Shown here: piece after piece, positions 1 to 64,000 of the stretch
Position numbering within the stretch: the stretch's first letter is position 1
Layout of the letters: the number at the start of each line of letters is the position of its first letter
Assembly: GCA_965227295.1 (NCBI GenBank)
Contig: OZ245742.1
Coordinates: forward strand, 96,001 to 160,000
From: Leptonemataceae bacterium
GTDB lineage: Bacteria; Spirochaetota; Leptospiria; Leptospirales; Leptonemataceae
Direction: 5' to 3'
DNA: 64,000 nucleotides
Translations under genes and position numbers: made by a program
The notes under the pieces: generated by a model
The model's input: only the letters and a program-made list of their open reading frames with translations
The model's database searches: none
Told to the model about the DNA's origin: nothing

Positions 1-685
1 TCAGCGCAACCTGTCGCGGTCGGCCCTGCAATTGCTACAACGCATCGAACGGCCCTCGGTCATCGCCGGACTGAGCCGTGAGGCTTTCCTCGAATACGCA
101 GAGGGATGCCGATTCAACGGCGCCCGCAAACTTGCGATCTATGAACGTTTAGTAGAGCATACGATTGTCGAAGAGCCCGGCGATATAGAGGAACGCGTGC
201 TGGAGATGCAGCACCTGGTGCAGATGATGATACTCCACGACATGCAGCTCCAGCAATTACAGGAGTCCATTGATGCCCTCTACGACTCCCATCCCATGGC
301 CGGCGTGTTTGATTCGATTCCGGGCGTGGCCGGAGACCTGCGCGTTCGCCTGCTGACGGCATTCGGCGACAATCTCAATCGTTTCCGGGACCATCGTGCT
401 GTGCAGGCGTTCGCCGGAACCGCGCCGATCACGATTCGTAGCGGCAAGCGCGAAGTCGTAACCATGCGCACCGGCTGCAACAAGGCGTTCCGGGATACGC
501 TCTACCAGCTCGCGTTCACGACGATGGGTCGCCTGCCGTGGGCGCGGGCCCATTACAATCGCCAGAAGGCCGCCGGCAAATCGCACTCAGCAGCACTGCG
601 CTCCCTCTCGAACAAATGGGTCCCGATCCTGTTTTCCATGTGGCGCGCGAGCGAAATCTACAGCGAAGACCGGCGGGCCGCATGA
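1..685 (+). mobile_element. IS110 family transposase, C-terminal part (5' end outside window)
   Basis: ORF 32..685 shows IS110/Transposase_20 hallmarks: SIPGV helix-hairpin, AFAGTAPITIRSGK (catalytic Ser region), GCNKAFRDTLY, YNRQKAAGKSHSAALRSLSNK. The N-terminal DEDD domain is not in the window. Confidence 0.9.
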
Positions 686-725
686 CCACCGCGTCGGAAT
701 TTTCTTGACGCGGCGACATAGTGAG
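686..725 (+). promoter_or_regulatory. IS110 right end with outward -35 box (TTGAC 705-709) and CATAG terminal motif
   Basis: Sequence cttgacgcggcgacatag lies just after the transposase stop. The hairpin ccgcgtc(689-695)/gacgcgg(707-713) overlaps it. Confidence 0.5.
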
Positions 726-750
726 CCCTCACGCGAAGAGTTGTAACATC

Positions 751-1446
751 ATGAAAATCATCCAGACTGTATTCCTCTTAATGTTTGCAGTAGGCCTCCC
801 GGGCTGCGGCGAGGATGCTCCGCCGTTTCGTCCCGAGGTCGCCGGTTTTTCCGAGCCTCGCGCCGGCATGTTGCCTTACTTCCAGGGCCGCGACATGAAT
901 CCCTACTGGCCGCCGGAAGACGCGGAGACACTGCCGGAAGACCTGCGGCGGCCGGCGAACTTCACGTTGCTCAGTCACAACGATGCAAAGTTTACTCCGG
1001 ATGATCTTAACGAAAAGTACACGATTCTGAACTTCTTTTTTACGCGCTGCCCGGGCATCTGTCCGCTGATCACCCGCAACGTGAAAAAGGTCTCGGCGCA
1101 GATTCCGAACCAGGCCGATCTTCAGTTCGTTTCGATTTCGGTCACGCCGGAATACGATCGCCCGCCGGAGATGCGCCAGTACCGCGAGGAACACCGCGTC
1201 TCCCAGGCAAACTGGCTCATGCTCACCGGCGAACGCGAACCCATCTACGAAATGGCGCGACTACAGTTCGGCGCCGACGTGCGCACCGACGTCGAAGAAT
1301 TCACGAGTCCCGAGGACTTCGTGCATACGGAGAACGTGTATCTACTGGATCGGCAGGGTTATTTGCGCGGGGTGTATCGCGCACGGGGCATGGGCGACCT
1401 GGAGCGATTGGTGCAGGAGCTGGAGGTTTTGCGGGGGAGTGAATGA
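751..1446 (+). CDS. SCO1/SenC family copper chaperone lipoprotein
   Basis: FFFTRCPGICP (CxxxC), ISVTPEYD, HTENVYLLDRQG motifs; lipobox LPGC. Confidence 0.92.
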   Translation: MKIIQTVFLLMFAVGLPGCGEDAPPFRPEVAGFSEPRAGMLPYFQGRDMNPYWPPEDAETLPEDLRRPANFTLLSHNDAKFTPDDLNEKYTILNFFFTRCPGICPLITRNVKKVSAQIPNQADLQFVSISVTPEYDRPPEMRQYREEHRVSQANWLMLTGEREPIYEMARLQFGADVRTDVEEFTSPEDFVHTENVYLLDRQGYLRGVYRARGMGDLERLVQELEVLRGSE

Positions 1447-1490
1447 TTCAAAAAGAGTGAGCATCCTCCAGCAGAGTTTTCCCGGCATCG

Positions 1491-1829
1491 CTATGAAACC
1501 ACGGACTTGCGTATCTCCGGTGAAAGGCTCTCGTTCCTCGTAGCAACACGGGGCCCGGGTTCGAACGCAAACACCAAGTCAACCTCCTCCGGAACGCGCC
1601 CAACAGGATAAACTGTGACGATAGAAGTCGGAATTGCGTCTATCACATGCGCACGCTGGGAATCAATAATGATACTACAGCTGCCGATCCAATCATTCAC
1701 GACGGACTTAACGGAGTCCTGGCTCGATGCAAGAAAGGGTGCAAGCATTACGGCCATACCGGCGGCAATTCGCCTCCCAGAAAATGCACCGAGAATCTGC
1801 TCTAGGATATTTTTTTGATTGCTATTCAC
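1491..1829 (-). CDS. hypothetical protein, possibly a truncated remnant, divergent from the 1875-6316 cassette
   Basis: 112-aa ORF with a hydrophobic stretch in the AT-richer region; no recognisable motif. Confidence 0.3.
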   Translation of the reverse strand: MNSNQKNILEQILGAFSGRRIAAGMAVMLAPFLASSQDSVKSVVNDWIGSCSIIIDSQRAHVIDAIPTSIVTVYPVGRVPEEVDLVFAFEPGPRVATRNESLSPEIRKSVVS

Positions 1830-1874
1830 AAGAAACTAGTGCCTAGAATGTTAAACTAGATCCGGAGCACTTGC

Positions 1875-4800
1875 ATGAGGCGCCACCCTAAAGCTAAAGC
1901 GACACTTCTGTCAATAATCATCTGCCTGGCAGGATTACAGCCCAACACGCTCCAGGCACAGGCACCGACCAGCCATGAAATCAATCACGAATGGACTAAT
2001 TTTCGAGCGGCGTATCCTTATCATGTACAAGTAATTGCCGTGAAAGAACGTCTTGCAGACGGCAGCTCACTCTTTATCCTCTCGGAGCCGCCACCTCACG
2101 TTACTCTGGATGGCTTGAAGCAAAGCGCCGGAGTAGAGCTCAGCAACCTCAACGTGCTGGACCATCGCATCGGGTACGATGGATTTCTCCGAGATATTGT
2201 CTTTACGGCAAGACCAGGGACGGGCAACAGCCTGACCACGTTCGTCAGTCGCCTTTCTATATACCTCTATGGCACATCTTACAAAGCAACATTTACCTCC
2301 CTCCCGATCAAGAATCAACAGAGAGGAAACGAACAGTTAGACCTCAGGATCTCGACGTTTGACCTAAAGCAGTGGTCAATTGATAGCAGCGAAAAGTTTG
2401 AACCTGTATTAGGTGGCCGCGCCAGCCCTGTGCAGACACTCCTGCAAGATCCTCGCCCCGGGGTATACCGGAGCGGGAAACCCGGCCTGATTCTCTGGGT
2501 AGTACCTCGAAATGCCAGGCTCGATCAGTATACGCAGGAAATTCGCCAATTCACGCTGGATTCCGATATCGTACTTGGTGCCATAGGAGGGAATCAGGCC
2601 ACTCTCATAGTCGGCCGCGAACGGGTCGCAGCCCTCGAAACTTTGCCTCCGCTGCGAACGGAAACTATCCTGCTGCTGGCGGCGGCGACCTCAAATGAAC
2701 TCGCGCAAAGCTACGAGCGAAACCACTTACTTTCCGGGAAGACAAGGGATGGGAACGATTGGGCACCAATCTACCTCAGCCCCGATTTGATCAATACGGA
2801 ATACGGCAGTCTGCTCAATATCACGGATCAGCTATTAAAGGGTTGGTCCATGAACGGCACAGTGCGATATATCAACTTCGACTACCCGCCCCCGAACACT
2901 GGCTGGCCTTTCCCGAAGCCCCTATCCCAATTGATCAAGGGTTCCAGTGTAACTTTCAACTGGAATACAAAGGGCGTCGGTTATACTGTGGAAGATGGTT
3001 CATATGCGTATTTTGCGCTCAATCGAACCGGCTCACTGCCGATGACTTACATCGCAGAGGAATCCGGCTCTTCTGAATATGATAAGCAAGGCTATGAGTA
3101 TTTTGCGACCCTCAGCGATCCCAATCTCGTGCGCGTAGTTCAGTATGCGGCGCTCTATCAGATATTCCGCCAATTCGATCTAAAGGCCGATACGCCCGGC
3201 ATTATGGGCAGGGGCGCACGGCGCTATCGAGACGCAAACGCTGCACTTGTTCAATCGACCAAGAACGCGCTCATTAAGATTCGCAATGCCAATGAACAGA
3301 TGCTGAAGCAAACGGCGAAGGAAATGGCGGCGGATGACCGTGCGATCCCGGACGACTTAATGCCGCACGTACTGAAGCCGCTTCTGATTTACGTCGGCAT
3401 GGAACAGTTGCGAGCGGAACATCCTGGCGCCACGGAAGAACAACTCTTTGCGACCGTTTCCGCAGCCGTCGACCAGTTATCAGCCGGGCAACTGAAGGAA
3501 ATGAGCGACGAATTGAATGAAAAGATGACCAAAGAACAGCAGCAAGAGCTACGCATGGCGTTCGTCGCGACTATGCTGCAAGCCTCTGTGAACTCTCTTC
3601 AGGAAAAGCTCAATCACCTACCTGGGCCTCTGTGGCCCGACGTAGCAGAAGATCTGGCACGAAACCTGATTAATCCCCGTGAAGAGATCGACACAACCCG
3701 GCTTCAGAAAGTCGCCGAAAGTGAGGACGCATCCGGCTTAGACCATGATACGATGGTCGATTTTGTAGCCGTGTGGATCTTGAACGAACCTTCAAGCCGC
3801 ATCATCGGCACTTTCGCAGATATCGACCGCGCCAAAGCAACATACGTAAAATACGGCCGGTCCGCTGAACAACCTGGATTCATCGTCACCCCGTCGATCG
3901 TCCAGTCCCGTGTAGACGCGAGCATGGCGGGCGCAGTCGGCGGACACAATCTGGATTCGGCAATCACCCGTTTTCGTCCCAGCACGCAAATTAGACGCGG
4001 TTCAGTGAAAATCACGGGCTCGAAGGAAGCCCCGGTCATACTATTCCATCCCGGCGACGCAAAAAAAGTTCAGGCACTTGTGGAGACCGCTGGCAAGCAG
4101 TCCACGGACCCGAATCTGGCCACAAACTTGCAACAAACGCTTAAAAACGCGCCAGTTGTAGGATTGAAACGAGAAGAAGCCCTGGCGCTTGCCGGACGAC
4201 CGGACCGATCGCGCGGGCTCCAGCATCCGAGCCTTGTCAAACTTGGTGACGACATGATTTCCGCTCCCGGGTGGAAACTTGACGTAACGTCACTAAATTC
4301 AGAGGACCGAAACCTGATCAAGGCGATGAACACTTCGTACAATCCAGCGATCGTCGTCCGGAAGAGCAAAGGTGGTACATACGAGGTATTGATGCCGAAC
4401 ACGGATGCAACGATCCGTGTAGGGAATGTCGTGGACCTCTCCGACGCTCTATCGTACACAATTTTCAGGGACACGGACGGCACACGCCCGCTTCACCTTT
4501 CGACAATCGGTTTTTCGGAAGATGAGACCCGCGCGCTCGCTCATACTACGAGCCTACGATTGGAAGCCGCCCGTGACCGCCGAAACGCGAGCGCGTTCTT
4601 CAGCAAATTCGACGAACACATGCCTCCAGGCAAGCAGGCTTCGCCGCGTGCTTTCATAGAAGGCCGGTTCGACTTCGCACACCTGGAAATTTCGAAGCCG
4701 GTCAAGAGTCAGGTCATCTCCACCGGGCCGCGTAGCGGTCAGTACAGTGTCGATGTAGTCGCCAAAATTCCCATCAGCCACGCCGGGAACTCCACACCCT

Positions 4801-5066
4801 TCCAGGTGCAGATTGCGGTCTTCTTCAAGAACGTAGTTTCCAATAGCATTGTAGAGAAAATTCAGACTCTGATTCGGCAGACTTTCAGTAGAGCCGCCGC
4901 ACAGAAGCTTTCCAACGACGCTACCATGCAGGCCCTGGAGACAGACTTACGGCAGGCTGGCCTCGACGCGGAAATCAGGGCCCAGGGAGAGCAATTCGAT
5001 TCCTTCTTCGTTCGGTTCAAACAGGTTGAGCATGAGTCTAGCAACTACGCTTACGCGTCCCGATAA
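1875..5066 (+). CDS. large exported hypothetical protein (1063 aa)
   Basis: Long ORF with Sec-type N-terminus (MRRHPKAKATLLSIIICLAGLQPNTLQAQA), a globular N-half, a central helical region and a globular C-part. No family recognised. Confidence 0.85.
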   Translation: MRRHPKAKATLLSIIICLAGLQPNTLQAQAPTSHEINHEWTNFRAAYPYHVQVIAVKERLADGSSLFILSEPPPHVTLDGLKQSAGVELSNLNVLDHRIGYDGFLRDIVFTARPGTGNSLTTFVSRLSIYLYGTSYKATFTSLPIKNQQRGNEQLDLRISTFDLKQWSIDSSEKFEPVLGGRASPVQTLLQDPRPGVYRSGKPGLILWVVPRNARLDQYTQEIRQFTLDSDIVLGAIGGNQATLIVGRERVAALETLPPLRTETILLLAAATSNELAQSYERNHLLSGKTRDGNDWAPIYLSPDLINTEYGSLLNITDQLLKGWSMNGTVRYINFDYPPPNTGWPFPKPLSQLIKGSSVTFNWNTKGVGYTVEDGSYAYFALNRTGSLPMTYIAEESGSSEYDKQGYEYFATLSDPNLVRVVQYAALYQIFRQFDLKADTPGIMGRGARRYRDANAALVQSTKNALIKIRNANEQMLKQTAKEMAADDRAIPDDLMPHVLKPLLIYVGMEQLRAEHPGATEEQLFATVSAAVDQLSAGQLKEMSDELNEKMTKEQQQELRMAFVATMLQASVNSLQEKLNHLPGPLWPDVAEDLARNLINPREEIDTTRLQKVAESEDASGLDHDTMVDFVAVWILNEPSSRIIGTFADIDRAKATYVKYGRSAEQPGFIVTPSIVQSRVDASMAGAVGGHNLDSAITRFRPSTQIRRGSVKITGSKEAPVILFHPGDAKKVQALVETAGKQSTDPNLATNLQQTLKNAPVVGLKREEALALAGRPDRSRGLQHPSLVKLGDDMISAPGWKLDVTSLNSEDRNLIKAMNTSYNPAIVVRKSKGGTYEVLMPNTDATIRVGNVVDLSDALSYTIFRDTDGTRPLHLSTIGFSEDETRALAHTTSLRLEAARDRRNASAFFSKFDEHMPPGKQASPRAFIEGRFDFAHLEISKPVKSQVISTGPRSGQYSVDVVAKIPISHAGNSTPFQVQIAVFFKNVVSNSIVEKIQTLIRQTFSRAAAQKLSNDATMQALETDLRQAGLDAEIRAQGEQFDSFFVRFKQVEHESSNYAYASR

Positions 5067-6021
5067 GATCCTCATCGCCTGCGCGATACCTTTTACGCGA
5101 GATCAATTTTTTAAAGATCTACACCCAGGAAGCATACGGGATTTCGCAAAGCACATCGATCGCGTCTCGAATTATGAAGGCGAGGATCTCTGGAACTACT
5201 ATTACGATTCGACGTTGAGCAAGGTTGAGAACGTGCTGTCGGAAGCCGAACAAAAAGGAGTAACCGTCCTACGAAGCGTCAGTCGCGGAGACCTGGCGCA
5301 CATTTTCGATGCGCATGACGTGGTAGTCTTTCTGACCCACTTCAAAGGAGCGAGCTTTATCCCCGATGACTTTCACGATCCGGAGAGGTTTGCCTCCCGT
5401 CTCGCGGAGGTTCAGGACCCGGTCTGCCGAAAAATACGAGCAGGAATCGTTACGAGTCGTCTCACGCAGTTGAAGGCCAAGGCCGCGCGAACGAAGTTTG
5501 CGGACGAACTTACGAAACTCTGTGCACGCGAAGCTATCTTTCTGGAGATCGAGCCGCATCTACCCGAACAAAACTTCACAGACAACCTCCTTTACCTGAA
5601 TCGGATCGCACTGGAACGCCATTTCGTCGGCGAACTCCGACCCGGAGGCGTCGTGGACCTCTCGGACGGCGCCTGCGCTCCTCTTGAATTCGCACAAAAC
5701 CTTCCCGTAGCAAAGCCGGGCATCCTCGATCTGACAATCTGCGAGTCGTATATATTGGGGCAGGCAATCAAGGGTCATCATCCAGGCACTTTGGTCTTGG
5801 TGAATGAGAAACCTGCGACCATCGTGTACAGAATGATTTTCTTTAAGCACTTGCTAGACGAACTTTCAAAAAGAGGCGCGAACTATGCACTGCGGCACTT
5901 AGAAATGCGAAAAGAACTAACACGGAGGATCAACCTTGAAAAGTCTGGATTCTTTGCTTCGAGAATACTCAAGTGGATCGGTAACTGCTGGCGGCGGTGG
6001 ACCACGAAAGTCTCTAAGTGA
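5032..6021 (+). CDS. putative CHAT/caspase-like (clan CD) protease-domain protein
   Basis: DVVVFLTHFKG (His codon 5338-5340), GVVDLSDG and ILDLTICES (Cys codon 5740-5742) follow the CHAT pattern H..H-G / l.dg / LsaCes. Overlaps the upstream ORF. Confidence 0.6.
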   Translation: MSLATTLTRPDKILIACAIPFTRDQFFKDLHPGSIRDFAKHIDRVSNYEGEDLWNYYYDSTLSKVENVLSEAEQKGVTVLRSVSRGDLAHIFDAHDVVVFLTHFKGASFIPDDFHDPERFASRLAEVQDPVCRKIRAGIVTSRLTQLKAKAARTKFADELTKLCAREAIFLEIEPHLPEQNFTDNLLYLNRIALERHFVGELRPGGVVDLSDGACAPLEFAQNLPVAKPGILDLTICESYILGQAIKGHHPGTLVLVNEKPATIVYRMIFFKHLLDELSKRGANYALRHLEMRKELTRRINLEKSGFFASRILKWIGNCWRRWTTKVSK

Positions 6022-6316
6022 CTTTGCCGAAGAAGTCCGAAAGAGCAAACGCGCCAATGCCTTAAGATATTACGTCCTCCTCGGGCTGTTCACTGTAGTG
6101 CTCATCGGGCTGGTCATATTTGTGGCCATTACTGGTTCCAATCCGCATCAACTGGCCATAACGGGTGGTACCGGCGGGATTGGAATCGGCGTGGTATTGC
6201 GATACATATTGAAACTGAATACCGAGCTAACAAACTACGATACGCTACTCACGCTTTCCCTGAAAACGTCTGACAGCACCCTGCAAAGTGTCATTGACAA
6301 CCTGTCAAAAAAATAA
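5936..6316 (+). CDS. small two-transmembrane-helix protein
   Basis: TTG start with GGAGG at 5924-5928; two hydrophobic segments (YYVLLGLFTVVLIGLVIFVAI; LAITGGTGGIGIGVVLRYIL) and a C-terminal helix. Confidence 0.75.
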   Translation: MKSLDSLLREYSSGSVTAGGGGPRKSLSDFAEEVRKSKRANALRYYVLLGLFTVVLIGLVIFVAITGSNPHQLAITGGTGGIGIGVVLRYILKLNTELTNYDTLLTLSLKTSDSTLQSVIDNLSKK

Positions 6317-6327
6317 ACATGTGCCCC

Positions 6328-7599
6328 TCACCCCGCCCAGATCACCACCAACGCCTGCAACCAGCCCACAAACGCGCCCAGCACGCCGCCGACGAGGATC
6401 AGCAGCCACTCATCCTCACGAAAGGCCCCGCGCAGAATCTCTTCGAATTCGTTCGGCGGCAGCGCATTTAAGCGCTCGCGCATCGTAGCTTCCACTGCTA
6501 AACTATCAGCAAGATACGGCTTAAGCAACACATAGGCCTCCGGGGCGAGTTCGGCAATGCGGCGCACGGCGTGTTCACGGATGCGGTGATACTCCTCCGG
6601 GCCGGCGGTCAGTCGGATCATCGGCTTCGCCACGCCGGCGAAACGATCCACGCTTTCGTGGACACAGCTCTCTACGATTTCGAACACGCGCTCCTTACCG
6701 TTGCCGCGATACAGCTCCTGTAAGACCCGGCGGCTGTTCAGAATTTTTTCGGCGGTGAAGTGCGCCATCTCACGGGAGACATCCGGCTGGCGTTTGAGAA
6801 ACATGCCCTGCCATTCAACGTCGCCGAAGCGCCGCGGTTCCAGCGGGCGAAAGATCATGCGAATGGCCAGCCAGTTCGTGGCGAAACCGACGAAGGCGCC
6901 GGCCAGGGGCAGGGTCCACCAGGCCGGAAACAAAAGCCACAACACGATTTGCAGCGCGCCGAAGACGCAGCCGAAGTAAAAGCCTGCGGTTTCAATGAAC
7001 TTCAACTCCGGGCTGCCCACGCGTTCGAAGAGGTCCACCATGTTGCGGACCCGCGGCCCGGTGAGTCCGCGGTAAACGACGTCACCCACGTGAAAGACGT
7101 CATCGAGTTCTTTTTTGATCTTACGAACGATTTCCTCAAACGCGCGCATACTTTCTTTGCGAGCCTGGGCGATCATCGCTTCCTGAACGGTCGGCGGCGT
7201 GAGCACGCGAATGAGCGGATGCATGTGATCCATAACCGTGCGAATCAACGCGGGAATTTCACGATCCAGCAGCGGGCCAAGGAGTTCGCCGACAGTGCGT
7301 CCGTTCACGTTCGCGGCCAGCTCACGAAAACTCAGAAGCCGGCCGGTGATCAGCTCCACCGATCGTTCGGCCATCTTACGCGCCTTGCGCGGGATGATGC
7401 CCTGCCAGCCCAGGTACGGCGGAATGCCGACAAACTTTACGGGATAGAAAGTCATGCGCAGAGCGACCACGTTCGTCAACCAGCCGGCGAAGCCGTAGGT
7501 CAGCGGCATGAGCAAAAGCGCCAGGATATAAACCGAAGTCGTCACGCGGAGCACCGACGTTCGTTTTTCTGCGAACTTTCGTAAACAGTTTTTCTCCAA
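6328..7599 (-). CDS. DUF445 family membrane protein
   Basis: Two repeats of GW.TN.lAlrM.F.P...G...WQG.; C-terminal FREDEWLLILVGGVLG. Start codon uncertain. Confidence 0.88.
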   Translation of the reverse strand: MEKNCLRKFAEKRTSVLRVTTSVYILALLLMPLTYGFAGWLTNVVALRMTFYPVKFVGIPPYLGWQGIIPRKARKMAERSVELITGRLLSFRELAANVNGRTVGELLGPLLDREIPALIRTVMDHMHPLIRVLTPPTVQEAMIAQARKESMRAFEEIVRKIKKELDDVFHVGDVVYRGLTGPRVRNMVDLFERVGSPELKFIETAGFYFGCVFGALQIVLWLLFPAWWTLPLAGAFVGFATNWLAIRMIFRPLEPRRFGDVEWQGMFLKRQPDVSREMAHFTAEKILNSRRVLQELYRGNGKERVFEIVESCVHESVDRFAGVAKPMIRLTAGPEEYHRIREHAVRRIAELAPEAYVLLKPYLADSLAVEATMRERLNALPPNEFEEILRGAFREDEWLLILVGGVLGAFVGWLQALVVIWAG

Positions 7600-7667
7600 A
7601 TCAAGGCGGCCTTTCTCTTGCGCATCTTTGGAACGCGCTTAAGTTTTGCCCGAGGAGAGTCATTCCC

Positions 7668-9542
7668 ATGGTATACATTCAAAGCACCGGAACCTTTCTC
7701 CCCGGCGAACCCGTGGACAACGCGACTATGGAAGCGCGCCTCGGTACCATCGGCGGCAAGGCCTCGCGTCTCAAAGAACGCATCCTCAAACAAAACGGCA
7801 TCCGCACCCGTCACTACGCCATTGCCGGCGACAATCAAACTTCGCAGTACCGCAATTCCGAGATGGCGGCCCATGCCATTCGCAACGCCCTGTCCCAATC
7901 CACCGTGGGCCTGGAAGACATCCAGTACCTCTCCGTGGCCACGTCTCAGGGCGACCTGCCCCTGCCCGGCTTCGCGTCGATGGTCCACGGCGAGTTGGGT
8001 AATCCCTCGTGCGAGATTTCCACATCCCACGGTATTTGCGCGAGCGGCATGGCCGCACTGAAGAACGCCTTCGTGCAAATCAAGGCCGGAGAGAAAAGCA
8101 ACGCCGTCGTATGCGCCAGCGAATTTGCGAGCCGTCTGTTGAAAGGATCGCGCTACGAACACCAGGCAGCGTATCGCCAAAGCGGCAAGATTCCTTTCGA
8201 TACCGAGTTTCTGCGCTGGATGTTATCCGACGGTGCCGGCGCCTTCGTACTCACCGACCGGCCGGCGGAGCGCGGGCTTTCGATTAAGATTGATTGGCTG
8301 GAACTTAAAAGTTACGCCGACCGCCACGAAGTCTGCATGTTCATCGGCGGCAACAAGAACGGCACCGGCCGGGTGGAGAAATCCTGGCTCGATTACGCGA
8401 GCTACCAGGAATCCGTGGACGACGGTTCCATGAATCTCAAGCAGGATGTGCGCATTCTCGACAACGTGGTCCGCGTGGGCGTGGACTTCTTCTTTGAGCT
8501 GATCGAAGCCGGGCGTATGCAGCCGTCGGAGCTGGACTGGATTGCCTGCCACTATTCCTCGCACGTCTTTCGCGGTAAGATCTTCGAACTGCTGGCAAAA
8601 GGCGGCGTGCACATTCCCGAAGAACGCTGGTTCTCGAATCTATACACGAAAGGCAACACCGGTTCCGCTTCGATCTTCATCATGCTCGACGAACTCTTTC
8701 GCTCCGGCAGGCTGCGGCCGGGACAGAAGATCCTGGCCATGGTTCCCGAGAGCGGGCGCTTCATCGCCTCGTACATGTTGCTCACCGTCGTCGACGGCAA
8801 TCAGGCGGCGCGCGCAACCACCAGTGGCGTAACGATCCCGGAACCGGCGGCGCCGCGGTTGAACGTGAAGAACGGCGACGCGATCGTCGAATCCCTGGTG
8901 CGCCGACTCACGCGGGTGTGGATCGACTTCGAAAGCCGTCTGAATCAAACGCCCATCGTCGCGAAGCTAAATACCGGTAACTTTACGTTAGAAGATTACC
9001 GACGCCTGCTCTTCAACATGCGCCAACAGGTGATGGAGGGCGCACGCTGGATCGCCCGGGCGGCGTCCGGCATTACCATCGAGGCGTTTCCATTACGATC
9101 GCTGTTCATCGCCCACGCCGGCGACGAGCACCGGGACTATCAAATGCTGGAACGCAACTACGTCGCCGCCGGCGGCCGCCGGGAAGACATCGTCGCCGGT
9201 GAAAAGAACATCGGCTCCGAGGCGCTCTCCGCCTGGATGTTTCATCGCGCGAGCCGCGAGAACCCGTTTGATTTGCTCGGGGCGATGTTCATCATCGAGG
9301 GTCTGGGCACGCGCATGGCCCATCGCTGGGGAACGATGATCCGCGATCAGCTCGGCCTGGACGATGAGGCGGTCTCGTTTTTATTGTACCACGGCGCGAA
9401 CGACGAAAATCACTTCGAACGATTGGAAGAAGCCCTGGACTCCGGGCTGCTGTCCGAAGCACTGGCCGACCAGATCGTAAAGACGGCTAAAGTTACGGCA
9501 AGATTATATTTGCTGCAACTGGAAGAGCTGGATAATGTTTAA
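7668..9542 (+). CDS. StlD/DarB-type KAS III ketosynthase fused to heme-oxygenase-like (TenA/PqqC fold) iron-redox domain
   Basis: N-part: HGICASG (Cys), HYSSH, GNTGSAS, FLRWMLSDGAGA, VPESGRF. C-part: QQVMEG, HAGDEH, FIIEG, YHGANDENH metal-ligand-type motifs. Confidence 0.85.
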   Translation: MVYIQSTGTFLPGEPVDNATMEARLGTIGGKASRLKERILKQNGIRTRHYAIAGDNQTSQYRNSEMAAHAIRNALSQSTVGLEDIQYLSVATSQGDLPLPGFASMVHGELGNPSCEISTSHGICASGMAALKNAFVQIKAGEKSNAVVCASEFASRLLKGSRYEHQAAYRQSGKIPFDTEFLRWMLSDGAGAFVLTDRPAERGLSIKIDWLELKSYADRHEVCMFIGGNKNGTGRVEKSWLDYASYQESVDDGSMNLKQDVRILDNVVRVGVDFFFELIEAGRMQPSELDWIACHYSSHVFRGKIFELLAKGGVHIPEERWFSNLYTKGNTGSASIFIMLDELFRSGRLRPGQKILAMVPESGRFIASYMLLTVVDGNQAARATTSGVTIPEPAAPRLNVKNGDAIVESLVRRLTRVWIDFESRLNQTPIVAKLNTGNFTLEDYRRLLFNMRQQVMEGARWIARAASGITIEAFPLRSLFIAHAGDEHRDYQMLERNYVAAGGRREDIVAGEKNIGSEALSAWMFHRASRENPFDLLGAMFIIEGLGTRMAHRWGTMIRDQLGLDDEAVSFLLYHGANDENHFERLEEALDSGLLSEALADQIVKTAKVTARLYLLQLEELDNV

Positions 9543-10972
9543 GTATCTTCCGTTGTGCTCCGGACGAACCGATCCAGCTCCGCTTTCACCACGGGCGCCA
9601 GGAAGTACATTCCCAGTATGTTCGGAACACAGATGAAGAACACCAGCGCGTCGGAGAAATCCAGGACGGCGTCGAGTTGAATGGAGCTCCCGAGAGCCAC
9701 AAACAGGCAGTAGACGATCTTAAAACATCGTTCAGACCAAACGTGCCGCCCGGTAAGATAGGTCCAGCCCTTGAGACCGTAGTAAGCCCAGGAAATCATC
9801 GTCGAGAACGCAAACAACATCGCGGCGAAAGCCAGGGGATACGGCGCCCAGGCGATGTTGCGTTCGAAGGCCCGCGAGGTCATCTCTACGCCGCCAGGAA
9901 TCGCGGTGAACGCCGGTTCGTAGTAGAGCGTCGTGACAATCACCAGGGCCGTCATTGTACAGACCACCACCGTGTCGATGAACGGCTCCAGCAAGGCCAC
10001 GATGCCCTCGCTCGCCGGAAGTTTCGTGCGTACCGCCGAGTGCGCGATCGAAGCGGAGCCGATGCCGGCCTCGTTCGAAAACACCGCGCGCTGAAAACCG
10101 ACGATCATGGCGCCGAGCATGCCGCCGGCCGCGCCCGCACTCGTAAACGCCTGCGCGAAGATCGCATGCACCGCAAAGGGCAACGCCTCGTAGTTCATGG
10201 CGACGATCACCGCCGCAAAGCCGAGATACAACACGGCCATCACCGGCATGATCTTCTCGGTGACCCGCACGATGGAACGCAGGCCGCCGACGATCACAAA
10301 ACCGACGATCAATGCGAGGATCGAGCCGAACAGCCAGCCGCGGCCCTGCCACCAAGGAGTGCCGGTGACATTTAAGAACTGCGCGTAAGCCTGGTTCGAC
10401 TGAAACATGTTGCCGATGCCCACGCAACCGATGAAGATGCCGATCGCATATAACGTGCCGGTGAACTTTCCGAGGCGCACCAGGCCGCGTTCCGCGAGAC
10501 CACGTTCGAGATAGTACATGGGTCCGCCGCTCACGGTGCCGTCCTCGTGTTCGCGCCGATACTTCACGCCGAGTGTACACTCAACGAACTTCGTGGACAT
10601 GCCCAGGAGTCCGGCGACGATCATCCAGAATGTGGCGCCGGGCCCGCCGACGGAAATCGCCACCGCCACACCGCCGATGTTGCCGATCCCCACGGTTCCG
10701 GACAGCGCCGTAGCTAAAGCCTGGAAATGCGACACCTCGCCCGGATGATCGGCGGACTTCGAGGAATCCCCGCCCACGATTCGCAACGCACGCGTGAAGT
10801 AACGTATGTTTATGAAGCGAAAGTACAGCGTAAAATAAACGCCGCCCGCCACGAGCCACACGACGACGAGCGGTATCTCCGCGCCGCCGATCGTCACGCT
10901 AAAAAACACGATCGAAGACAGCACTGCCGTGATCGGCTGCACCGCCTGGTTGATGAGCGCGTCGAGGGTCAT
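9539..10972 (-). CDS. alanine/glycine:cation symporter (AgcS family)
   Basis: FQALATALSGTVGIGNIGGVA, GGPGATFWM, GGPMYY, FSNEAGIGS, EPFIDT motifs. Confidence 0.96.
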   Translation of the reverse strand: MTLDALINQAVQPITAVLSSIVFFSVTIGGAEIPLVVVWLVAGGVYFTLYFRFINIRYFTRALRIVGGDSSKSADHPGEVSHFQALATALSGTVGIGNIGGVAVAISVGGPGATFWMIVAGLLGMSTKFVECTLGVKYRREHEDGTVSGGPMYYLERGLAERGLVRLGKFTGTLYAIGIFIGCVGIGNMFQSNQAYAQFLNVTGTPWWQGRGWLFGSILALIVGFVIVGGLRSIVRVTEKIMPVMAVLYLGFAAVIVAMNYEALPFAVHAIFAQAFTSAGAAGGMLGAMIVGFQRAVFSNEAGIGSASIAHSAVRTKLPASEGIVALLEPFIDTVVVCTMTALVIVTTLYYEPAFTAIPGGVEMTSRAFERNIAWAPYPLAFAAMLFAFSTMISWAYYGLKGWTYLTGRHVWSERCFKIVYCLFVALGSSIQLDAVLDFSDALVFFICVPNILGMYFLAPVVKAELDRFVRSTTEDT

Positions 10973-11111
10973 GCGAAAGGGAGCGGCATCGCGCTGGAGC
11001 TGTCAAATTGAAGAATCGCCAGAACCACAAACATAAAAATACTCAACTTTAATGATTGTTTATTATTAGTGTTGACCGCTCAGGCCTTTCCGCTGCTCTG
11101 GCTATTCTCCC

Positions 11112-11594
11112 ATGTTTTTCAGCAAGACCTTACTCCGCGCGCTTCCCACAGTATTCTTATGCGGCACGCTGTCCTGCGGCGGCGGGGGTGGCGGTGGCGG
11201 TGAAGCCTTCGCCCTGCTCGGCGCGGCGCTGGCCTTTGCCGGACCGGCTCCGGCCACGAACACGACAACGCCGGAAGAAAGCGAAGACGACGCGCCGATC
11301 CAGACGGTCGATTGTCCGCTGCCCTGTTCCATCACATTCAACTGGTCTTCGAACGCGGAAGCAGCGGTACATACCGGCGGCGGCGGCTATCAGGTCTGCT
11401 ACAGTACGACGGCCGGCTTTGCCCTCGCCACCGGAATCTGCACCAGCGTTCCTTACGTCTCCGGGGCGACGGCTCCCACAAACACGACCATCGAATTCAC
11501 GGCCAACGGAACGTACTATGTCCGGGTCGCGGCCTTTTCCGCCCTGAACGCGGCGGGCACGGCTTCGCCCCAGATTCAGGTCAACGTAGACTAA
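11112..11594 (+). CDS. lipoprotein with fibronectin type III-like domain
   Basis: Lipobox TLSC followed by poly-Gly; SITFNW...GYQVCY...TYYVRVAA FN3 pattern. Confidence 0.75.
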   Translation: MFFSKTLLRALPTVFLCGTLSCGGGGGGGGEAFALLGAALAFAGPAPATNTTTPEESEDDAPIQTVDCPLPCSITFNWSSNAEAAVHTGGGGYQVCYSTTAGFALATGICTSVPYVSGATAPTNTTIEFTANGTYYVRVAAFSALNAAGTASPQIQVNVD

Positions 11595-11616
11595 GCGACG
11601 GAGGCAGGTGCTTAAC

Positions 11617-13533
11617 ATGCGAAAACATATACTTTACCAGAGCACTGCGGTCGTCCTCACCGTGCTCCTCGCAACGCCGGTATTCGCGCAGCAAGGCACG
11701 CGTGTGCTGGAGCAGCGTTTCCAGAGCGGGACCACGTTGCCATTGCCGCCGGAATCACCGCGGCATGTACCGGGCGAAATCCTGGTAAAGATCAAGCCGG
11801 GTGTGTCCCGGTCCACGGGCCTCGCCCGGGTGGCCCTCATCGGCGGGACCCCGGTCCTGGAAGAACGCGGGAGTCTCCACTACGTCAAAGTGCGGCTGCC
11901 GGCGTCGCAAGACGTGCTCATGTCCGCAAGTTTTCTCGCGACCGATCCGCTCATCGAGTACGCAGAACCGAACTACATCTGGCGCGCCTCGAACACGCCG
12001 AACGATACGGACTACGCGCAGCAGTGGGCTCATAACAATACATCACAAACAATTAGCGATCCCATGGATACGAACGGCCTGGAGTCCTTCCACAACCCGC
12101 CGTCGGTCGGCGCTGCCGTAGATCTCGACTCGGAAACCGCCTGGGACCTCCAGACCGATTGCACTTCGAAGATAATCGCCGTCATCGACTCGGGCATTAA
12201 CTACAATCATGCCGACCTCGACGGAAACATGTGGAGCCCGACCGGTTCGTGCTACAATGAAAACGGTTCGGTCATCGGCGGCGGTTGCCCGAATCACGGC
12301 TGGGACTTCGCCGATGACGACAACAACCCCACGGACCCGGAAGGCCACGGCACCCACGTCGCGGGTATCATCGGAGCCGAGGGCAATAACGGCAGCGGCA
12401 TAGCCGGCATGTGCTGGAACGCGAAGCTCATGGCCGTGCGCGGTCTGGGAACCGGCGGCGGTACCACGGCGGATATCGTGGCCGCCATCGACTTCGCGCG
12501 CCACAACGAAGCGAACATCATCAACATGAGCCTGGGCGGTTCCGTCTATTCCAGCGCCATGCGCCAGGCCATCGAGCGCGCCCGGGACGCCGGCATTCTC
12601 GTCGTCGTCGCGGCGGGCAACGACGGACTCAACCTGGACCTCGGCGGCAACGAAGTCTATCCGTGCGAGTACCCGACGGAAAACATCGTCTGCGTGGCCT
12701 CATCGACGCAGGGCGAAAGTCGATCCACTTTCTCGAACTACAGCGAGCAGTCCGTGGACATCGCGGCGCCCGGACAGAACATATTAAGCACGTGGGCCGG
12801 TGCGCAGAGTACGATCCAGGACGACTTCTCCGGCTGGACGACCACGGGCTCCTGGGGCGTGGACCAGGGCTTCAGCTTTAATAACTGCGGAATCCTCACG
12901 AAGGTCCTGGCCAATCCCTCGACCATTTGCGATACGCTCTACTATTCCGCGAACGTCAGCGAGACCGCGCACCGGGCCTACACGATCAGCGGCGCAGACG
13001 TAATCGTCTTTTCGACAGTGATCGACTATTACCTCGCCCTCGGCGACACCTTCGAGATCCTCTACGACGACGATGCGGATCCGTTCAGCGGCGGCACCAC
13101 GCTCTTCTCCGAGACCGCCACCGACGGCGGCGCCTACGCGCAGTACACCTACAATCTCACGGAGTGCGCGGGAGATGCAACGTGCTCCGTGGGCACACGC
13201 CTTACCACGAATCCCGGCACCGTGGACCTGGGCGTCCTGCTCCTCGGCGAGGACTACACGTACTTCGCGAGCATCGATTACGATCAGAGCCGCTACGATG
13301 TCATCAGCGGCACTTCCATGGCGACCCCGTACGTCGCCGGCATCGCGGCGTTGATCTGGTCTTACAATCCCGGCTACAGTTACGCCGACGTCCGTGACGC
13401 GATCTACAGCGGCGGAAGCACGTCGTCCGCGTTCCCCACAAGCTACGTCACGTCCCAGGGCAAGATCGCGAATGCGCGGGGTAGTTTGATTCACCTGCAG
13501 GCGCCCACGGGCTTCTCCGCCAGCGTGGATTAG
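11617..13533 (+). CDS. S8 (subtilisin-like) serine peptidase, secreted
   Basis: Signal peptide, propeptide (PGEILVK..YAEPNY), VIDSG, HGTHVAG, AAGN, GTSMATP; inserted beta-rich domain before the catalytic Ser. Confidence 0.96.
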   Translation: MRKHILYQSTAVVLTVLLATPVFAQQGTRVLEQRFQSGTTLPLPPESPRHVPGEILVKIKPGVSRSTGLARVALIGGTPVLEERGSLHYVKVRLPASQDVLMSASFLATDPLIEYAEPNYIWRASNTPNDTDYAQQWAHNNTSQTISDPMDTNGLESFHNPPSVGAAVDLDSETAWDLQTDCTSKIIAVIDSGINYNHADLDGNMWSPTGSCYNENGSVIGGGCPNHGWDFADDDNNPTDPEGHGTHVAGIIGAEGNNGSGIAGMCWNAKLMAVRGLGTGGGTTADIVAAIDFARHNEANIINMSLGGSVYSSAMRQAIERARDAGILVVVAAGNDGLNLDLGGNEVYPCEYPTENIVCVASSTQGESRSTFSNYSEQSVDIAAPGQNILSTWAGAQSTIQDDFSGWTTTGSWGVDQGFSFNNCGILTKVLANPSTICDTLYYSANVSETAHRAYTISGADVIVFSTVIDYYLALGDTFEILYDDDADPFSGGTTLFSETATDGGAYAQYTYNLTECAGDATCSVGTRLTTNPGTVDLGVLLLGEDYTYFASIDYDQSRYDVISGTSMATPYVAGIAALIWSYNPGYSYADVRDAIYSGGSTSSAFPTSYVTSQGKIANARGSLIHLQAPTGFSASVD

Positions 13534-13732
13534 CCTGCCTGGGATTCTTCGCCGGCGGCGAGGGCTGGCATGCCAATCATCACATGTTCCCGCGCAGCGC
13601 GCGTTTCGATTTGCTGCCCGGTCAGTGGGATTGGGTCGGCGCATTGATTGACATGATGGGACGATTCGGTATTCTCAGCGAGGTTCGCCTTCCCGCGGCG
13701 GACGAGATTGCCGGCAGGCTAAGGTCAGCGCC

Positions 13733-14662
13733 ATGAATGTTAGAACGAACTCCAGCACGAACCGCCAGCCCGACTACGCCGCCTACTTCGAGCACATGCC
13801 CTTCGATCCGGAGGACCCGAACCCCTGGCACGCCTTCTTCCTCGACCGCAGCTTTCCCATCGACGAATCCGCGAAAGCCGCGGTGCTCGTATCCATGCAG
13901 TCCCGCTCGCGCCAGTACTTCTTACCGGTGGTCCGCCCGTTGGCCCGCATCGGCATCAGTCTCATTCAAATCTTCAAAATCTTCGTGCCGAAACTCTTTA
14001 CCTCGTCACGTTTCCTGCATTGGCTCATCTACGTCGGCCTCAAGGCCTTCGTGCGCCCGGACGCGAACTACGTCATCATGCGGCACTTTCACCTGGGCTC
14101 GGAGATCCTGGACTTCATTGCAACAAACGCGAAGGACGTGGACATCCCCCTGCGCCCGCTGCGCCCGCAAACCCTGGCCGACCTCAAGGACGACCTGTTC
14201 TTAAAGCACGATCTCAATCTCTTTAACTTCGTCATCCGCCTGAACGCGGACCTCCGTAAACACGACACCGAACTCCAGCCCGCCGGCCCGCTCGACTTTT
14301 CCATGATCACCGACGACGGCGACTTCGGCATCGAGGCCTTTCCGAATACCTGGCACAACTTCATCGACGTGCAGACCGCCATCGAACTCTACACGCCGCT
14401 GTACCAGCTGTTCCTCTCGGACAACGACTTCTGGCGCGCATCCAACTCACTGCAACTGGACGAAACCGTGGCCCTCTACGCGGCGCGCATGGTGCCCGGT
14501 GCCGCCCCGTACCTCGGCCTCCTGAACAACAAACACCCCATGATCCCGCTGTCCACTCTCGGGGCCGGCTTTCGCCTCATGCTGCACGGCCTGGCCACCG
14601 AAACGCTGCACGCCATTCTCGTGCGTTTGAAACAAAAACAGGCGGCGGGCATCCCGCTCTAA
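13733..14662 (+). CDS. DUF6999-like protein (uncharacterised partner of StlD/DarB-type KS)
   Basis: DP.DPNPW, SRSRQY.LP..RP, RHFHLGSEIL.FI, FLKHDLNLFNF, NSLQLDET, NNKHP pattern recalled for this family. Confidence 0.7.
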   Translation: MNVRTNSSTNRQPDYAAYFEHMPFDPEDPNPWHAFFLDRSFPIDESAKAAVLVSMQSRSRQYFLPVVRPLARIGISLIQIFKIFVPKLFTSSRFLHWLIYVGLKAFVRPDANYVIMRHFHLGSEILDFIATNAKDVDIPLRPLRPQTLADLKDDLFLKHDLNLFNFVIRLNADLRKHDTELQPAGPLDFSMITDDGDFGIEAFPNTWHNFIDVQTAIELYTPLYQLFLSDNDFWRASNSLQLDETVALYAARMVPGAAPYLGLLNNKHPMIPLSTLGAGFRLMLHGLATETLHAILVRLKQKQAAGIPL

Positions 14663-14673
14663 TCGTATCCCAC

Positions 14674-16635
14674 ATGAAGTTAGCAAAATACCGCGACCCC
14701 GCGCTGCACGGCCTGGCCGCCCTGGTGTTGATTGCAAGCCTGTTCTATCTGCCCCGCCTGCGCATCGATAGCGACGTTCTGGACTGGCTCCCGGACGATC
14801 ACGAAGCCGTGCAGGCTTACGTCGAAGACGGCGAGCGCAACGGCTTCGCCTTCGACATGGTGTTGGTGTTGCCGTTGAACGCCGGTTCTCCGCAGACCGT
14901 CGTCGACTTCACGGAGACGTATCTCACGGAACAAACGGCATACACCGACGACGTAAGCTACGTCCTTGCACCGAACGACGAACATCACGACGCCGTCTTT
15001 CGCTTCGTGATTCGCACGCCGGCCGGTCCCGACGCCCGCGAGCATGTCCAGCGCGCGCAGACGGAGGCCCTGGCCGGCCTCGACAAACTCGAGACACAGC
15101 TGGAGAAGCTCCACGGCGCGGCGCTGCGCTCTTCGCCGAAGCTCGCCGGTTCCCCCGTCACGAACCGCGCGTTGAACGAGGTCGTCCTCGTCCGCGGCGC
15201 ACCCGTCATCGGTCTCAGTTACGTGGTGCTCTTCGGCCTGCTTATTCTCTTTTTGTATGATCGACCGGCCATGCTTTTCGTAAGTTTCGCCGCGATGATA
15301 TTAGCGTCCCTCAGCACGTTCGCATTCATGGGCGCCTGGGACATCCCGCTGAACCTCATGACCGTGGCGGTCCCGTCCCTGGTGCTCATTCTCTCGATCG
15401 CCGACGTGCTGCACATCAGCCGGCATTTGCGCGCACACCCCGGCGAATTGAGCGGAGTCCTCGCGCCGTGTTTCTGGACCACCGTCACCACCGGTGCGGG
15501 CTTTGCCTCGCTCATGTTTACGCGGCTGCCGATCCTCTCCGGCTTTGCCGCGGCCTCCGCCGTGGGCATCTGCGCGGCGTTTTTCTGGAGCTTCTATCTG
15601 TTTCATGCCACACGTTCCCGGCACAACCAACCGGACAGCGCCCGCCCGGAACGTTTCGCCTTCGGAGCATATCTGCTACCGCTCCTCCCGCGCGCGCGTC
15701 CCGCCGCCGTCGCGCTGATCATACTCGCGGGTCTCGGACTCCTGCTCGTGCCGAACCTCAGGGCGGACACGAACCCCATCGACTATTTGCCCCGCGACGA
15801 TCGCACCTACCAGGATCTCACCTGGATTCACGAACATCATGCGAGCCCCTATCGCCTGGACTTTCAGTTCGAGTACGATGCAAAAAACAACGGGCGCGAG
15901 TACCGGCCGGGGTACGCGGAAGCCGTGCAGAATGTCCGCGCAACCTTAAAGAACCACCGCTACGAAGACGTGTTCTTCACACCGCTGGTCCAGGCGGAGC
16001 CGCCCGCCCTCCGGCTTTCACTGGGTGTGCCGCCGGAGACCTCCAGCCGGGAGATTCGCGAGCAAGTGCGAAAGATCACAAGCTTCGAGTACGCGGGATT
16101 TCCGCGAACGGAGGCCACGGGTTTCCTGCGCCTGTTCTCGTTGATTGTAGACAATCTTCTGCGTACCCAGGTCCGGAGCGGCCTCGCGGCCCTGGGGCTC
16201 ATCTTTCTCATATTGACGGCGCTCTTCCGGCGCCCGCGGTACGTCCTCGCCGGCATTCTATTCAACACGGCTCCCATTTCGCTAACTCTCGCTTACATGG
16301 CCTTAGCGAACATCCCTCTGGACATCTCCACGGTTTGCGTGGCCGGCATCGCCGCGGGCATCGTTGTGGATGATACGATCCATCTGCTCTGGGCCCTGCG
16401 TCGTCGGCAAAGTTCGGAACAAGGCAACGACACGCAGGAAAGTCTGAGTGTCACGCTGACGGCCGTCACCCAGACAACACTGATCGTATGCTGCGGCTTC
16501 GCGGTGCTCGCCCTGAGCGACGTGCGGACCATCCATCTCTTCGGCGGCCTGCTCGCGCTGACGGTGGGTTTTGCCTGGCTCTTCGATGTCCTGGCTATTT
16601 CGCTTTTTTTAGATCGCCCGAATTCCGAAAGTTAA
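14674..16635 (+). CDS. MMPL/RND family transporter
   Basis: Two repeats of periplasmic loop plus TM bundle; SIADVLH and GIVVDDTIH motifs. Confidence 0.9.
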   Translation: MKLAKYRDPALHGLAALVLIASLFYLPRLRIDSDVLDWLPDDHEAVQAYVEDGERNGFAFDMVLVLPLNAGSPQTVVDFTETYLTEQTAYTDDVSYVLAPNDEHHDAVFRFVIRTPAGPDAREHVQRAQTEALAGLDKLETQLEKLHGAALRSSPKLAGSPVTNRALNEVVLVRGAPVIGLSYVVLFGLLILFLYDRPAMLFVSFAAMILASLSTFAFMGAWDIPLNLMTVAVPSLVLILSIADVLHISRHLRAHPGELSGVLAPCFWTTVTTGAGFASLMFTRLPILSGFAAASAVGICAAFFWSFYLFHATRSRHNQPDSARPERFAFGAYLLPLLPRARPAAVALIILAGLGLLLVPNLRADTNPIDYLPRDDRTYQDLTWIHEHHASPYRLDFQFEYDAKNNGREYRPGYAEAVQNVRATLKNHRYEDVFFTPLVQAEPPALRLSLGVPPETSSREIREQVRKITSFEYAGFPRTEATGFLRLFSLIVDNLLRTQVRSGLAALGLIFLILTALFRRPRYVLAGILFNTAPISLTLAYMALANIPLDISTVCVAGIAAGIVVDDTIHLLWALRRRQSSEQGNDTQESLSVTLTAVTQTTLIVCCGFAVLALSDVRTIHLFGGLLALTVGFAWLFDVLAISLFLDRPNSES

Positions 16636-16679
16636 GGTTAAGTTCTTGCCGCCGCCAGGTAAGCTGATACAACGGCTGC

Positions 16680-16862
16680 ATGGGAATGACAATCGGATAC
16701 ATCGTCGCGCTGATCGCTCTGGTATGGGTAATCTACGACGTGCTCGTAAATCAGAAGCGCATGCAGGGCCTGCACAAAATCCTCTGGATTATCGCGGCCA
16801 TCCTGTTCAGCATCATCACGGCGATCGTTTACTTCCTCGTCGTGAAAAAAGGCAAGTTCTAA
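16680..16862 (+). CDS. small membrane protein with PLDc N-terminal domain
   Basis: LVWVIYDV...KILWIIAAILFSIITAIVYF pattern; 60 aa. Confidence 0.75.
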   Translation: MGMTIGYIVALIALVWVIYDVLVNQKRMQGLHKILWIIAAILFSIITAIVYFLVVKKGKF

Positions 16863-16868
16863 GCGCGC

Positions 16869-17927
16869 TCAGTCTTTCACGAAGTGCAGGGCCATCATGT
16901 CGCCCTGCGCCGTGCGCTTCACCAGCGGATCGGCGACGGCCTTGGCCGCGCGGTAGAACAGGCTCGCGTTCTTTTTGCCCGTGAGGCCGCTGCCGTAGGT
17001 CACGGAGGCCACCGTGCGAAAGCCGCAGTCCGCGGCCAGGTTCCGGATGCCGTCCAGGCTGAAGAAGAACAGGTGCTCGGGCACGTTCATGAAGCGCCAC
17101 TGCTCGCCGCGCCAGCGCGCGAGCAAACCGTAACGACACGTGGAAAGGATCAGACGGCCGCCGGGTTTCAGGAGCTCGGCGCAACGCTCGAAGACCCGGC
17201 GCGGGCTGTGCATGTGTTCGATGCTCGCCCAGAACGTCAGCAGGTCGTAACTTTCTTTCGGCAAACGTTTAGATGTCAGAAAATCGGCGATCAGAATATT
17301 CAGGCCCAGCTCGTCGATGCCGAACTTCGCCGCCGCCCGGGAGAGTTCCACGCCCTGGGAGTTCCAACCACGATCCTGTAAAAACTCCACGAAGTATCCG
17401 GCGGCGCAGCCGGCGTCCAGGGCCCGCGGCCGATAGTCGCGATGTTCGGTTTCGGCTCCGGCCTGCTCTTCGCAGTGTTGCATGAACCAGGCGTCGCTGA
17501 GGCAGCTCTCTTCGTACTCGAAGAAGCCGAGATCGTTTAAGTTCTGCTCGTAGACCCGACGAATCTGCTGCTTGAGTTCGCCGGAGAAGTAGTTGTCGTA
17601 ACCGCGGTCGGTCCGTTTTTCGAAGTACGACGCTTCATAGTACGGCGCCACGGCCGCGGCGTCCGGCTGGGGGTTGACCTGCACGAGATCGCAGTGCACG
17701 CAACGCACCACCTGAAAGCTCTCATCCCGGGAGGAATCTTTTTCGAACAGAGTCAAAAACTGACTGCTGCCGCACTGATCGCAGGGCACGTCCCGCACGC
17801 TGCCGCCGTTTTCCTCGGAAATCACCGCTGCAACGTCTGTGGCCTCTTCGCCGGCGTCGTCATTCACCACCGGCGGACGCAGCGCATCCAGATCACGTTC
17901 CATCAGTGAGCTAAATCTTCGGTTCAT
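16869..17927 (-). CDS. class I SAM-dependent methyltransferase with N-terminal Zn ribbon
   Basis: CDQC...CVHC, NPQP, ALDAGCAAGYF, IEHMHSP, LKPGG, PEHLFFFS. Confidence 0.92.
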   Translation of the reverse strand: MNRRFSSLMERDLDALRPPVVNDDAGEEATDVAAVISEENGGSVRDVPCDQCGSSQFLTLFEKDSSRDESFQVVRCVHCDLVQVNPQPDAAAVAPYYEASYFEKRTDRGYDNYFSGELKQQIRRVYEQNLNDLGFFEYEESCLSDAWFMQHCEEQAGAETEHRDYRPRALDAGCAAGYFVEFLQDRGWNSQGVELSRAAAKFGIDELGLNILIADFLTSKRLPKESYDLLTFWASIEHMHSPRRVFERCAELLKPGGRLILSTCRYGLLARWRGEQWRFMNVPEHLFFFSLDGIRNLAADCGFRTVASVTYGSGLTGKKNASLFYRAAKAVADPLVKRTAQGDMMALHFVKD

Positions 17928-18074
17928 AAATGCCTCGTTTACCCATCGGCCAAATACCGGTAACATTTAGTATTTCTGGGCCAGGCTCAGCACACGGCGT
18001 TGCGGCAGGATCCCGGCGCCGCCGTGGTACCAAAAAACGTTTTCGAAATCGGTGCACTGCGCTTTCGTGGAACC

Positions 18075-18788
18075 GTGGAGCGACGGAAGTTTTTCTCGGA
18101 CGGCCTCAAGGGCCTGGCAAAGGATTTCTACAATACTCCCATCGGCGAGTACTTCGACCGGCGGCTCCACGGTCTCGCGAACATGCTGGATCCGCGCGGT
18201 CTGGATCATGTCATGCGCGAGCACGGCCTGGGCGGCTCCGACGACGACAGCGCCGCCCCGGCTCCGGGCGCCCGGCCGGACGATCGCAATTTCGCCCGGC
18301 CCCCTGGCGCGCTTCCGGATCCGCAGGCCTTTCGGGACGCCTGCACGCGCTGCGGCGATTGCATCATCGCCTGTCCCCACGGCGCCATCTTTCGCCAGGG
18401 CCTGGAATCCGGCCCCGTCCTGGACCCGAACCTGGCCGCGTGCCGGCTCTGCCCGGATACGCCGTGCATCACGGCCTGCGGCGACGGGGCGCTTTTGCCC
18501 CTGCCCGGAAACTCCCTGCCGAAGTTCGGCCAGGCGGAGCTGATCGACGGCCGCTGTCGCAACGAAAGCGCGCAAGAAAAATCATCGCGCGGTTCAAAAA
18601 GCGGTCGAAAGATGGACCGCAAGGCATCGTATTGTCGGGAATGTCAGCGGGCCTGTCCCGTGTCCGGCGTCATCACCTACGATCGAAAAACAAAGCTGCC
18701 GCGCTTTGATCCGGATATCTGCACCGGCTGCGGACTGTGTGTGCAGGCGTGCCCGGAAGTTCCCGCGGCCATCGAGGTACGAATTTAA
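18075..18788 (+). CDS. NapG/MauM-like multi-[4Fe-4S] ferredoxin
   Basis: RPPGA, CTRCGDCIIACP, CRECQRACP, CTGCGLCVQACP. The GTG start is inferred. Confidence 0.88.
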   Translation: MERRKFFSDGLKGLAKDFYNTPIGEYFDRRLHGLANMLDPRGLDHVMREHGLGGSDDDSAAPAPGARPDDRNFARPPGALPDPQAFRDACTRCGDCIIACPHGAIFRQGLESGPVLDPNLAACRLCPDTPCITACGDGALLPLPGNSLPKFGQAELIDGRCRNESAQEKSSRGSKSGRKMDRKASYCRECQRACPVSGVITYDRKTKLPRFDPDICTGCGLCVQACPEVPAAIEVRI

Positions 18789-19594
18789 TGGCATCGAATC
18801 CCCCGCAGTCCGGGAACGCCGAAAAGCGGCCCGGCTTCTGGAGCGCCGTCAAATCGCTCTACTACTGGACGCTCTTAGTCTTTACCACGTTACTCATAGG
18901 TCTGGCCGTGCTGCCGGCAATCCTGTTTCGCATTCGCCCCGTCATGTCCCGCGTGGCCGTCGTCTGGGGCCGCACCCTCACCTGGCTCGCCGGCATCCAC
19001 ATCGACATCGAGAATGCCGAAAAGTTTCATCGCAACGGTCCGGTGGTCATCATCTCAAACCACCAGTCCATGGTGGACGTCATTGTTTTCTACAGCGGAC
19101 TGCCGGTGCCGTTCGTCTGGATGGCCAAGGCCTCCCTGTTTAAGATTCCCATCATGGGCTGGGGTATGACCGCCGCCGGTTACATTCCGGTGGAACGCGA
19201 AAACCGTCGCAAGTCCCAGGATTCGTTAATGAAGGCGGCGGACATCGTGCGCAAGTACTCGCGTTCGGTGATCGTATTTCCCGAGGGCACGCGGGGTTAT
19301 CCCGACGGCAGCATGCGCCCGTTCAAGAAGGGCGGCTTCCTTCTGGCGAAACGCGCGGGCGTGGTCATTCAACCGGTAACCATCCACGGCGCGGCCTCGG
19401 TTATGCCGCCGAAACAAACGGGCATGTTCATGCAACGCATCTACGGCGGCAACGTACACCTGGTCTTCCACGATCCTATGATGCCGGAAGAGTATCAGGA
19501 CATGTCCGTGGAAGCACTCTCGGAACACGTGCGCGCGGTGATCGAACGACCGCTGGAACGTTTGATCAAGATGGACGCCGTGTTGCGAGGCTGA
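18788..19594 (+). CDS. plsC: 1-acyl-sn-glycerol-3-phosphate acyltransferase (lysophospholipid acyltransferase family)
   Basis: SNHQSMVD (HX4D), AKASLF, FPEGTR, PFKKGGF; TAATG overlap with the upstream gene. Confidence 0.9.
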   Translation: MASNPPQSGNAEKRPGFWSAVKSLYYWTLLVFTTLLIGLAVLPAILFRIRPVMSRVAVVWGRTLTWLAGIHIDIENAEKFHRNGPVVIISNHQSMVDVIVFYSGLPVPFVWMAKASLFKIPIMGWGMTAAGYIPVERENRRKSQDSLMKAADIVRKYSRSVIVFPEGTRGYPDGSMRPFKKGGFLLAKRAGVVIQPVTIHGAASVMPPKQTGMFMQRIYGGNVHLVFHDPMMPEEYQDMSVEALSEHVRAVIERPLERLIKMDAVLRG

Positions 19595-19595
19595 T

Positions 19596-20402
19596 TTACC
19601 CGATGGTAGACGGATCTTCAAAACGCTCCAACAGACGCCGGCAGCTTTCGGCCAACTCCGAGGAGTACTTTTTTGTGATTCGGCGCGCCGCCGGGAAATT
19701 CCATATCGTTCTTCCGGTTATTTGCTGAGCTTCCCGCGCAATATCCCGGAAGACCTGAAAGTCCGGATCGTCATCGTCTTCTGTAATAAAAAACTGGCAC
19801 TCAACAATCCTCCGGCTCGCCCAAACCGGGTAATCGTCGAATCTCCGTTCTTGCAAAGCCGTAATTTCCTTTATGAGAATCTGAACCGATTCTTCAATCA
19901 GCATAGGATCGAGGAGTCGGTCGGTCACCTGGCGCAACTCGTACAGTTCGGCCTCCTCGATAATGCGGCCGCTCAACTTATCAACATACACATACTCGAC
20001 TCCGGGGATGTACCCGCGATCCTGCAATTCTTGCGAGCGGGCTGCAAACACCCAGGCCTTGATGCAATTCTCCGGGCTCCGATCGATTTCTAAAGCTGAA
20101 AAACGCGGATCGAAACCTTCTTCATTTACGAAGTAATTTCGGATTGTTTCCAGAGCTCCCTCCGCAATGGCCAGACCTTCCTCCGGCGAAATAGCCGGCT
20201 CCCTGTACTCGCATTCCGCGATCCATCCCCGGTACCCGGCCCGATAGAAGGTCCCATACACCGCGCGACATTCCTGCCAGGTTCGAGAAATACCGAGCCA
20301 GGCCGGCAGGTCGCGCAGCGAAGCTTCCAGGGCCGGCTCCAATGCGATGGGACGCGTGGTGCGCGCCACCGGGAACAGGTAAACGTCATACAGCTGCGAC
20401 AC
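19596..20402 (-). CDS. hypothetical protein
   Basis: 268-aa ORF filling the gap between convergent genes, with natural amino-acid composition. No family recognised. Confidence 0.7.
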   Translation of the reverse strand: MSQLYDVYLFPVARTTRPIALEPALEASLRDLPAWLGISRTWQECRAVYGTFYRAGYRGWIAECEYREPAISPEEGLAIAEGALETIRNYFVNEEGFDPRFSALEIDRSPENCIKAWVFAARSQELQDRGYIPGVEYVYVDKLSGRIIEEAELYELRQVTDRLLDPMLIEESVQILIKEITALQERRFDDYPVWASRRIVECQFFITEDDDDPDFQVFRDIAREAQQITGRTIWNFPAARRITKKYSSELAESCRRLLERFEDPSTIG

Positions 20403-20567
20403 CCGGTTTCACTCTCCGATTCCAGGAACCATGCTCACCCCGGCCCGTCCACCAGTTCACACTTCCCGCTACTGGAACATCTTACTCAGAATTTACTCCG
20501 CTACTGCAATAATCGTTTGCAGCGACGGTGTTGCCGGGTTCCTGACTACCGCCAGGAGGAATCTGTC

Positions 20568-21008
20568 TTGAAACAATCAAACTTAATGCGCTGTTGTATG
20601 ACTTTGCTGCTCGGCCTGGCCGTGGCATTGACCAGCGTAAACGCCCAGCCCCCGGGCAAACCGGACAAAAACGAAAAGAAAGAAGAAGCGCAAAAGAAAC
20701 GCGAAGAAGCGAAAGAAAAGCGCGACGAGAAGAAAGAAGCCGCGAAAGAAAAACGCGAAGAAAAGCGGAAAGAACGTCTCGAACGCAAGAAAAACAAACT
20801 CACCGGCCTCGAACGTAAGATCGAACGGCTGAAAGTTATCGCCGCTCGTTTAGAAGAAAAAGGCAAGACCGAGCAGGCGGCCCGTCTGCGCGAGAAGATC
20901 AAAAAAGCCGAAGAAAAACTCGCTAAGAAAGAAGACGAAATAGAAGCGGAAGAGGGCGAAGAAGTAACGGTCGAAGTCGAAGATGAGGAGGCAGGCGATG
21001 ATGAATAA
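20568..21008 (+). CDS. exported Lys/Glu-rich coiled-coil protein
   Basis: AGGAGGA Shine-Dalgarno before TTG; signal peptide ending VNA-Q; highly charged helix and acidic tail. Confidence 0.8.
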   Translation: MKQSNLMRCCMTLLLGLAVALTSVNAQPPGKPDKNEKKEEAQKKREEAKEKRDEKKEAAKEKREEKRKERLERKKNKLTGLERKIERLKVIAARLEEKGKTEQAARLREKIKKAEEKLAKKEDEIEAEEGEEVTVEVEDEEAGDDE

Positions 21009-21204
21009 AATCTTTACCATTACGGCGGCCGTGTTCGCGGCGCTCATGCTCACGGCCTGCCCGGGCGGCGGCTCATCCGGCGACGGCATCGACGAAGGCG
21101 GCGATGAAAACGATGCGCTGAAAAGCGCGCCGGCCGATCAGATCAACGCCGACAACGCACTGGAAGAAGCAGACAAGATTCTCGAAGACATCGAAAATCT
21201 GTAA
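20998..21204 (+). CDS. small acidic lipoprotein
   Basis: GAGGAGG upstream; lipobox LTAC; overlaps the previous stop. Confidence 0.75.
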   Translation: MMNKIFTITAAVFAALMLTACPGGGSSGDGIDEGGDENDALKSAPADQINADNALEEADKILEDIENL

Positions 21205-21232
21205 TCACTACTCCGTAGATTCGTACCTTGCG

Positions 21233-21262
21233 GGCCCGTCGTTTCGGCGGGCCTTCGCTTTT
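21233..21262 (+). terminator. Rho-independent terminator
   Basis: ggcccgtcg-ttt-cggcgggcc stem-loop followed by ttcgctttt, between convergent genes. Confidence 0.65.
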
Positions 21263-21269
21263 AGCCGCT

Positions 21270-21695
21270 TCACCAGAACTTCCAGCGAGATTGCCGCTTC
21301 TGAATTTGCCGGTAGATGTCGGTTAATTCTTCGCCCGGAAGTTCACTCCCCTTGCGAAACGATTGAATCAAAATCCCCCGGCGCCCCACCGAATTCACGA
21401 AACGCACTTCCGCGGGGTCGTCGTCGATCAACACATCGCCCTGAATGCTGCGGATGTCTTTCGAAGCGCCGGTGTTGTTCGGATCGTAGTCCTCGCGAAA
21501 GATGAAACGATCGAAGAAACGATGCAGGCCGTGCTCGCCGAGAATGTCCTTCGCACGATCCGCCGTACTGTTCGTCCAGAGAGTCAACGTGTGGCCGTCG
21601 GAACGCAAACGCTCCAGAAAGCTACGAATCCCCGGCCGGGTCATGGATCCGTGATCGTCGGTGAGCGTGTTGTCCATGTCGATGACGATGTGCAT
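21270..21695 (-). CDS. HAD superfamily (NIF/DUF705-like) phosphatase
   Basis: MHIVIDMDNTL (DxD), RPGI, LWTNS, KD...LIDDD. Confidence 0.85.
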   Translation of the reverse strand: MHIVIDMDNTLTDDHGSMTRPGIRSFLERLRSDGHTLTLWTNSTADRAKDILGEHGLHRFFDRFIFREDYDPNNTGASKDIRSIQGDVLIDDDPAEVRFVNSVGRRGILIQSFRKGSELPGEELTDIYRQIQKRQSRWKFW

Positions 21696-22003
21696 GATCA
21701 AAAAAAACGATAACGGAATTCCACGGGACTTCGTCCAATCATCCACATGTTTCTCGAAACCTGCAAGCGAGAATCTCCGAGCACAATCATGAAGACTCGA
21801 CTCCTCTTTTATACGAGCGCGGACCGGAAGACGGTCCCGCATCCCGTGTAAGTGCGTTGCTTCCCGGCGCGCTCGCGCCCGCGTACTGTCCTTCGGCCGC
21901 CGCTTCCTGAAAACGTAACCGCTACGCCGCTCGTGCTGTAGCTCCATGTTCCGAACGCGCTTGCCTTCGGAAGCGGGGAAGTTATATCTATTCGGAGTTC
22001 GAG

Positions 22004-23216
22004 ATGAAACTCTCTCAATATCAAACACAAGGCCGTGACGTACGTTTCGTACGCAACATCGGCATCTCTGCGCACATCGACGCGGGTAAGACCACGCTTT
22101 CGGAGCGCATTCTGTTCTACGCGGGTCGCATCCATCGCATGGGTGAAGTGCACGACGGCGGCAGCACCCTCGATTATGACAACGTAGAGCGGGACATGGG
22201 CATTACGATCCAGTCCGCGGTCACGGCGTTCGCCTGGAACGATGCGATGATCCATCTCATCGACACCCCGGGACACGTGGACTTTACCGTGGAAGTGGAA
22301 CGATCGTTGCGCGTCCTGGACGGGGCCGTGCTCGTGCTCTGCGCCGTGGGGGGAGTGCAATCGCAAACGTTCACGGTGTGGCGCTTCGGCGGTGACGAAG
22401 GTCGCACCGTTCTCACGGAAGCGATTCCGGAGGAACTTCGCGAAGAAAGCCGCCAACGTCGGGCGGCGCTCGTGGAGTCCTTAGCTGATGCTGACGAAAC
22501 ATTAGCGGAGCTCTGGCTCGCCCACGCGGACACTGCGTCGAATACCGGAATCGCGGCCGCGGACGTGCACGCCGCGCTCCGGCGTAGCGTACTCGCGCGA
22601 ACGTTCGTGCCGGTGCTCTGCGGTTCGGCCTATCGTAACGCGGGAGTCCAGCCGTTGATGGACGCGGTGGTGCGCTATCTGCCGTCTCCGGCGGACGTAA
22701 AAGTCCGGGACACGGGCGGGTGCGAGCTCAGCCGGAGTGAGGAAGATGCGGCCGCGCTGTTCGTGTTCAAGCTCGAGGACGGTCGCTACTGTGGCTGTCG
22801 AGCCGAAAAGCAGCGCGCAGCGGGATGCCTTCGCGAAGGCGTTGCGTAAGTTCACGCGAGAAGATCCTACGCTCAGGCTGCGGCAGGATCCGGAAAGCGG
22901 ACAGACCTTGCTTTCGGGCATGGGTGAGCTGCATCTCCAGGTGAGCCTGCGGCGCATGAGCGAAGAGTTCGGTTGTGAGATCGTCAGCGGCACACCGCGT
23001 GTGCAGTACCGCGAAACGATCACGCGCCGGGCCGACTTCGACTGCACGCTGAAAGAACAGCACGGCGGCCAGGGTCAGTTCGCGCGCATTGCCGGATACT
23101 TCGAGCCCCTGGATGCGCGGGCAACGCAGGACTTCGAGTTCGTGAACGCCGTCAGCGGCGGCACGATTCCTTCGGATCGTTTTTCGACTTCGCGTACAGG
23201 CTTAACGAAAGACTAA
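22004..23216 (+). pseudogene. fusA: elongation factor G paralog pseudogene with internal deletions, frameshift and truncation
   Basis: [26 protein letters not shown] and DTPGHVDF are present but NKxD is absent. FKLEDGRY jumps out of frame to VAVEPK..EDPT..GMGELHL..YRETI. The sequence ends in domain IV. Confidence 0.88.
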
Positions 23217-23305
23217 TACTTAAGAAACTACAAGACCGCGAATTTCTGCCGAACAGGTTTTTTAGTTGGCCGGGCTGCACAGAAACGCAACTCTGCACCG
23301 CGCGC

Positions 23306-23611
23306 ATGCACGTTGAAGTACAACAGAACGGATCACAGTTATTCGTACGCCTCCTTGCGCCTCGCCTGGAAGGCGACAACCATGTCGTGGACGCATTGAA
23401 AGAATATGCAGAGCCCGCCCCGGAACTCGTAGAACTGGACTTCGACGGGGTCAATTATCTGAACAGCCGGGGCATCACCGAACTGGTCAGCCTGTATCGC
23501 CTCTTCGATAACGAAGTCACGAGGCTGCGCTTCATAAACGTAAAAGGACGCGTCCGCCACGTCATGGACCTGGTGGAGTTGCATCATATCGCCGATATTC
23601 CCGGCACGTGA
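23306..23611 (+). CDS. STAS domain protein (anti-sigma factor antagonist)
   Basis: LDFDGVNYLNSRGITELV motif. Confidence 0.88.
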   Translation: MHVEVQQNGSQLFVRLLAPRLEGDNHVVDALKEYAEPAPELVELDFDGVNYLNSRGITELVSLYRLFDNEVTRLRFINVKGRVRHVMDLVELHHIADIPGT

Positions 23612-23633
23612 AGGCTCGCCGCGGGGCGTCCGC

Positions 23634-25061
23634 TCACGAATCCAGGAGCGGCAGACAGGCGCAAAACTCCAACCCGCCGGGAATCTCCCGCACCTCCAGG
23701 CTCCCGCCGGCATTCTCGAAGAAGCGGGCGGCAATGGCCAGGCCGAGGCCGGTCCCCGCCGGTTGTTCCGTTCCCGCCCCGCCGCGATAAAACGGCTCGA
23801 AGAGGCGTTCCCGTTCTTCCGGCGCCGGGGGCTCGCAGTCGTTGGTTATGCTGATCCGGCATTCGGTTGGACGCCAGACTAAATCCACCCGCACCGTGCT
23901 GCCGGCCGGGCTGTACTTCGCGGCATTGTCCAGCAGGGCGGAGAGCGCCGCCTGCAAACCGGGTGCGTCTCCGCGCGATCGCCGCGCAGATCCAGGCCCC
24001 GGCTCCGGGACTGCGAGGCGAATCGACCGGCTCGCGAAGAGATCGCCGTAGCGGGCCAGCAACTCGCGTAAGACTTCCGCCGGCCGCACGCCGTTTTCCG
24101 AAGACGGGACGTCCGGGCGGCGATTTTCAAAGTCCAGCTTCGACAGTTCCAGAATGCGACCGATCAAACGGTCCAGGTCTTCGATCTCGGTACGGATCGA
24201 TTCCAGGTGACGCCGACGATCCGCACTCTTTCCGTCCTCGATCAATTCCAGGGCGATGCGCATGCGGGCGAGGGGCGAACGTAGTTCGTGCGAGACATGG
24301 GCGGTGAGTTCCCGACTCCCGCGGATCATGCGCTCCACCCGGGAAGCCATATCGTTGAACGCCGCCGCCAGTTCGCCGATCTCGTCTCCGCTGCTCACCG
24401 CCGCCCGCCGGGACAGATCTCCCCCGGCGATGCGCAGGGCCGAATCGCGCAGCTCACGCAACGGCCGGCCCAGGTACTTCGAAAGCGGATACAGTAAGAT
24501 GCCGAAGGCCAGGGCCACTCCCACAAGCGCCGTCAGAAAACCGTAGCGTTTGTGTTCGCCGTACTGCGCGAAGACATGGGCATAGAGGCGCCGCTCGCCG
24601 TACCGAAACGGCAGCATGCCGTAGAGCCGGCCGTCATCGTCCACAAACGAAAACGACTCGAAGCGGACCACGTCGTCGTCGGGAAACTTTGCGCGCAGGG
24701 CATAGTAGTCTACCCGGCTGAAGCCCGGATCGCCGTCCGAAGCGGTGCGTCCCACGACAGCGTTGTCGTAGCGCAACGGCTCCACCAGGCGCCGGCCGTG
24801 CACGTCACCGATCCAGACGTTCGCTCCCTCGTAGCGCCGGGCCAGGTCGCGCACGACCTCTTCCAGAGACGCCCCGGTTTCCAGGCGTAGTTCGATGTAG
24901 CCGCGCATGAGGCCGGCATGGTTGTCCGCCATGCGCCGGAACTTGCCGCGGATCTCCTCGTGACTGAGGCTGCGCACGATACCGAAGACCAGGAACTCCG
25001 CCCCGATCAACGCGGCCAGGAACCAGAGAAAGATCTTTATGTAGAGCTTGCTGATTTTCAT
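23634..25061 (-). CDS. HAMP-domain sensor histidine kinase (CpxA-like)
   Basis: 2 TM, HAMP (DEIGELAAAFN), SHELRSPL, LDNAAKY, LFEPFYR, GTGLGLAI. Confidence 0.95.
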   Translation of the reverse strand: MKISKLYIKIFLWFLAALIGAEFLVFGIVRSLSHEEIRGKFRRMADNHAGLMRGYIELRLETGASLEEVVRDLARRYEGANVWIGDVHGRRLVEPLRYDNAVVGRTASDGDPGFSRVDYYALRAKFPDDDVVRFESFSFVDDDGRLYGMLPFRYGERRLYAHVFAQYGEHKRYGFLTALVGVALAFGILLYPLSKYLGRPLRELRDSALRIAGGDLSRRAAVSSGDEIGELAAAFNDMASRVERMIRGSRELTAHVSHELRSPLARMRIALELIEDGKSADRRRHLESIRTEIEDLDRLIGRILELSKLDFENRRPDVPSSENGVRPAEVLRELLARYGDLFASRSIRLAVPEPGPGSARRSRGDAPGLQAALSALLDNAAKYSPAGSTVRVDLVWRPTECRISITNDCEPPAPEERERLFEPFYRGGAGTEQPAGTGLGLAIAARFFENAGGSLEVREIPGGLEFCACLPLLDS

Positions 25062-25816
25062 GTTCTCGTGCCGGACGTGCTGCCGGATTCCTGCCCCGCC
25101 GTTTCGACGAAACGATAGCCGGCGCCGCGCACGGTACGGATGCGGTTCGCCTCGCCGGCTTCTTCCAGGCGCGCGCGAATGCGACTCACGTGCACGTCGA
25201 TGCTGCGCTCAAAGCCCATGTAGTCGCGACCGTGCAGATGGTTCATGATCTCGTCCCGGCTCAGGGTTTCGCCGACGTGCCGCAAAAAGAGTTCCAGCAA
25301 TCTCAGTTCCACGGATGAAAGCTCTAACTCCTGTTCATCGACAGTTACCACAAAACGCCGCGGGTCCAGAACGATGCGTCCGGAGCGCAGGGGGCCGGCG
25401 GGCTGCGTTTCTTCGAGCGGGGCCGGCTCTTCCGCGGCGGCACGCTCCTGCACGCGACGCAGTACGGCGCGCACCCGGGCCAACAACTCCCGCGGATTGA
25501 ACGGCTTGGGCAGATAGTCGTCGGCGCCGAGCTCCAGGCCGACGATGCGATCGCTGTCGTCTCCGCGGGCCGTGAGCATGATCACGGGCAGTGCACGGAA
25601 GTCCCGGCGCAGATCGCGCAGGATTTCCAGGCCGTCCCGCTGCGGCAGCATTACGTCCAGGATCAGCAGGTCCGGCCGGTTGCGCCGCACGGCCGCTTCG
25701 ACGCCGGGACCGCCGTCGAAGTGCGCCGCGATCTCGAAACCCAGGCCCGAGAAATACTCGCGCAACAATTCCTGAAGCTTGCGGTCATCGTCTACGATCA
25801 ATAGTTTCGCTTCCAT
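25058..25816 (-). CDS. OmpR/CpxR family response regulator
   Basis: LIVDDD, LDVMLP, MLTARGD, GADDYLPKPF, RSIDVHVSRIR, TVRGAGY. Confidence 0.96.
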   Translation of the reverse strand: MEAKLLIVDDDRKLQELLREYFSGLGFEIAAHFDGGPGVEAAVRRNRPDLLILDVMLPQRDGLEILRDLRRDFRALPVIMLTARGDDSDRIVGLELGADDYLPKPFNPRELLARVRAVLRRVQERAAAEEPAPLEETQPAGPLRSGRIVLDPRRFVVTVDEQELELSSVELRLLELFLRHVGETLSRDEIMNHLHGRDYMGFERSIDVHVSRIRARLEEAGEANRIRTVRGAGYRFVETAGQESGSTSGTRT

Positions 25817-25900
25817 ACTATGGGGCGCCTTTCGGAAAGCAGGCGCAGGCGAAGCTTCATCGCCGCCTGGAAATTGCGCCACCCTTTCCCGGCCCGGCCC

Positions 25901-25977
25901 GTGCAAATCCGTGTAAATCCCGCGCCCGGACCTTACATAAGTTTACAATCGTTTACGCGGCGGCGCGCGGGATTTAC
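25901..25977. promoter_or_regulatory. CpxR-type GTAAA-N5-GTAAA boxes in the divergent regulator/Spy promoter
   Basis: Plus strand gtGCAAAtccgtGTAAAtcc (25901-25920). Minus strand three boxes at 10-bp spacing (cttac 25932, tttac 25942, tttac 25952), plus tttac at 25973. Confidence 0.7.
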
Positions 25978-26075
25978 GTCACCGTAACGACGATCGGCGC
26001 CGCCCGTGCTCTACTGAAGGTGTTCGCGCCGGCCCCGGCCGCGACGAACACACAGTCATTCAAGGAGCACAGTAC

Positions 26076-26513
26076 ATGAACTGGAAAAAATTCTTTTTCG
26101 TATCCACGGTCGCCGTTCTAACTCTCGGCGTCGCCGCCGCCTGCGGACACCGGCATCGTTTTGACGAACGCCGCGCCGAAAAGATCGTGAAACACATGGA
26201 CCGCAAGGTCTCGTACCTGGACCTCACGGCGGAACAGGAGCGCAAGTATCAGGACCTGCGCGGTCGCATTCTCGCGGACCTGAAAGCGGGCATGAACGAA
26301 CGCAAGTCCGGTTTGCAAAAGATCAAGGCCGAGTTTCAAAAGAACGACACCGACATTGAAGCCGTGGCGACCGAAATGAAACAACAGATCTCCGAGGGCA
26401 GCGCGCGCTTCGAGAAGATGCCGGACTATATCGTCGAATTCTACTCGATGCTGGACGACGAACAAAAGGCTGAAGTCAAAGAACGCGTCCTCGATCGTCT
26501 CGAAGATCTGTAA
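26076..26513 (+). CDS. Spy/CpxP family periplasmic chaperone-like lipoprotein
   Basis: LDLTAEQ and MLDDEQK (LTxxQ-type) motifs; lipobox AAAC; divergent from the two-component system. Confidence 0.85.
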   Translation: MNWKKFFFVSTVAVLTLGVAAACGHRHRFDERRAEKIVKHMDRKVSYLDLTAEQERKYQDLRGRILADLKAGMNERKSGLQKIKAEFQKNDTDIEAVATEMKQQISEGSARFEKMPDYIVEFYSMLDDEQKAEVKERVLDRLEDL

Positions 26514-26612
26514 GATTTTCGCACCCGTTTACTTTTCTCCACTGCTCGCGGGGGGCCGCCCGGTCCTCCGCGAATTTCTTGCGGCATGGCCGCGATACCG
26601 CCCGGATGGCCC

Positions 26613-27452
26613 ATGACCGCGGCTCCGTTTTTAGAACGCATTTTTGTCTATCCCATCAAGTCCCTGGATCGCGCGGAGGTGCGCACGGCGACGATCAGTC
26701 CCGGCGGCGCTCTGATGTACGACCGGCGCTTCGCGATCTTCGACGAACAGGGCGTCTACGTGAACGCGAAACGCACGGCCCTGGTCCATCGCGTTCGCGT
26801 GCGCTACGAAGCGCAGCATCTGCTGCACGCGAGCTTCACCTTCCCGGAGGACAACGACACGTACGCCTTCGATCTCGGTTCCGAAGCGGACCGCCGCCGG
26901 GCCGGCCTGCGCCTCGGCGAGTACTTCGGCTTCGGCGTCGAACTGCGCTCGGACGAACACGTCGGCTTTCCGGACGACCGGCAACGCACCGGCCCTACCG
27001 TGATCGCGTCCGCGACGTATGCAAAGATCGCCGAAGAGCTGAACACTCGCGCGCCGAAGTACGGCGGCGGCGGACCAATGCTCGGCGCGGAGGATCTTTC
27101 GCTCCGCATGCGCGCGAACCTGGAAATCGGCGGGGTGCCGCCGTTCTGGGAGGACCGGCTGAGCTACGGCGCGGGCGTTAACTTTCAGGTAGGTGACATT
27201 ACCGTGACAGGACTGCACCCCTGCGCGCGCTGCGTGGTGCCGTCCCGGCATCCGGAAAACGGCGCGATCTACCCGGGCTTCGCAAAGATGCTCACGGATT
27301 TGCGCCGGGAAAGCCTGCCGCCCTGGGCCGATCGCGGGAAGTTCGACCATTACTTCCGTCTCGCGGTGAATACGCGCATTCAGGAGACCGAGAGCAATAA
27401 ATCGATGTCCGCGGGCGACGAGGTGCAAGTTGTTACACAGTCTTCGCCCTGA
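26613..27452 (+). CDS. MOSC domain-containing protein
   Basis: IFVYPIKS, DRRFA, RMRANL, PCARCVVP. Confidence 0.92.
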   Translation: MTAAPFLERIFVYPIKSLDRAEVRTATISPGGALMYDRRFAIFDEQGVYVNAKRTALVHRVRVRYEAQHLLHASFTFPEDNDTYAFDLGSEADRRRAGLRLGEYFGFGVELRSDEHVGFPDDRQRTGPTVIASATYAKIAEELNTRAPKYGGGGPMLGAEDLSLRMRANLEIGGVPPFWEDRLSYGAGVNFQVGDITVTGLHPCARCVVPSRHPENGAIYPGFAKMLTDLRRESLPPWADRGKFDHYFRLAVNTRIQETESNKSMSAGDEVQVVTQSSP

Positions 27453-27594
27453 ATTTACGACGCCGTCATCGTACGGCAACATACGGCGCTTACATTGCCG
27501 TATCGATTCACGATAAGCAATCGCTTGACCGGAAAGCGCGCGGGCTTCACACGCAATGCATACCAAAACTCACACGCTTATTATGGAGCATTGC

Positions 27595-28002
27595 ATGAAT
27601 GTCATTCGCACGATTTCTCTCGCCCTCGCTTTGATCGCAACGGCCGCCTTCGTTGCCGGTTGCGCCAGCCCGGAGCAAATTCAAAAACGTAAACTCAAAA
27701 AACTCGACGAAGGTCGCAACATTGAACTGGCCCTCGTCGGCAGTTGCAACTACACGAAGATTGAAGGCGTCTGCGTGAATCTTTACGCGAATATTACAAC
27801 GACCATGAAGAAGTTCGCGCTGAAAGGCTGCGAGGTCATCGAAGAACCCTGCGACCGCATGAACACAGCCATGGTCTGCCTCGATCCTTCCGAGAAAGGC
27901 ACGGCCAAAATCCAGTACGAGTTCTACTTTCCGAAGGGCACAAGTCTCGAAACCGCTCAGAAGGCATGCACGGGCGGGAACCGGGAACTCATTACGCTCT
28001 GA
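27595..28002 (+). CDS. Cys-rich lipoprotein
   Basis: GGAG Shine-Dalgarno, lipobox VAGC, six further Cys residues. Confidence 0.75.
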   Translation: MNVIRTISLALALIATAAFVAGCASPEQIQKRKLKKLDEGRNIELALVGSCNYTKIEGVCVNLYANITTTMKKFALKGCEVIEEPCDRMNTAMVCLDPSEKGTAKIQYEFYFPKGTSLETAQKACTGGNRELITL

Positions 28003-28028
28003 TTTCCACTATTCCACAACCGATCACC

Positions 28029-28055
28029 GACCGGAGCCCGCTCCGGTCTTTTTTT
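28029..28055 (+). terminator. Rho-independent terminator
   Basis: gaccggagc / gctccggtc stem followed by T7. Confidence 0.85.
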
Positions 28056-28220
28056 ATACCGGCGCAAGTCTATATGATATAATAATACATCATATAAATA
28101 TATCGCAATTCAGGTCATCGTGCTTGCGTCAGAAAGGCGAGGGATGGCCGAAGACCCGGGGAATTGCTCAAGGAAGACCAGGCGGCCGCAAACTATCAAT
28201 TCTTGCGTTAGCGATTGGAG

Positions 28221-28500
28221 GGGGCGCGCGTGAGCGCGCGTCCGGAGCGAAGCGCAGGACCGAAGCCGTAAGGCGGAGCCCCGCAAAGCGCGACCCGGAG
28301 CGCATAGCGCGGAGGGGAACGCCCATCCCGACATTATTTTATTTTAAGTTAAAAATCCTGATTTCGGCTAAAAATACAGTAAAATCGGAAGCTCATCATT
28401 TTTGGCGCCTCGCCGCTCGCGCGGCGACCGGGCTGCTACAGGCTCCGCTTCGCTTCGGTCCTGCGCGCTTCGCGCTCCGGACTCGCGCTAACGCGCGACC
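28221..28500. repeat. REP/MITE-like element: ~60-bp imperfect inverted repeats around an AT-rich core
   Basis: 28221-28280 (gcgcgtgagcgcgcgtccggagcgaagcgcaggaccgaagc..gcggagcc) matches the reverse complement of 28441-28500. Confidence 0.75.
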
Positions 28501-28679
28501 TTGCGCATCCCTGGCGCAAAGAGTTGTACATCCGGCATGAGTTATTTTTTGACAGGCACCGGACCGTCCGAATTTTTTGGCCGACCCCTCCCTGCACAAT
28601 CCCCGCTATCCCCGGCGCGAGAAGCCGGCCCCTGGCCCTGGCACAGTCCGTGCAACTCTCCTTACAACGGAGAACGATC

Positions 28680-30200
28680 ATGCACGGACACACCACAACC
28701 ATCCTCGCAAACCTGACGCGCGCCGCCGTCGGTGTGGCCCTGGCCGCTGCCGTGAGCGCCTGCGATACGCGTCCACCGGTCAATCATACCGAACCCGCGC
28801 TGATGCTCCTGCTCTTATACAAGGCGGACCCGATGGCGCCGCTCACCGACGCGGAGTTTGCGAGTCTCGAACCGGATCAACAGTACCGCGTCGCGAATCG
28901 TTTTCTTTCGGCGATGTACTCCGGTGTCGGCGCGGATGAGTTCTTTCATCTCTCCGCCGGCATCGAGGCGCGCCAGGCCCGGCCGCAGTTCGGCCGTTTT
29001 CTTTCGAACATAAACCAGGTCATGCTCGCGCCCATGGACGCCGGCACGAAGAGCGAAAGCGAAGGCCGCGCGTACGGTCATGATGTACAACATCGCGGTC
29101 AGGGCGAACCCCTGGCCGTGCTGCACGAGTTTCCCGTGAGCCGCGAACGCACCAATGCCTGGATGGCCTACGTGCTGGCAAATTCGGTGTGGTTCTCGCC
29201 GGCCTACGAGCTGGACACCGTCGAAGCCAACGACATGGCCCGGGTCTACGACCGGCTGCTCGCCGGCATTGAACAGGACCGCCTGGTCCGCGACATCGTG
29301 TATGATCATATGATCTCCCAGGAAAACTGGCGACGCTTTCGTTCCCCCGAGGACAACACGCGTGAGATGATGGAGATCTACAACGGCCACTTCGTCGACG
29401 CCGACGTACCGAAGGCTTCCCGGGCGTGCCAGAACTGGTCCCTGAGCCGCAAAGGGGAACTGGTCATCGGCGCCGATCGCAACACGGAGCCGCAAACGTT
29501 GAGCTACGGTGCGACGGTTACGTCCTGTGAGGACTTTTATCGTTCGGTGGCGGACAACCCCATGCTGATTCCGGTGCTCTCGTACGTTCTCGTGGACCAC
29601 TTCTTCGCGGGACGCAGCGAAGGCGAGAAGTATCTGCTGGCCTACGGCGTCATCATCCAGAAGCCGCGCACGGTACGCGAGGTGTTTCAGATCATTCTGA
29701 ATTCGAAGGCCTTTCTCTTAACTTCCGATCGTGGTAAGTTTTTCGAAGAAGCGTTCTACAACTTCCGCGCGAAGACCGGCTGGCGCGCCCCGGACAATTT
29801 CTTTAAGAGTTTGCCGAAAGATCTTAAGAACATGAACCAGGATCTCTTCGAACTGAAGCTCGGCCGGGAGAATCCGGTGCCCCTGGACACGCTCTCGCTC
29901 GCGAACTTTCACAACAAGCTGCGGAACTCCGCCGCCCTGGATCGCAGCAACGGCTCCGACGACGGCGGCTGGGACGTGGACCGGTTCACGGACCTGGACA
30001 TTCCCGACGAACAGTACGTGCGCTTCCTGTTTCTTTCGATCCTGGAACGCGAGCCGCGGTCGGAGGAAACGGAGACGCTGGAGTCCATCTTCGCGGACGA
30101 GGGTTACTCGTTACCGAAACACCGCACGCAGATTACGCAGATCTGCTTCGACTACTTCACGCGTCTGCCGGAGTTGTATGTGTATCGGAAGGTTTTTTGA
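28680..30200 (+). CDS. lipoprotein, DUF1800-like partner of DUF1501
   Basis: Lipobox VSAC; SPEDNTREMMEIY resembles the DUF1800 NEN.aRElmEl motif; directly upstream of DUF1501. Confidence 0.65.
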   Translation: MHGHTTTILANLTRAAVGVALAAAVSACDTRPPVNHTEPALMLLLLYKADPMAPLTDAEFASLEPDQQYRVANRFLSAMYSGVGADEFFHLSAGIEARQARPQFGRFLSNINQVMLAPMDAGTKSESEGRAYGHDVQHRGQGEPLAVLHEFPVSRERTNAWMAYVLANSVWFSPAYELDTVEANDMARVYDRLLAGIEQDRLVRDIVYDHMISQENWRRFRSPEDNTREMMEIYNGHFVDADVPKASRACQNWSLSRKGELVIGADRNTEPQTLSYGATVTSCEDFYRSVADNPMLIPVLSYVLVDHFFAGRSEGEKYLLAYGVIIQKPRTVREVFQIILNSKAFLLTSDRGKFFEEAFYNFRAKTGWRAPDNFFKSLPKDLKNMNQDLFELKLGRENPVPLDTLSLANFHNKLRNSAALDRSNGSDDGGWDVDRFTDLDIPDEQYVRFLFLSILEREPRSEETETLESIFADEGYSLPKHRTQITQICFDYFTRLPELYVYRKVF

Positions 30201-30210
30201 AGAAGAATTT

Positions 30211-30269
30211 ACTCCGAGGACCGAGGTCACGAGGGAGAAGACGAACCCCGGTCTCTCGGTCCTCGGAGT
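30211..30269. repeat. REP-like palindrome, copy 1 (15-bp arms ACTCCGAGGACCGAG)
   Basis: actccgaggaccgag...ctcggtcctcggagt perfect inverted repeat. Confidence 0.85.
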
Positions 30270-30288
30270 AGACGAAGGATTAAATGTT

Positions 30289-31608
30289 ATGAACACAAAA
30301 ATAAACCGCAAAGATTTTCTCAAACTCTCCGCCGCCTTCGGTTCGGCGCTGCTCGTGCCCTCGGTGTTGCGCGCGCAGGCCATTTCCGATGCCGTGAACT
30401 CGGTCTCGTACTCCCGGCCCGGCGTACTGCCCACGGTGATTCACATTTTTCTCTACGGCGGGGCTTCGGAACTCGGCGGCAATTTCTCCAATCGCGCCGA
30501 CATCTTCGATGCCTCCGTGAACGCCTACCCCGGCGACCAGGTCACCGTCACCGCCAACGGTTTCTGGGAGCAGGCCGGCGGAGCGCTCATGGAAGACATG
30601 CTCGCCGCCGGGGACATGTCGATCTTTCGCACGATTCATCGCCGCAAAGACGATACCAAGGCCCACGCCCGCAGCATTACCCAGAACCTGGTCGGCAACA
30701 CCGACATCGACGCGCCGGGCATCGCCACGACCCTGGCCGCGGTACTGGAGCGCTTCGGCGCGGTCGATCCGGGCAACGATCTGTTTCCGTTCGTCTCGTT
30801 GGAAGGCGAGAGCGAAGTCTTCACTTCCGGTGAGTTGAAGTTAAGCGACGCCCTGCGCCCGGTTTCTCTGGGCTCGAACTTCCAGAATCCGTACGAACAA
30901 AAAAAGAACGGCTACATCAGCGATGCTTCGGCGAATCGCCTGGAAGACCTGGCCAACGAGGTCTCCGGCCTGCAACGTCTGCTGTGGCCGCTCTATCGCG
31001 ATTTCTCCCGGGCGGGGGACTTCTTTTCGAAGCGTCGTGAAATCAAAAACTTCGTCGACAACATCCGCAGCATGCCGCTGCCGGCGGGCGTCGAGTATCC
31101 GGCGAACAATCCCATGGCCGATCGACTGCGTTCGGCGGTGAACGTCGCCGTGCACAATCCGGGCACGCGTTTCATCAGCGTGGGCAACGGCGGCATCGGC
31201 GGCTGGGATGCGCACTCCGGCGCCATCGATACTTACACGACGAACATGAGTCGCGTCATGGCGGCCGTGCAGGCGGCGGTGAATCATCTGAAAGCGAGCG
31301 GCGCCGATGACCGCGTGATGATCAACGTCTACGGCGACTTCGGACGTAACGTAAACCTCAACGGCTCGCGGGGCTGGGACCACGGCAACAACCAGAACCT
31401 GTATACGTTCGGCGGCAAGGGCTTCCGCTCTCTGGGCCGCATCGTCGGCGAAACGGTATTGACCGGCAGTGCTTCGAACAACCGGCTCTTCACCGTACCG
31501 AAAAACGGCAGCGTGGAGTACGAACCCTTCGCCATCGCGTCGACAGTATACAAACACTTCGGCGTGCGGAATCCGGAAGTACTCACCGGCGAGGCCTCGA
31601 TCGATTGA
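30289..31608 (+). CDS. DUF1501 domain protein with Tat-like signal
   Basis: NRKDFLK, IFLYGG, GGWDAH, GDFGR..N...GWDHG motifs. Confidence 0.88.
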   Translation: MNTKINRKDFLKLSAAFGSALLVPSVLRAQAISDAVNSVSYSRPGVLPTVIHIFLYGGASELGGNFSNRADIFDASVNAYPGDQVTVTANGFWEQAGGALMEDMLAAGDMSIFRTIHRRKDDTKAHARSITQNLVGNTDIDAPGIATTLAAVLERFGAVDPGNDLFPFVSLEGESEVFTSGELKLSDALRPVSLGSNFQNPYEQKKNGYISDASANRLEDLANEVSGLQRLLWPLYRDFSRAGDFFSKRREIKNFVDNIRSMPLPAGVEYPANNPMADRLRSAVNVAVHNPGTRFISVGNGGIGGWDAHSGAIDTYTTNMSRVMAAVQAAVNHLKASGADDRVMINVYGDFGRNVNLNGSRGWDHGNNQNLYTFGGKGFRSLGRIVGETVLTGSASNNRLFTVPKNGSVEYEPFAIASTVYKHFGVRNPEVLTGEASID

Positions 31609-31748
31609 ACGCTGAGTTTCACTTTGTTTCCCGGCGCGGTATGCGGACGGTAAGATAGTTACAAAGTCCGTGCGGATTCTTCCGCGGCGCTGTTGAACGT
31701 TACGAAAGTCCGTTGCGGTTCTCTTCGCAATGTTTTGTACGATGGGCC

Positions 31749-32873
31749 ATGCCCGCGCACTTCACCGAGCACGCCGAAGATCACGCGCCGGACGTTTGGG
31801 AAGCCGACGCCCCCGGGGAACACAGCCGCATCCTGGATGCGCTACGCCTGGGTTTTCTGCTGGTCGAGACGTATCGCATTCTCCGGCCGCGGGTGGAGTA
31901 CCGGGCGAAAACGTTCGCAAAACCGAAACCCGAGGACGCGCGGCATCGCAGCCGCTTCGATTACACGAGCCACGGTCGCCTCAATCGCAGCAAAGCCATC
32001 ATCCTGTCCGCGGAGCACTTGTTTCATCTTACGGAGACGATGCGTCTCGACCCGCCGCCGATGCTATCCGTAACTGAACTTCGGGAAATATTAAGCGCAG
32101 GCATTTCCAAAGAGGCCTATGCCGATCTTCACAACGCCTTGAACGTCTGGTCCCGCGAGACCTGGATTCGCCTGAGTACCGAAAACGAGATCGCCGGCCG
32201 CGCCTTCGTCTACGGCGGCAGCCTGGCCTATACCTACTGGCTCGGCTACGGCGAACGCGACGCCGCCCTGGTGCGCGACGTCGTGAACCCGTATCGCCTG
32301 GAACGCATCGCCGAGAACTTTGCGACGATCGAAGAGCATCTCCCGGAGTACGTCTTCGATTGCCTGGAGTACTCTTTGCATCGCTGGCGTAAGATCGCGC
32401 GCCGGACCAAAGACGACGCCGGCGTCTTGAAATGGAACCAGGCTCTGGGCAAACAGGCCGGCGTGTGGCGGGATCTGCTCTTCGGGCGGCGCAGCCCCGA
32501 GAGTTTCCTGGACGCGCGGGAACACCGTCGCATTCGTTACGGCGCGCTCGCGATCAGCGGCTCCGCGATTTTTCTGATCGTTCTCTGTTTCTGGATGGGT
32601 GTCTGGCTGGTGCCGCGCCTGGGTATGCACGTGATCGAAGGTTTCGACTACACACCGGCCCTGGCCGATCAGACGACACAAGCCGTAACTGGAACAAAGT
32701 TAGTGGACTGGTTTAAGATCGGCTCGGCCCTGCTCGCGACGTTGTCGTCGGTGAGCCTCTTCTTTGCCGGCCTGGTCCGTCAGGTCTCGGGCTGGGTTCT
32801 GGACATTCACGGCGTAACGCGCAAGTTTCTGACACGTTACTACGTGCAGCGGAAAACGTTGCGGTTGCCTTGA
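31749..32873 (+). CDS. hypothetical membrane protein (two C-terminal TM segments)
   Basis: Long ORF with host-like codon usage and hydrophobic segments near the C-terminus. Confidence 0.75.
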   Translation: MPAHFTEHAEDHAPDVWEADAPGEHSRILDALRLGFLLVETYRILRPRVEYRAKTFAKPKPEDARHRSRFDYTSHGRLNRSKAIILSAEHLFHLTETMRLDPPPMLSVTELREILSAGISKEAYADLHNALNVWSRETWIRLSTENEIAGRAFVYGGSLAYTYWLGYGERDAALVRDVVNPYRLERIAENFATIEEHLPEYVFDCLEYSLHRWRKIARRTKDDAGVLKWNQALGKQAGVWRDLLFGRRSPESFLDAREHRRIRYGALAISGSAIFLIVLCFWMGVWLVPRLGMHVIEGFDYTPALADQTTQAVTGTKLVDWFKIGSALLATLSSVSLFFAGLVRQVSGWVLDIHGVTRKFLTRYYVQRKTLRLP

Positions 32874-32885
32874 AGAATTTTTTAA

Positions 32886-33011
32886 ACTCCGAGGACCGAG
32901 GTACCGAGAGAAGAAAAAATTGATTCAACAAGCAAACAAAAGCGCTCATAACAAGAACGCGTTCTCAAACGAAAACCTCCCCAAAAACCTCGGTCCCTCG
33001 GTCCTCGGAGT
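32886..33011. repeat. REP-like palindrome, copy 2 (same arms, A-rich longer spacer)
   Basis: actccgaggaccgaggtaccgag...ctcggtccctcggtcctcggagt between convergent stops. Confidence 0.85.
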
Positions 33012-33676
33012 CACTTCTCTTCGCTTTTCTCCGCCTCACCCATACGCTGCTCGCGTGCCTGGCGGTGACCGAGTTCGCTGTCGATGCGCTGGGCGATTTG
33101 ATAGGCGAAGTCGTCGTAGTTCGAGGAGTCGACGAGCACGTCCTCGGAATCCCAGATCAAACTCATGGACGCCGCGTACTTCGTACGATAGCGCCAGTCC
33201 CAGGCGCGGCCGGGAGACTTGCGCACGGTGATGAGGTGCTCGCCGGTCTCCACATCCACCGCGGTGATGGTACAGGTATCGATGAGCTTCGAATGACCGC
33301 GGCCCTCGGCGTCACGGTAGCTTAACATTTGTCCGGTGCCGGTTAAGATCAAGTCCGCACCGGTTAAGCGGCCGATTTCGCTGCGGGTCTGCGGATCCAC
33401 GAGACCGGACTCCGAGAACTCCTGCTCGCGCAGAATGTTCTTCAGCGCCGCTCGTTCCACCTGGATGAAGTTTCCGGTGCGGGCCAGATGCAGGCCCAGG
33501 GCCTGGGAGAACTCGTCGCCCCAGTCGGCGCCTTTGATGAAAAACGGCAGGACCGCAATCTTCAGCGGTTCGCCGGTGTCGGAGTACTTGAGCGACTCCT
33601 GGACCTGGAGATCCACGGAGGAACAGCCTGCGGCGAGAGTCAGGGCGGCAACAATCGAGGCGAAAAATCGAATCAT
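33011..33676 (-). CDS. CsgG/HfaB family lipoprotein
   Basis: Lipobox AAGC; IAVLPF, VERAALKNILREQ..SGLVD...IGRLTGADLILTG. Confidence 0.85.
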   Translation of the reverse strand: MIRFFASIVAALTLAAGCSSVDLQVQESLKYSDTGEPLKIAVLPFFIKGADWGDEFSQALGLHLARTGNFIQVERAALKNILREQEFSESGLVDPQTRSEIGRLTGADLILTGTGQMLSYRDAEGRGHSKLIDTCTITAVDVETGEHLITVRKSPGRAWDWRYRTKYAASMSLIWDSEDVLVDSSNYDDFAYQIAQRIDSELGHRQAREQRMGEAEKSEEK

Positions 33677-33733
33677 CTTACTAACAGATCGCGTGATGTA
33701 TGAGACGCCGAAGCCCGGCGCGGCGTTCGGTGA

Positions 33734-34255
33734 TTATGTTTTCTTTTTGGAACCGAAGAGTTTGACCGGCAACGAGCGAAACAGATGGTACACGCCCAGG
33801 CCGAGCAAAATACCGAAGAACGCGTACACCGCGCCTTCGATGGACAGCGGTACGCCCGGCGTGAAGTCGTAGTATTTCATGAGGCCGGCGTCGAAGTTCG
33901 CGAAGAACACGAACGGTTTCGTCCACACACTGGCGTCGCCCAGGGCGGCGTGGGCCGCGGCGTAGTCCTCGTAGCGTTCGACGGCGGACTGCATGGCGCG
34001 GCCGGTGGCCTGGAAGTCCGGGTCGGTACTGCGCAGGTGTTTATCGATGAGTTCTTCCAGGCTCTTGCCGACGAGCTGCGCCTGGGCACGGAACACTTCT
34101 AAGTTACGCGCGGCCTCGGCGAACGCGCCGCTCAGCGCGACGTAGTATTGTTTCATGAACTCCGGGAACTGACTGAGCACCAGGGCGCCGGCGACGCTGA
34201 AGATCCGATCCAGCAGCGTGTCGATGCTGCGACCGATGTAACGGACTACGAACAT
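33734..34255 (-). CDS. DUF2937 family membrane protein
   Basis: SQFPEFMKQY..LSG...EA motif; N- and C-terminal TM segments. Confidence 0.8.
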   Translation of the reverse strand: MFVVRYIGRSIDTLLDRIFSVAGALVLSQFPEFMKQYYVALSGAFAEAARNLEVFRAQAQLVGKSLEELIDKHLRSTDPDFQATGRAMQSAVERYEDYAAAHAALGDASVWTKPFVFFANFDAGLMKYYDFTPGVPLSIEGAVYAFFGILLGLGVYHLFRSLPVKLFGSKKKT

Positions 34256-34393
34256 GGCCGAAGGCTACGGTGAGTGGGATCGATGGCAAGTAAAAACGGT
34301 GCACGATAACAGCGATCGCCTGCGGGAAGATTTGCAGCCTGCCGGCGCCAGCAAAAGACCGCCTGGTGATGGCCACGCTTTTCGGCGGCAGGA

Positions 34394-35314
34394 TCACGGC
34401 TCCACGGGACTACCGGCTTCGAAGCGACCTTCCTGCACGGTGCCATCTTTGTAGATGAGTTTTCCCTGGCCGTGAAACTCGCCGTTTTCGAACTGACCCT
34501 CGTAGCGTAGATAACGAATAAACGTAGACGGATAGAGAATCACACCGTATCCGTGGTACTCGCCGTTTTGAAATTCGCCCGTGTACCGCCGGCCGTCGCG
34601 ATAGGCGTACGTGCCGCGACCATGCGGCAGGCCGTCCTGAAACTCGCCGGTGTAGATGTCCCCGCCGGCCTCGGGCTTTTTGAGTGACCCGGAGTACATG
34701 ACGCCCTCACGCATCTCACCGTCCCGCCATTCACCGACGAAGCGCCGGCCGTCCGGCCACACGCAGAGCCCGCGTCCGTGCATAGAGTTGTCGCGAAACT
34801 CACCGATATATCGAAACTCGAACGGGTCCAGCGACCCCTCTAACACGCGCTCATAGAAACCTACGCCCGCGAAGGATCCGTCGCGCATTTGTCCGTAGTA
34901 GTGCCGCCCGTCCTCGGGATTGTAGTACTCGCCGTAGCCGTCGCGTTCATTGTCTTCCCACGTCCCGGCGTAGTATTCGCCGGATTCTTCGCCCAGAAAT
35001 CCGTAGGCGCCGAAGCCCTCGGCTTTATCGTTCGTATACTGGCCGGCATAACGTGATTGTTGCGACGGTAGTTCGTAGATGCCGTAGCCGTCGCGTTCCC
35101 AGCCGGTGAACGTTCCGGTGTAGATGTCGCCCTCGGGATCGACAAGAACGCCGTGAACCGGCGCGCCGTCTTCGAAGATGGCGCGGAGGACGGAGCCGTC
35201 CGCGTACTCGTAGACGCCCTGGCCGTTGGTGCAGTTGCCCTCGGTACACTCGCCGGCGGGGGGGATAGTGCAGGAGAGAACGAGAAAGATGAAAACGGTG
35301 GTAGTAAGGCGCAT
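34394..35314 (-). CDS. MORN-repeat lipoprotein
   Basis: Many Y.G.f.dg..hG.G.y repeats; CTEGNCTNGQG cap; lipobox VLSC. Confidence 0.9.
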   Translation of the reverse strand: MRLTTTVFIFLVLSCTIPPAGECTEGNCTNGQGVYEYADGSVLRAIFEDGAPVHGVLVDPEGDIYTGTFTGWERDGYGIYELPSQQSRYAGQYTNDKAEGFGAYGFLGEESGEYYAGTWEDNERDGYGEYYNPEDGRHYYGQMRDGSFAGVGFYERVLEGSLDPFEFRYIGEFRDNSMHGRGLCVWPDGRRFVGEWRDGEMREGVMYSGSLKKPEAGGDIYTGEFQDGLPHGRGTYAYRDGRRYTGEFQNGEYHGYGVILYPSTFIRYLRYEGQFENGEFHGQGKLIYKDGTVQEGRFEAGSPVEP

Positions 35315-35388
35315 GAGTTGAGGTTCTAGACTGGTGGCTCTTGCGATTTCTTCGAGTGACATACCGGCTGTGACAATGGCCCAATCCA

Positions 35389-36039
35389 TCAGCGATCTGA
35401 AAGAAGAATAACTTTCTCCTCAATCATTTCAGGCACAAGTTCTGTATCCGCCATCAAATCAGTTTTCCACATACGACGTTCACCAAACCCCGTGAAAAAA
35501 GTCCCAAAGCACAAGCCCGCTCCGGTTTCCGTTGCCAGGTGTAGACCGCAATGAGCGTCATACTGGTCTACCGGCCTGAAATCGTGCCGGACTGTGATAA
35601 GTTCTACGCTGGTAATTTTTTTTCCAATTAAGCCCCGAAGGTATTCGTCCCCGGCGGAAGGATATCCCGACAACGATACCTTACGCGAACTCCCGACCAA
35701 CTTCTTCTTCATCATAGCCTGCAGCAACGTCGGCGTCGGACTCCAATGAATGATCGTTGTCAGAAGGATCAAAAAGTGGTACAGCGCAACTTCATAGGTC
35801 TCCGTCTTCACAACGAGCATGTGCGGTAGATCCCAGAGTAAACCATCTTTTCGCCCACTGCTTTCCTGGAACTTGTCGAGTTCGACGTCGACGTCAAGCG
35901 TCCCTCCGATGCGGGAGAGATCCACAATGCGCTGGCCTCGCAAACGTCCGAGTTCTTGCTGCACCTCGCGTAGTTTTCTCCAGCCGAGCCTTTGCCATTC
36001 AGGCAAAGCGCTGAGCGCCCAGTCTAGATCAAGCTCCAT
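35389..36039 (-). CDS. hypothetical protein, candidate immunity protein of the upstream toxin
   Basis: Starts 10 bp after the toxin stop on the same strand; AT-richer codon usage like the toxin tip. Confidence 0.65.
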   Translation of the reverse strand: MELDLDWALSALPEWQRLGWRKLREVQQELGRLRGQRIVDLSRIGGTLDVDVELDKFQESSGRKDGLLWDLPHMLVVKTETYEVALYHFLILLTTIIHWSPTPTLLQAMMKKKLVGSSRKVSLSGYPSAGDEYLRGLIGKKITSVELITVRHDFRPVDQYDAHCGLHLATETGAGLCFGTFFTGFGERRMWKTDLMADTELVPEMIEEKVILLSDR

Positions 36040-36048
36040 CGTCGTCCA

Positions 36049-39000
36049 TTATCTCGGGAACCCCATTTCGTCCAGAAACGCGTTGATGCTGATGACGTTA
36101 CCACTTTTTCCTGGTTCGAACCCGGCTGCCATCTCCAGAGGGTCGCTAAGAATAAATTTCCTTTGCTTCTCGTCGTAGAATCCCTGAAGATCTTGAACCG
36201 TCAAACCTTCTTTATCAAACGAATCTCGAAGATCTTTCAGACTTTCCAGGAATTTCTCTCTGGCCTCGGGGGTGGGTAGCTTCGCACTATCCTCAAAAAA
36301 TTCCTTCAAACTATGTTTACTGAATTTAAGGTGTGTAGCCGGATCGACGTAGTCCATAACATATCCATAGCAGGTTTTTGCAGGGATACTCGTCGGGCAT
36401 GGAGTCGATCTCGCGACGGCCTCAAAGTTAACGACTTCTATGTTTTTCATCCCCTCCACATGATTACGAAGTTTCTTGAGATTCGCTATTTCCTCGCCGA
36501 TCAGCCGTAGCGCGTCGTCTTCTGCCAGATACAGTGGATTCTTGACCACGCCGAGAACTTTGCCCGGTTGCCCTTCAATCTTATAGACGTTCTTATAATG
36601 GCCATTGCCCTGCCATCCGGCATCGGAAACAGTACCCCGAAGTTTCTTGAGGGTGATATTTATTCCGCTGGCGAGACATCGGATACATCCAGAACTACTA
36701 CTGCTATTCTGATTATGCACCAACCACGCCGCGTCCCCCGCGAAGTAGTTGTGATCCCCTGCGACCTCGATGTTGTAGATCGGCTCACTTCGTTCCAGTT
36801 GCCGCGCCTTGATGGACTGAATCGCGGCAAGTTCACCGTCGATGGGCCGCAGGCGATCGCCGACCGTAAGGTCTTTCGCGGCCACCCACACGCCGCGTTC
36901 TTCCATCCAGAACGGGTGGTTATCCGTAACGGTGAGCGTATCTTCGCCGACACGGATCTCGTACCAAACGAGCGTAATGTCGCGGAAGACGTGCGTAACC
37001 TTCTGCTCACGCGGGGAGCCGGTGGCGGTGTCATAAGCGATGACGCTGTCGCCGACTTCCAGGTCGTCAATCTTGCGCTGCCCGTCCGGCGTTAAGATCG
37101 GCGTACCGGAAATTAAGCAACTCGAACAGGACTTGCACGGCAACACGCCGATCTTATCCAGTTTCGCCCGGCCTTTCTCGACGATCTTGCCGGCGACCGC
37201 GCCCACGCCTTTCGCGGCGGCGCCTTCGAGATAGTTCCCGATGCGCGTGCCGCTGGCCATACTCCAGGCACCCATGACGGCGGTGAACGGATCGCCCTCG
37301 CGTGTGCCGGTAACCAAATCGGCGACGCCGACGAAGCGGCCGAGCACCTGCCCGATCGCCGGGTTCAGATTGATCAACGTGCCCAGGATCGGATCGCCGC
37401 CGAGGTCGGAGGTCGACTTCATGAACGAAAAGAATTTCTCGGAATCCAGCGGATCATTCAGGAAGTTCGTAAGTTCATCGCGAAACTCGCGGACACGCTC
37501 GGCCAGTTCACCCGGTGCATCGGTAATGGCCTTCAGGATCGACCGGCCGACTTCCACCGCGTACTCAAGGTATTCATCAACGAGACCTTGTTCCCGCTCG
37601 CTCTGCCTGGAATTCTCGTAACCGGCAAGACGATCGTCCACGGCGATGTTTTCTTCCGCTTCCGCCTTGAGAGCTTCCCGCAATTGTCGCTGCAACGCGA
37701 TGCGCTCGGTTTGCATCGTCTGAAAGTGCTGTTGATATTTCAGGATGTTGCGGCCGACGGCGGACTCGTGTAGAAAATCCGTAACTACGGCGTCGAATTC
37801 CCTCGGTTTTCCGTTATCCCCGTTGATGGACGCTTCCACGCGCCAGGTAAACAGCGTATCGCTGAGGCCCGCGTCATTGAGCAATCGCTCATAATCCTCG
37901 AGCGCAGTATCCTGAATTTCATCTTTCGAGAGAAGGCAACCTACCTTTGCCCGGCACAGCTCCGCGGCGAGATCCTCCCTGGCGTCGCGCACGTATTCCA
38001 GAAGCGCGGGCTCGGGTTCCCGGCCTTCTTGCCTGGCCCTGGCGATATCCCTTTCTTTTTTCTGAATAAGATCTACGAAAGAACCGAACGGCATTACACC
38101 GCCGCTCAGGTAGCGGTCGGTGTGCTCTTCGCTGTAAGCAACATCCTGGATGTATTTGTAGAACTCCGGCTCGTACGTATCCTTACCCGGAGACACTTGA
38201 TTGGACTGACTCGCGCCCGCCGCCCGATAGATATCGAAGTGCGCAATGCCGACCTCGCTTTCATCGAAGATGCGATCATAACAGGCCATCTGCGCGAGCA
38301 GAGCCTCCGATCCCGCACCGGACTGAGACCGGCATTCCTGCATCACACGTTCGATGTTTGCAAGATTGTCCGGCGTAACCTCGTAAGTTTCGCGCAGTTG
38401 CTGTTTGTAATTTTCCGATCCGCGTTCCGTAACCGGGCTACCGCCGCCGGCTACTTCACCGCCTTCCGGTGGTTCCACGACGATGTCGCCGGGATTGTAG
38501 CCGCCGTCAGTAGCGCCGCCGTCGGAATCGCCGTTACCAAACCAATCATCCCAAACACCGGCCACGTCGTCCGGCACGCTACCGAACGGCTCATCCCCGA
38601 ACGGGTCCAGGTCCACGTGATCGCCGGGATTCTTGAACAGATCTTCCAGTTCGTCGATCTGCTTCCCCAAATCTCCGAGCTGCCGGAACTCGTCGGCTCG
38701 CTGCTCCAGATCTTCCGCGACCTTATCCAGGTACGGACTCGACAACCCGTCCCGATCGTTATAATCGAACAGGTCCTCTTTCTTTCCGGACAGGTTTGCG
38801 CCCCAGCCGTCTTTCGAATCATAACCGAACGAAAGATCGCCGACCTTTTGCTGAAAACCACCGGACCAGCCGTCCTGCGCATCGTAACCGGCAGTATAGC
38901 CGGCGCCGTCGAAGCTCGCGGACAAACCATTCGTCTCATCCCAGCGAATCTTACCGTCGCCGGTAAGAAGATCGTGTACACCTTCGCCGCCCGTGGAGAA

Positions 39001-42000
39001 ATCCATCTGGGCACCGAAGCCGGCGCGTTCATTGTACGTGAGCGCACCGTTCACATTGCCGACGTCGTTCTCACCTTCGAACGTAAGCGCGCCGGTGAGG
39101 CCGGCATTCTCATTCCAGCCGAGCCCTAACTGTCCCGTGCCGACACCACCGGCGTCGAGGCCGTAGCCCAGGTTCACCCCGAACCCCGTCTCATCATTAT
39201 AACTCAGCCCGACTTTCACACCGCCGCTGGAATAACCGGCGTTGATCGAATTGCCACCGCGCTCGCTGACGTTAAAACCGATGCTCAGTCCGTCGCCCTG
39301 GCCGAGTCGACCGTACGCCCCCGCGCCGTTCTTATCGCTGTAACTGATGCCGACGCTGCCGTAATCACCGCCGACGCCGATGCTCGCGCCGAAGCCGTCC
39401 GCGTGCGTATACGAAACACTCGCATCAATGCCGACGAGCTGCGTCGCCATCAACGCCGTGTCGGCCATGCGCGCCACCGAGCCGAGTTCACCGCCTTCGT
39501 AGTAACCCTTCTGTGCCTGATAGCCGTACCACAGACCGGGATTGTTCGTCATCATGGACGCGCTGAAGGCGGTCGCATCCATCAACATGGGATTGTCGTA
39601 AAACGTATCGGCGAGCGGTTGGGCGATGCCCGGGCCGAACATATCGTTCGAAGCCGCACCGACAAGGCCGCCCATCGCCGCGCCGGCCAGCATGCCGATG
39701 GGACCGAGGGCCAGGCCGGCCATGGCGCCGAGGCCGCCGCCCATGGTCATGGACGCCATGGAGTTCGCGAGTTTACCCGTGGGACCGTTGCGCGCCGCCT
39801 TCGCGGCCATCTTCTTCTTAAGTTCACCTGTAAGTAAGCTACCGAATCCTTTGATGCCGGTAATGCGATCGATCTCGCTGCCCACCACCTGCCAGGCGTA
39901 ACCCTGCATCGCTTCTTCGACACTCGCGCCACCGAGCAACGCCGACACGAAACCCGCGGGAATGCCGGTCATCGTTTCCCAGTGCGCGGCGATATCGCCC
40001 ATGATCTGATTCTTCGCGTAATCAATGAAGGCGTCGCCGGCGCTCATGCCCCCGGCCATGGAAGTCATGAGCGACTTCAACATCGAAAACAGTTGCGCCT
40101 GATCTTGCTTCGCCTGGGACGAGAGCTTTTCGCCGAGTTGTTTCGAAGCGTGCGCCGTATTCATGCGCGCCTGCGCCGCGCTGAGCCAGTTCGCGGCGCC
40201 GTCGTAGAAAGCCTGCTTCACGGCCTCGCGTTCCGCCTGCACGGCGCCGAAGTCCCACTGTTCAAAAAGATCCCCGCCGGAAACGAGTTTCAGCGCTTCC
40301 GGCGGGGCGATGCGTACGATCTGCTCTCGCTGCACGGAGTCGTAGCCCGTGGTGCTCGTCAGGTCGCCGCCGTTCCAGGCGACCTGTCCGGTATCCACGC
40401 TGCGGTGCGCCACGACCGTGCCGTCGTCTAAAATCTTCACAGAAAAGTTCATGCGCGCCTGGCGTTCGAGGCGCTGTTGCATCTCCTCGTCGGTTTCCAG
40501 GCGCGTCGCCGAGGCGTTCTCCCAACCCGCCGGACGCAGCAACACCGGCACGTCCTCGTACGGATTGTACTCCACCTCCTGGCGCTCGTTCTGCACGTAG
40601 TCGCGTGACAGTATGGAATAAGCTTGATCGATCAACTGATCGCGCAGCTGTTCGGCTTCGTCGGCGACGGTGCGCGCGTAGGTGAAATTCAAGAGGCCGT
40701 TCAGTGAAGTATTCAGAGAGCCGGCCGCATCCTTGAGCAGACTCATGTCCGGCAGATTCGAACCGGGCTCGGTTGCCAGGGAATCGGCGTGTTCGCGCAG
40801 GCCGGTTGCGTCGCTGCTAATTTTCACTCGCTGAACATTAGCGGATTGCGCGGCGGTGACGAGTTGCGCCAGCTCCTGCGGCAGGCCCGCGTCCGAATCC
40901 TCGAGCGCCAGGGCCTTCGCCGCGCGGCGATCTTCGACATCGTCCCAGCGCGCCGAAGCATGCAAGAAATCCCGGCGTGTATCCTCGAACCAGGCGTCCC
41001 GCTGCGCCGTGATTTCGCTGCGACGCTGCGCATATTCCGCCGTCGCCTGAGAACGTACAGCGTCGGCCTCGGCCTGCCAGGCGGAATAATTGGCCGCGTA
41101 AGAACTGCTCTGCGCTTCCCAGGTTTGCAGCGCGGGCAGCAAATCATCCTGCCACTGCGTGATGACCGGATTCAGATCGTCGACGTACCCCTGCCAGGTG
41201 TCGGCGTTCGCCCGGGCGTTGTTGTCCGTGAGAACGTATGTGACCTCGAACTGAATGAACTGCTCCGGAACGAGATAGTACGAGACCGGATACGACGGAT
41301 CGCCGCACGGATCCAGGCGATTGTAACGAGTGATGCCGAAACAGCCGAACACCGTATGCATGAATGCGCTGTAGCGCTGGTCTCGCGTTTCGCCGATCTG
41401 GCGAAAGTAGATACCGGCGTCGGAGTACGAAAAGACGTTCGTCCCCGCATCGCTGGAGAGCGGCGGGTATGAGGGAGACCAACCGGCCGCGTAAGTACTG
41501 CTGATGGCAATGTCCAGGTGATCGCCGTAACCGCCCAACGAACGCAAGAAATCCAGCAACGGTTGCCGGTTGCCTTTCAGGTCCTCGACGATCGTATACG
41601 CTTCCTGGTACTCCCAGGGCATCACGTTCGGATCGCCCGCGGCCTTGTAGTACGACTGCGCGGCGTCCACGTTCACCCGATCGGCCCAGACCTGGCTCGT
41701 CGCCTCGGCCTCGGTGCGCCGGGTTTCCATGTAGCTCAGAATATTCGCGGCCACGGCGGACAGCGGATCGCCGTCGGCCAGGGCGCCGCGGACGTCACCG
41801 ATCAATTGCGCTAAGTCCTGCCCGGCGGCATTTAAGGTCGAGCCGTCCACGTCGCAATGATTGTCGGAGTCGCAGCTTTCCTCGTGAAACAGACCGCTGC
41901 TGTTCAGAAAAACTTCCATCTGATCCACCGTCGCCGCGATGGAATTGCGGACGTCCTGTTCGAGCTGCTGCATCACGCTCAGGTTTTCTTCGAACAGAGC

Positions 42001-42684
42001 TGCCTGACGTTCCAGTTCGGCCAGGGTGGATTGATAGTCCGCGTCGAGGGCGTTCAGTGCGTCGGCGAATTCGCCCAGACCGGCGCTCGCATCCGCCCGA
42101 AAGCGTTCTTCCCAGGCCCGACGCAGTTCTATTAACTCATCTTCCGTAAGACTTAGCGAGGTTTCGTCTTGAGCGCGGCGTTCTTCGCGCTCCGCCTCCG
42201 TAAGCGCGGCCTGCGCATCGTCACCGGCGCTTTGCTCTTGTTGCGCGGCCAGATCGTTCAGAAAGGCGGCGCGCTCCGCGGCGAAGTAAGCGTCGGCTTC
42301 CAGTTCCCAGGCGGCGAAGGCGCTGCCCTTTTGGACGTCCAGTTCCGCGCGCAGATAGTCGCGATAGGCGTCCACGTCGTGCACGGCATCCGAGGCACTG
42401 ACGCTCGCCAGGTAACCGTCAATCTCGGCGTCGACGGCGGCTTCCCACTCCGCCGCGAGGACGATGCGCCCTTCCCGGACAATCGCCTCCCAATCCCTGA
42501 TCGAAGAACTGACGGCGGCCCGGCCGCCCAGGCTGGAAAGGCCGCCGGGGTCGGTCGGCGGCGGTGTCAGTTCCGGAAGCGGCTGGGCCGGCAAACGCGA
42601 GAACGGGGCAACGGTCCAGGCGAGTGTCGTAACGACCAGCACCGCGGCCATCCATCGTTTGTGAAGAGTCCGGTTCTTGTTCAT
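36049..42684 (-). CDS. TIGR04388-like giant protein with polymorphic-toxin Hint domain and C-terminal kinase-like toxin
   Basis: Signal peptide; DWEAIVREG..L.AEWE N-terminal pattern; coiled coils; Gly-rich hydrophobic and beta-repeat regions; Hint CLISGT...YNIEVAGDHNYFAG..LVHN (36712-37119); kinase motifs in the last 220 aa. Confidence 0.88.
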   Translation of the reverse strand: MNKNRTLHKRWMAAVLVVTTLAWTVAPFSRLPAQPLPELTPPPTDPGGLSSLGGRAAVSSSIRDWEAIVREGRIVLAAEWEAAVDAEIDGYLASVSASDAVHDVDAYRDYLRAELDVQKGSAFAAWELEADAYFAAERAAFLNDLAAQQEQSAGDDAQAALTEAEREERRAQDETSLSLTEDELIELRRAWEERFRADASAGLGEFADALNALDADYQSTLAELERQAALFEENLSVMQQLEQDVRNSIAATVDQMEVFLNSSGLFHEESCDSDNHCDVDGSTLNAAGQDLAQLIGDVRGALADGDPLSAVAANILSYMETRRTEAEATSQVWADRVNVDAAQSYYKAAGDPNVMPWEYQEAYTIVEDLKGNRQPLLDFLRSLGGYGDHLDIAISSTYAAGWSPSYPPLSSDAGTNVFSYSDAGIYFRQIGETRDQRYSAFMHTVFGCFGITRYNRLDPCGDPSYPVSYYLVPEQFIQFEVTYVLTDNNARANADTWQGYVDDLNPVITQWQDDLLPALQTWEAQSSSYAANYSAWQAEADAVRSQATAEYAQRRSEITAQRDAWFEDTRRDFLHASARWDDVEDRRAAKALALEDSDAGLPQELAQLVTAAQSANVQRVKISSDATGLREHADSLATEPGSNLPDMSLLKDAAGSLNTSLNGLLNFTYARTVADEAEQLRDQLIDQAYSILSRDYVQNERQEVEYNPYEDVPVLLRPAGWENASATRLETDEEMQQRLERQARMNFSVKILDDGTVVAHRSVDTGQVAWNGGDLTSTTGYDSVQREQIVRIAPPEALKLVSGGDLFEQWDFGAVQAEREAVKQAFYDGAANWLSAAQARMNTAHASKQLGEKLSSQAKQDQAQLFSMLKSLMTSMAGGMSAGDAFIDYAKNQIMGDIAAHWETMTGIPAGFVSALLGGASVEEAMQGYAWQVVGSEIDRITGIKGFGSLLTGELKKKMAAKAARNGPTGKLANSMASMTMGGGLGAMAGLALGPIGMLAGAAMGGLVGAASNDMFGPGIAQPLADTFYDNPMLMDATAFSASMMTNNPGLWYGYQAQKGYYEGGELGSVARMADTALMATQLVGIDASVSYTHADGFGASIGVGGDYGSVGISYSDKNGAGAYGRLGQGDGLSIGFNVSERGGNSINAGYSSGGVKVGLSYNDETGFGVNLGYGLDAGGVGTGQLGLGWNENAGLTGALTFEGENDVGNVNGALTYNERAGFGAQMDFSTGGEGVHDLLTGDGKIRWDETNGLSASFDGAGYTAGYDAQDGWSGGFQQKVGDLSFGYDSKDGWGANLSGKKEDLFDYNDRDGLSSPYLDKVAEDLEQRADEFRQLGDLGKQIDELEDLFKNPGDHVDLDPFGDEPFGSVPDDVAGVWDDWFGNGDSDGGATDGGYNPGDIVVEPPEGGEVAGGGSPVTERGSENYKQQLRETYEVTPDNLANIERVMQECRSQSGAGSEALLAQMACYDRIFDESEVGIAHFDIYRAAGASQSNQVSPGKDTYEPEFYKYIQDVAYSEEHTDRYLSGGVMPFGSFVDLIQKKERDIARARQEGREPEPALLEYVRDAREDLAAELCRAKVGCLLSKDEIQDTALEDYERLLNDAGLSDTLFTWRVEASINGDNGKPREFDAVVTDFLHESAVGRNILKYQQHFQTMQTERIALQRQLREALKAEAEENIAVDDRLAGYENSRQSEREQGLVDEYLEYAVEVGRSILKAITDAPGELAERVREFRDELTNFLNDPLDSEKFFSFMKSTSDLGGDPILGTLINLNPAIGQVLGRFVGVADLVTGTREGDPFTAVMGAWSMASGTRIGNYLEGAAAKGVGAVAGKIVEKGRAKLDKIGVLPCKSCSSCLISGTPILTPDGQRKIDDLEVGDSVIAYDTATGSPREQKVTHVFRDITLVWYEIRVGEDTLTVTDNHPFWMEERGVWVAAKDLTVGDRLRPIDGELAAIQSIKARQLERSEPIYNIEVAGDHNYFAGDAAWLVHNQNSSSSSGCIRCLASGINITLKKLRGTVSDAGWQGNGHYKNVYKIEGQPGKVLGVVKNPLYLAEDDALRLIGEEIANLKKLRNHVEGMKNIEVVNFEAVARSTPCPTSIPAKTCYGYVMDYVDPATHLKFSKHSLKEFFEDSAKLPTPEAREKFLESLKDLRDSFDKEGLTVQDLQGFYDEKQRKFILSDPLEMAAGFEPGKSGNVISINAFLDEMGFPR

Positions 42685-42786
42685 AGCCCGCTCCGCCGTC
42701 GGCAGCTACCGGCGACACGAGCAAGCATAGACGATGTGGAAGAACCGGCGCAAGGACCGGCGGTTACAGGGTTGTAACCTTTCGTT

Positions 42787-43821
42787 TCAGCCGTCTGCGG
42801 ACGATGAAACCCGCCGCCCGGGACTCTCCCCGTACCAACGACGATAGGCGCGGTGAAACGAACTGCGCTCCGAGAAACCGAGCAAAAGCGCCGTCTCTTC
42901 CTGGGGAATGCCGAGTTCGCGCAGATACAGGTCGCTCAAGTCCCGACGTAAATCGTCGAGAATTTCTTTGAACGAAGTGCTCCGCTCGCGCAGTTTGCGA
43001 TAGAGCGTAACACGCGACATCTGCAACTCCTGAGCAATGAACTCCACGCCGCCTTCGCCGTTAGGCAGGGCGTCGAGCAAAAGACTACGGATGCGCTGGA
43101 CGAGATCCCGGTTGCCGCTCAAATTCTCCGCCAGTTGTCGCGCACGGCCGCTCAGCAGTTTCTTCAGATAATCGTTCGGTGCGGGGTTCGTGCGATCCAG
43201 GATCGCGGCATCGAAGAGGATCTCGTTCGCATCGCAGCCGAAGTGTACGGGCACGCCGAAGAACTCTTCAAAGTCCGCGGCCCACTTCGGCTCCGGATAC
43301 CGGAAGCGCACCTCCAGGGGCGGGACGCGATCCCGCACGAGGCCCTCGGCCCAGGTCACGGCGGCGGCCAGACTGCGGTCCACGCTCCAGTGCGTATAGT
43401 AGCGCGCGTGAACATTTTCGTAGCGGTAGCGAATGACGCCGTCGACTACGTCATAACGAATGCGATCAACTTCGTTGGTGAGACCGAAAAAACGCACGCC
43501 GACGTTCAGCGCCTCGCGCACGGTTTCGCAGGACAGAACAAAGTTTGCGAGAACGCCCATGGACTTCGGGCGCATGAGCCGGCCCACTTTCAGCGCGCAC
43601 AACGGATCTCCGCTCTGTTCGTAGAGAAGATTCCACAGACGCACGGCTTTTTCCGCACCGATGCGTCCGTCCAGACGCTCGAAGTCCGTCGCCGCAATGT
43701 TGCAGCGTTCTTCAATGAATTCAGGCTGCGCCCCGGCTTCGAGGAGCGCGTCGTAAACATCCAGGAGCTGCGCGGCCGAAACACTGAGTTCGTCCGTCCC
43801 GGACACGGAATCGTCCATCAC
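42787..43821 (-). CDS. AraC family transcriptional regulator (OruR/VqsM-like)
   Basis: MSRVTLYRKL..TSFKEILDDLR, ALLLGFSERSSFHRAYRRWYGESP. Confidence 0.95.
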   Translation of the reverse strand: MMDDSVSGTDELSVSAAQLLDVYDALLEAGAQPEFIEERCNIAATDFERLDGRIGAEKAVRLWNLLYEQSGDPLCALKVGRLMRPKSMGVLANFVLSCETVREALNVGVRFFGLTNEVDRIRYDVVDGVIRYRYENVHARYYTHWSVDRSLAAAVTWAEGLVRDRVPPLEVRFRYPEPKWAADFEEFFGVPVHFGCDANEILFDAAILDRTNPAPNDYLKKLLSGRARQLAENLSGNRDLVQRIRSLLLDALPNGEGGVEFIAQELQMSRVTLYRKLRERSTSFKEILDDLRRDLSDLYLRELGIPQEETALLLGFSERSSFHRAYRRWYGESPGRRVSSSADG

Positions 43822-43872
43822 GAGATATCATAGCGGGGGAGGCCGGATTTCCGACAAGTAAAATCACCGGGC

Positions 43873-44748
43873 TTACTTGAGATGTTTTAACTTGTCCGGA
43901 TTCAACATGCTGTACACCGCGCCGATCCTCTCCCCGTCCGTCTCGAACCACAGCGCACAATAGACGCGGCCGTCCGTGCGCAACACCACGCCCGGGCAGC
44001 CGTTAATGATGGCGGCGTCGCCGGAAACGTTCGGTGGTTGCATGGAGTAGACGCCCACAAAAAACTTCGCGGCGTTTTCGAAACCCGTAATAATGTTCCG
44101 GGCCGCGTTGACCTTGCCGCCGCCGTCCGTGGCCACTCTAACATCATCTGAAAGGATATTTGCAAACGCGCCGACCTCACCGCTCTGACAGGCCGCAAGA
44201 AAGGCCTCCAACAATCGCCGACCCTCCTCCGCCCCGGGCCGCACGTGTTTGCGTCGCCGCTTCGCCACGGCCTGGCGCGCGCGATGCAGAATTTGCCGGC
44301 AGTTCTCCGGAGTTTTCTCCACCACCTCCGCAATCTCGTCGAAGGGCGCGTCGAAACTCTCGCGCAACAGATACACGGCGCGTTCCACCGGCGACAGCGC
44401 CTCCAGCACGATCAAAAAAGCCGCCGACAGATTGTCCCGCGTCTCTAACATATTTTCAGGGGAACTTTGATCCACCGAGACCACCAGGGGCTCGGGCAAC
44501 CAGGTCCCCGGATATACCTCCCGCTGCGATCGGGCCGAACGCAAGACGTCGATGCAGCGCCGTGTTACGATCGTGCGCAGGAAACCCGCCGGATTGCGAA
44601 CGGCCGCCGTATCCTGTTCCAGCCAGCTCACGCAGGCATCCTGCAAGACGTCCTCGGCCTCCATGACGCTGCCGAGCATACGATAGGCCACGCCGAATAA
44701 CATCGGCCGGTGTTCCGTGAATACCTTTGAGCTCATTTTTTGCACCAC
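43873..44748 (-). CDS. sigJ: ECF41 (SigJ-like) RNA polymerase sigma factor with SnoaL-like C-terminus
   Basis: FGVAYRMLGS..AEDVLQD, YPGTWLPEP, DGGGK, NPDKL signature motifs. Confidence 0.93.
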   Translation of the reverse strand: MVQKMSSKVFTEHRPMLFGVAYRMLGSVMEAEDVLQDACVSWLEQDTAAVRNPAGFLRTIVTRRCIDVLRSARSQREVYPGTWLPEPLVVSVDQSSPENMLETRDNLSAAFLIVLEALSPVERAVYLLRESFDAPFDEIAEVVEKTPENCRQILHRARQAVAKRRRKHVRPGAEEGRRLLEAFLAACQSGEVGAFANILSDDVRVATDGGGKVNAARNIITGFENAAKFFVGVYSMQPPNVSGDAAIINGCPGVVLRTDGRVYCALWFETDGERIGAVYSMLNPDKLKHLK

Positions 44749-44817
44749 CGAGGCTCGATGGAAAATCCTCTTAATAAGTCGTCACAAAACCGCCTCCGTG
44801 CGGTTTCGAGACCAGCT

Positions 44818-46158
44818 CTAAGCCACTAACTTCTCGTGCGCGCTGCTTAACACGGCCCCCGCCGCCGCTCGGGCCGAGGCGCAGGCCGCGTCCGCCAGCA
44901 TGCCCTCGTCGCCGGCCCAGTCACCCGCAAAAAAGATCCCCGGCACTTCGTCCCAAACCACCGCCGGCCGACCCGCGAGGCCCCCGCGCCGGTAGTCCGG
45001 CAGACCGTGGGATACAGTCATCTTCGGCAGGAACTGCTCCGCCTCGACGTCGTCCCGCCAGCCGGGGGCCAGACGATCCATAAGGTCCTCGATCTCCCCG
45101 CGCCAGGCCGCCGCATCGCCGCCTTCGGCGTGCGAAAGATACTTCGCGGCGTGCAACATGATGCGCCCCTCCGGCTGCAAGCGCGCGGCGTACGAATGCA
45201 CCGAAAAGTACAGGTTGCGATCGAAGTCCAGGGTCACGGCCGTGCGCTCGCTTAACTTAAGCAGACCCAGATCTAACGAAGCCAGCCGCGCCGGCACGAG
45301 ATCATCGAACGCGGACGGCACCGGCAAATCCCCCGCGCGCAGAATCCGCGCGATCACCGAAGGCGCACAGGCGAAGATCACGGACGCGGCGCCGTAGGCT
45401 CGACCATCGTCGCCATCGCCCGAAAGCACGAAGCCGCCGTCTACAGACCGCCGGAGCGCCGCTATGCCCGTACCTTCACGCAACTCCACGCCGGCGGCAA
45501 CAACCGCCGCGCGCAGATTCTCCACAAAACTCTGCCAGCCATGATCGACGTAGTACACCCCGCCCGCGGCCATACGCATTTGTTTGATCGCGGCGTCGGC
45601 GCTGAGTACGTCCATATCCGCGGCATAGGTGGAGAGTCTCGCAATGCCCTCGAGGAACGCGCGGGCCACGGGCGAGGCCGTGCGTCGTTCGACCCAGGTG
45701 CGAAAGCTTTCGAACCGACGTTGCTCCGGATTGTCGCGGAAGATGGCGGCATAACTTTTCAAAATACCCCACTTGTCGTGCAGACTCATGCGACCGTTCA
45801 TGAGAATCGTGGGCGCGGAGTACGGCAGATCATACAACTCCCCGCTTTGAATGAACCGACTGCCGGCAATGCCCGGCAACTTACCGGACCAGTCAATGTT
45901 CAGCTCTTCCAGGATCCGGCGCGCCGCGCCGTCTTTGTACAGGGCGTGCGGGCCGAGATTCATCACGAAACCGTTGCGTTGTTTGCTGCGCGCCCGACCG
46001 CCGACGTCCGTACTGCGTTCGAACAACGTAACCTGTCGACCGGCGCGCGCCAGGTAGAGCGCCGCCGTTAAACCGGCCACTCCGCCGCCGATCACCGCGG
46101 TGCGGCCCGGCGCGTTGCCGTTGCTTTCTAAAGATTTTTTTGAATTCCGGTGGACCAT
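44818..46158 (-). CDS. FAD-dependent oxidoreductase (phytoene desaturase-like)
   Basis: VIGGGVAGL, GGRARS, NLGPHALY, FFAGDW; GGAGG Shine-Dalgarno before ATG 46158. Confidence 0.92.
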   Translation of the reverse strand: MVHRNSKKSLESNGNAPGRTAVIGGGVAGLTAALYLARAGRQVTLFERSTDVGGRARSKQRNGFVMNLGPHALYKDGAARRILEELNIDWSGKLPGIAGSRFIQSGELYDLPYSAPTILMNGRMSLHDKWGILKSYAAIFRDNPEQRRFESFRTWVERRTASPVARAFLEGIARLSTYAADMDVLSADAAIKQMRMAAGGVYYVDHGWQSFVENLRAAVVAAGVELREGTGIAALRRSVDGGFVLSGDGDDGRAYGAASVIFACAPSVIARILRAGDLPVPSAFDDLVPARLASLDLGLLKLSERTAVTLDFDRNLYFSVHSYAARLQPEGRIMLHAAKYLSHAEGGDAAAWRGEIEDLMDRLAPGWRDDVEAEQFLPKMTVSHGLPDYRRGGLAGRPAVVWDEVPGIFFAGDWAGDEGMLADAACASARAAAGAVLSSAHEKLVA

Positions 46159-46183
46159 GTTCCAACCTCCTGTCACAGCGAAT

Positions 46184-46210
46184 GTCGAAACAGGAGCGCA
46201 GACTGTGACA
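46184..46210 (-). promoter_or_regulatory. ECF41-dependent promoter TGTCACA-N16-CGAC
   Basis: Minus strand reads tgtcaca gtctgcgctcctgttt cgac, one mismatch from the ECF41 consensus TGTCACA-n16-CGTC, upstream of the oxidoreductase-sigJ pair. Confidence 0.8.
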
Positions 46211-47986
46211 TCATCCGAAAAAAAAATCACATCGTTTTTATTGAGCATGATTCTACCGCCCCTGCTCTTCGGCGCGGCCTGCTCGGGTTCTCAGGAGCGC
46301 GGCGGTGTCGACCCGGGCGAGGGCACGCCGCAGGAATCGACGAACGGTTACAACCTGGAAGGAGCGGCCTTTCGTACGCTGGAGGGCATCGTCGACACGC
46401 GCCGCAGCGGCGAGGCCTGCGAACCCGGTTGCGTCTCCGGCGACTGCGAGAACGGCGGCGGAACCTACGTCTATCCCAACTGCGCGGCCTACGCCGGCGG
46501 CTGGTCCGCGGGTCGCCGTAGCGGAGCCGGCGCGCATCTCTACGAAAACGGCGACCGGTACGCCGGCGGCTTCAAAGACGACCGGCGCGATACCAGCGGC
46601 AAGGCCGACGCCCTCTACGGCTTCGCGTCGGGGGATCGTTACAACGGCGCTTTTCGGGACGGTCGGCCCACCGGTCAGGGGACGTATACTTTCCAGGACG
46701 GCCGTGTGTTCCGCGGCAACTTCGATCAGAGCGGCACCGGCACCGGCACGCTGAGCCTGCCGGATGGCGGCAAACGCGACTGCACGTTGCGCGGCGCCGT
46801 CCTCGATTGCGCGGAGCCGGCGAAGACCACAAAGCCCGCTGAGACCGAAGCAAAGAAAACAGAGCCCACCGACAATACCTCCGCGTTCGTTCCGGACCGC
46901 GGCTACGTACTCGTGCTCTACGCCCCGCAGGATGCCGTCGTAACTCGCAACGGCAAACAGTTAAGCACCGGCGCCGGCATGGCCCTGTATCCCGGTGACA
47001 CCATCGAATCCCGGGCCACACCGGTGGAGCTCCAGGCCCGGGACGGCGTGGCCCTGCGCCTGCGTCCGTTTTCCATTCTCTACATTCCGCCGGACGCCAA
47101 TCAAAGCCGTACGCTCATTCTCCGCCAGGGCGGCGTGCTCGCGGACTACGACTCCGAAAAGGGTGATCCGCCGTTCCGCATCAAAGCCGCCGGTGCCAGG
47201 TTCGATGTGGACGGCACCACCTTCGTCGTGGAGATCGACGGCGAAAAAGGCACGGCGAAGGTCCGCGTTTTGGAGGGCCGGGTTCGCATGCGTCCGGATG
47301 TGGAAGCCCTGGAGGAAGCGCGCAAGGAAGCCGCAAAGAATCCCGACAGTCCCGAGGCCCAGGCCGCTTTGATTGCCGCCGAAGAAGCCGTCAAAGCCGC
47401 CGAGGTGAACGTCAGTGAAAACGAGGAGGCCGAGTTCGACGAGGCCGACCAGCGCCGCACGAAAGACCTGAACGAGGCCGTGCAGGAAATCCGCAACGCC
47501 CGGGAAAGCGGCGCCGACTCCGGAGCCGCGGCGGAAAGTCTAACTTCCGCCGCCGAACAGTTAAAGAATGCACCGCAGACCGAACCGAAAAAGTTCGAAC
47601 CGGACCCGCGCGAAGTCGGCGAACGTCGACTCATCATCTCGGTGGACAACGCCATCTTCAATCGCGCCCTGTCCGAGCAACGCGGCGGCAAAGAGGCGTC
47701 GGCGAGTACGCGGGATCGCGTCGGCAAGGCCTACGACGAGAGCCTGGACAAAGCCGCGAACAAACTCGAGCAAGACCTGGCCGATCCGAGCATAAAAACC
47801 CGTGAAGACCTGCTCAAACGGTACGAAATTCTGGAAATCGTTGTCTTTCGCAACGGAGACGAAAAGGCCGGCTCCATCGTCGCGCAGGCGGGAGAGATTT
47901 TGATTCTGCACGCCCTGGATGGAGTCTTCCGCGTAAATCGCGATGAGATCAAACACGTGGACTTTTTGGATGTAGAGCAGGAATAA
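46205..47986 (+). CDS. lipoprotein with MORN repeats and FecR domain
   Basis: AGGAG before GTG; lipobox GAAC; MORN repeats; LYPGDTIES, VDGTTFVV, VRVLEGRV (FecR). Confidence 0.85.
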   Translation: MTSSEKKITSFLLSMILPPLLFGAACSGSQERGGVDPGEGTPQESTNGYNLEGAAFRTLEGIVDTRRSGEACEPGCVSGDCENGGGTYVYPNCAAYAGGWSAGRRSGAGAHLYENGDRYAGGFKDDRRDTSGKADALYGFASGDRYNGAFRDGRPTGQGTYTFQDGRVFRGNFDQSGTGTGTLSLPDGGKRDCTLRGAVLDCAEPAKTTKPAETEAKKTEPTDNTSAFVPDRGYVLVLYAPQDAVVTRNGKQLSTGAGMALYPGDTIESRATPVELQARDGVALRLRPFSILYIPPDANQSRTLILRQGGVLADYDSEKGDPPFRIKAAGARFDVDGTTFVVEIDGEKGTAKVRVLEGRVRMRPDVEALEEARKEAAKNPDSPEAQAALIAAEEAVKAAEVNVSENEEAEFDEADQRRTKDLNEAVQEIRNARESGADSGAAAESLTSAAEQLKNAPQTEPKKFEPDPREVGERRLIISVDNAIFNRALSEQRGGKEASASTRDRVGKAYDESLDKAANKLEQDLADPSIKTREDLLKRYEILEIVVFRNGDEKAGSIVAQAGEILILHALDGVFRVNRDEIKHVDFLDVEQE

Positions 47987-48001
47987 ATCACATTCCGTGC
48001 G

Positions 48002-48053
48002 CCAGGTTTTTCAGACTCTCCGGATTGGGAAAATCGTATACGTCGATCTGCCC
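48002..48053 (-). repeat. 52-bp direct repeat (flgG-like remnant) of 57357-57408
   Basis: 47/52 identical by manual alignment; encodes GQIDVYDFPNPESLKNL versus GRIDVYDFPNPEGLKNL. Confidence 0.9.
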
Positions 48054-48171
48054 GATGCGGTTTGCGGGGGTTCGCAGCCGGAAATTGGTTGTCACGCGAC
48101 CCGCGCAGAACCATGCCGCTATCGTGAAACCTGATAGCATCCGGCATGAGTCTGTCCGGAAAGCCATCCTC

Positions 48172-50268
48172 GTGAAACCTCCATCGCTGACTGCCGGACT
48201 GAGCCGGGCCGCGCGGAGCCCGCACTTCTGGGCGGTAACCATCATTCTGGGCAAGGTCCTGGTCTGCCTGCCGTTCTCTTCAGACTACGTCGACGTTTTG
48301 TTCTACCCCTTTCTGGAGACCTTCGTGACGGGAATCCTCGCAGGTCAGCCCGTCAATCCATGGGCTGCCTCGATCGCCACGTTGCCGGATGCGTTTCCGT
48401 ACCACCCCGGGATGCTCTACCTGTACGGCGCGGCGATCCTGCCCACCGGGCTGCTGCCGGGGAACCTGCTCTGGCTGAAGTTGTGGTTCGTCCTGCCCGC
48501 CGCCGCAGCCGACGCCATGATCCTGTTCACGCTGCTGCGGTTCTTCCCGGAGCGACGCTGGGCGATCAACATCCTCTATGGTCTTTCGCCGATCCTCTTC
48601 TACTCCATCTACCTGCACGGTCAACTGGACCTGTGGCCCACGGCGCTGCTCTTTCTGTCGTGCTACTTCCTGATTCGACGCGGGCCGGTGGGAGCGGCGG
48701 TCCTGATGGGACTGGCCGTCTCCATGAAGCTGCATGTGGCGGCTGCTCTGCCACTGATCGTCGTGTTTCTCTATCGTCGCCGGGGGCTGTTGCCCACCGC
48801 TCGGTTCCTGCTCGGATTCGGATTAACTTTCGGTGTGTTGAGCCTACCGTGGTACCTGGATGAATCCTTCCGTGGGATGGTACTGCAGAACCCCAAGCAA
48901 GACCTGTTGTTCCAGGCGGCACGCCTGGAAAATGGACAGGATCCGCTCTACATCAGCCTCCTCGTCATCCTGCTCATCTACATGCGGTTCTTCGCCTACC
49001 GCAAGATCAATGCCGACCTCTTCTTCAGCTGGATGGCCTGCCTCTTCGCGGTCTTCGTGCTGATCATCCCTCCGGCGCCCGGCTGGTACGCGTGGATAGT
49101 CCCGCTGCTGACCTACTTCTACCTGAAATTCGTGAGGAACGACCGACACCTGCTGTACCTGAGCGGCTTTCTCGCCGCGGCGTACCTGGCATACTTCGTG
49201 CTCGTCTGGCAGGGAGACTACGTGGACCTCGCATTGCTCGGGGAGCCGCTGCAATTCAAGCTGACTTCGATCCGGACCGGCGGTGTGCTGTATACCGTCC
49301 TGCAGGCGGCCTTGCTGGCCAACCTGCTGTATGTATACCGCTTCGGCGTAAGATCGAACGCAATCTACCGGCGCCCCGGCCCGATCCTGATCGGCATCGG
49401 CGGAGACAGCGGCGCGGGCAAGTCAACGCTGAAGCAGAGCTTCCACAGGCTGCTCGCTCCTTCGATTACGACGCTGGAGGGAGACGCCGAACATCGCTGG
49501 GAACGGGGTGATCCAAACTGGGACGACTACACCCACCTGAACCCGCGCGCCAACTTTCTCAGACGTCAGGCGGACTTTCTGCACCGCCTCAAGACAGGCG
49601 AGGCGATTCTGCGCAGCGACTATCAACACAGTACCGGTCGCTTTTCTCCGGCACGCTTCATCCGCCCCGCCGACTTCATCATTCTGAGCGGCTTACACCC
49701 GTTCTATCTGCCGCGCATGCGCAAACTGATCGACATCAAGATATTTCTCGATACGGACGAACCCCTCCGTCGCCACTGGAAGATCCAGCGCGATCACGCC
49801 CAGCGCGGACACCCCATCGCGAAAATTGAAGAGCAGCTCCGTACGCGCGCTCGCGATGCCGAACGGTTCATTCACCCGCAGAAAGGATTTGCGGATATGG
49901 TCATCGAGTACCGGCCCGCGGGAGACCTGAGCCCGGAGCGCGAGCTTTCACCGGCAGACTTGCGCCTGCGGATTACTCTACAGGCCGACCTGCATATTGA
50001 GGAAATGGTGCACGAGATGGAGAAGGAGTCGTGGCTGGAGGAATGGGATTACCTGGACAGCCTGCGCGGGCAGTTCTTTTCCTTCGCAGGCGCACCCGGG
50101 CCGGAGCAGCTTCAATCTTTTGCGCGACGATTTGTCGACAGCTACACGGACCTCTTTCCTTCCGAACCGCACTGGGACGCAGGGTATCCAGGCATCATCC
50201 AGTTGTTCGTGGTCGTGATGATCGATCACTGCCTCAAGGAGGCTCCGAATGAGGCAACGGCGCTTTGA
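48172..50268 (+). CDS. GT-C-type multi-TM glycosyltransferase fused to a phosphoribulokinase/uridine kinase domain
   Basis: About 11 TM with FPYHP, HGQLD, MKLH, PGWY. C-part IGGDSGAGKST, THLNPRAN, GLHPFY, WKIQRD...RGH, FIHPQK. Start uncertain (48025-48172). Confidence 0.85.
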   Translation: MKPPSLTAGLSRAARSPHFWAVTIILGKVLVCLPFSSDYVDVLFYPFLETFVTGILAGQPVNPWAASIATLPDAFPYHPGMLYLYGAAILPTGLLPGNLLWLKLWFVLPAAAADAMILFTLLRFFPERRWAINILYGLSPILFYSIYLHGQLDLWPTALLFLSCYFLIRRGPVGAAVLMGLAVSMKLHVAAALPLIVVFLYRRRGLLPTARFLLGFGLTFGVLSLPWYLDESFRGMVLQNPKQDLLFQAARLENGQDPLYISLLVILLIYMRFFAYRKINADLFFSWMACLFAVFVLIIPPAPGWYAWIVPLLTYFYLKFVRNDRHLLYLSGFLAAAYLAYFVLVWQGDYVDLALLGEPLQFKLTSIRTGGVLYTVLQAALLANLLYVYRFGVRSNAIYRRPGPILIGIGGDSGAGKSTLKQSFHRLLAPSITTLEGDAEHRWERGDPNWDDYTHLNPRANFLRRQADFLHRLKTGEAILRSDYQHSTGRFSPARFIRPADFIILSGLHPFYLPRMRKLIDIKIFLDTDEPLRRHWKIQRDHAQRGHPIAKIEEQLRTRARDAERFIHPQKGFADMVIEYRPAGDLSPERELSPADLRLRITLQADLHIEEMVHEMEKESWLEEWDYLDSLRGQFFSFAGAPGPEQLQSFARRFVDSYTDLFPSEPHWDAGYPGIIQLFVVVMIDHCLKEAPNEATAL

Positions 50269-50998
50269 TGTTTTGTTCCTGGACCTCGACGATACGCTGT
50301 ACGACTACAGCACTTGCCATGCGGCCGGACTGGCGTCACTGCTGGATTTGACGGTAGAGCGCTTCGGCATTCCGCGGAGCGAGGCCGAGCAGTCCTACGA
50401 ACAGGGGCGCCGGAACACGAAATCCCGCCTGCACGGCGCCGCCGCTTCCCACCATCGACTGCTCTACGCCCAATCCATGTGCGAACTGGCGGGCCGACCG
50501 GTCGTCCCCAACGCCCTGGACCTGGAAGAAGCGTACTGGGCGGCCTATCTGAAGTCCATGCAACTGCGACCGGGCGTAACCGAGTTTCTGCGCTGGGCCC
50601 GCGAAGCCGGCTACCGCCTCGGCTTGATCACGGATCTCGTTGCCTCCATTCAATTTCGGAAGTTGCGCACGCTCCAACTGGACACGGTTCTGGACACCAT
50701 CACCACAAGCGAAGAGGCCGGCGTCGAAAAGCCGGACCCCGGCATTTTTTCCCTTGCTCTGGCCAAGACGCGTGGCATTCCCGAACGATCGCTCATGATT
50801 GGGGACAATCTGACAAAGGATGTGCGGGGCGCTCTGGAGAGCGGCCTCAGTGCGGTGCATTTCGTTCCTGACCATCGGCCCGGCGAGAACGGGGACGCGG
50901 TCGTCGAGGATTCGGGCTTTCTGACCCACGGCGACTTTCGGACGCTGGCCACCGTGCTCACCGACTGGGAGGCAGGGTCGTCTGCGCATGACGCCTGA
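50249..50998 (+). CDS. HAD family hydrolase
   Basis: DLDDTL, LITD, EKPD, MIGD..KDV.GA. Confidence 0.93.
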   Translation: MRQRRFDVLFLDLDDTLYDYSTCHAAGLASLLDLTVERFGIPRSEAEQSYEQGRRNTKSRLHGAAASHHRLLYAQSMCELAGRPVVPNALDLEEAYWAAYLKSMQLRPGVTEFLRWAREAGYRLGLITDLVASIQFRKLRTLQLDTVLDTITTSEEAGVEKPDPGIFSLALAKTRGIPERSLMIGDNLTKDVRGALESGLSAVHFVPDHRPGENGDAVVEDSGFLTHGDFRTLATVLTDWEAGSSAHDA

Positions 50999-52028
50999 GA
51001 GCAAACAGGCCCTCAGCGAACTCTGCCGCGTGTCCCGGCGGGCGGGGGAACGAGCCGACCTCGTCCAGGCGGGGGGTGGGAATTCCTCATGGAAGGACGC
51101 AGGTTACATGTGGATCAAGGGATCCGGCCTCCGCCTCTGCGATATCTCCCCCGAAAACGGACTGGCCCAGGTCGACAACGCACAACTGCTGGAAGGCCTG
51201 AGCAGCACCGCCTGGGCCGGAATGGATCGTCGCGCGCGCGAAAGTGCAGCTCAGGAACTCGTCCAGTCGGCTTCCTCAGGAGCGGTGCGGCCCTCGATCG
51301 AAACCGTGATGCACGCCCTGCTGGGCGAGTTCGTGTTGCACACCCATCCCACGGCCGTGAACGCCGCATTCAACAATCGCTCCGCCGCACAGCGGGCCGC
51401 GGACTGGCTCCCGGATTGCACCTATGTGGAATACCATACGCCGGGCATCGACCTGGCCCTCGCCGTCGGGCAGCGGAGCCAGCAGGATGATCCGCCGCAG
51501 TCGCCGCGGACGTTTCTGCTCGGCAATCACGGCCTCCTGGTTTCGGCGGACTCGGCCCAGGCAGCATTTGACGAAACCGAGCGCGTTTGCGACCTCCTGA
51601 ACGAACGGCTGGGCCTGGGAGCGGCGGCCGAAAAGATCTGTAACCAGATCTCCGGTTACCTGGAGGCCCTCACCGGCGAGGACCGGGTCACCATCCACAC
51701 GGAAGACACGCTCCCCTGGCCCGAGGAGCTCCGGCCCTTCTTTCCGGATGCGGTCGTCTTTCTGGGGGCGGGGCCGCTGGTCACGGAATCACCCCACCTG
51801 GAAAGCAGCGTCCGGAATTACTTCTCGGAGCACGGCATTCCACCGCGCATGTTGCGCGTGGATGGCCGCAACTATTTCTCCGGCAGCAGTTACGCGCGGG
51901 CCAGGGACGGCGCCGAGGTCTGGCAACTGCACGCCCTGGCAGCCCGCTTCGGTCCGGAAGCACTGCCACCGGAAGAAGTGCGCTACCTGTCCAACTGGGA
52001 AGCCGAGAAATATCGGCAAAGGATGTAA
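50988..52028 (+). CDS. class II aldolase/adducin family protein
   Basis: GGGNSSWK, IKGSG, RPSIET.MH, HTHP, LGNHG; C-terminal WEAEKYRQ. Confidence 0.9.
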   Translation: MTPESKQALSELCRVSRRAGERADLVQAGGGNSSWKDAGYMWIKGSGLRLCDISPENGLAQVDNAQLLEGLSSTAWAGMDRRARESAAQELVQSASSGAVRPSIETVMHALLGEFVLHTHPTAVNAAFNNRSAAQRAADWLPDCTYVEYHTPGIDLALAVGQRSQQDDPPQSPRTFLLGNHGLLVSADSAQAAFDETERVCDLLNERLGLGAAAEKICNQISGYLEALTGEDRVTIHTEDTLPWPEELRPFFPDAVVFLGAGPLVTESPHLESSVRNYFSEHGIPPRMLRVDGRNYFSGSSYARARDGAEVWQLHALAARFGPEALPPEEVRYLSNWEAEKYRQRM

Positions 52029-52033
52029 GGCGG

Positions 52034-53611
52034 ATGCAGATTGTCGTACCGATGTCCGGCACCGGCCAGCGCTTCCTGGCCGCGGGGTACTCCAGGCCCA
52101 AACCCCTGATCGAAGTTGAGGGTCGGCCCATCATAGCGCACGTCGTAGACATGTTTCCCGGCGAATCCAACTTCCTTTTCATCTGCAACGAAGAGCACCT
52201 GGAACAGACGAACATGGCCGGGGTGCTGGCGGACATCGCCCCCTCCGGCAGGATTGTCTCCATCCCGGCGCACAAGCTGGGTCCGGTCTACGCCGTCAGC
52301 CGGGCCTTCGACTTTATATCAGACGATTCTGAAGTAATCGTCAACTACTGCGACTTCGGCAAGGCCTGGGACTATGCGGGCTTCCTTTCCGACCTCAGAG
52401 GCAACTCTGCCGACGGCGGAATCTCGGCCTACACCGGCTTTCACCCCCACATGCTCGGTACGACTAACTACGCCTTCATGCGGCACGAAAAGATGTGGAT
52501 GCAGCAAATTCAGGAAAAGCAGCCGTTCACCGACGACCGCATGAGTGAGTACGCCTCTGACGGTACGTACTACTTTCGCACGGGGGCCATCCTCAAGCAG
52601 TACTTCCGGCTGCTCATGGAGCGGGGGCTGGATCTCAACGGCGAATACTACGTGAGCATGGTCTACAATCTGCTCGTGGAGGCGGGGCTCTCCGTTCGTT
52701 TATTTCCCATCGAGACGATGCTCCAGTGGGGCACGCCGGCCGATCTGGAAGAGTATCAGTACTGGTCGCACTTATTCCGACTGATTGCGCGAGAAGCCGG
52801 GCGGCCCGCACCGCCGCCATCGTCGCAAATCAACCTGATCCCGCTTGCAGGGCGTGGTTCCCGGTTTGCCAATGAGGGCTACGAACTCCCGAAGCCGTTG
52901 ATACCGGTCGACGAGCAGCCGATGGTCGTTCACGCCGCACGCTCGCTGCCGCCCGCCACCGAGCATGTCTTCGTTTGTCTGGCCGAACACCTGGCAAAGT
53001 TTCCGCTGGAAGGGGCCTTGAAGCGGGCCTTTCCGGATGCGCGCATCGTTTCCATTGGCGAGGTCACGGAAGGACAGGCGGTCACGGTGGGCCTCGGTCT
53101 TCGCAAACAGGACGCGGATCTACCGCTGCTGATTGGCGCGAGCGACAATGGCATGATCTACGATCATGCAGAGTTCCTGCGCGCGACCCAGGATCCCACC
53201 GTGGACGGCATCGTGTTCACCTGTGTCGGCCTCCCCGGGGCCGCCAGACAACCTCACATGTACGGTTGGGTTCGGCACGAGTCGGGCACGGTAACGGGCG
53301 TCTCGGTGAAGCAACCGATCTCGGACAACCCGGCCGCGGACGACGCCATCGTGGGGTGCTTCTACTTCCGTACGGTCCGAACCTACGAACGGGTGCTGTC
53401 GGAGCTTACGGCTCGCAACATCCGGGTGAACAACGAGTTCTACGTGGACTCCATGATTGGCCTTGCGGCTGAGATGGGACTGAAAATCGTGGTGCTGCGG
53501 GTGGAGGCCTACCTCTGCTGGGGCACACCGGATGAATACCGAACCTACCTCTACTGGCAGCGCTTCTTTGCCGGAGTCGAGTGGCACCCCTACACCGGCC
53601 CTCGCCCGTGA
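52034..53611 (+). CDS. tandem sugar nucleotidyltransferase (two NTP_transferase domains)
   Basis: PMSGTGQRF...PKPLI and PLAGRGSRF...PKPLI; NGEYYV / NNEFYV; WGTP occurs twice. Confidence 0.92.
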   Translation: MQIVVPMSGTGQRFLAAGYSRPKPLIEVEGRPIIAHVVDMFPGESNFLFICNEEHLEQTNMAGVLADIAPSGRIVSIPAHKLGPVYAVSRAFDFISDDSEVIVNYCDFGKAWDYAGFLSDLRGNSADGGISAYTGFHPHMLGTTNYAFMRHEKMWMQQIQEKQPFTDDRMSEYASDGTYYFRTGAILKQYFRLLMERGLDLNGEYYVSMVYNLLVEAGLSVRLFPIETMLQWGTPADLEEYQYWSHLFRLIAREAGRPAPPPSSQINLIPLAGRGSRFANEGYELPKPLIPVDEQPMVVHAARSLPPATEHVFVCLAEHLAKFPLEGALKRAFPDARIVSIGEVTEGQAVTVGLGLRKQDADLPLLIGASDNGMIYDHAEFLRATQDPTVDGIVFTCVGLPGAARQPHMYGWVRHESGTVTGVSVKQPISDNPAADDAIVGCFYFRTVRTYERVLSELTARNIRVNNEFYVDSMIGLAAEMGLKIVVLRVEAYLCWGTPDEYRTYLYWQRFFAGVEWHPYTGPRP

Positions 53612-53960
53612 ACTATTCAGCTTTCTGCTGGCCGGCGGCAGCGCGGTGGCCACGGACATGGGCACCTATTTCCTGCTGCTCCTGTGGCTCAGCCATTCTC
53701 CGGCCAAAGCGATTTCGTTCATCCTGGGTTCCGGTGTCGCCTACATCCTCAACAAGATCTTCACGTTTCGCAAACCGGGGCGCTCCGCGGCCGAGGTTGT
53801 CCGCTTTGTGGTTCTTTACACGATTACACTGGGAGCCAACGTCCTCGTGAACAAGGCCTGCCTGCTCCTGTCTCTGCCGGAACTCCTGGCCTTTCTGTTT
53901 GCCACGGGAACCTCTACCGTGCTCAACTACCTCGGGCAAAAGTTTTGGGTATTCAAATGA
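53532..53960 (+). CDS. GtrA family polyprenol-linked sugar translocase
   Basis: 4 TM; YILNKIFTF, LNYLGQKFWVF. Start uncertain. Confidence 0.9.
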   Translation: MNTEPTSTGSASLPESSGTPTPALARELFSFLLAGGSAVATDMGTYFLLLLWLSHSPAKAISFILGSGVAYILNKIFTFRKPGRSAAEVVRFVVLYTITLGANVLVNKACLLLSLPELLAFLFATGTSTVLNYLGQKFWVFK

Positions 53961-54655
53961 AGACATGCACTGTCGTGATTCCGTGCTACAATGAGGAGCC
54001 GAACATCCCGTTGATCCTCGAGCGCTTTGCAGAGGTCCTGGACGAATCGGGCATTGAAATCCTGCTCGTCGACAACGGCTCCACGGACAACTCCCAGGAA
54101 GTAATCCGCTCTCTGCTTCCGTCGTACAAATTCGCGCGCTCGCTGCACCTCATGCCCAACCGCGGGTACGGGGGCGGCATTCTGGCGGGCCTGCAAACCG
54201 TTAAGACACCGCTGCTGGGTTGGACCCATGCCGACATGCAGACCGACCCCTACGATGTAGTCCGCGCAGTCCGACTCATGGAGCAGGCGGGCAGCGACGA
54301 TGTCTACGTCAAGGGCAAGCGACGGGGGCGACCACTGTTTGACGTTTTCTTCACCGCGGGGATGTCGCTCTTTGAGAGCATCTACATGGGCCGGCGCCTG
54401 CAGGATATCAACGCACAACCGAACATCTTTCCGCTGTCATTCTTCCGGCAATGGGAGAACCCACCGGACGATTTTTCTCTCGACCTGTACGCGCTGTATG
54501 TCGCGCAGAAGAAGGGGCTGGACGTCATTCGCTTTCCGGTTACGTTTCCGCCCCGCCTCCACGGCAGTTCCAGCTGGAACACCGGTATGGCCTCCAAGTG
54601 GAAGTTCATCAAGCGGACTGTCGCTTTCAGCATCAAACTGAAGCGGAGCCTATGA
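53957..54655 (+). CDS. GT2 family glycosyltransferase (GtrB/DPM1-like)
   Basis: VVIPCYNE, VDNGSTD, NRGYG, THADMQ; ATGA coupling. Confidence 0.92.
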   Translation: MKTCTVVIPCYNEEPNIPLILERFAEVLDESGIEILLVDNGSTDNSQEVIRSLLPSYKFARSLHLMPNRGYGGGILAGLQTVKTPLLGWTHADMQTDPYDVVRAVRLMEQAGSDDVYVKGKRRGRPLFDVFFTAGMSLFESIYMGRRLQDINAQPNIFPLSFFRQWENPPDDFSLDLYALYVAQKKGLDVIRFPVTFPPRLHGSSSWNTGMASKWKFIKRTVAFSIKLKRSL

Positions 54656-55272
54656 TGAAGTTTATCGCCCACCGGATCAATACAGTGACCGAGCTCGTAA
54701 CGGTGCCGGTAGAGTACGGTGTCGAGCTGGACCTGCGGGATGGCGAATCGGAACTGATTCTGGCCCACGATCCCTTCAGCCCCGGGGAACTGTTTCGGGA
54801 CTACCTCGAGCAGTACCGCCACGGTACGATGATCGTGAACTGCAAAAGCGAACGGATCGAGATTCGGGCCCTCGAACTGCTCCACGAGTTCGGGATCGAC
54901 GACTTCTTCTTTCTCGATAGTTCCTTTCCCATGATCTACCTGCTTTCCAGGCAGGGCGAGTTCAGGCAGGCCCTGCGCCTGTCAGAATTTGAAAAGATCG
55001 ATACACTATTGACGATGCAGGGGAAGGTGGATTGGGCCTGGGTCGACTGTTTCGAACGGTTCATTCTCACCGCCGAATCGTCCCGTCGGCTACGAGACGC
55101 AGGCTACCGAACCTGCCTGGTGTCGCCGGAACTCCAGGGACGCCCGGAAGACATTGAGCAGCACGCCGAACAGATCGTGGCAAATTCGCTGGACGTCGAT
55201 GCCATCTGTACGAAGCTGCACAACATCTCACGCTGGCAGACCGCGCTGGGGCTGGACAACCGGAACGCATGA
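54652..55272 (+). CDS. GDPD/PLC-like phosphodiesterase-fold protein
   Basis: IAHR.N, GVELDLR, LAHDPF, NCK, WVDCF, VSPEL. Confidence 0.75.
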   Translation: MMKFIAHRINTVTELVTVPVEYGVELDLRDGESELILAHDPFSPGELFRDYLEQYRHGTMIVNCKSERIEIRALELLHEFGIDDFFFLDSSFPMIYLLSRQGEFRQALRLSEFEKIDTLLTMQGKVDWAWVDCFERFILTAESSRRLRDAGYRTCLVSPELQGRPEDIEQHAEQIVANSLDVDAICTKLHNISRWQTALGLDNRNA

Positions 55273-55297
55273 GGTGCGCGCCCCACATGGTCACTCC

Positions 55298-57088
55298 ATG
55301 AAGCGGTCTTCACTTAACTCCAGAATAATGCAGCGCTTTTGGATAGTGTCTTCCAGGCTTTCCGTACTGAGCGGATTTATGGTGCTTCTGGTCGCCGGCC
55401 TGTACGTCTGGATGACGTTTCTTGAACCCCGCCCGTATTCCATCATCCTGACAGATGTCGAGGTGGACTACTACTACAATGCGCGCCTTGCACACCAGGG
55501 ATTGCCGGTAGCCGGCATTCACCACCCGGGAACTCCGATCCAGTTTCTTGGGGCTTTGATCCTTGCGACGGTCGGAGCGGACATTGCGCTGGCCCAGAAT
55601 TTCTTCAATTTTGCCTATTTAGTATTGGCTGTTCTTACCATCCTCGCGCTTTTCTTCTTTGTTCGTACGACGCTGAAGGATCTCCCCCCGGGAGTCGCCT
55701 TCCTTGCCCTGGCGACCGTCGTCGCATGGCCAACCTTTTCATTTTACCTGAACAAGTTCGGTGCGGATGCCTTTGTCGTTATCTCCGGGTTGCCGGCCAT
55801 CACCTTTTTCTGGCGAGCACTGGGGAAAGAACTTATCCCTCGCTACCGCCATTTGTTCTTGTGCGGCGCTTTTGTCGGCCTTTCGCTTGCGATCAAGATG
55901 TCTTTCGTGCCTCTTGCAGTGGCCCTGCTCGCCGGATGCATGATCAGGGGGCTCATCGCTTTTTTCTGCTATCTTTCAGAAGGTGGACGGCTGGCCGGAT
56001 TCTGGCGCTTTGCTTTGCTTCCCCTGGCGATGCCTGCCGGAGCATGGCTCACGTACAAACTCTTCACTTTGCCGATTCATGAGCGCGTCCCCGACATCTG
56101 GAATGAGAGGCTCGGTGGCTCCGGACTTACTTTTGGCTTACGGGAGATGGCGGAACGGGCCGGCGATGTTCTTTTGGCCATGGCGACAGCCAACTGGCTA
56201 TTGGTTTGCGTATTGATCGCGATCGTCTGCGTTTTTCTTTTTTGCGTTTGTGCGCTTGTATACCGATCCTTCTCGTCTGGTATCCGCGGCACGCTGCACT
56301 CTATCACCAAAGAGCGTTTCGATCATTTGTCCGGCGCAGCTTTCTTGCTGATTGCGTTGCCGGCTGTATTGCTCTTGCTGGCGACCGAAGCCACCGCCAC
56401 GAGGACTGCCGTCGTCGCGGTAGGACAGGGCTTGCGCAACGTTTTTCCGGTGGCCCTGGTTTTCCCCTTTGTGATCGTTTTTTGCTGGCGGACATACTTT
56501 GTGCATCGAGATGGTTTTTTGATTCGCAATAAATTCTTCCAGCCGGCATTGCTCGTCATCAGCCTCTTAGCCATCTCACTAACAGTCTCCGTGTTTCTAA
56601 GGGAACGGCATGGCTTCATGAATCTCCATGCGAAACGGATAGAAAACGCGCAGAAAGCGATCATGCAGAGCCTTCTACCGGGAACGAGGGTGGCGGTCTG
56701 GGATGGAACGGCGTTGCATGCGCTGGGTGAAGTCTCATTTCATTGGTGGGGTAACTACAGATACGCGCGCAGCTCCTTTGATGCTGACATAGGATCAGCG
56801 TATCCATCCTTTACCCAATTCCGGCTGTTGGATCTGGTCGCTCGTTTGAGAGAAAAGCAGGATTCGAATACGGCGACGACGATGGAACTCATCGCCATGC
56901 AAAGGCACGGGGACCCGGTTTCGATGATTGCAATTCCAGTAGTGGAACTGGAGAGTAGCCTGGCCAGCACAACCAGCGATCCTGTGCACAGATTCATTGA
57001 GTTCGCGGAAGGGCATTACGAAGTACAGGAACACTGGAAGCAGTCGATCAACGATGTGGACTGGATTTTCGTCCGTCTGAAGTGGTAA
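55298..57088 (+). CDS. multi-TM membrane protein, probable GT-C glycosyltransferase
   Basis: DVEVDYYYN..HHPGTP luminal loop, GLSLAIK, about 12 TM, soluble C-terminus; T-rich atypical codon usage. Confidence 0.7.
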   Translation: MKRSSLNSRIMQRFWIVSSRLSVLSGFMVLLVAGLYVWMTFLEPRPYSIILTDVEVDYYYNARLAHQGLPVAGIHHPGTPIQFLGALILATVGADIALAQNFFNFAYLVLAVLTILALFFFVRTTLKDLPPGVAFLALATVVAWPTFSFYLNKFGADAFVVISGLPAITFFWRALGKELIPRYRHLFLCGAFVGLSLAIKMSFVPLAVALLAGCMIRGLIAFFCYLSEGGRLAGFWRFALLPLAMPAGAWLTYKLFTLPIHERVPDIWNERLGGSGLTFGLREMAERAGDVLLAMATANWLLVCVLIAIVCVFLFCVCALVYRSFSSGIRGTLHSITKERFDHLSGAAFLLIALPAVLLLLATEATATRTAVVAVGQGLRNVFPVALVFPFVIVFCWRTYFVHRDGFLIRNKFFQPALLVISLLAISLTVSVFLRERHGFMNLHAKRIENAQKAIMQSLLPGTRVAVWDGTALHALGEVSFHWWGNYRYARSSFDADIGSAYPSFTQFRLLDLVARLREKQDSNTATTMELIAMQRHGDPVSMIAIPVVELESSLASTTSDPVHRFIEFAEGHYEVQEHWKQSINDVDWIFVRLKW

Positions 57089-57156
57089 CCGATTCTGCCG
57101 TCCGGCAGTATCAAAAGTGGCAAAGACATCTAAAGCCTTCATTCGAATCGCCGCGA

Positions 57157-58731
57157 TCAACAGTGTGTCCCGCCCAGCGCGCAGGCAAATTCGATCCGGC
57201 GTGCCGTGGTCCGCATCTCCGTACGCAAAGCCTCAGGGCGAACGTTACTCGTTTCGAGAAATTTTTGAAGAATACCCGGCGCGCCGTCACAGGCCGGGCT
57301 CACAGGTATTGCCGGCCCCGACTCCGGTGTTTCCAGAAAATACGCGGGATGGGTGACCAGGTTTTTCAGGCCTTCCGGATTGGGAAAATCGTACACGTCG
57401 ATCCGCCCCACGCGGACCTGCTCCGGCGTGTCGCCGGCCTTGATCGACACTTCACCGCTTTTGCTGATTGTGAAGGACGCGAGCCTTCCGCCGGACGGCA
57501 GGATGATCGGAGGTTCCAGGGGACGACCGCGGGCATCCACAAGCTGCTGCTTGCTATCAATTTTAAGACGACCGTCCCGGGTGTAAGCCGATCCACCGCC
57601 GGGCAGGCGTATTTTGAAGAAACCGTTCTCCGCCGTCAGGGCCAGGTCGAAATGATTTCCGGTGGCTTTCAGAGAGCCCATGCGAAAATCCCGGGTGATG
57701 CGTGCACCATTCTCCGTGGCCTGGATTGAGAGAGCTTTGTATCCCGGGGTTCGCTCATGAGCCGCGTTCTCCGCATGCACCTCCATCGCTCTCGTAAGAT
57801 ACGCGGTCCAGGCCTGAAAGATTTCCGGTGCCGGCAGGCCGGCCGAAAACACCGGACGATCATCCAGTTTGCCGGCCGCCGCTCGCAGCGCGTCGCGTAA
57901 GTTCAAGAGTGCGGTAATGCGCACGGTCTCGCGGTCGAAGCGAACGTTGCTCTCCTCCACAAATCCTTGCAGCATTCTTTCTCCGGATCGGTGCACGCGA
58001 TCCGGAGAAAGAAACGTATCGATCACGCCGATCGAGGTAGGTTCGATCTCATCACGGCGATGAACACTCACCGTCCCGTTTTTATCGATGCGCAGAGTAT
58101 GCGATGCGGCGTCCACCGGCAGTACGATGTACGGATCGAGAAGATGTCCGTTCCGATTCACGACCTCGCGTTTCCGGTTCAAGAACAATCGTCCCTGACG
58201 TTCATAGGCGAAGTTCCCATCGGGCAGGATCACTCTCAACAAGCCGTTTCCGCGAAGGGCGATGTCCAGCGAACGACCTGTGGAACGCAGAGGACCGGGC
58301 GCAGGATCGACGGACTCCGCGCCCTGGAGTATGCGGCGCAGTTCCGCCGCAGCCAGGTCCGGTCTTGCATCGGCCCGCGCGCGAGACCAATCGAAGGTTC
58401 GCCGCCGGTAACCGGGACGATCCAGGCCACGGAGATTCTGCCAGCCCAGTTCGACTTGAAAATCAACGATGCTTAAGGCCAGCAGCAAGCGCGGAAGATC
58501 CCCCGGCTCCGGTTCAAGCATTTGCGGCACGCCTGCGTACGCAAAGACGTCGCCGAGCATGGCTCGATCGTTTTCGGCAACGTCGTCCAGCATGAGTCGC
58601 ACGCCCGCCCGAGGAGCAGCCGGCCCGCCGGACACGGTTACGAAAAACAGAAACGCAAGGACGGCCTTACGCAACAACCACGCCGGCCGACGGTCACGCT
58701 TTCCCCGGGGCCGCAAAGAAGCATTCATCAT
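57157..58731 (-). CDS. atypical flagellar rod/hook (FlgG-like) protein with two tandem units and N-terminal hydrophobic leader
   Basis: TGRSLDIALRGNG..AYERQG..QGFVEESNV, then AENAAH..TPGYK..TGNHFDLAL..YTRDG..FPNPEGL..QKFLETSNV. Confidence 0.8.
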   Translation of the reverse strand: MMNASLRPRGKRDRRPAWLLRKAVLAFLFFVTVSGGPAAPRAGVRLMLDDVAENDRAMLGDVFAYAGVPQMLEPEPGDLPRLLLALSIVDFQVELGWQNLRGLDRPGYRRRTFDWSRARADARPDLAAAELRRILQGAESVDPAPGPLRSTGRSLDIALRGNGLLRVILPDGNFAYERQGRLFLNRKREVVNRNGHLLDPYIVLPVDAASHTLRIDKNGTVSVHRRDEIEPTSIGVIDTFLSPDRVHRSGERMLQGFVEESNVRFDRETVRITALLNLRDALRAAAGKLDDRPVFSAGLPAPEIFQAWTAYLTRAMEVHAENAAHERTPGYKALSIQATENGARITRDFRMGSLKATGNHFDLALTAENGFFKIRLPGGGSAYTRDGRLKIDSKQQLVDARGRPLEPPIILPSGGRLASFTISKSGEVSIKAGDTPEQVRVGRIDVYDFPNPEGLKNLVTHPAYFLETPESGPAIPVSPACDGAPGILQKFLETSNVRPEALRTEMRTTARRIEFACALGGTHC

Positions 58732-61613
58732 ACCGAACTAACGTACACCTGCAACAACTCCAATCGCGTACCCACGCGGCTGTCACTCCGAATACGATGC
58801 ACCTTCAGCTCGCGTTCCTGGCGGGCCTTGATTAACTCATTCTCCGTGCGGGTTAGCTGGGCCCGGTTTACCGTCGTCGGTTCCTGCTTGTGACGCAGGC
58901 GGGCCCGGTCCAGTTTTTCTTCGAGCTGGCGAATCTTTTTCCCGTAGCTGATCTCCAGCTTGTACTCTTCTTTCTTAAAGACGCTGTGCAGATTGCCCAT
59001 AAGATCGTCGGCCCGGCGGGCGGCTTCTTTTTCCAGGGCGCCGAGGGCCGTCTTCGCCGCCTGTTCCAGGGCGCGACGATCCAGCATGCCGGGACCGCTG
59101 TGCGTGAACGCCGCGCTCTCTACGCGACGATCGTTCGCGGAACCGGCGGGGATCAGGATGTCGTCCGGTATCGTGACGTGACCGCGCTCGTCCACCAGGC
59201 AGGAAAGCAGTTCGGCCCGGGACATGCCGTTCAGAAAGTAACACACGAATACGAAGTAGTGCCCACGCCAGCCCGGGGAAACCAGGCGCTGCACGCTCCG
59301 CCGCCGCGGATGCTCCAGGAAAAAACGGAGGGCCTCGTCCACGAGGGGGTGACCCACCGCCAGGAATTCCAGGTAGTCCTTCTCGAGGGCGAGTTCCGAA
59401 CGAAACGTCGCCGGCCGGGAGCGCGCGTTCTGCGGATCGTTTTCCGGATCATCGCCCAGGTCCCGGAGCACGTAGTCCGCTACGGGGCTTTCGCCGGAAA
59501 ACGCCGGCGCCCCGCGACCGTCGGTTAACTTAGGAGCGGCAGAAGTTAACTCCCAACGCGAGCCGGGGGCTTCTTCCAGGTATTGCAGGACCACGCTTTC
59601 GATCTCAGCGTTTTCAATCTCCCGGCGCTCGCAGGTGTGTTCGTAGTAGTCGCTGAGATCGAAGTCGACGCAGTGCGGCGTCACCAGGTCGCCGAGTTTG
59701 CGGTAGCCGCTCTCGGAGAGCGCGATCTTCGCTTCCAGTTCGTCCTCGAGTTCCTGCTTCGATTTTTTGCCGGTGACGAAGCGCATCAGGGAGCCCTCAA
59801 AGTCCATCTCCGACTCCAGGGTGCCCAGCAGGATGTCCGGCGTCCCGATGGTGTGTTCGAAGAGTTTGATTTTACGCTCCAGGACTTCCAGAATGCGTTC
59901 CGCCACGGTATCCCGGGTGGCGAAGTTGATGATGAAGACGTCTTTGGTCTGCCCGAAGCGGTGCAGGCGACCGATGCGCTGTTCGATCTTGAGCGGGGAC
60001 CAGGGCAGATCGTAATTGATGAGAATGTTCGCGAACTGAAGGTTGCGGCCCTCGCCGCCGGCCTCGGTGCAGATGAGTACCTCGATGTCCTCTTTGAACG
60101 CGCGCACGGCGTCTTCTTTCTCGTTGATGTTCAACGAACCGTGAAAGACGGCCACGGAGAACTTTTTGCGCAGCTCGTCGGCGATGTAGTCCTGGGTCGT
60201 GCGGAACTGGGTGAAGATCAAAAACTTCGGATGCCCTTCTTTCTTCAGGCGCTCCATGGTTTCGATCATTTTGATGAGCTTGCGGTCGTGTTTCACCGCG
60301 CGGCCGAGCTTGATCAAGAAACCCAGGGTCATCACTTCTTTGCGCAGATCTTTGAGCGTGCGCACCTGTTCGTCTTCGTCCGCGAAATCGATGCCGCTGT
60401 TCTCGATGTCTTCGATGGGATCCTCGCTGTCTTCGATTTGGTCCAGCAAAGATTCGAAGCGCGCGCCGCCTTTACTTTCGGCGAGCATGGCCCGCGAAGC
60501 CGGACCGAACAGCTTTTGTTCTAAGTGATTCTTGCGGCGTTCTAAGGCGCGCAGCAAGGCCCGGGTCGAGGAGTCCAGAAGTTTCTGGAAGACGATCATG
60601 ATGAACGTCACCGCACGATTTTTTTCGCGCATGGCCAGGTTGTACTCCCGGCGCACGTAGTCGGTGGTCTCGTCGTAGAACGCGCGCTCCTCCGGCGAAA
60701 GTTCGAAGCGCACGGTGCGGGCGTGGCGTTTCGTAAAGCCGCCGACTTCCACTTTGCGGCGGCGCAGCAACACCCGGCTGATCTTCTGCTTCAATTCACC
60801 CAGGCGCCGGCGACCGGCCTCGTCCTCGCCGTCGACGTTCATGATGTACTCTTGTAGAAAGGATTGGTGCGGCCCCAGTAAGTGCGGATCGACCAATCTT
60901 ACTAAATAGTAGAGTTCTTCGAGCTTGCCGCGAAAGGGCGTCGCCGTGAGCAACAGCATGGCCTCGCAGCGGGACGCAAGCTTTTCGGCGAAGGCGTAAG
61001 CGTGGGTGACTTTGGAGTAATCGCGCCGCAGTCGATGGGCCTCGTCGAAGACGACGACGTCCCACTTGTTCTTGAGGATGTCCGCGGAGTACTTCGGGTT
61101 CTTGACGAAATCGATGGACGTGATGATGCGCGGATGCTTCGACCAGGCCGAGGCCGCCTCGTAGAAGTTCTTACGATTCACGATCGAGAACTCCTCGTTG
61201 AACTTGGAGCGCATCTCCTGCTGCCACTGCACGGTCAGCGGCGCGGGCACGGCCACCAGCACGCGGCGGTAGCCTTTTCTAAACATCAGTTCTTTGAGAA
61301 TTAAGCCGGCCTCGATGGTTTTCCCCAGGCCCACCTCGTCCGCCAGAATAAAACGCGGCCGCAGGGCGTTCGCCACGAGGTGGGTCGCTTCGATCTGGTG
61401 CGGCAGGAGGCGCGTCCGCGAATTCGAGAGCGAGGACAGCTTGTCGTAGAGGTGGCTGAGTTTAATGCGATGCGCATCCAGGACGCCCCGGGCGAACCGG
61501 GCGTCTTCACGAACGACGAGTTCATCGAGGAACAGACCGGCGCCGGGCCGGTTGCGTTCGGGGGCCAGGCCCCCCTGCTCAAACGGCAGCAGACTCTGCT
61601 CGGGATAGCTCAT
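58728..61613 (-). CDS. SNF2/RapA-like helicase
   Basis: LLPHQ, LADEVGLGKT, DEAH, LLLTATP, EAGGEGRNLQ, YDLPW, EQRIGRLHRFGQ. Confidence 0.94.
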   Translation of the reverse strand: MSYPEQSLLPFEQGGLAPERNRPGAGLFLDELVVREDARFARGVLDAHRIKLSHLYDKLSSLSNSRTRLLPHQIEATHLVANALRPRFILADEVGLGKTIEAGLILKELMFRKGYRRVLVAVPAPLTVQWQQEMRSKFNEEFSIVNRKNFYEAASAWSKHPRIITSIDFVKNPKYSADILKNKWDVVVFDEAHRLRRDYSKVTHAYAFAEKLASRCEAMLLLTATPFRGKLEELYYLVRLVDPHLLGPHQSFLQEYIMNVDGEDEAGRRRLGELKQKISRVLLRRRKVEVGGFTKRHARTVRFELSPEERAFYDETTDYVRREYNLAMREKNRAVTFIMIVFQKLLDSSTRALLRALERRKNHLEQKLFGPASRAMLAESKGGARFESLLDQIEDSEDPIEDIENSGIDFADEDEQVRTLKDLRKEVMTLGFLIKLGRAVKHDRKLIKMIETMERLKKEGHPKFLIFTQFRTTQDYIADELRKKFSVAVFHGSLNINEKEDAVRAFKEDIEVLICTEAGGEGRNLQFANILINYDLPWSPLKIEQRIGRLHRFGQTKDVFIINFATRDTVAERILEVLERKIKLFEHTIGTPDILLGTLESEMDFEGSLMRFVTGKKSKQELEDELEAKIALSESGYRKLGDLVTPHCVDFDLSDYYEHTCERREIENAEIESVVLQYLEEAPGSRWELTSAAPKLTDGRGAPAFSGESPVADYVLRDLGDDPENDPQNARSRPATFRSELALEKDYLEFLAVGHPLVDEALRFFLEHPRRRSVQRLVSPGWRGHYFVFVCYFLNGMSRAELLSCLVDERGHVTIPDDILIPAGSANDRRVESAAFTHSGPGMLDRRALEQAAKTALGALEKEAARRADDLMGNLHSVFKKEEYKLEISYGKKIRQLEEKLDRARLRHKQEPTTVNRAQLTRTENELIKARQERELKVHRIRSDSRVGTRLELLQVYVSSV

Positions 61614-61748
61614 AAACAGCAGCGACAATGGACACCCAACCCGGGCCTCCTGGCAAGTGGAATTATGTCGCATATTGGATGCGCATCCCTGGCGCAAGAG
61701 CCGTGAACGATACTTTTTCTGTTTTCCCGGAAACACCACCGTGTATCT

Positions 61749-62840
61749 GTGCACTCAGTGTCGGAGTTCCTACACATCGCCCGGATGACCGCCTGGGCCG
61801 CCCTGATCGTGCTCTGCATCGCCTGCCGCGCCCAGGTCCGCAACGGCGACCGGATCCAGGCCGATCCGTACCTCGAGTACTCCGCCGAACTCCGGGCCCT
61901 GGTGCCCATGGAAACGCCCGATCCGAACGATCGCATCACCGGCATCGGCGAGACGGATTCCGGCGCATCCGCGGAGTCAGCTGAGGCCGCGGAACCTCCA
62001 ACCTACGACCCGGACCCGGAGCGGGTTCTCGAGGCCCTGAGCGGGGCCGGGAACGTCGCGGCCCGAAACGATCGGGGCGTGGCCCGGGCAAAGCTGCTGG
62101 ACCTGGACCTGGCCGAGGCCGAGTTCCGCGACGCCATGCGGGGCGGCGGCGGGAACGTCCTCCCGTTCACGAATCTCGCGCGGCTCTACGTCCTGGTGGG
62201 CGAGGACGAGCGGGCGCGTAACGTCTACGGCGATTTGACGGCCACCGATGCCGTCGCCGCCGACGCCCTCTACGAGCGGGCCCTCGCCTACGAACGGCAA
62301 CGCCGCTTCACCGAGGCGACCCTTATTATGGAAGCTCTCGTCAATCGGAAGCTGCGCACGATCGACAGCGCGCTGTGGCTGGCCGCCGCGGCCATGCGGG
62401 CGAACGACTTCGGCCGTGCCCGGAACTACTACGACGCCGTGCTCGCCTTGGATGCAAAGAACCCGCACGGGCTCTTCGGCCGTGGTTACATCAGCTACCT
62501 GGCGCAGGATTACGAGGATGCCATGCTCTTTCTCGGTCTGGCCCGGGACAACGGATCCCGGGAACCGCAGCTCCCGTACTACCTCACCCACGCGCTGTTC
62601 CAGGAGAAGGAGTATGATCGGGCGCTGGCCGTGGCCCGCAGCACGCAGAATCCGTCCATCGAACTGATCGCCCTGCACGGCCGGGTGCGGCTCATCCTGG
62701 ACTACCGCGACGATCTGAGCGACCTGCTCCGGCAGGTTTCGGACGAAAAAGATCGGGCCATGCTGCGCCGGGCCTGGTTCGGCGACGAAGATCTGCGATC
62801 CCTCCCGGAGCTGCGCAGAGAATTCGAATACCTGTACTGA
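61749..62840 (+). CDS. tetratricopeptide repeat lipoprotein
   Basis: Lipobox-like CIAC; repeated TPR-like helices (ARNDRGVA..AEAEF, ARNYYDAVLALD). Start may be 61785. Confidence 0.8.
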   Translation: MHSVSEFLHIARMTAWAALIVLCIACRAQVRNGDRIQADPYLEYSAELRALVPMETPDPNDRITGIGETDSGASAESAEAAEPPTYDPDPERVLEALSGAGNVAARNDRGVARAKLLDLDLAEAEFRDAMRGGGGNVLPFTNLARLYVLVGEDERARNVYGDLTATDAVAADALYERALAYERQRRFTEATLIMEALVNRKLRTIDSALWLAAAAMRANDFGRARNYYDAVLALDAKNPHGLFGRGYISYLAQDYEDAMLFLGLARDNGSREPQLPYYLTHALFQEKEYDRALAVARSTQNPSIELIALHGRVRLILDYRDDLSDLLRQVSDEKDRAMLRRAWFGDEDLRSLPELRREFEYLY

Positions 62841-62916
62841 TCCGGCGGCTTTCGCTGAATCTTGCTTCCGGAAAATGTCTTGATCCGTATGTCCGGCCGG
62901 GCGCATCTCTGTCCTG

Positions 62917-64000
62917 ATGCCTGCTTCCTCGCTTCGTCCAGTAACGTTTACCGCCCTGTTCTTTGTCTTTGTCGCCGCCGCGGCCTGCGGCCCCGCCGAA
63001 CCCTCAAAGGGTACCGGTGTCACGGTGGATCCGCTGAATCCGCCGGCGCGGAGCTACTGGCCCACCCGGACGTGGCAGTCCGTTCCGCCCGCGGCCGCCG
63101 GCCTCGATCCGGAAAAGTTCCAGAAGGCCGTAGATTACGCCATGACCAACACGGCCGTGACGACGGGCACCCCCGAAGAGCAGGCCGAAGCCAAAGAGAA
63201 GCGCCGCGGCATTCGCACGGACGGCCTGGTCATCGTGCGCAACGGCAAGATCGTCGGCGAGGCCTACGGCCGCGGCTACACCGAGGACACGCCCCATCTC
63301 AGTTGGTCCGTGGCGAAGAGTTTCACCCAGGCGCTCATCGGCACCGCGGTCCGGGACGGCATTCTGGATCTCGACGGCTTCGCGCATACCTACTACCCCG
63401 CGCTGGATAAGTCCGACCGCCGCGACATGCGCGTGCGCCATTTGTTGAACATGTCCAGCGGATTGTTCTGGGCCGAGGACTACGAGTACGCCCCGCTCAA
63501 ATCCGACGTCGTCGCCATGCTCTACACCCGCGGCCAGGACGACATGCCGGCCTTCGTCGCCGACCGCGCGATGCGCGCCGAACCGGGCACGTTCGTCTTC
63601 TATTCCAGCGGCGACACGAATCTACTGCACGGCATTCTCCGCGGCGCCCTGAACGACGACGAACGCTACACAAACTATCCCTGGCAGGAACTCTTCGATG
63701 TCCTCGGCATGCAGAGCGCCGTGTGGGAACGCGATCCCGCCGGCAACTACGTCGGTTCCTCGTATGTCTACGCCACGCCCCGGGATCTCGCTAAGTTTGG
63801 TTTTCTGTACCTTAACGACGGGACCTGGGACGGCAAACGTCTGCTGCCGGAAGGCTGGGTGGACCTGGCGCGCACACCGGCCCCGGGCTACGCGGTCACC
63901 GAACTCCACAAGGACAACCGTAAGTACCTCTACACCGCGCAGTGGTACGCGAACACGGGCATCCCTACCCGCGAAATCCCGCCGCCCTGGCCCGACGCCC
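62917..64000 (+). CDS. serine hydrolase / beta-lactamase class C family lipoprotein (runs off window; not in the ORF track)
   Basis: Manual translation from ATG 62917: lipobox AAAC, SWSVAKSF (SxxK), HLLNMSSGL, FYSSGDT, RDLAKFGFLYL. Confidence 0.93.
   Translation, partial: MPASSLRPVTFTALFFVFVAAAACGPAEPSKGTGVTVDPLNPPARSYWPTRTWQSVPPAAAGLDPEKFQKAVDYAMTNTAVTTGTPEEQAEAKEKRRGIRTDGLVIVRNGKIVGEAYGRGYTEDTPHLSWSVAKSFTQALIGTAVRDGILDLDGFAHTYYPALDKSDRRDMRVRHLLNMSSGLFWAEDYEYAPLKSDVVAMLYTRGQDDMPAFVADRAMRAEPGTFVFYSSGDTNLLHGILRGALNDDERYTNYPWQELFDVLGMQSAVWERDPAGNYVGSSYVYATPRDLAKFGFLYLNDGTWDGKRLLPEGWVDLARTPAPGYAVTELHKDNRKYLYTAQWYANTGIPTREIPPPWPDA

Follow-up and report, generated by a model that had tools for sequence, protein, structure and literature searches.

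A conserved three-gene operon in a Leptonemataceae bacterium encoding a predicted exported protein, a protein in which a His-Cys pair is invariant, and a small membrane protein: a possible outside-in conflict system

Immunity gated by clan CD or CHAT proteases is found in the type III-E CRISPR Craspase (Csx29-Csx30) and in bacterial gasdermin systems, in which the gasdermin is accompanied by a caspase-like protease. CBASS, Thoeris and Pycsar employ small transmembrane effectors which, like the class II holins, are small proteins with one or two membrane segments. In type IV Thoeris the effector, ThsE, has been described as caspase-like (10.64898/2025.12.03.692087). For DUF4062, 2026 bioRxiv preprints report the role of a TIR-like NADase effector directed against phage (10.64898/2026.05.01.722283, 10.64898/2026.09.04.749371, 10.64898/2026.06.25.731849), and the DUF4062 (NIR) NADase defence systems named in 2026 bioRxiv preprints include Swarozyc, Evangelion, Vulcan and Vesta. 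We analysed a three-gene cassette, g1-g2-g3, carried by a 64,000-nucleotide stretch of DNA from a Leptonemataceae bacterium (hereafter the window), and compared it with these systems.

The three ORFs lie on the forward strand, to which all coordinates of the cassette refer: g1 (1875..5066) encodes 1063 aa from an ATG, g2 (5032..6021) 329 aa from the ATG at 5032, and g3 (5936..6316) 126 aa from a TTG. With these starts, g1 and g2 overlap by 35 nt and g2 and g3 by 86 nt, the values given in a preliminary description of the locus. An AGG is located 6 nt 5' of the g2 ATG; the alternative start, TTG 5026, would give a protein of 331 aa. The g3 start is preceded, inside g2, by the Shine-Dalgarno sequence GGAGGA (5924..5929, 6 nt 5' of TTG 5936), and it matches the N-terminal Met of the family in the alignment. 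The ORFs are not chance ones, because at least 380 database proteins of about 1000 aa match g1 and 470 cluster representatives match g2, in both cases at E<=1e-3. The same description had placed the cassette in an AT-richer block near an IS110, and both observations were recovered. The GC content is 0.536, 0.514 and 0.480 for g1, g2 and g3, against 0.585-0.605 for the neighbouring genes, and the C-terminal fragment of an IS110 transposase (2..685) is separated from the cassette by a SCO1/SenC gene. Since GC3 is 0.60, 0.58 and 0.50, against 0.73-0.79 in the neighbours, the block is most likely a compositionally foreign operon acquired horizontally. The window neighbours of the cassette, SCO1, DUF445, DarB-like and AgcS, include no defence gene.

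Gene order was surveyed at 59 related loci, which represent more than 10 phyla (Acidobacteriota, Bacteroidota, Myxococcota, Cyanobacteria, Pseudomonadota, Planctomycetota, Verrucomicrobia, Gemmatimonadota and others). A g2 homologue lay adjacent to g1, 3' of it and on the same strand, at 48 of the 53 loci with enough sequence. Where a third gene could fit, at 45 loci, g3 was present in 32 cases, a long g2 in 10 and a fusion in 1. The trio is thus kept together across genomes, with g1 as its constant member, and no fourth gene is conserved, the next-best flank family occurring at 5 loci only. The three genes form one conserved operon. None of the three proteins matched Pfam, NCBIfam, PADLOC or PHROGs, and a literature search found no paper describing the combination; the novelty anticipated for the locus, for which a PADLOC comparison had been proposed, is borne out to that extent. 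On sequence comparison, g1-g2-g3 is a widespread, conserved and so far unnamed cassette. It is chromosomal, and g1 had no match in plasmid and phage collections. TIR_2 proteins stand beside it at 6 loci, and further flank families include CHAT, RyR, WYL, PLD, a SIR2-HEAT protein, a ZorD/DpdE-like helicase and PDC-S27. PADLOC models match 16 of 105 flank proteins, several of these matches being to generic domains, and most flanks outside the Bacteroidales consist of ordinary metabolic genes. Foreign composition, patchy spread over more than 10 phyla and variable flanks suggest the mobility typical of conflict systems.

The bulk of g1 is predicted to lie outside the cytoplasmic membrane, through a signal peptide or an N-terminal anchor. 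Residues 1-30 (1875..1964) comprise a basic N-terminus followed by a hydrophobic segment, and a signal-like segment of this kind is present in 106 of 120 homologues, directly before a conserved W..FR..YPYH motif, in agreement with the extracytoplasmic partner proposed at the outset. Some homologues show a lipobox-like LLSGCG. At 9 loci the signal segment is replaced by a CxxC-rich cytoplasmic extension, predicted to form Zn-ribbons, and a TM helix. The AF2 model (pLDDT 86.6, pTM 0.87) shows an alpha/beta domain at residues 33-440 (1971..3194), which has dozens of invariant polar residues and, with a mean identity of 0.46 to the window protein over 118 homologues, is conserved better than any other part of the cassette. 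It is followed by an all-helical hypervariable domain at residues 444-661 (3204..3857; mean identity 0.09, occupancy 0.59, helical by AF2 secondary structure), a conserved beta-rich domain at 670-775 (3882..4199) with invariant T672, G689, G690 and H691 and a GGHNLD motif, and weakly conserved C-terminal alpha/beta domains at 800-1047 (4272..5015; identity 0.16, occupancy 0.89). The earlier reading recognised no family for g1, and none emerged here: PDB sequence profiles gave no match, as with the family databases, and Foldseek of the model against the PDB gave none at E<=1e-3. For a phage sensor that evolves fast, the N-terminal domain is rather too well conserved; an enzyme, or a protein binding some conserved structure of the envelope, would be the better match.

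The g2 protein is predicted to be a cytoplasmic alpha/beta protein (AF2 model, pLDDT 92.2) with an invariant His-Cys pair. His103 (codon CAC, 5338..5340) lies two residues past strand 97-101, and Cys237 (codon TGC, 5740..5742) at the end of strand 231-238, before helix 240-249. Both are invariant in 78 of 78 homologues and follow each other in the clan CD order, each at a strand end, so that the His and Cys motifs first noticed in the sequence are real. Because the pair is invariant, g2 is probably itself catalytic. Between the two residues there is a helical insertion (about residues 110-200), which is missing from naturally occurring short forms (about 200 aa), and the last ~30 residues form a poorly modelled tail beyond the end of most of the 26 displayed homologues. 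At the position of Cys13, shared by 72 of 78 homologues, the window protein has Ile, and at that of Glu209, shared by 73 of 78, it has Asp.

The proposal that g2 models as a caspase fold was not sustained. Foldseek of the model against the PDB and BFVD gave no match to any fold at E<=1e-3, and no clan CD structure stood among the 50 PDB matches listed. Of the 78 long forms a single one was hit by Pfam CHAT (E 0.05), and of the 17 short forms none; Pfam Peptidase_C14 did not match, and nothing was found with PDB sequence profiles. Failure of g2 to model as a caspase fold had been named beforehand among the results that would refute the proposed protease-gated system, and no recognisable caspase fold was obtained. 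The profile similarity to CHAT is borderline. With hhalign, a CHAT alignment of 18 mutually related sequences, which amounts to one family, was scored at P 0.054 and a probability of about 1%, 8 of 200 column shuffles reaching the score. His fell on His and Cys on Cys in this alignment, and the g2 elements covered were strand-His, hairpin, helix, strand-Cys, helix, strand and helix. In a set of 750 proteins, CHAT proteins were the top match outside the family for both g2 HMMs and accounted for 5 of the top 12 matches of the short-form HMM. At one locus, L050, a CHAT protein recognised by Pfam (E 6.9e-8) stands directly after g1, in the place of g2. From these weak profile signals and this single replacement we infer a protease step for g2, and the CHAT-like reading is put forward weakly.

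In g3, an N-terminal amphipathic segment is followed by a linker with a near-invariant Gly19, a helix, a strong TM segment (residues 45-65), a short loop, a Gly-rich hydrophobic segment with an invariant Gly81 (residues 72-92) and a C-terminal helix. The AGGGG stretch reported earlier is present at residues 18-22. The description of g3 as a 2-TM protein stands for the first segment and is doubtful for the second, which is weak (KD 1.41); for this reason the topology is uncertain, and g3 may be a membrane hairpin with a cytoplasmic N-terminus. Its proposed role as effector fared better, as g3 behaves like an interchangeable one. It is missing at 10 Bacteroidales-type loci in which g2 is long, and all 7 long forms tested carry a C-terminal DUF4062 domain (E 1e-15 to 1e-20). 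In at least five lineages g3 is instead joined to the C-terminus of g2 (L053, and P0230, P0155, P0166 and P0255 among 149 representatives). That a NADase domain takes the place of g3 suggests an effector which acts downstream of g2 and kills from within the cytoplasm. The analogy with gasdermin systems is a loose one, g3 not being a gasdermin.

The most likely reading, to which we give about even odds, is that the cassette is an undescribed membrane-spanning, outside-in conflict system of abortive-infection or anti-phage type. In such a system g1 would detect an envelope event, for instance a phage adsorbing or injecting, or damage to the envelope, and the signal would pass the membrane through the g1 anchor, g3 or both. 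The putative protease g2, a highly diverged CHAT/caspase-like cysteine protease, would then cut g3, or the junction between g2 and its effector, near the conserved N-terminal helix and Gly linker. The effector thus freed would permeabilise the membrane (g3) or deplete NAD+ (DUF4062), with cell death or arrest as the outcome.

The best surviving alternative, which we consider unlikely, is that g1 is an extracytoplasmic enzyme, for instance lytic or envelope-modifying, and itself does the damage or the work in programmed lysis or envelope remodelling; g3 would be its holin-like or anchoring partner, with two segments and the N-terminus inside, and g2 a cytoplasmic regulator or enzyme. The enzyme-like look of the g1 N-terminal domain, the small size of g3 with its one strong and one weak segment, and the housekeeping genes around many loci, the window included, agree with this; however, Pfam, PDB profiles and Foldseek gave no hydrolase or other enzyme fold for g1, g2 is probably catalytic in its own right, and a NADase fused to g2 in g3's stead points to a killing step in the cytoplasm. 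A slightly more doubtful reading makes the cassette a non-immune transmembrane signalling or stress module, in which g2, attached to the membrane by way of g3 and linked to g1, works as a thiol enzyme without proteolytic activity or as an adaptor, the NADase fusion being a lineage-specific co-option. That tools do not positively recognise a protease fold in g2, that the cassette is chromosomal and missing from plasmid and phage collections, and that no PADLOC model matches would all suit such a module, whereas the mobility suggested by composition, spread and flanks, the DUF4062 swap, the CHAT protein at L050 and the TIR, SIR2, WYL and PDC neighbours at a subset of loci argue for conflict. It is very improbable that g1, although large, equipped with a signal peptide, less conserved in its C-terminal third than at its N-terminus and followed 3' by a gene whose product is small and membrane-bound, serves as a secreted polymorphic toxin or bacteriocin with g3 as membrane immunity protein and g2 as maturation or immunity factor, since its C-terminus is alignable family-wide with near-invariant positions and is not swapped as a cassette, several forms are clearly membrane-anchored with Zn-ribbons, g2 has catalytic-type residues unlike immunity proteins, and a NADase fused to g2 would hit the producer itself.

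Read as a conflict system, the cassette resembles the CHAT and clan CD systems in setting a putative cytoplasmic His-then-Cys enzyme, weakly similar to CHAT profiles with the catalytic residues in register and replaced at one locus by a genuine CHAT protein, beside a modular killing effector that is membrane-active or NAD+-depleting. It differs from them in that neither Pfam CHAT nor Peptidase_C14 recognises g2 and Foldseek gives no match for it, that TPR, CRISPR, gasdermin and a core TIR signal generator are all missing, and that the 5' partner is the ~1,000-aa extracytoplasmic g1, whose fold has no known match. Like the effectors of CBASS, Thoeris and Pycsar, g3 is small, stands last in the operon and can be exchanged for an enzymatic effector; unlike these and the class II holins, it has no ligand-binding domain and no Pfam family, and it shows a conserved cytoplasmic N-terminal helix with a Gly linker and recurrent fusion to g2. 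With the DUF4062 systems, the Bacteroidales relatives share the effector domain, which the window's own cassette does not have; the passages of the DUF4062 preprints matched by a term search make no mention of a g1-like or g2-like partner. DdvA also has a very large domain outside the cytoplasm, for which sensing of a phage-associated signal is proposed, a single-pass anchor, a cytoplasmic Zn-binding N-terminal domain (compare the g1 forms with CxxC extensions) and His-Cys chemistry proposed to act in signal relay. In DdvA, however, the CHAT domain sits in the periplasm as part of the sensor, and the output is the release of a sigma factor, whereas in the cassette the g1 ectodomain contains neither TPR-CHAT nor any known fold, the His-Cys protein g2 is separate and predicted to be cytoplasmic, and the output would be a membrane protein or a NADase.

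The three genes of the cassette lie as overlapping ORFs on the forward strand of the window: g1 at 1875-5066 (+; 1063 aa, ATG start), g2 at 5032-6021 (+; 329 aa from its ATG, which a TTG precedes by six bases) and g3 at 5936-6316 (+; 126 aa, TTG start). The g3 TTG follows a Shine-Dalgarno sequence, GGAGGA, at 5924-5929 (+), and falls in register with the initiator Met of the g3 family in the alignment. Overlaps of 35 and 86 nt had been noted in the preliminary description, and the ORF coordinates gave the same values. The g2/g3 overlap reaches 86 nt because the window g2 carries a tail of about 30 residues, which exceeds the end of most of the 26 homologues displayed and is of low confidence in the structural model. 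When the longest ORFs of the related loci were taken, g2 and g3 mostly abutted or overlapped slightly, as in six loci with an overlap of 4 nt.

The AT-richer block reported around the genes was recovered, with a GC content of 0.48-0.54 against 0.585-0.605 in the neighbours and a GC3 of 0.50-0.60 against 0.73-0.79. The cassette block is thus compositionally foreign. The IS110 described nearby was also found, as a transposase fragment at 2-685, and a SCO1/SenC gene stands between this fragment and the block. A boundary-repeat search produced no convincing insertion boundaries of the block, no Rfam element was detected in window 1-8000, and no second copy of the cassette was found in the window. 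Promoter and terminator scans gave no excess over shuffled sequences, and the roughly 430 bp upstream of g1 contained no good sigma-70 match. The same block holds, upstream of g1, an ORF at 1491-1829 (-) of 112 aa that matches no family and lacks homologues in the 59 related loci; it is doubtful and possibly not a gene. Further downstream, at 7668-9542 (+), the window encodes a StlD/DarB-family ketosynthase (NCBIfam, E 3e-129, residues 2-375) whose C-terminus is fused to a haem-oxygenase-like 'iron-containing redox enzyme' domain (Pfam PF14518, residues 493-614).

No match to g1, g2 or g3 was found in Pfam, NCBIfam, PADLOC-DB v2 or PHROGs; against PADLOC-DB v2.0.0, 0 families were retrieved for the three proteins at E<=0.1, in agreement with the novelty first proposed for the trio. 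At least 380 g1 relatives of about 1000 aa were obtained at E<=1e-3 among 7,998 candidates scored. A word-indexed search with g2 returned only the window's own protein, as if it were an orphan. This result reflects a limit of sensitivity, because a full HMMER search of 1.84 billion representatives retrieved 470 relatives at E<=1e-3 (207 at E<=1e-10), mostly of about 300 aa. A single scan of species-representative genomes with the g1 profile yielded 59 related loci (designated L below), spread over more than 10 phyla and from soil Acidobacteriota to gut Bacteroidales. They belong to Acidobacteriota, Bacteroidota, Myxococcota (including Sorangium cellulosum So ce26), Cyanobacteria, Pseudomonadota (Paraburkholderia, Caballeronia and others), Planctomycetota, Verrucomicrobia, Gemmatimonadota and others.

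Adjacency was counted on six-frame ORFs of these loci with iterated profiles. The trio proved to be kept together, as the preliminary description would predict: in 53 loci 1 kb or more of sequence was available downstream of g1, and 48 of these had a g2 homologue directly 3' of g1 on the same strand. The five exceptions were L018, L030, L038, L050 and L052, the last of which is fragmented. Room for a third gene was available in 45 loci. A g3 homologue stood right after g2 in 32 of them, a long g2 (500 aa or more) occurred without g3 in 10, and one (L053) carried a g2-g3 fusion; the misfits were L026, whose g3-like ORF runs the other way, and L036, with none. All-against-all clustering of the 732 locus ORFs revealed no fourth conserved gene, the next flank family being present in 5 loci, so that the cassette appears self-contained. 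The variable surroundings, together with the foreign composition, argue for horizontal mobility of the cassette, and a tblastn search of g1 against plasmids and phages detected no copy. In L051 the gene order appears permuted, with a g2-DUF4062 gene (933-2705) upstream of g1 (2680-4743); alternatively, two tandem cassettes may be present at a contig end.

The signal peptide proposed for g1 is borne out by its family, since 106 of 120 homologues begin with a basic-then-hydrophobic stretch just ahead of the conserved W..FR..YPYH motif, and some have a lipobox-like LLSGCG in the N-terminus. Nine loci, from gut/rumen Bacteroidales-type MAGs (L037, L038, L039, L043, L045, L051, L054, L057 and L058), have in its stead 90-165 extra residues in front of this motif, which contain two to four CxxC pairs (Zn-ribbon-like) followed by a TM helix that precedes the ectodomain; a g3 homologue was found in 0/9 of these. 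As the N-termini are either signal-like or consist of an extension and TM helix, the bulk of g1 is predicted to be extracytoplasmic, and at least some g1 forms are predicted to be type-II anchored with a cytoplasmic Zn-ribbon-like domain.

In the confident AlphaFold2 model of g1 (119 sequences; pLDDT 86.6, pTM 0.87), residues 33-440 form an alpha/beta domain and residues 444-661 a helical one. Residues 670-775 make up a beta-rich domain centred on an invariant GGH motif, and the C-terminal part, residues 800-1047, consists of alpha/beta domains. Foldseek against the PDB gave 0 matches at E<=1e-3, the best row having E 0.02 at TM 0.07. PDB sequence profiles (noise only), Pfam profiles and the ESM Atlas gave nothing usable for g1. 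The fold is likely to be novel, which falls short of proof because a whole-chain search with a multi-domain model is insensitive. Likenesses to actin-like proteins, TolR and LptE appeared as weak Foldseek rows and were rejected as not significant, and the name DUF3160, attached in UniRef to one g1 homologue (P0092), was not recovered when this homologue was searched against Pfam.

Among 78 aligned g2 homologues only P20, H103 and C237 are invariant, while C13, F26, R191, E209, D212, G230, D233, S239 and L278 are near-invariant. The window g2 retains most of the near-invariant positions; it has Ile at residue 13 (5068-5070), where 72/78 homologues have Cys, and Asp at residue 209 (5656-5658), where 73/78 have Glu, and its H103 and C237 are intact. 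In the very confident AlphaFold2 model of g2 (mb87dfbe1e914; pLDDT 92.2), H103 lies two residues past strand 97-101 and C237 in the last turn of strand 231-238, which is followed by helix 240-249. In the clan-CD arrangement the His comes before the Cys, each at a strand end. The CHAT-like His and Cys motifs noted for g2 in the preliminary description are supported to the extent that the pair is kept in 78/78 homologues, with the His first and each residue at a strand end. Between the two lies a helical insertion of about 90 residues, which is absent from natural short forms of about 200 aa.

The expectation that g2 would model as a caspase fold was not borne out: Foldseek against the PDB returned 0 matches at E<=1e-3, a search whose sensitivity the insertion of about 90 residues may lower. 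The best PDB rows were alpha/beta hydrolases (TM 0.22), with no clan-CD entry among the 50 rows listed. PDB sequence profiles of long and short forms gave noise only, and the Pfam CHAT profile (PF12770) matched neither the window g2 nor any of 17 short forms, and 1/78 long forms at E 0.05. In the ESM Atlas the nearest g2 clusters are unnamed and a CHAT cluster is reached only at rank 28 (score 0.87). Foldseek against BFVD likewise gave 0 matches at E<=1e-3. One row of that search, A0A8S5MXG5 (Myoviridae sp. ctWaE18, uncharacterised, 320 aa), scored discordantly against the g2 model (probability 0.99, TM 0.37, E 0.096, rmsd 5.4 over 298 columns), and may represent a phage protein whose fold resembles that of g2.

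Comparison of g2 with CHAT domains by hhalign gave nothing when the alignment of g2 homologues (A2) was set against two single CHAT proteins. An alignment of 18 short CHAT domains, 17 of them with PF12770, was then used, seeded by the protein after g1 in L050. Short-form g2 aligned with it at a score of 18.9 (P 0.054, 93 columns), a score reached by 8 of 200 column-shuffled templates. The pairing placed strand-His with strand-His and strand-Cys with strand-Cys, followed by the next helix, strand and helix, and matched the conserved g2 E-x-x-D-G hairpin with a CHAT hairpin. In a 750-protein set the best non-family match of both g2 HMMs was a CHAT protein, at E 0.21 and 0.57, and CHAT proteins took 5 of the top 12 non-family places with the short-form HMM, in the same register. 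These matches count as one observation, because the CHAT sequences are one family, and the likeness of g2 to CHAT is a weak though consistent sequence signal. In L050 (Phaeodactylibacter), a locus without g2, the ORF 3 nt after g1 is a Pfam CHAT protein (E 6.9e-8). This protein (L050:11681-13369, +; 562 aa), an N-terminal short CHAT domain with an uncharacterised 390-aa C-terminal part, takes the place of both g2 and g3, and members of its CHAT domain family often occur as fusions with TIR, STAND NTPase or TPR domains. On balance we predict, with moderate confidence, that g2 belongs to the cysteine proteases of clan-CD type as a diverged form.

The g3 family alignment revealed a common plan: an amphipathic N-terminus of the pattern M-K-x-L-x-x-x-L-x-x-Y; a near-invariant Gly (window G19, within AGGGG) and then a helix; a strongly hydrophobic TM and a short Pro-containing loop; a Gly-rich segment of weaker hydrophobicity that includes the invariant G81; and an L-W-R-E-K-like motif followed by a C-terminal helix. 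Fusions of g2 to g3 were found in L053 and in four of the 149 listed g2 representatives (proteins P0230, P0155, P0166 and P0255). As basic residues precede TM1 and such fusions exist, the g3 N-terminus is predicted to be cytoplasmic. The analogy with gasdermin systems drawn in the preliminary description is loose, g3 being a protein of 126 aa with built-in hydrophobic segments and no Pfam match; a Pfam scan of 129 flank ORFs likewise gave no gasdermin match.

In Bacteroidales-type loci g3 is missing and g2, of the short-core type, is longer by about 300 residues. This extension ended in DUF4062 in 7/7 proteins tested (E 1e-15 to 1e-20), with no TM segment in the long g2-DUF4062 forms, and DUF4062 (PF13271) is absent from the window g1, g2 and g3. 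Preprints from 2026 report DUF4062 to be a TIR-like NADase acting as an anti-phage effector, in Swarozyc (10.64898/2026.05.01.722283), NIR/Vulcan/Vesta (10.64898/2026.09.04.749371) and Evangelion (10.64898/2026.06.25.731849). That the slot after, or fused to, g2 can be filled by either a membrane protein or an NADase is a modular-effector pattern typical of conflict systems. TM-rich proteins alone follow g1 in L018, L030 and L038.

Flanking genes were scanned with Pfam (129 of the 309 ORFs within 3.5 kb) and with PADLOC (105 ORFs). TIR_2 was found in 9 of the 129 ORFs, in 6 loci. It stands directly upstream of the Bacteroidales-variant cassette in 5 loci (L039:6161-7597, L045:6691-7617, L047:7390-7743, L051:45-929 and L057:6785-7549), of which L039 and L057 have additional TIR genes on the downstream side, and may be a lineage-specific fourth component of this variant. 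Other Pfam matches were CHAT (L047), RyR (L046, L055), WYL (L049) and PLD (L005), along with an integrase (L056) and an IS110 (L016). PADLOC matched 16/105 ORFs, several through generic domains; these included PDC-S27 (2e-196, L013), a ZorD/DpdE-like helicase (L022), an HNH/PDC-M68A protein (L048) and a SIR2-HEAT protein (L053). Ordinary genes make up most of the other flanks and also adjoin the cassette in the window itself. The defence-type neighbours are suggestive only. Slo-like RCK proteins of about 690 aa recur beside the cassette in L045, L046 and L047 (for example L045:4701-6767 and L046:12957-15020), and small RyR-domain proteins accompany Bacteroidales cassettes at L046:12554-12931 and L055:7436-7729. 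Bacteroidales loci with RCK and RyR proteins look like conflict islands.

We classify the cassette as a probable modular conflict system. Its proposed mechanism builds on the operon conservation, the extracytoplasmic g1, the invariance of the g2 His-Cys pair, the cytoplasmic g3 N-terminus, the g2-g3 fusions and the replacement of g3 by DUF4062, each of these observed or predicted with the tools used. In this model g1 would perceive an event at the envelope and the signal would pass via its anchor or Zn-ribbon and/or g3. The g2 protein would then cut g3 at the conserved helix-Gly linker, or cut the g2-effector junction, and the freed effector would permeabilise the membrane or deplete NAD+. The cassette might thereby represent a new class of outside-in innate immune receptor, in which an ectodomain of about 1,000 aa and unseen fold would detect phage or other assault at the envelope, before or during genome entry, and pass a signal through the membrane to a cryptic, extremely diverged caspase/CHAT-like protease; the target set free by this protease would be a hairpin protein that disrupts membranes or else a TIR-like NADase. 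This reading is tentative, and we put its probability at roughly 0.3.

The main competitor is a lysis or envelope module in which g1 is an enzyme and the true effector. Its chief argument is the strong conservation of the g1 N-domain, whose identity to the window g1 is 0.46 as against 0.09 for the helical domain. The genes could also form a signalling module that has no immune role and in which g2 is not a protease. A secreted polymorphic toxin or bacteriocin with its immunity protein is unlikely, as the C-terminal region of g1 aligns across 118 homologues (occupancy 0.89, with near-invariant positions) without swapped toxin domains, and Pfam found no toxin domain in g1.

Returning to the outside-in receptor, almost all characterised anti-phage systems known to us sense infection within the cytoplasm, and to our knowledge the bacterial detection of attack at the envelope is largely an open question. 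The cassette is widespread, yet its three proteins are all without a family name, a solved relative or a defence-database entry. Its architecture, with a conserved ectodomain, a cytoplasmic His-Cys enzyme and effectors that can be either membrane proteins or NADases and that also occur as natural fusions, offers a directly testable model of transmembrane immune signalling. If g2 is indeed a protease, the caspase/CHAT clan would extend to a form missed by current HMM and fold searches. If the cassette is not immune, it would still define a large and unexplored family of envelope-associated proteins, represented by two confident models of likely novel folds.

No description of the cassette was found in the literature searched, where nameless families cannot be sought by name. 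In its logic the cassette is like the protease-gated immune modules Craspase, type IV Thoeris and the gasdermin systems. It is also like DdvA in logic and in having a huge outer domain; DdvA is described as a transmembrane TPR-CHAT anti-sigma factor in which a huge domain in the periplasm and a zinc domain in the cytoplasm are coupled to phage defence (PMC11506125). The cassette is a demonstrated member of none of these systems, and it is a real possibility that the proposed outside-in sensing sets it apart as a new kind of system.

Follow-up and report, generated by a model that had tools for sequence, protein, structure and literature searches.

What do the giant "longest proteins" of Leptospira-type spirochaetes carry at their C-terminal ends, and could one of them end in a kinase toxin? 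The window studied here (the whole 64,000-nucleotide stretch analysed, from a Leptonemataceae genome, contig OZ245742.1) holds one such giant. The original prediction, made from the sequence alone, read it as a polymorphic toxin whose Hint domain frees a kinase tip related to the effector HopBF1, with an immunity gene beside it. The features that it described are confirmed, and its interpretation is largely supported. The explanation that we favor (probability of about 0.74 for the whole of it, mechanism included) is that the locus is a three-gene polymorphic-toxin operon in a high-GC member of the order holding Leptospira-type TIGR04388 proteins, and that its AT-rich tip and immunity gene make up one cassette on interchangeable carriers, evolving apart much more quickly than the sequences on either side. 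The kinase, otherwise known solely for attacking plant and animal cells, seems to serve in this case as an exchangeable toxin tip of a bacterium.

Locus Architecture

The giant gene and two smaller genes follow one another on the same strand (Table 1). Only 9 nt separate the TAA stop of the giant from the start of P0002, whose own stop overlaps the start of the MORN gene (TGATG); judging by this spacer and overlap in the sequence, the three genes are translationally coupled. The giant begins with a hydrophobic leader, MNKNRTLHKRWMAAVLVVTTLAWTVAPF (a by-eye reading of the translation). GC content falls from 0.610 (stalk) and 0.598 (Hint module, the same value as for the genome) to 0.476 (tip) and 0.515 (open reading frame 35389-36039), so that the tip and its neighbor are AT-richer than the stalk, as had been claimed.

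Table 1. Features of the locus in window coordinates (G000 is the label for the genome of the window).
Feature	Window position	Strand	Description
Giant open reading frame P0001, 2211 aa	36049..42684	-	Hydrophobic leader, TIGR04388 stalk, PT-HINT and kinase tip
Best TIGR04388 stretch, residues 26-337	41674..42609	-	G000:C1:137674-138609
Additional TIGR04388 stretches	40594-41265, 39925-40428	-	G000:C1:136594-137265, 135925-136428
PT-HINT domain, residues 1856-1991	36712..37119	-	PF07591, E=1e-13; motif positions
C-terminal tip P0004, 220 aa, residues 1992-2211	36052..36711	-	Putative HopBF1-family minimal protein-kinase-like domain; profile vs. PDB
Codon of Lys2031 (tip K40) in GNGHYK	36592..36594	-	Candidate ATP-binding lysine, invariant in 6/6 tips
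Codon of Asp2165 (tip D174) in VQDLQG	36190..36192	-	Candidate catalytic aspartate, invariant in 6/6 tips
Codon of Asp2181 (tip D190) in FILSDP	36142..36144	-	Candidate metal-binding aspartate (DFG equivalent), invariant in 6/6 tips
Open reading frame P0002, 216 aa	35389..36039	-	Candidate cognate immunity protein
MORN-repeat protein, 331 aa	34394..35389	-	MORN E=3.6e-34; lipobox-like LSC

The Giant Carrier and Its Hint Module

HMM searches recovered both carrier domains that had been predicted. TIGR04388 (Lepto_longest, a model typed "subfamily") scored the giant at 254.2 bits (E=2.3e-75), above the curated NCBI cut-off of 45 bits, and a six-frame search placed matches of 157.5, 75, and 36.3 bits in one frame. 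About half of the 1693 model positions were matched (4-312, 457-672, and 750-923), the C-terminal half being replaced. PT-HINT (PF07591) matched residues 1863-1991 at 52.1 bits (E=1e-13), above the Pfam gathering score of 27.7 bits. The Hint module has the predicted 136 residues, from Cys1856 (CLISGTP) to Asn1991 (LVHN), with T1920-x-x-H1923 (TDNH, 1920-1923) inside it and H1990-N1991 at its end, and the tip behind it has the predicted 220. Because the first residue after the module, Gln1992, lacks a nucleophile, we infer from intein/Hint chemistry that the chain is cleaved at this point without splicing.

The genome encodes 14 TIGR04388 giants (1142-2652 aa) with unrelated C-terminal ends, 10 of which carry PT-HINT—a kinase-tip giant at 5070344 is without Hint—and this combination is the pattern of polymorphic toxins. 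In 12 of the 14, GC over the last 220 residues falls below that of the stalk by 0.04 or more. When the giant of the window is compared with its paralog at 5097948, identity is 60-85% across the Hint module and 17-33% directly after LVHN. Beyond this genome, 58 of the 75 sister-family genomes sampled contain TIGR04388, and 14 open frames in 10 of them hold both TIGR04388 and PT-HINT. The differing ends and these frames bear out the proposal that TIGR04388 proteins are a delivery platform.

Such an architecture has close parallels. In the systems described by Zhang, de Souza, Anantharaman, Iyer, and Aravind in 2012 (PMC3482391, in the portion available), as at this locus, a conserved carrier and a Hint pre-toxin module precede a variable C-terminal toxin, immunity genes occur adjacent, in tandem, or as orphans, and the cassettes are AT-rich. 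However, the carriers there are RHS, filamentous haemagglutinin, LXG, or the like rather than TIGR04388, and the present locus is set apart by a toxin domain that belongs with HopBF1 and by an immunity family that matches no Pfam model. The available 300,000 characters of that paper do not mention "Leptospira." Kinase toxins are rare among polymorphic toxins: this census, in the same portion, mentions one type, a lantibiotic-synthetase-type kinase domain in related systems that use the PVC secretion system for export.

Two reports come nearer to the present organism. LA_3725 of L. interrogans, described as large, with PT-HINT and a transmembrane segment at its N-terminus, has been read as a polymorphic toxin (PMC4751964, partial text), and PT8 is a validated Leptospiraceae-specific toxin tip (bioRxiv 10.1101/2021.10.19.465003, partial text). 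Their likeness to our giant lies in these descriptions. Set against the Leptospira giants, the genome of the window stands out by its 14 TIGR04388 paralogs, and its giant by matching about half of the model. A full-text literature search for "TIGR04388" returned no match. If the favored explanation is right, the unexplained longest proteins of Leptospira-type spirochaetes would gain a concrete role, as carriers of swappable toxins.

The Tip as a Putative Kinase-Like Domain Related to HopBF1

All tip motifs quoted in the original prediction are present: GNGHYKNVY (2026-2034), VLGVVK (2043-2048), EEIANL (2064-2069), YVMDYV (2108-2113), VQDLQG (2163-2168), and FILSDP (2177-2182). The tip is part of a small family whose members (6 full copies and 1 fragment) come from 4 of 42 genomes in the bacterial family; none turned up in 400 other genomes of the phylum or in the 75 sister-family genomes searched, and a single-tip search among 1.84 billion representatives found no true relative. 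An HMM of five related tips picked out the tip of the window from the 36,355 frames of the genome at E=1.9e-12, and no other frame had a domain E below 1. Of the four tips that the genome holds, two are weakly attached by sequence, and in three-sequence leave-one-out searches one was unrecovered and one returned at E=0.66.

Comparison with proteins of known structure links this family to HopBF1. A profile of six tips (A3) matched the HopBF1 chains 8hoe_A (E=1.5e-6) and 6pwd_A (E=1.8e-6), the tip profile's only significant matches in the PDB; a five-tip profile from which the tip of the window was excluded (A5) returned HopBF1 chains at E=1.3e-8 and 1.9e-8, with the next match at 0.12. Profile positions 43-217 align to HopBF1 chain residues 21-174 of 189, so that the match spans about 155 of 189 residues, with both lobes in register. 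It pairs the Gly loop (GxGxxK), DLQ, and DP of the tips with G-A-G-S-Q-K, EDLQ, and NDP of HopBF1, whose catalytic residues were assigned here from motif positions. The family profile supports the predicted HopBF1-like kinase. Single tip sequences compared pairwise did not reach HopBF1, nor did a 4-tip profile. Kinase models of Pfam and NCBIfam gave no match to the tip of the window (hmmscan, E<=10), and the sole Pfam clan match among four tips was to APH, in one tip (E=0.19; HMMER filters discard most matches above about E 0.1). HMMs of Pkinase, APH, OspG_kinase, RIO1, Kdo, YrbL-PhoP_reg, and Kinase-PolyVal did not place the tip within the clan.

The six tips are far from invariant, being 19-25% identical, and K40, D174, and D190 are the sole invariant columns among them. 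In one member, even the second Gly of GxG is Thr. One part of the original prediction needs correction: neither the beta-3 lysine of VLGVVK nor the alpha-C Glu of EEIANL is conserved among the tips, and the invariant lysine lies inside the Gly loop. We take this local motif to resemble that of WNK1. In WNK kinases, as in the tip, the catalytic-type lysine sits in the Gly-rich loop/beta-2 and not in beta-3—an analogy of layout, with no homology claimed beyond the kinase fold—and beta-2 Lys233 of WNK1 substitutes for the usual beta-3 lysine (PMC4718504, partial text).

The tip structure models are of low confidence (mean pLDDT 35.8 and 41.3), and the fold matches are weak accordingly. In a Foldseek search with the better, still low-confidence, model, all 44 matches listed were protein kinases, the best of them reaching just E=2.2e-3. 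With the same low-confidence model, VIA-align gave OspG (4q5h_A) as the best full-length structural match at Z 6.1 (158/169 residues), several APH/fructosamine-kinase chains at Z 5.0-5.3, and HopBF1 (6pwd_A) at Z 5.1 over 142 aligned residues, all Z scores being under 8 and so below the tool's reliable level. Among named language-model clusters, those closest to two tips (26% identical) were SteC, OspG, YrbL-PhoP_reg, Kinase-PolyVal, APH, and Phage_T7_kinase, the OspG cluster being a neighbor of the tip at 0.93. On these models the tip would share with OspG/NleH and other minimal effector kinases (PF22303), RIO, and Bud32 a minimal kinase fold without an activation segment; its likeness to OspG comes from the low-confidence model, and no OspG_kinase sequence match appeared at E<=10.

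The fold could nonetheless serve some other chemistry, the tip being an APH-like small-molecule phosphotransferase, a SelO/SidJ-like AMPylase or glutamylase, or an inactive binding module rather than a protein kinase. The unconserved beta-3 lysine and alpha-C Glu would suit this, as would the weak matches to APH by HMM, structure, and language model, and the kinase fold does support other reactions, e.g., SidJ is a pseudokinase with polyglutamylase activity (PMC9950578, partial text). On the contrary, the sole significant sequence relative, HopBF1, is a proven protein kinase according to the same text, and a Gly-loop/beta-2 lysine gives full activity in WNK1 (PMC4718504, partial text). An inactive module is further disfavored because the sole invariant residues are the three expected for phosphotransfer. 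We therefore consider other chemistry decidedly unlikely.

We read the tip as a putative minimal protein-kinase-like domain whose homology to HopBF1 is shown at the level of the sequence profile. HopBF1, from Pseudomonas syringae and Ewingella americana (PDB 6pwd, 6pwg, and 8hoe), is a type III effector kinase. Tip and effector fall in the same size class (about 190-220 aa) and share, at equal spacing, a GxGxxKxV[FY] Gly loop, [IV]xDLQ, and a hydrophobic-x-DP motif; HopBF1 has a minimal kinase fold (PMC9950578, partial text), to which the tip is likened through its profile. They differ in context. HopBF1 stands alone and is injected by type III secretion into plant or animal cells, whereas the tip ends a 2211-aa Sec-type giant behind PT-HINT, and the tip is paired with an immunity-like gene, whereas none is described for HopBF1 in the available parts of its literature.

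The Candidate Immunity Gene and Its Fast-Diverging Cassette

The P0002 family stands directly 3' of every intact kinase tip, in keeping with the prediction of a downstream immunity gene, a function that its linkage suggests. The genome of the window holds exactly four copies, one directly after each of its four kinase tips. A genome of the same genus (G426) has one copy after its tip and also keeps the MORN gene arrangement. Elsewhere, genome G439 has three tandem copies after a tip carried on an unrelated 587-aa protein, genome G428 has one copy after a truncated tip remnant, and genome G434 has one orphan copy. An HMM of seven relatives recovered P0002 at E=2.2e-19; searches of Pfam and NCBIfam assigned P0002 to no family, and no leader peptide was seen in it by eye. 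From the strict gene linkage, the tandem copies, and the one orphan, we regard P0002 as a candidate cognate immunity protein. If so, it would represent a new immunity family and a specific protein inhibitor of a minimal kinase.

The MORN gene is conserved as the third gene at Hint-kinase loci: the paralogs closest to its product (52, 37, and 37% identity) lie behind the immunity genes that accompany two other giants with kinase tips. The tip and its partner diverge together to about 20% identity, vs. 52-85% for the flanking Hint and MORN genes.

One could suppose that no toxin system exists here, i.e., that the giant has a structural or adhesive role at the cell surface, that the kinase regulates the physiology of the producer, and that P0002 is a substrate or regulator. 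TIGR04388 proteins are without demonstrated function, and toxin systems do not usually include a MORN lipoprotein gene like the one conserved behind this pair. Yet PT-HINT is characteristic of polymorphic toxins (PMC3482391 and PMC4751964, both in part), the 14 paralogs have unrelated AT-rich C-termini, the same tip rides on the unrelated carrier of G439, and partner genes occur intact beside a truncated tip (G428) and as an orphan (G434). We judge this supposition most improbable.

Proposed Mechanism and Targets

In the polymorphic-toxin explanation, the giant would be exported by way of its N-terminal leader and displayed or released by the TIGR04388 stalk; PT-HINT would then, by analogy with Hint chemistry, cut the chain after Asn1991 and free the 220-aa tip, whose active site would comprise K2031 of the Gly loop, D2165 of DLQ, and D2181 of DP. 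Inside a target cell the tip would phosphorylate an essential protein at the expense of ATP, possibly an HSP90/GHKL-type ATPase as for HopBF1. P0002, as a cytoplasmic immunity protein, would bind and block its cognate tip both in the producing cell and in kin, a role that gene linkage and the tandem and orphan copies suggest.

Which cells are targeted bears on how the pair is understood. The tip might instead be an anti-eukaryote weapon directed at HSP90 of protist grazers or of a host, P0002 being an inhibitor or chaperone that acts before export to silence the kinase inside the producer, and not immunity against toxin arriving from neighbors. The homology to HopBF1 is significant, and the only known substrate of HopBF1 is eukaryotic HSP90 (PMC9950578 and PMC8150971, partial texts); the producer is without canonical HtpG, vs. 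its presence in 71 of 81 genomes of the order; and the Leptospiraceae-specific PT8 tip was reported to be toxic to fungi and also to B. subtilis (bioRxiv 10.1101/2021.10.19.465003, partial text). However, partner genes that stand in tandem, next to a tip remnant, or alone are expected under selection for protection from incoming toxins and not of a dedicated chaperone; the joint divergence of tip and partner (to about 20%) beside conserved flanks matches an arms race of toxin and immunity among kin; and the producer would need an inhibitor only if the kinase were harmful to bacterial cells. An anti-eukaryote role is, in our estimation, unlikely.

The use of a HopBF1 kinase as an exchangeable, immunity-paired toxin tip would, if true, mean that the family also acts on bacterial cells. 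More speculatively—and we regard this as possible, if somewhat doubtful—HopBF1-type kinases were originally interbacterial toxin cassettes that here phosphorylate a bacterial GHKL ATPase at its ATP pocket (HtpG, or an essential one such as GyrB, ParE, or MutL), killing or arresting neighbors and checked by a dedicated, fast-evolving immunity family, with the type III HopBF1 as a domesticated offshoot and the loss or extreme divergence of canonical HtpG in the producer as part of the same conflict. A search of the genome with PF00183 (HSP90) gave no match and thus no canonical HtpG; the genome does encode a divergent 616-aa HATPase_c_3 protein, to which an HSP90 model gives 15.9 bits, below its cut-off of 24.4. 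With four natural candidate toxin-immunity pairs supplied by one genome, the question of the substrate would then be directly testable in E. coli.

Locus Organization and Domain Architecture

The original prediction, that the 2211-aa giant protein is a Hint-released polymorphic toxin with a HopBF1-like kinase tip (its last 220 residues) and a downstream immunity gene, was supported on every computational count. As read from sequence, the locus would encode a polymorphic toxin made up of a TIGR04388 carrier, a PT-HINT domain and a HopBF1-family kinase tip, accompanied by a new immunity family. Polymorphic toxins with PT-HINT are a kind already known.

The giant, the candidate immunity gene (P0002) and a MORN-repeat gene form a head-to-tail trio on one strand: the giant stops at TAA, a 9-nt spacer leads to the ATG of P0002, and the stop of P0002 overlaps the start of the third gene (TGATG). 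Consensus scans of the region found no sigma-70-like promoter inside it and no excess of terminator-like sites over shuffles. Both HMM checks of the giant scored above cut-off, TIGR04388 at 254.2 bits (cut-off 45; three stretches within the first 920 residues) and PT-HINT at 52.1 bits (cut-off 27.7). The 136-aa Hint module carries TDNH at residues 1920-1923 and closes with His1990-Asn1991, right after which comes Gln1992. The motifs quoted in the original prediction were all found in the tip where it had placed them, and the tip and the next ORF are indeed AT-richer than the stalk, with GC of 0.476 and 0.515 versus 0.610 (Hint module 0.598, third gene 0.596, genome 0.598). We put the probability of this architecture (i.e., TIGR04388 carrier, PT-HINT and tip) at roughly 0.9. 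Upstream of the giant, its strand also encodes an AraC-type regulator and an ECF-like sigma factor; 3' of the MORN gene come a DUF2937 and a CsgG/LpoB-like protein.

Features of the locus and of related loci. Positions without a prefix are those of the window; G000 is the window's own genome, other G numbers are comparison genomes and L numbers extracted loci.
Feature	Location	Strand	Description
Giant	36049-42684	minus	2211-aa ORF
P0002	35389-36039	minus	216-aa ORF, candidate immunity gene
Third gene	34394-35389	minus	331-aa ORF, MORN-repeat protein (Pfam E=3.6e-34)
AraC-type regulator	42787-43821	minus	upstream of giant
ECF-like sigma factor	43873-44748	minus	upstream of giant
DUF2937 and CsgG/LpoB-like proteins	33011-34255		3' of MORN gene
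PT-HINT in giant	residues 1863-1991	minus	
Hint module of giant	Cys1856 to Asn1991	minus	
Tip of giant	residues 1992-2211	minus	
Tip, G426 (same genus)			Hint-linked, in 2287-aa frame
Tip, G439	within L033:223-1986		on unrelated 587-aa protein
Tip remnant, G428	within L034:1477-2315		truncated, 68 aa
Immunity family, G000			four copies, directly after four kinase tips
Immunity family, G426			one copy directly after tip, stop/start overlap
Immunity family, G439	L033:1983-3329		three tandem copies after tip, third with in-frame TAA
Immunity family, G428	within L034:1477-2315		intact 211-aa gene, start overlapped by tip-remnant end
Immunity family, G434			one copy, no adjoining kinase tip
Weak profile match, G230	L027, G230:C4:31610-31774		52 positions, in 402-aa frame
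Three PT-HINT frames	G000:C1:2281199-2288978		558, 682 and 592 aa
PT-HINT in 2462-aa frame	G000:C1:3134218-3134595		
Cluster of giants	G000:C1:5063716-5126838	minus	5 of 14 giants, inside 63 kb
HSP90-like protein	G000:C1:5216872-5218722; L046:1465-3315		616 aa

TIGR04388 Proteins as Carriers of Variable Ends

A six-frame search of the genome, a single contig of 5.94 Mb, gave 24 TIGR04388 matches, distributed over 14 open frames that are 1142-2652 aa long. Over their N-terminal 900-1400 residues these giants share 25-57% identity with the window giant; their last few hundred residues are mutually unrelated, the kinase-tip group excepted. PT-HINT is present in 10 of the 14 frames (in 7 of these it was also detected within the last 499 residues), and in 12 of 14 the GC of the final 220 residues falls below that of the stalk by at least 0.04. 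Non-kinase ends matched DUF6973 (E=3.4e-13) and, below threshold, ParB_N in Pfam, and HExxH strings were seen by eye in two ends. When the window giant is aligned with its paralog 5097948 (paralogs are named by position), identity is 60-85% across the Hint module and 17-33% immediately past LVHN.

In a sample of 400 further genomes from the phylum, TIGR04388 occurs in 58 of 75 sister-family genomes and in 2 of 50 genomes of one other family, both below cut-off, with none in the rest of the sample; TIGR04388 and PT-HINT share a frame 14 times across 10 sister-family genomes (matched by contig and frame length). Shared carriers with PT-HINT and unrelated ends make the reading of TIGR04388 proteins as putative carriers of Hint-released toxin tips well supported by architecture, in line with the spirochaete delivery platform that had been proposed. 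A full-text literature search gave no mention of TIGR04388. Partial precedents are LA_3725 of L. interrogans, described as a large protein that combines PT-HINT with a transmembrane segment at its N-terminus and interpreted as a polymorphic toxin (PMC4751964), and PT8, reported as a validated toxin tip specific to Leptospiraceae (bioRxiv 10.1101/2021.10.19.465003).

Several other arrangements were observed in this genome. Three more PT-HINT frames adjoin, downstream, the giant at 2291012-2296600 and resemble an array of orphan cassettes of Hint plus tip, and a 2462-aa PT-HINT frame that is not among the TIGR04388 matches may be a fifteenth giant with a different carrier. Three of the five clustered giants bear kinase tips, and only the immunity gene of giant 5070344 lies between it and the next giant. 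Directly behind the Hint His-Asn, the paralogs and locus L032 carry differing residues (Q, D, C, Y, K, G); Cys occurs in giant 5119621 alone, where it could in principle permit a splicing-type step instead of simple cleavage.

A Small Tip Family Related to HopBF1

Taken as a single sequence, the window tip matched nothing in Pfam or NCBIfam and, by sequence, nothing in the PDB. A single-sequence search of 1.84 billion representatives found no true relatives: apart from the query protein, the sole hit was a 1533-aa WD40-repeat protein, aligned in six short stretches (E=2.2e-4) and judged spurious from its sequence. A search against genome contigs gave 113 pattern matches and 0 confirmed relatives, and a word-indexed search with the alignment of the four G000 tips found none in longer or similar-length proteins.

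Relatives emerged closer to home. Similar terminal domains end three more giants of the genome (5070344, 5097948 and 5119621), with pairwise blastp E values of 9e-8, 1.8e-6 and 0.004 (database of four), and a search of the window's bacterial family (42 genomes) brought in three further members. The first 409 residues of the G439 carrier match no Pfam family; the G428 remnant consists of the DLQ...DP part alone and is preceded by a stop codon. The comparison among relatives showed that the tip is not invariant: the other full tips share 19-25% identity with it, and across the six in the alignment just three columns are invariant, K40 (K2031, in GNGHYK), D174 (D2165, in VQDLQG) and D190 (D2181, in FILSDP). 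When the genome's 36,355 frames were searched with an HMM of the five other tips, the window tip came up at E=1.9e-12 and no other frame had a domain at E<1. In leave-one-out tests with three training sequences, tip 5097948 was not recovered and tip 5119621 reached E=0.66; their attachment to the family appears less firm than that of the window tip. The six-tip profile (the G000 tips plus those of G426 and G439) matched 0 of 400 other phylum genomes, a sample that excludes the window's family, which was searched separately. In a phylum sample that likewise excludes that family, the four-tip profile gave one weak match, in a distant genome (G230; E=4.5e-4), that was absent with the six-tip profile.

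The tip profiles, built without any HopBF1 information, support the proposed HopBF1 likeness. In the PDB the six-tip profile matched two distinct HopBF1 sequences (8hoe_A, E=1.5e-6; 6pwd_A/6pwg, E=1.8e-6), its positions 43-217 aligning with residues 21-174 of the 189-residue chain, and the five-tip profile lacking the window tip matched the two at 1.3e-8 and 1.9e-8 (next match 0.12). The HopBF1 Gly loop aligns with the tips' G-x-G-x-x-K-x-V-[YF], and its catalytic and metal-binding stretch with [IV]-E-D-L-Q-x-x-V-D-...-G-...-I-[ND]-D-P. Of the kinase motifs assigned earlier, the Gly loop, DLQ and DP were borne out, whereas the family does not conserve the VLGVVK lysine or the EEIANL glutamate. 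Opposite the tips' invariant Gly-loop lysine, HopBF1 also carries a lysine. The layout is that of WNK1, in which the beta-2 residue Lys233 is reported to stand in for the beta-3 lysine (PMC4718504): a lysine inside the Gly loop/beta-2 in place of beta-3. Membership of the HopBF1 family is very probable by these alignments, and the tip is likely to be an active protein kinase.

Fold searches lend weak support to a kinase fold because both structure models were poor (AlphaFold, mean pLDDT 35.8 for the tip alone and 41.3 with four sequences). The proposed Foldseek check, run on the latter, listed 44 rows, all protein kinases, but the best E was only 2.2e-3. A second fold search of 48,161 representative chains, independent of Foldseek and run with a poor model, gave OspG at Z 6.1 (158/169 residues) and HopBF1 (6pwd_A) at Z 5.1 (142/176 residues); about 45 of the 50 rows listed were kinase-like by title, all under the safe Z of 8. 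Among named language-model clusters, those closest to the window tip were SteC, OspG, YrbL-PhoP_reg and Kinase-PolyVal, and those closest to tip 5070344 (26% identical) were YrbL-PhoP_reg, APH, Phage_T7_kinase and Kinase-PolyVal. By titles, the literature search found no link between HopBF1 and polymorphic toxins, the original HopBF1 paper lying outside its scope.

A Partner Family Linked to the Tip

P0002 has no relative in Pfam, NCBIfam or the PDB, and a word-index search returned itself alone. The ORFs directly after the other three G000 kinase tips match it in length (212-220 aa) and show weak, transitive similarity (blastp 2e-8, 9e-5 and 6e-4; P0002 vs 5097308, 0.23). At E<=1 a four-member profile hit P0002 and these three ORFs and nothing else in the genome, an eight-member profile found 10 places in 5 of the 42 family genomes, and an HMM of seven relatives retrieved P0002 at E=2.2e-19; nothing meaningful came from a PDB profile search with the family. 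A member directly follows every intact kinase tip, consistent with the proposed immunity role, and the tie to the tip type holds on three kinds of carrier (giants with a Hint module, a giant lacking one and the 587-aa protein). Tip and partner have both diverged to about 20% identity, against 60-85% for the flanking Hint and 52% for MORN.

Strict linkage, tandem, remnant and orphan copies, and fast divergence are, at the level of sequence, marks of toxin-immunity cassettes. We infer with good confidence that P0002 has an immunity function, and its family would be a previously undescribed one. P0002 has no leader peptide by eye, which fits a partner of an ATP-dependent cytoplasmic enzyme. The predicted complex of tip and P0002 scored 0.00 in two runs. 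Eight first ORFs downstream of other giants contained no known immunity family in Pfam; six had no Pfam match, one was a TPR protein and one RDD. Two ORFs upstream of the G428 remnant, 327 and 156 aa long, may form a further toxin-immunity pair.

Possible Targets

A candidate immunity gene argues that the tip would harm bacterial cells, and we lean slightly towards a bacterial target. HopBF1 itself is reported to phosphorylate eukaryotic HSP90 and block its ATPase (PMC9950578, PMC8150971). Of 81 genomes in the order, 71 match the HSP90 Pfam model, the same-genus G426 among them; G000 and the same-genus G433 do not. A producer free of any HSP90 was considered and dropped, as a divergent HSP90-like protein is present: the G426 HtpG had one match in G000, a 616-aa protein (26% identity) that carries a GHKL ATPase domain and scores 15.9 bits against HSP90, below the cut-off. 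Given this protein, the candidate immunity gene and the HopBF1 substrate, the target could be a GHKL ATPase of bacteria, HSP90-like or otherwise, an unrelated protein, or the eukaryotic HSP90 of grazers; an HSP90-type target seems rather unlikely.

The MORN Gene

Among 12 MORN-like frames in the genome, the three closest to the window MORN (52, 37 and 37% identity) directly follow the candidate immunity genes of giants 5097948 and 5119621; none accompanies the Hint-less giant 5070344. In G426 the order tip, partner, MORN is that of the window. The MORN protein has a lipobox-like LSC by eye, and candidate roles for it are a second immunity factor, a receptor or an export helper.
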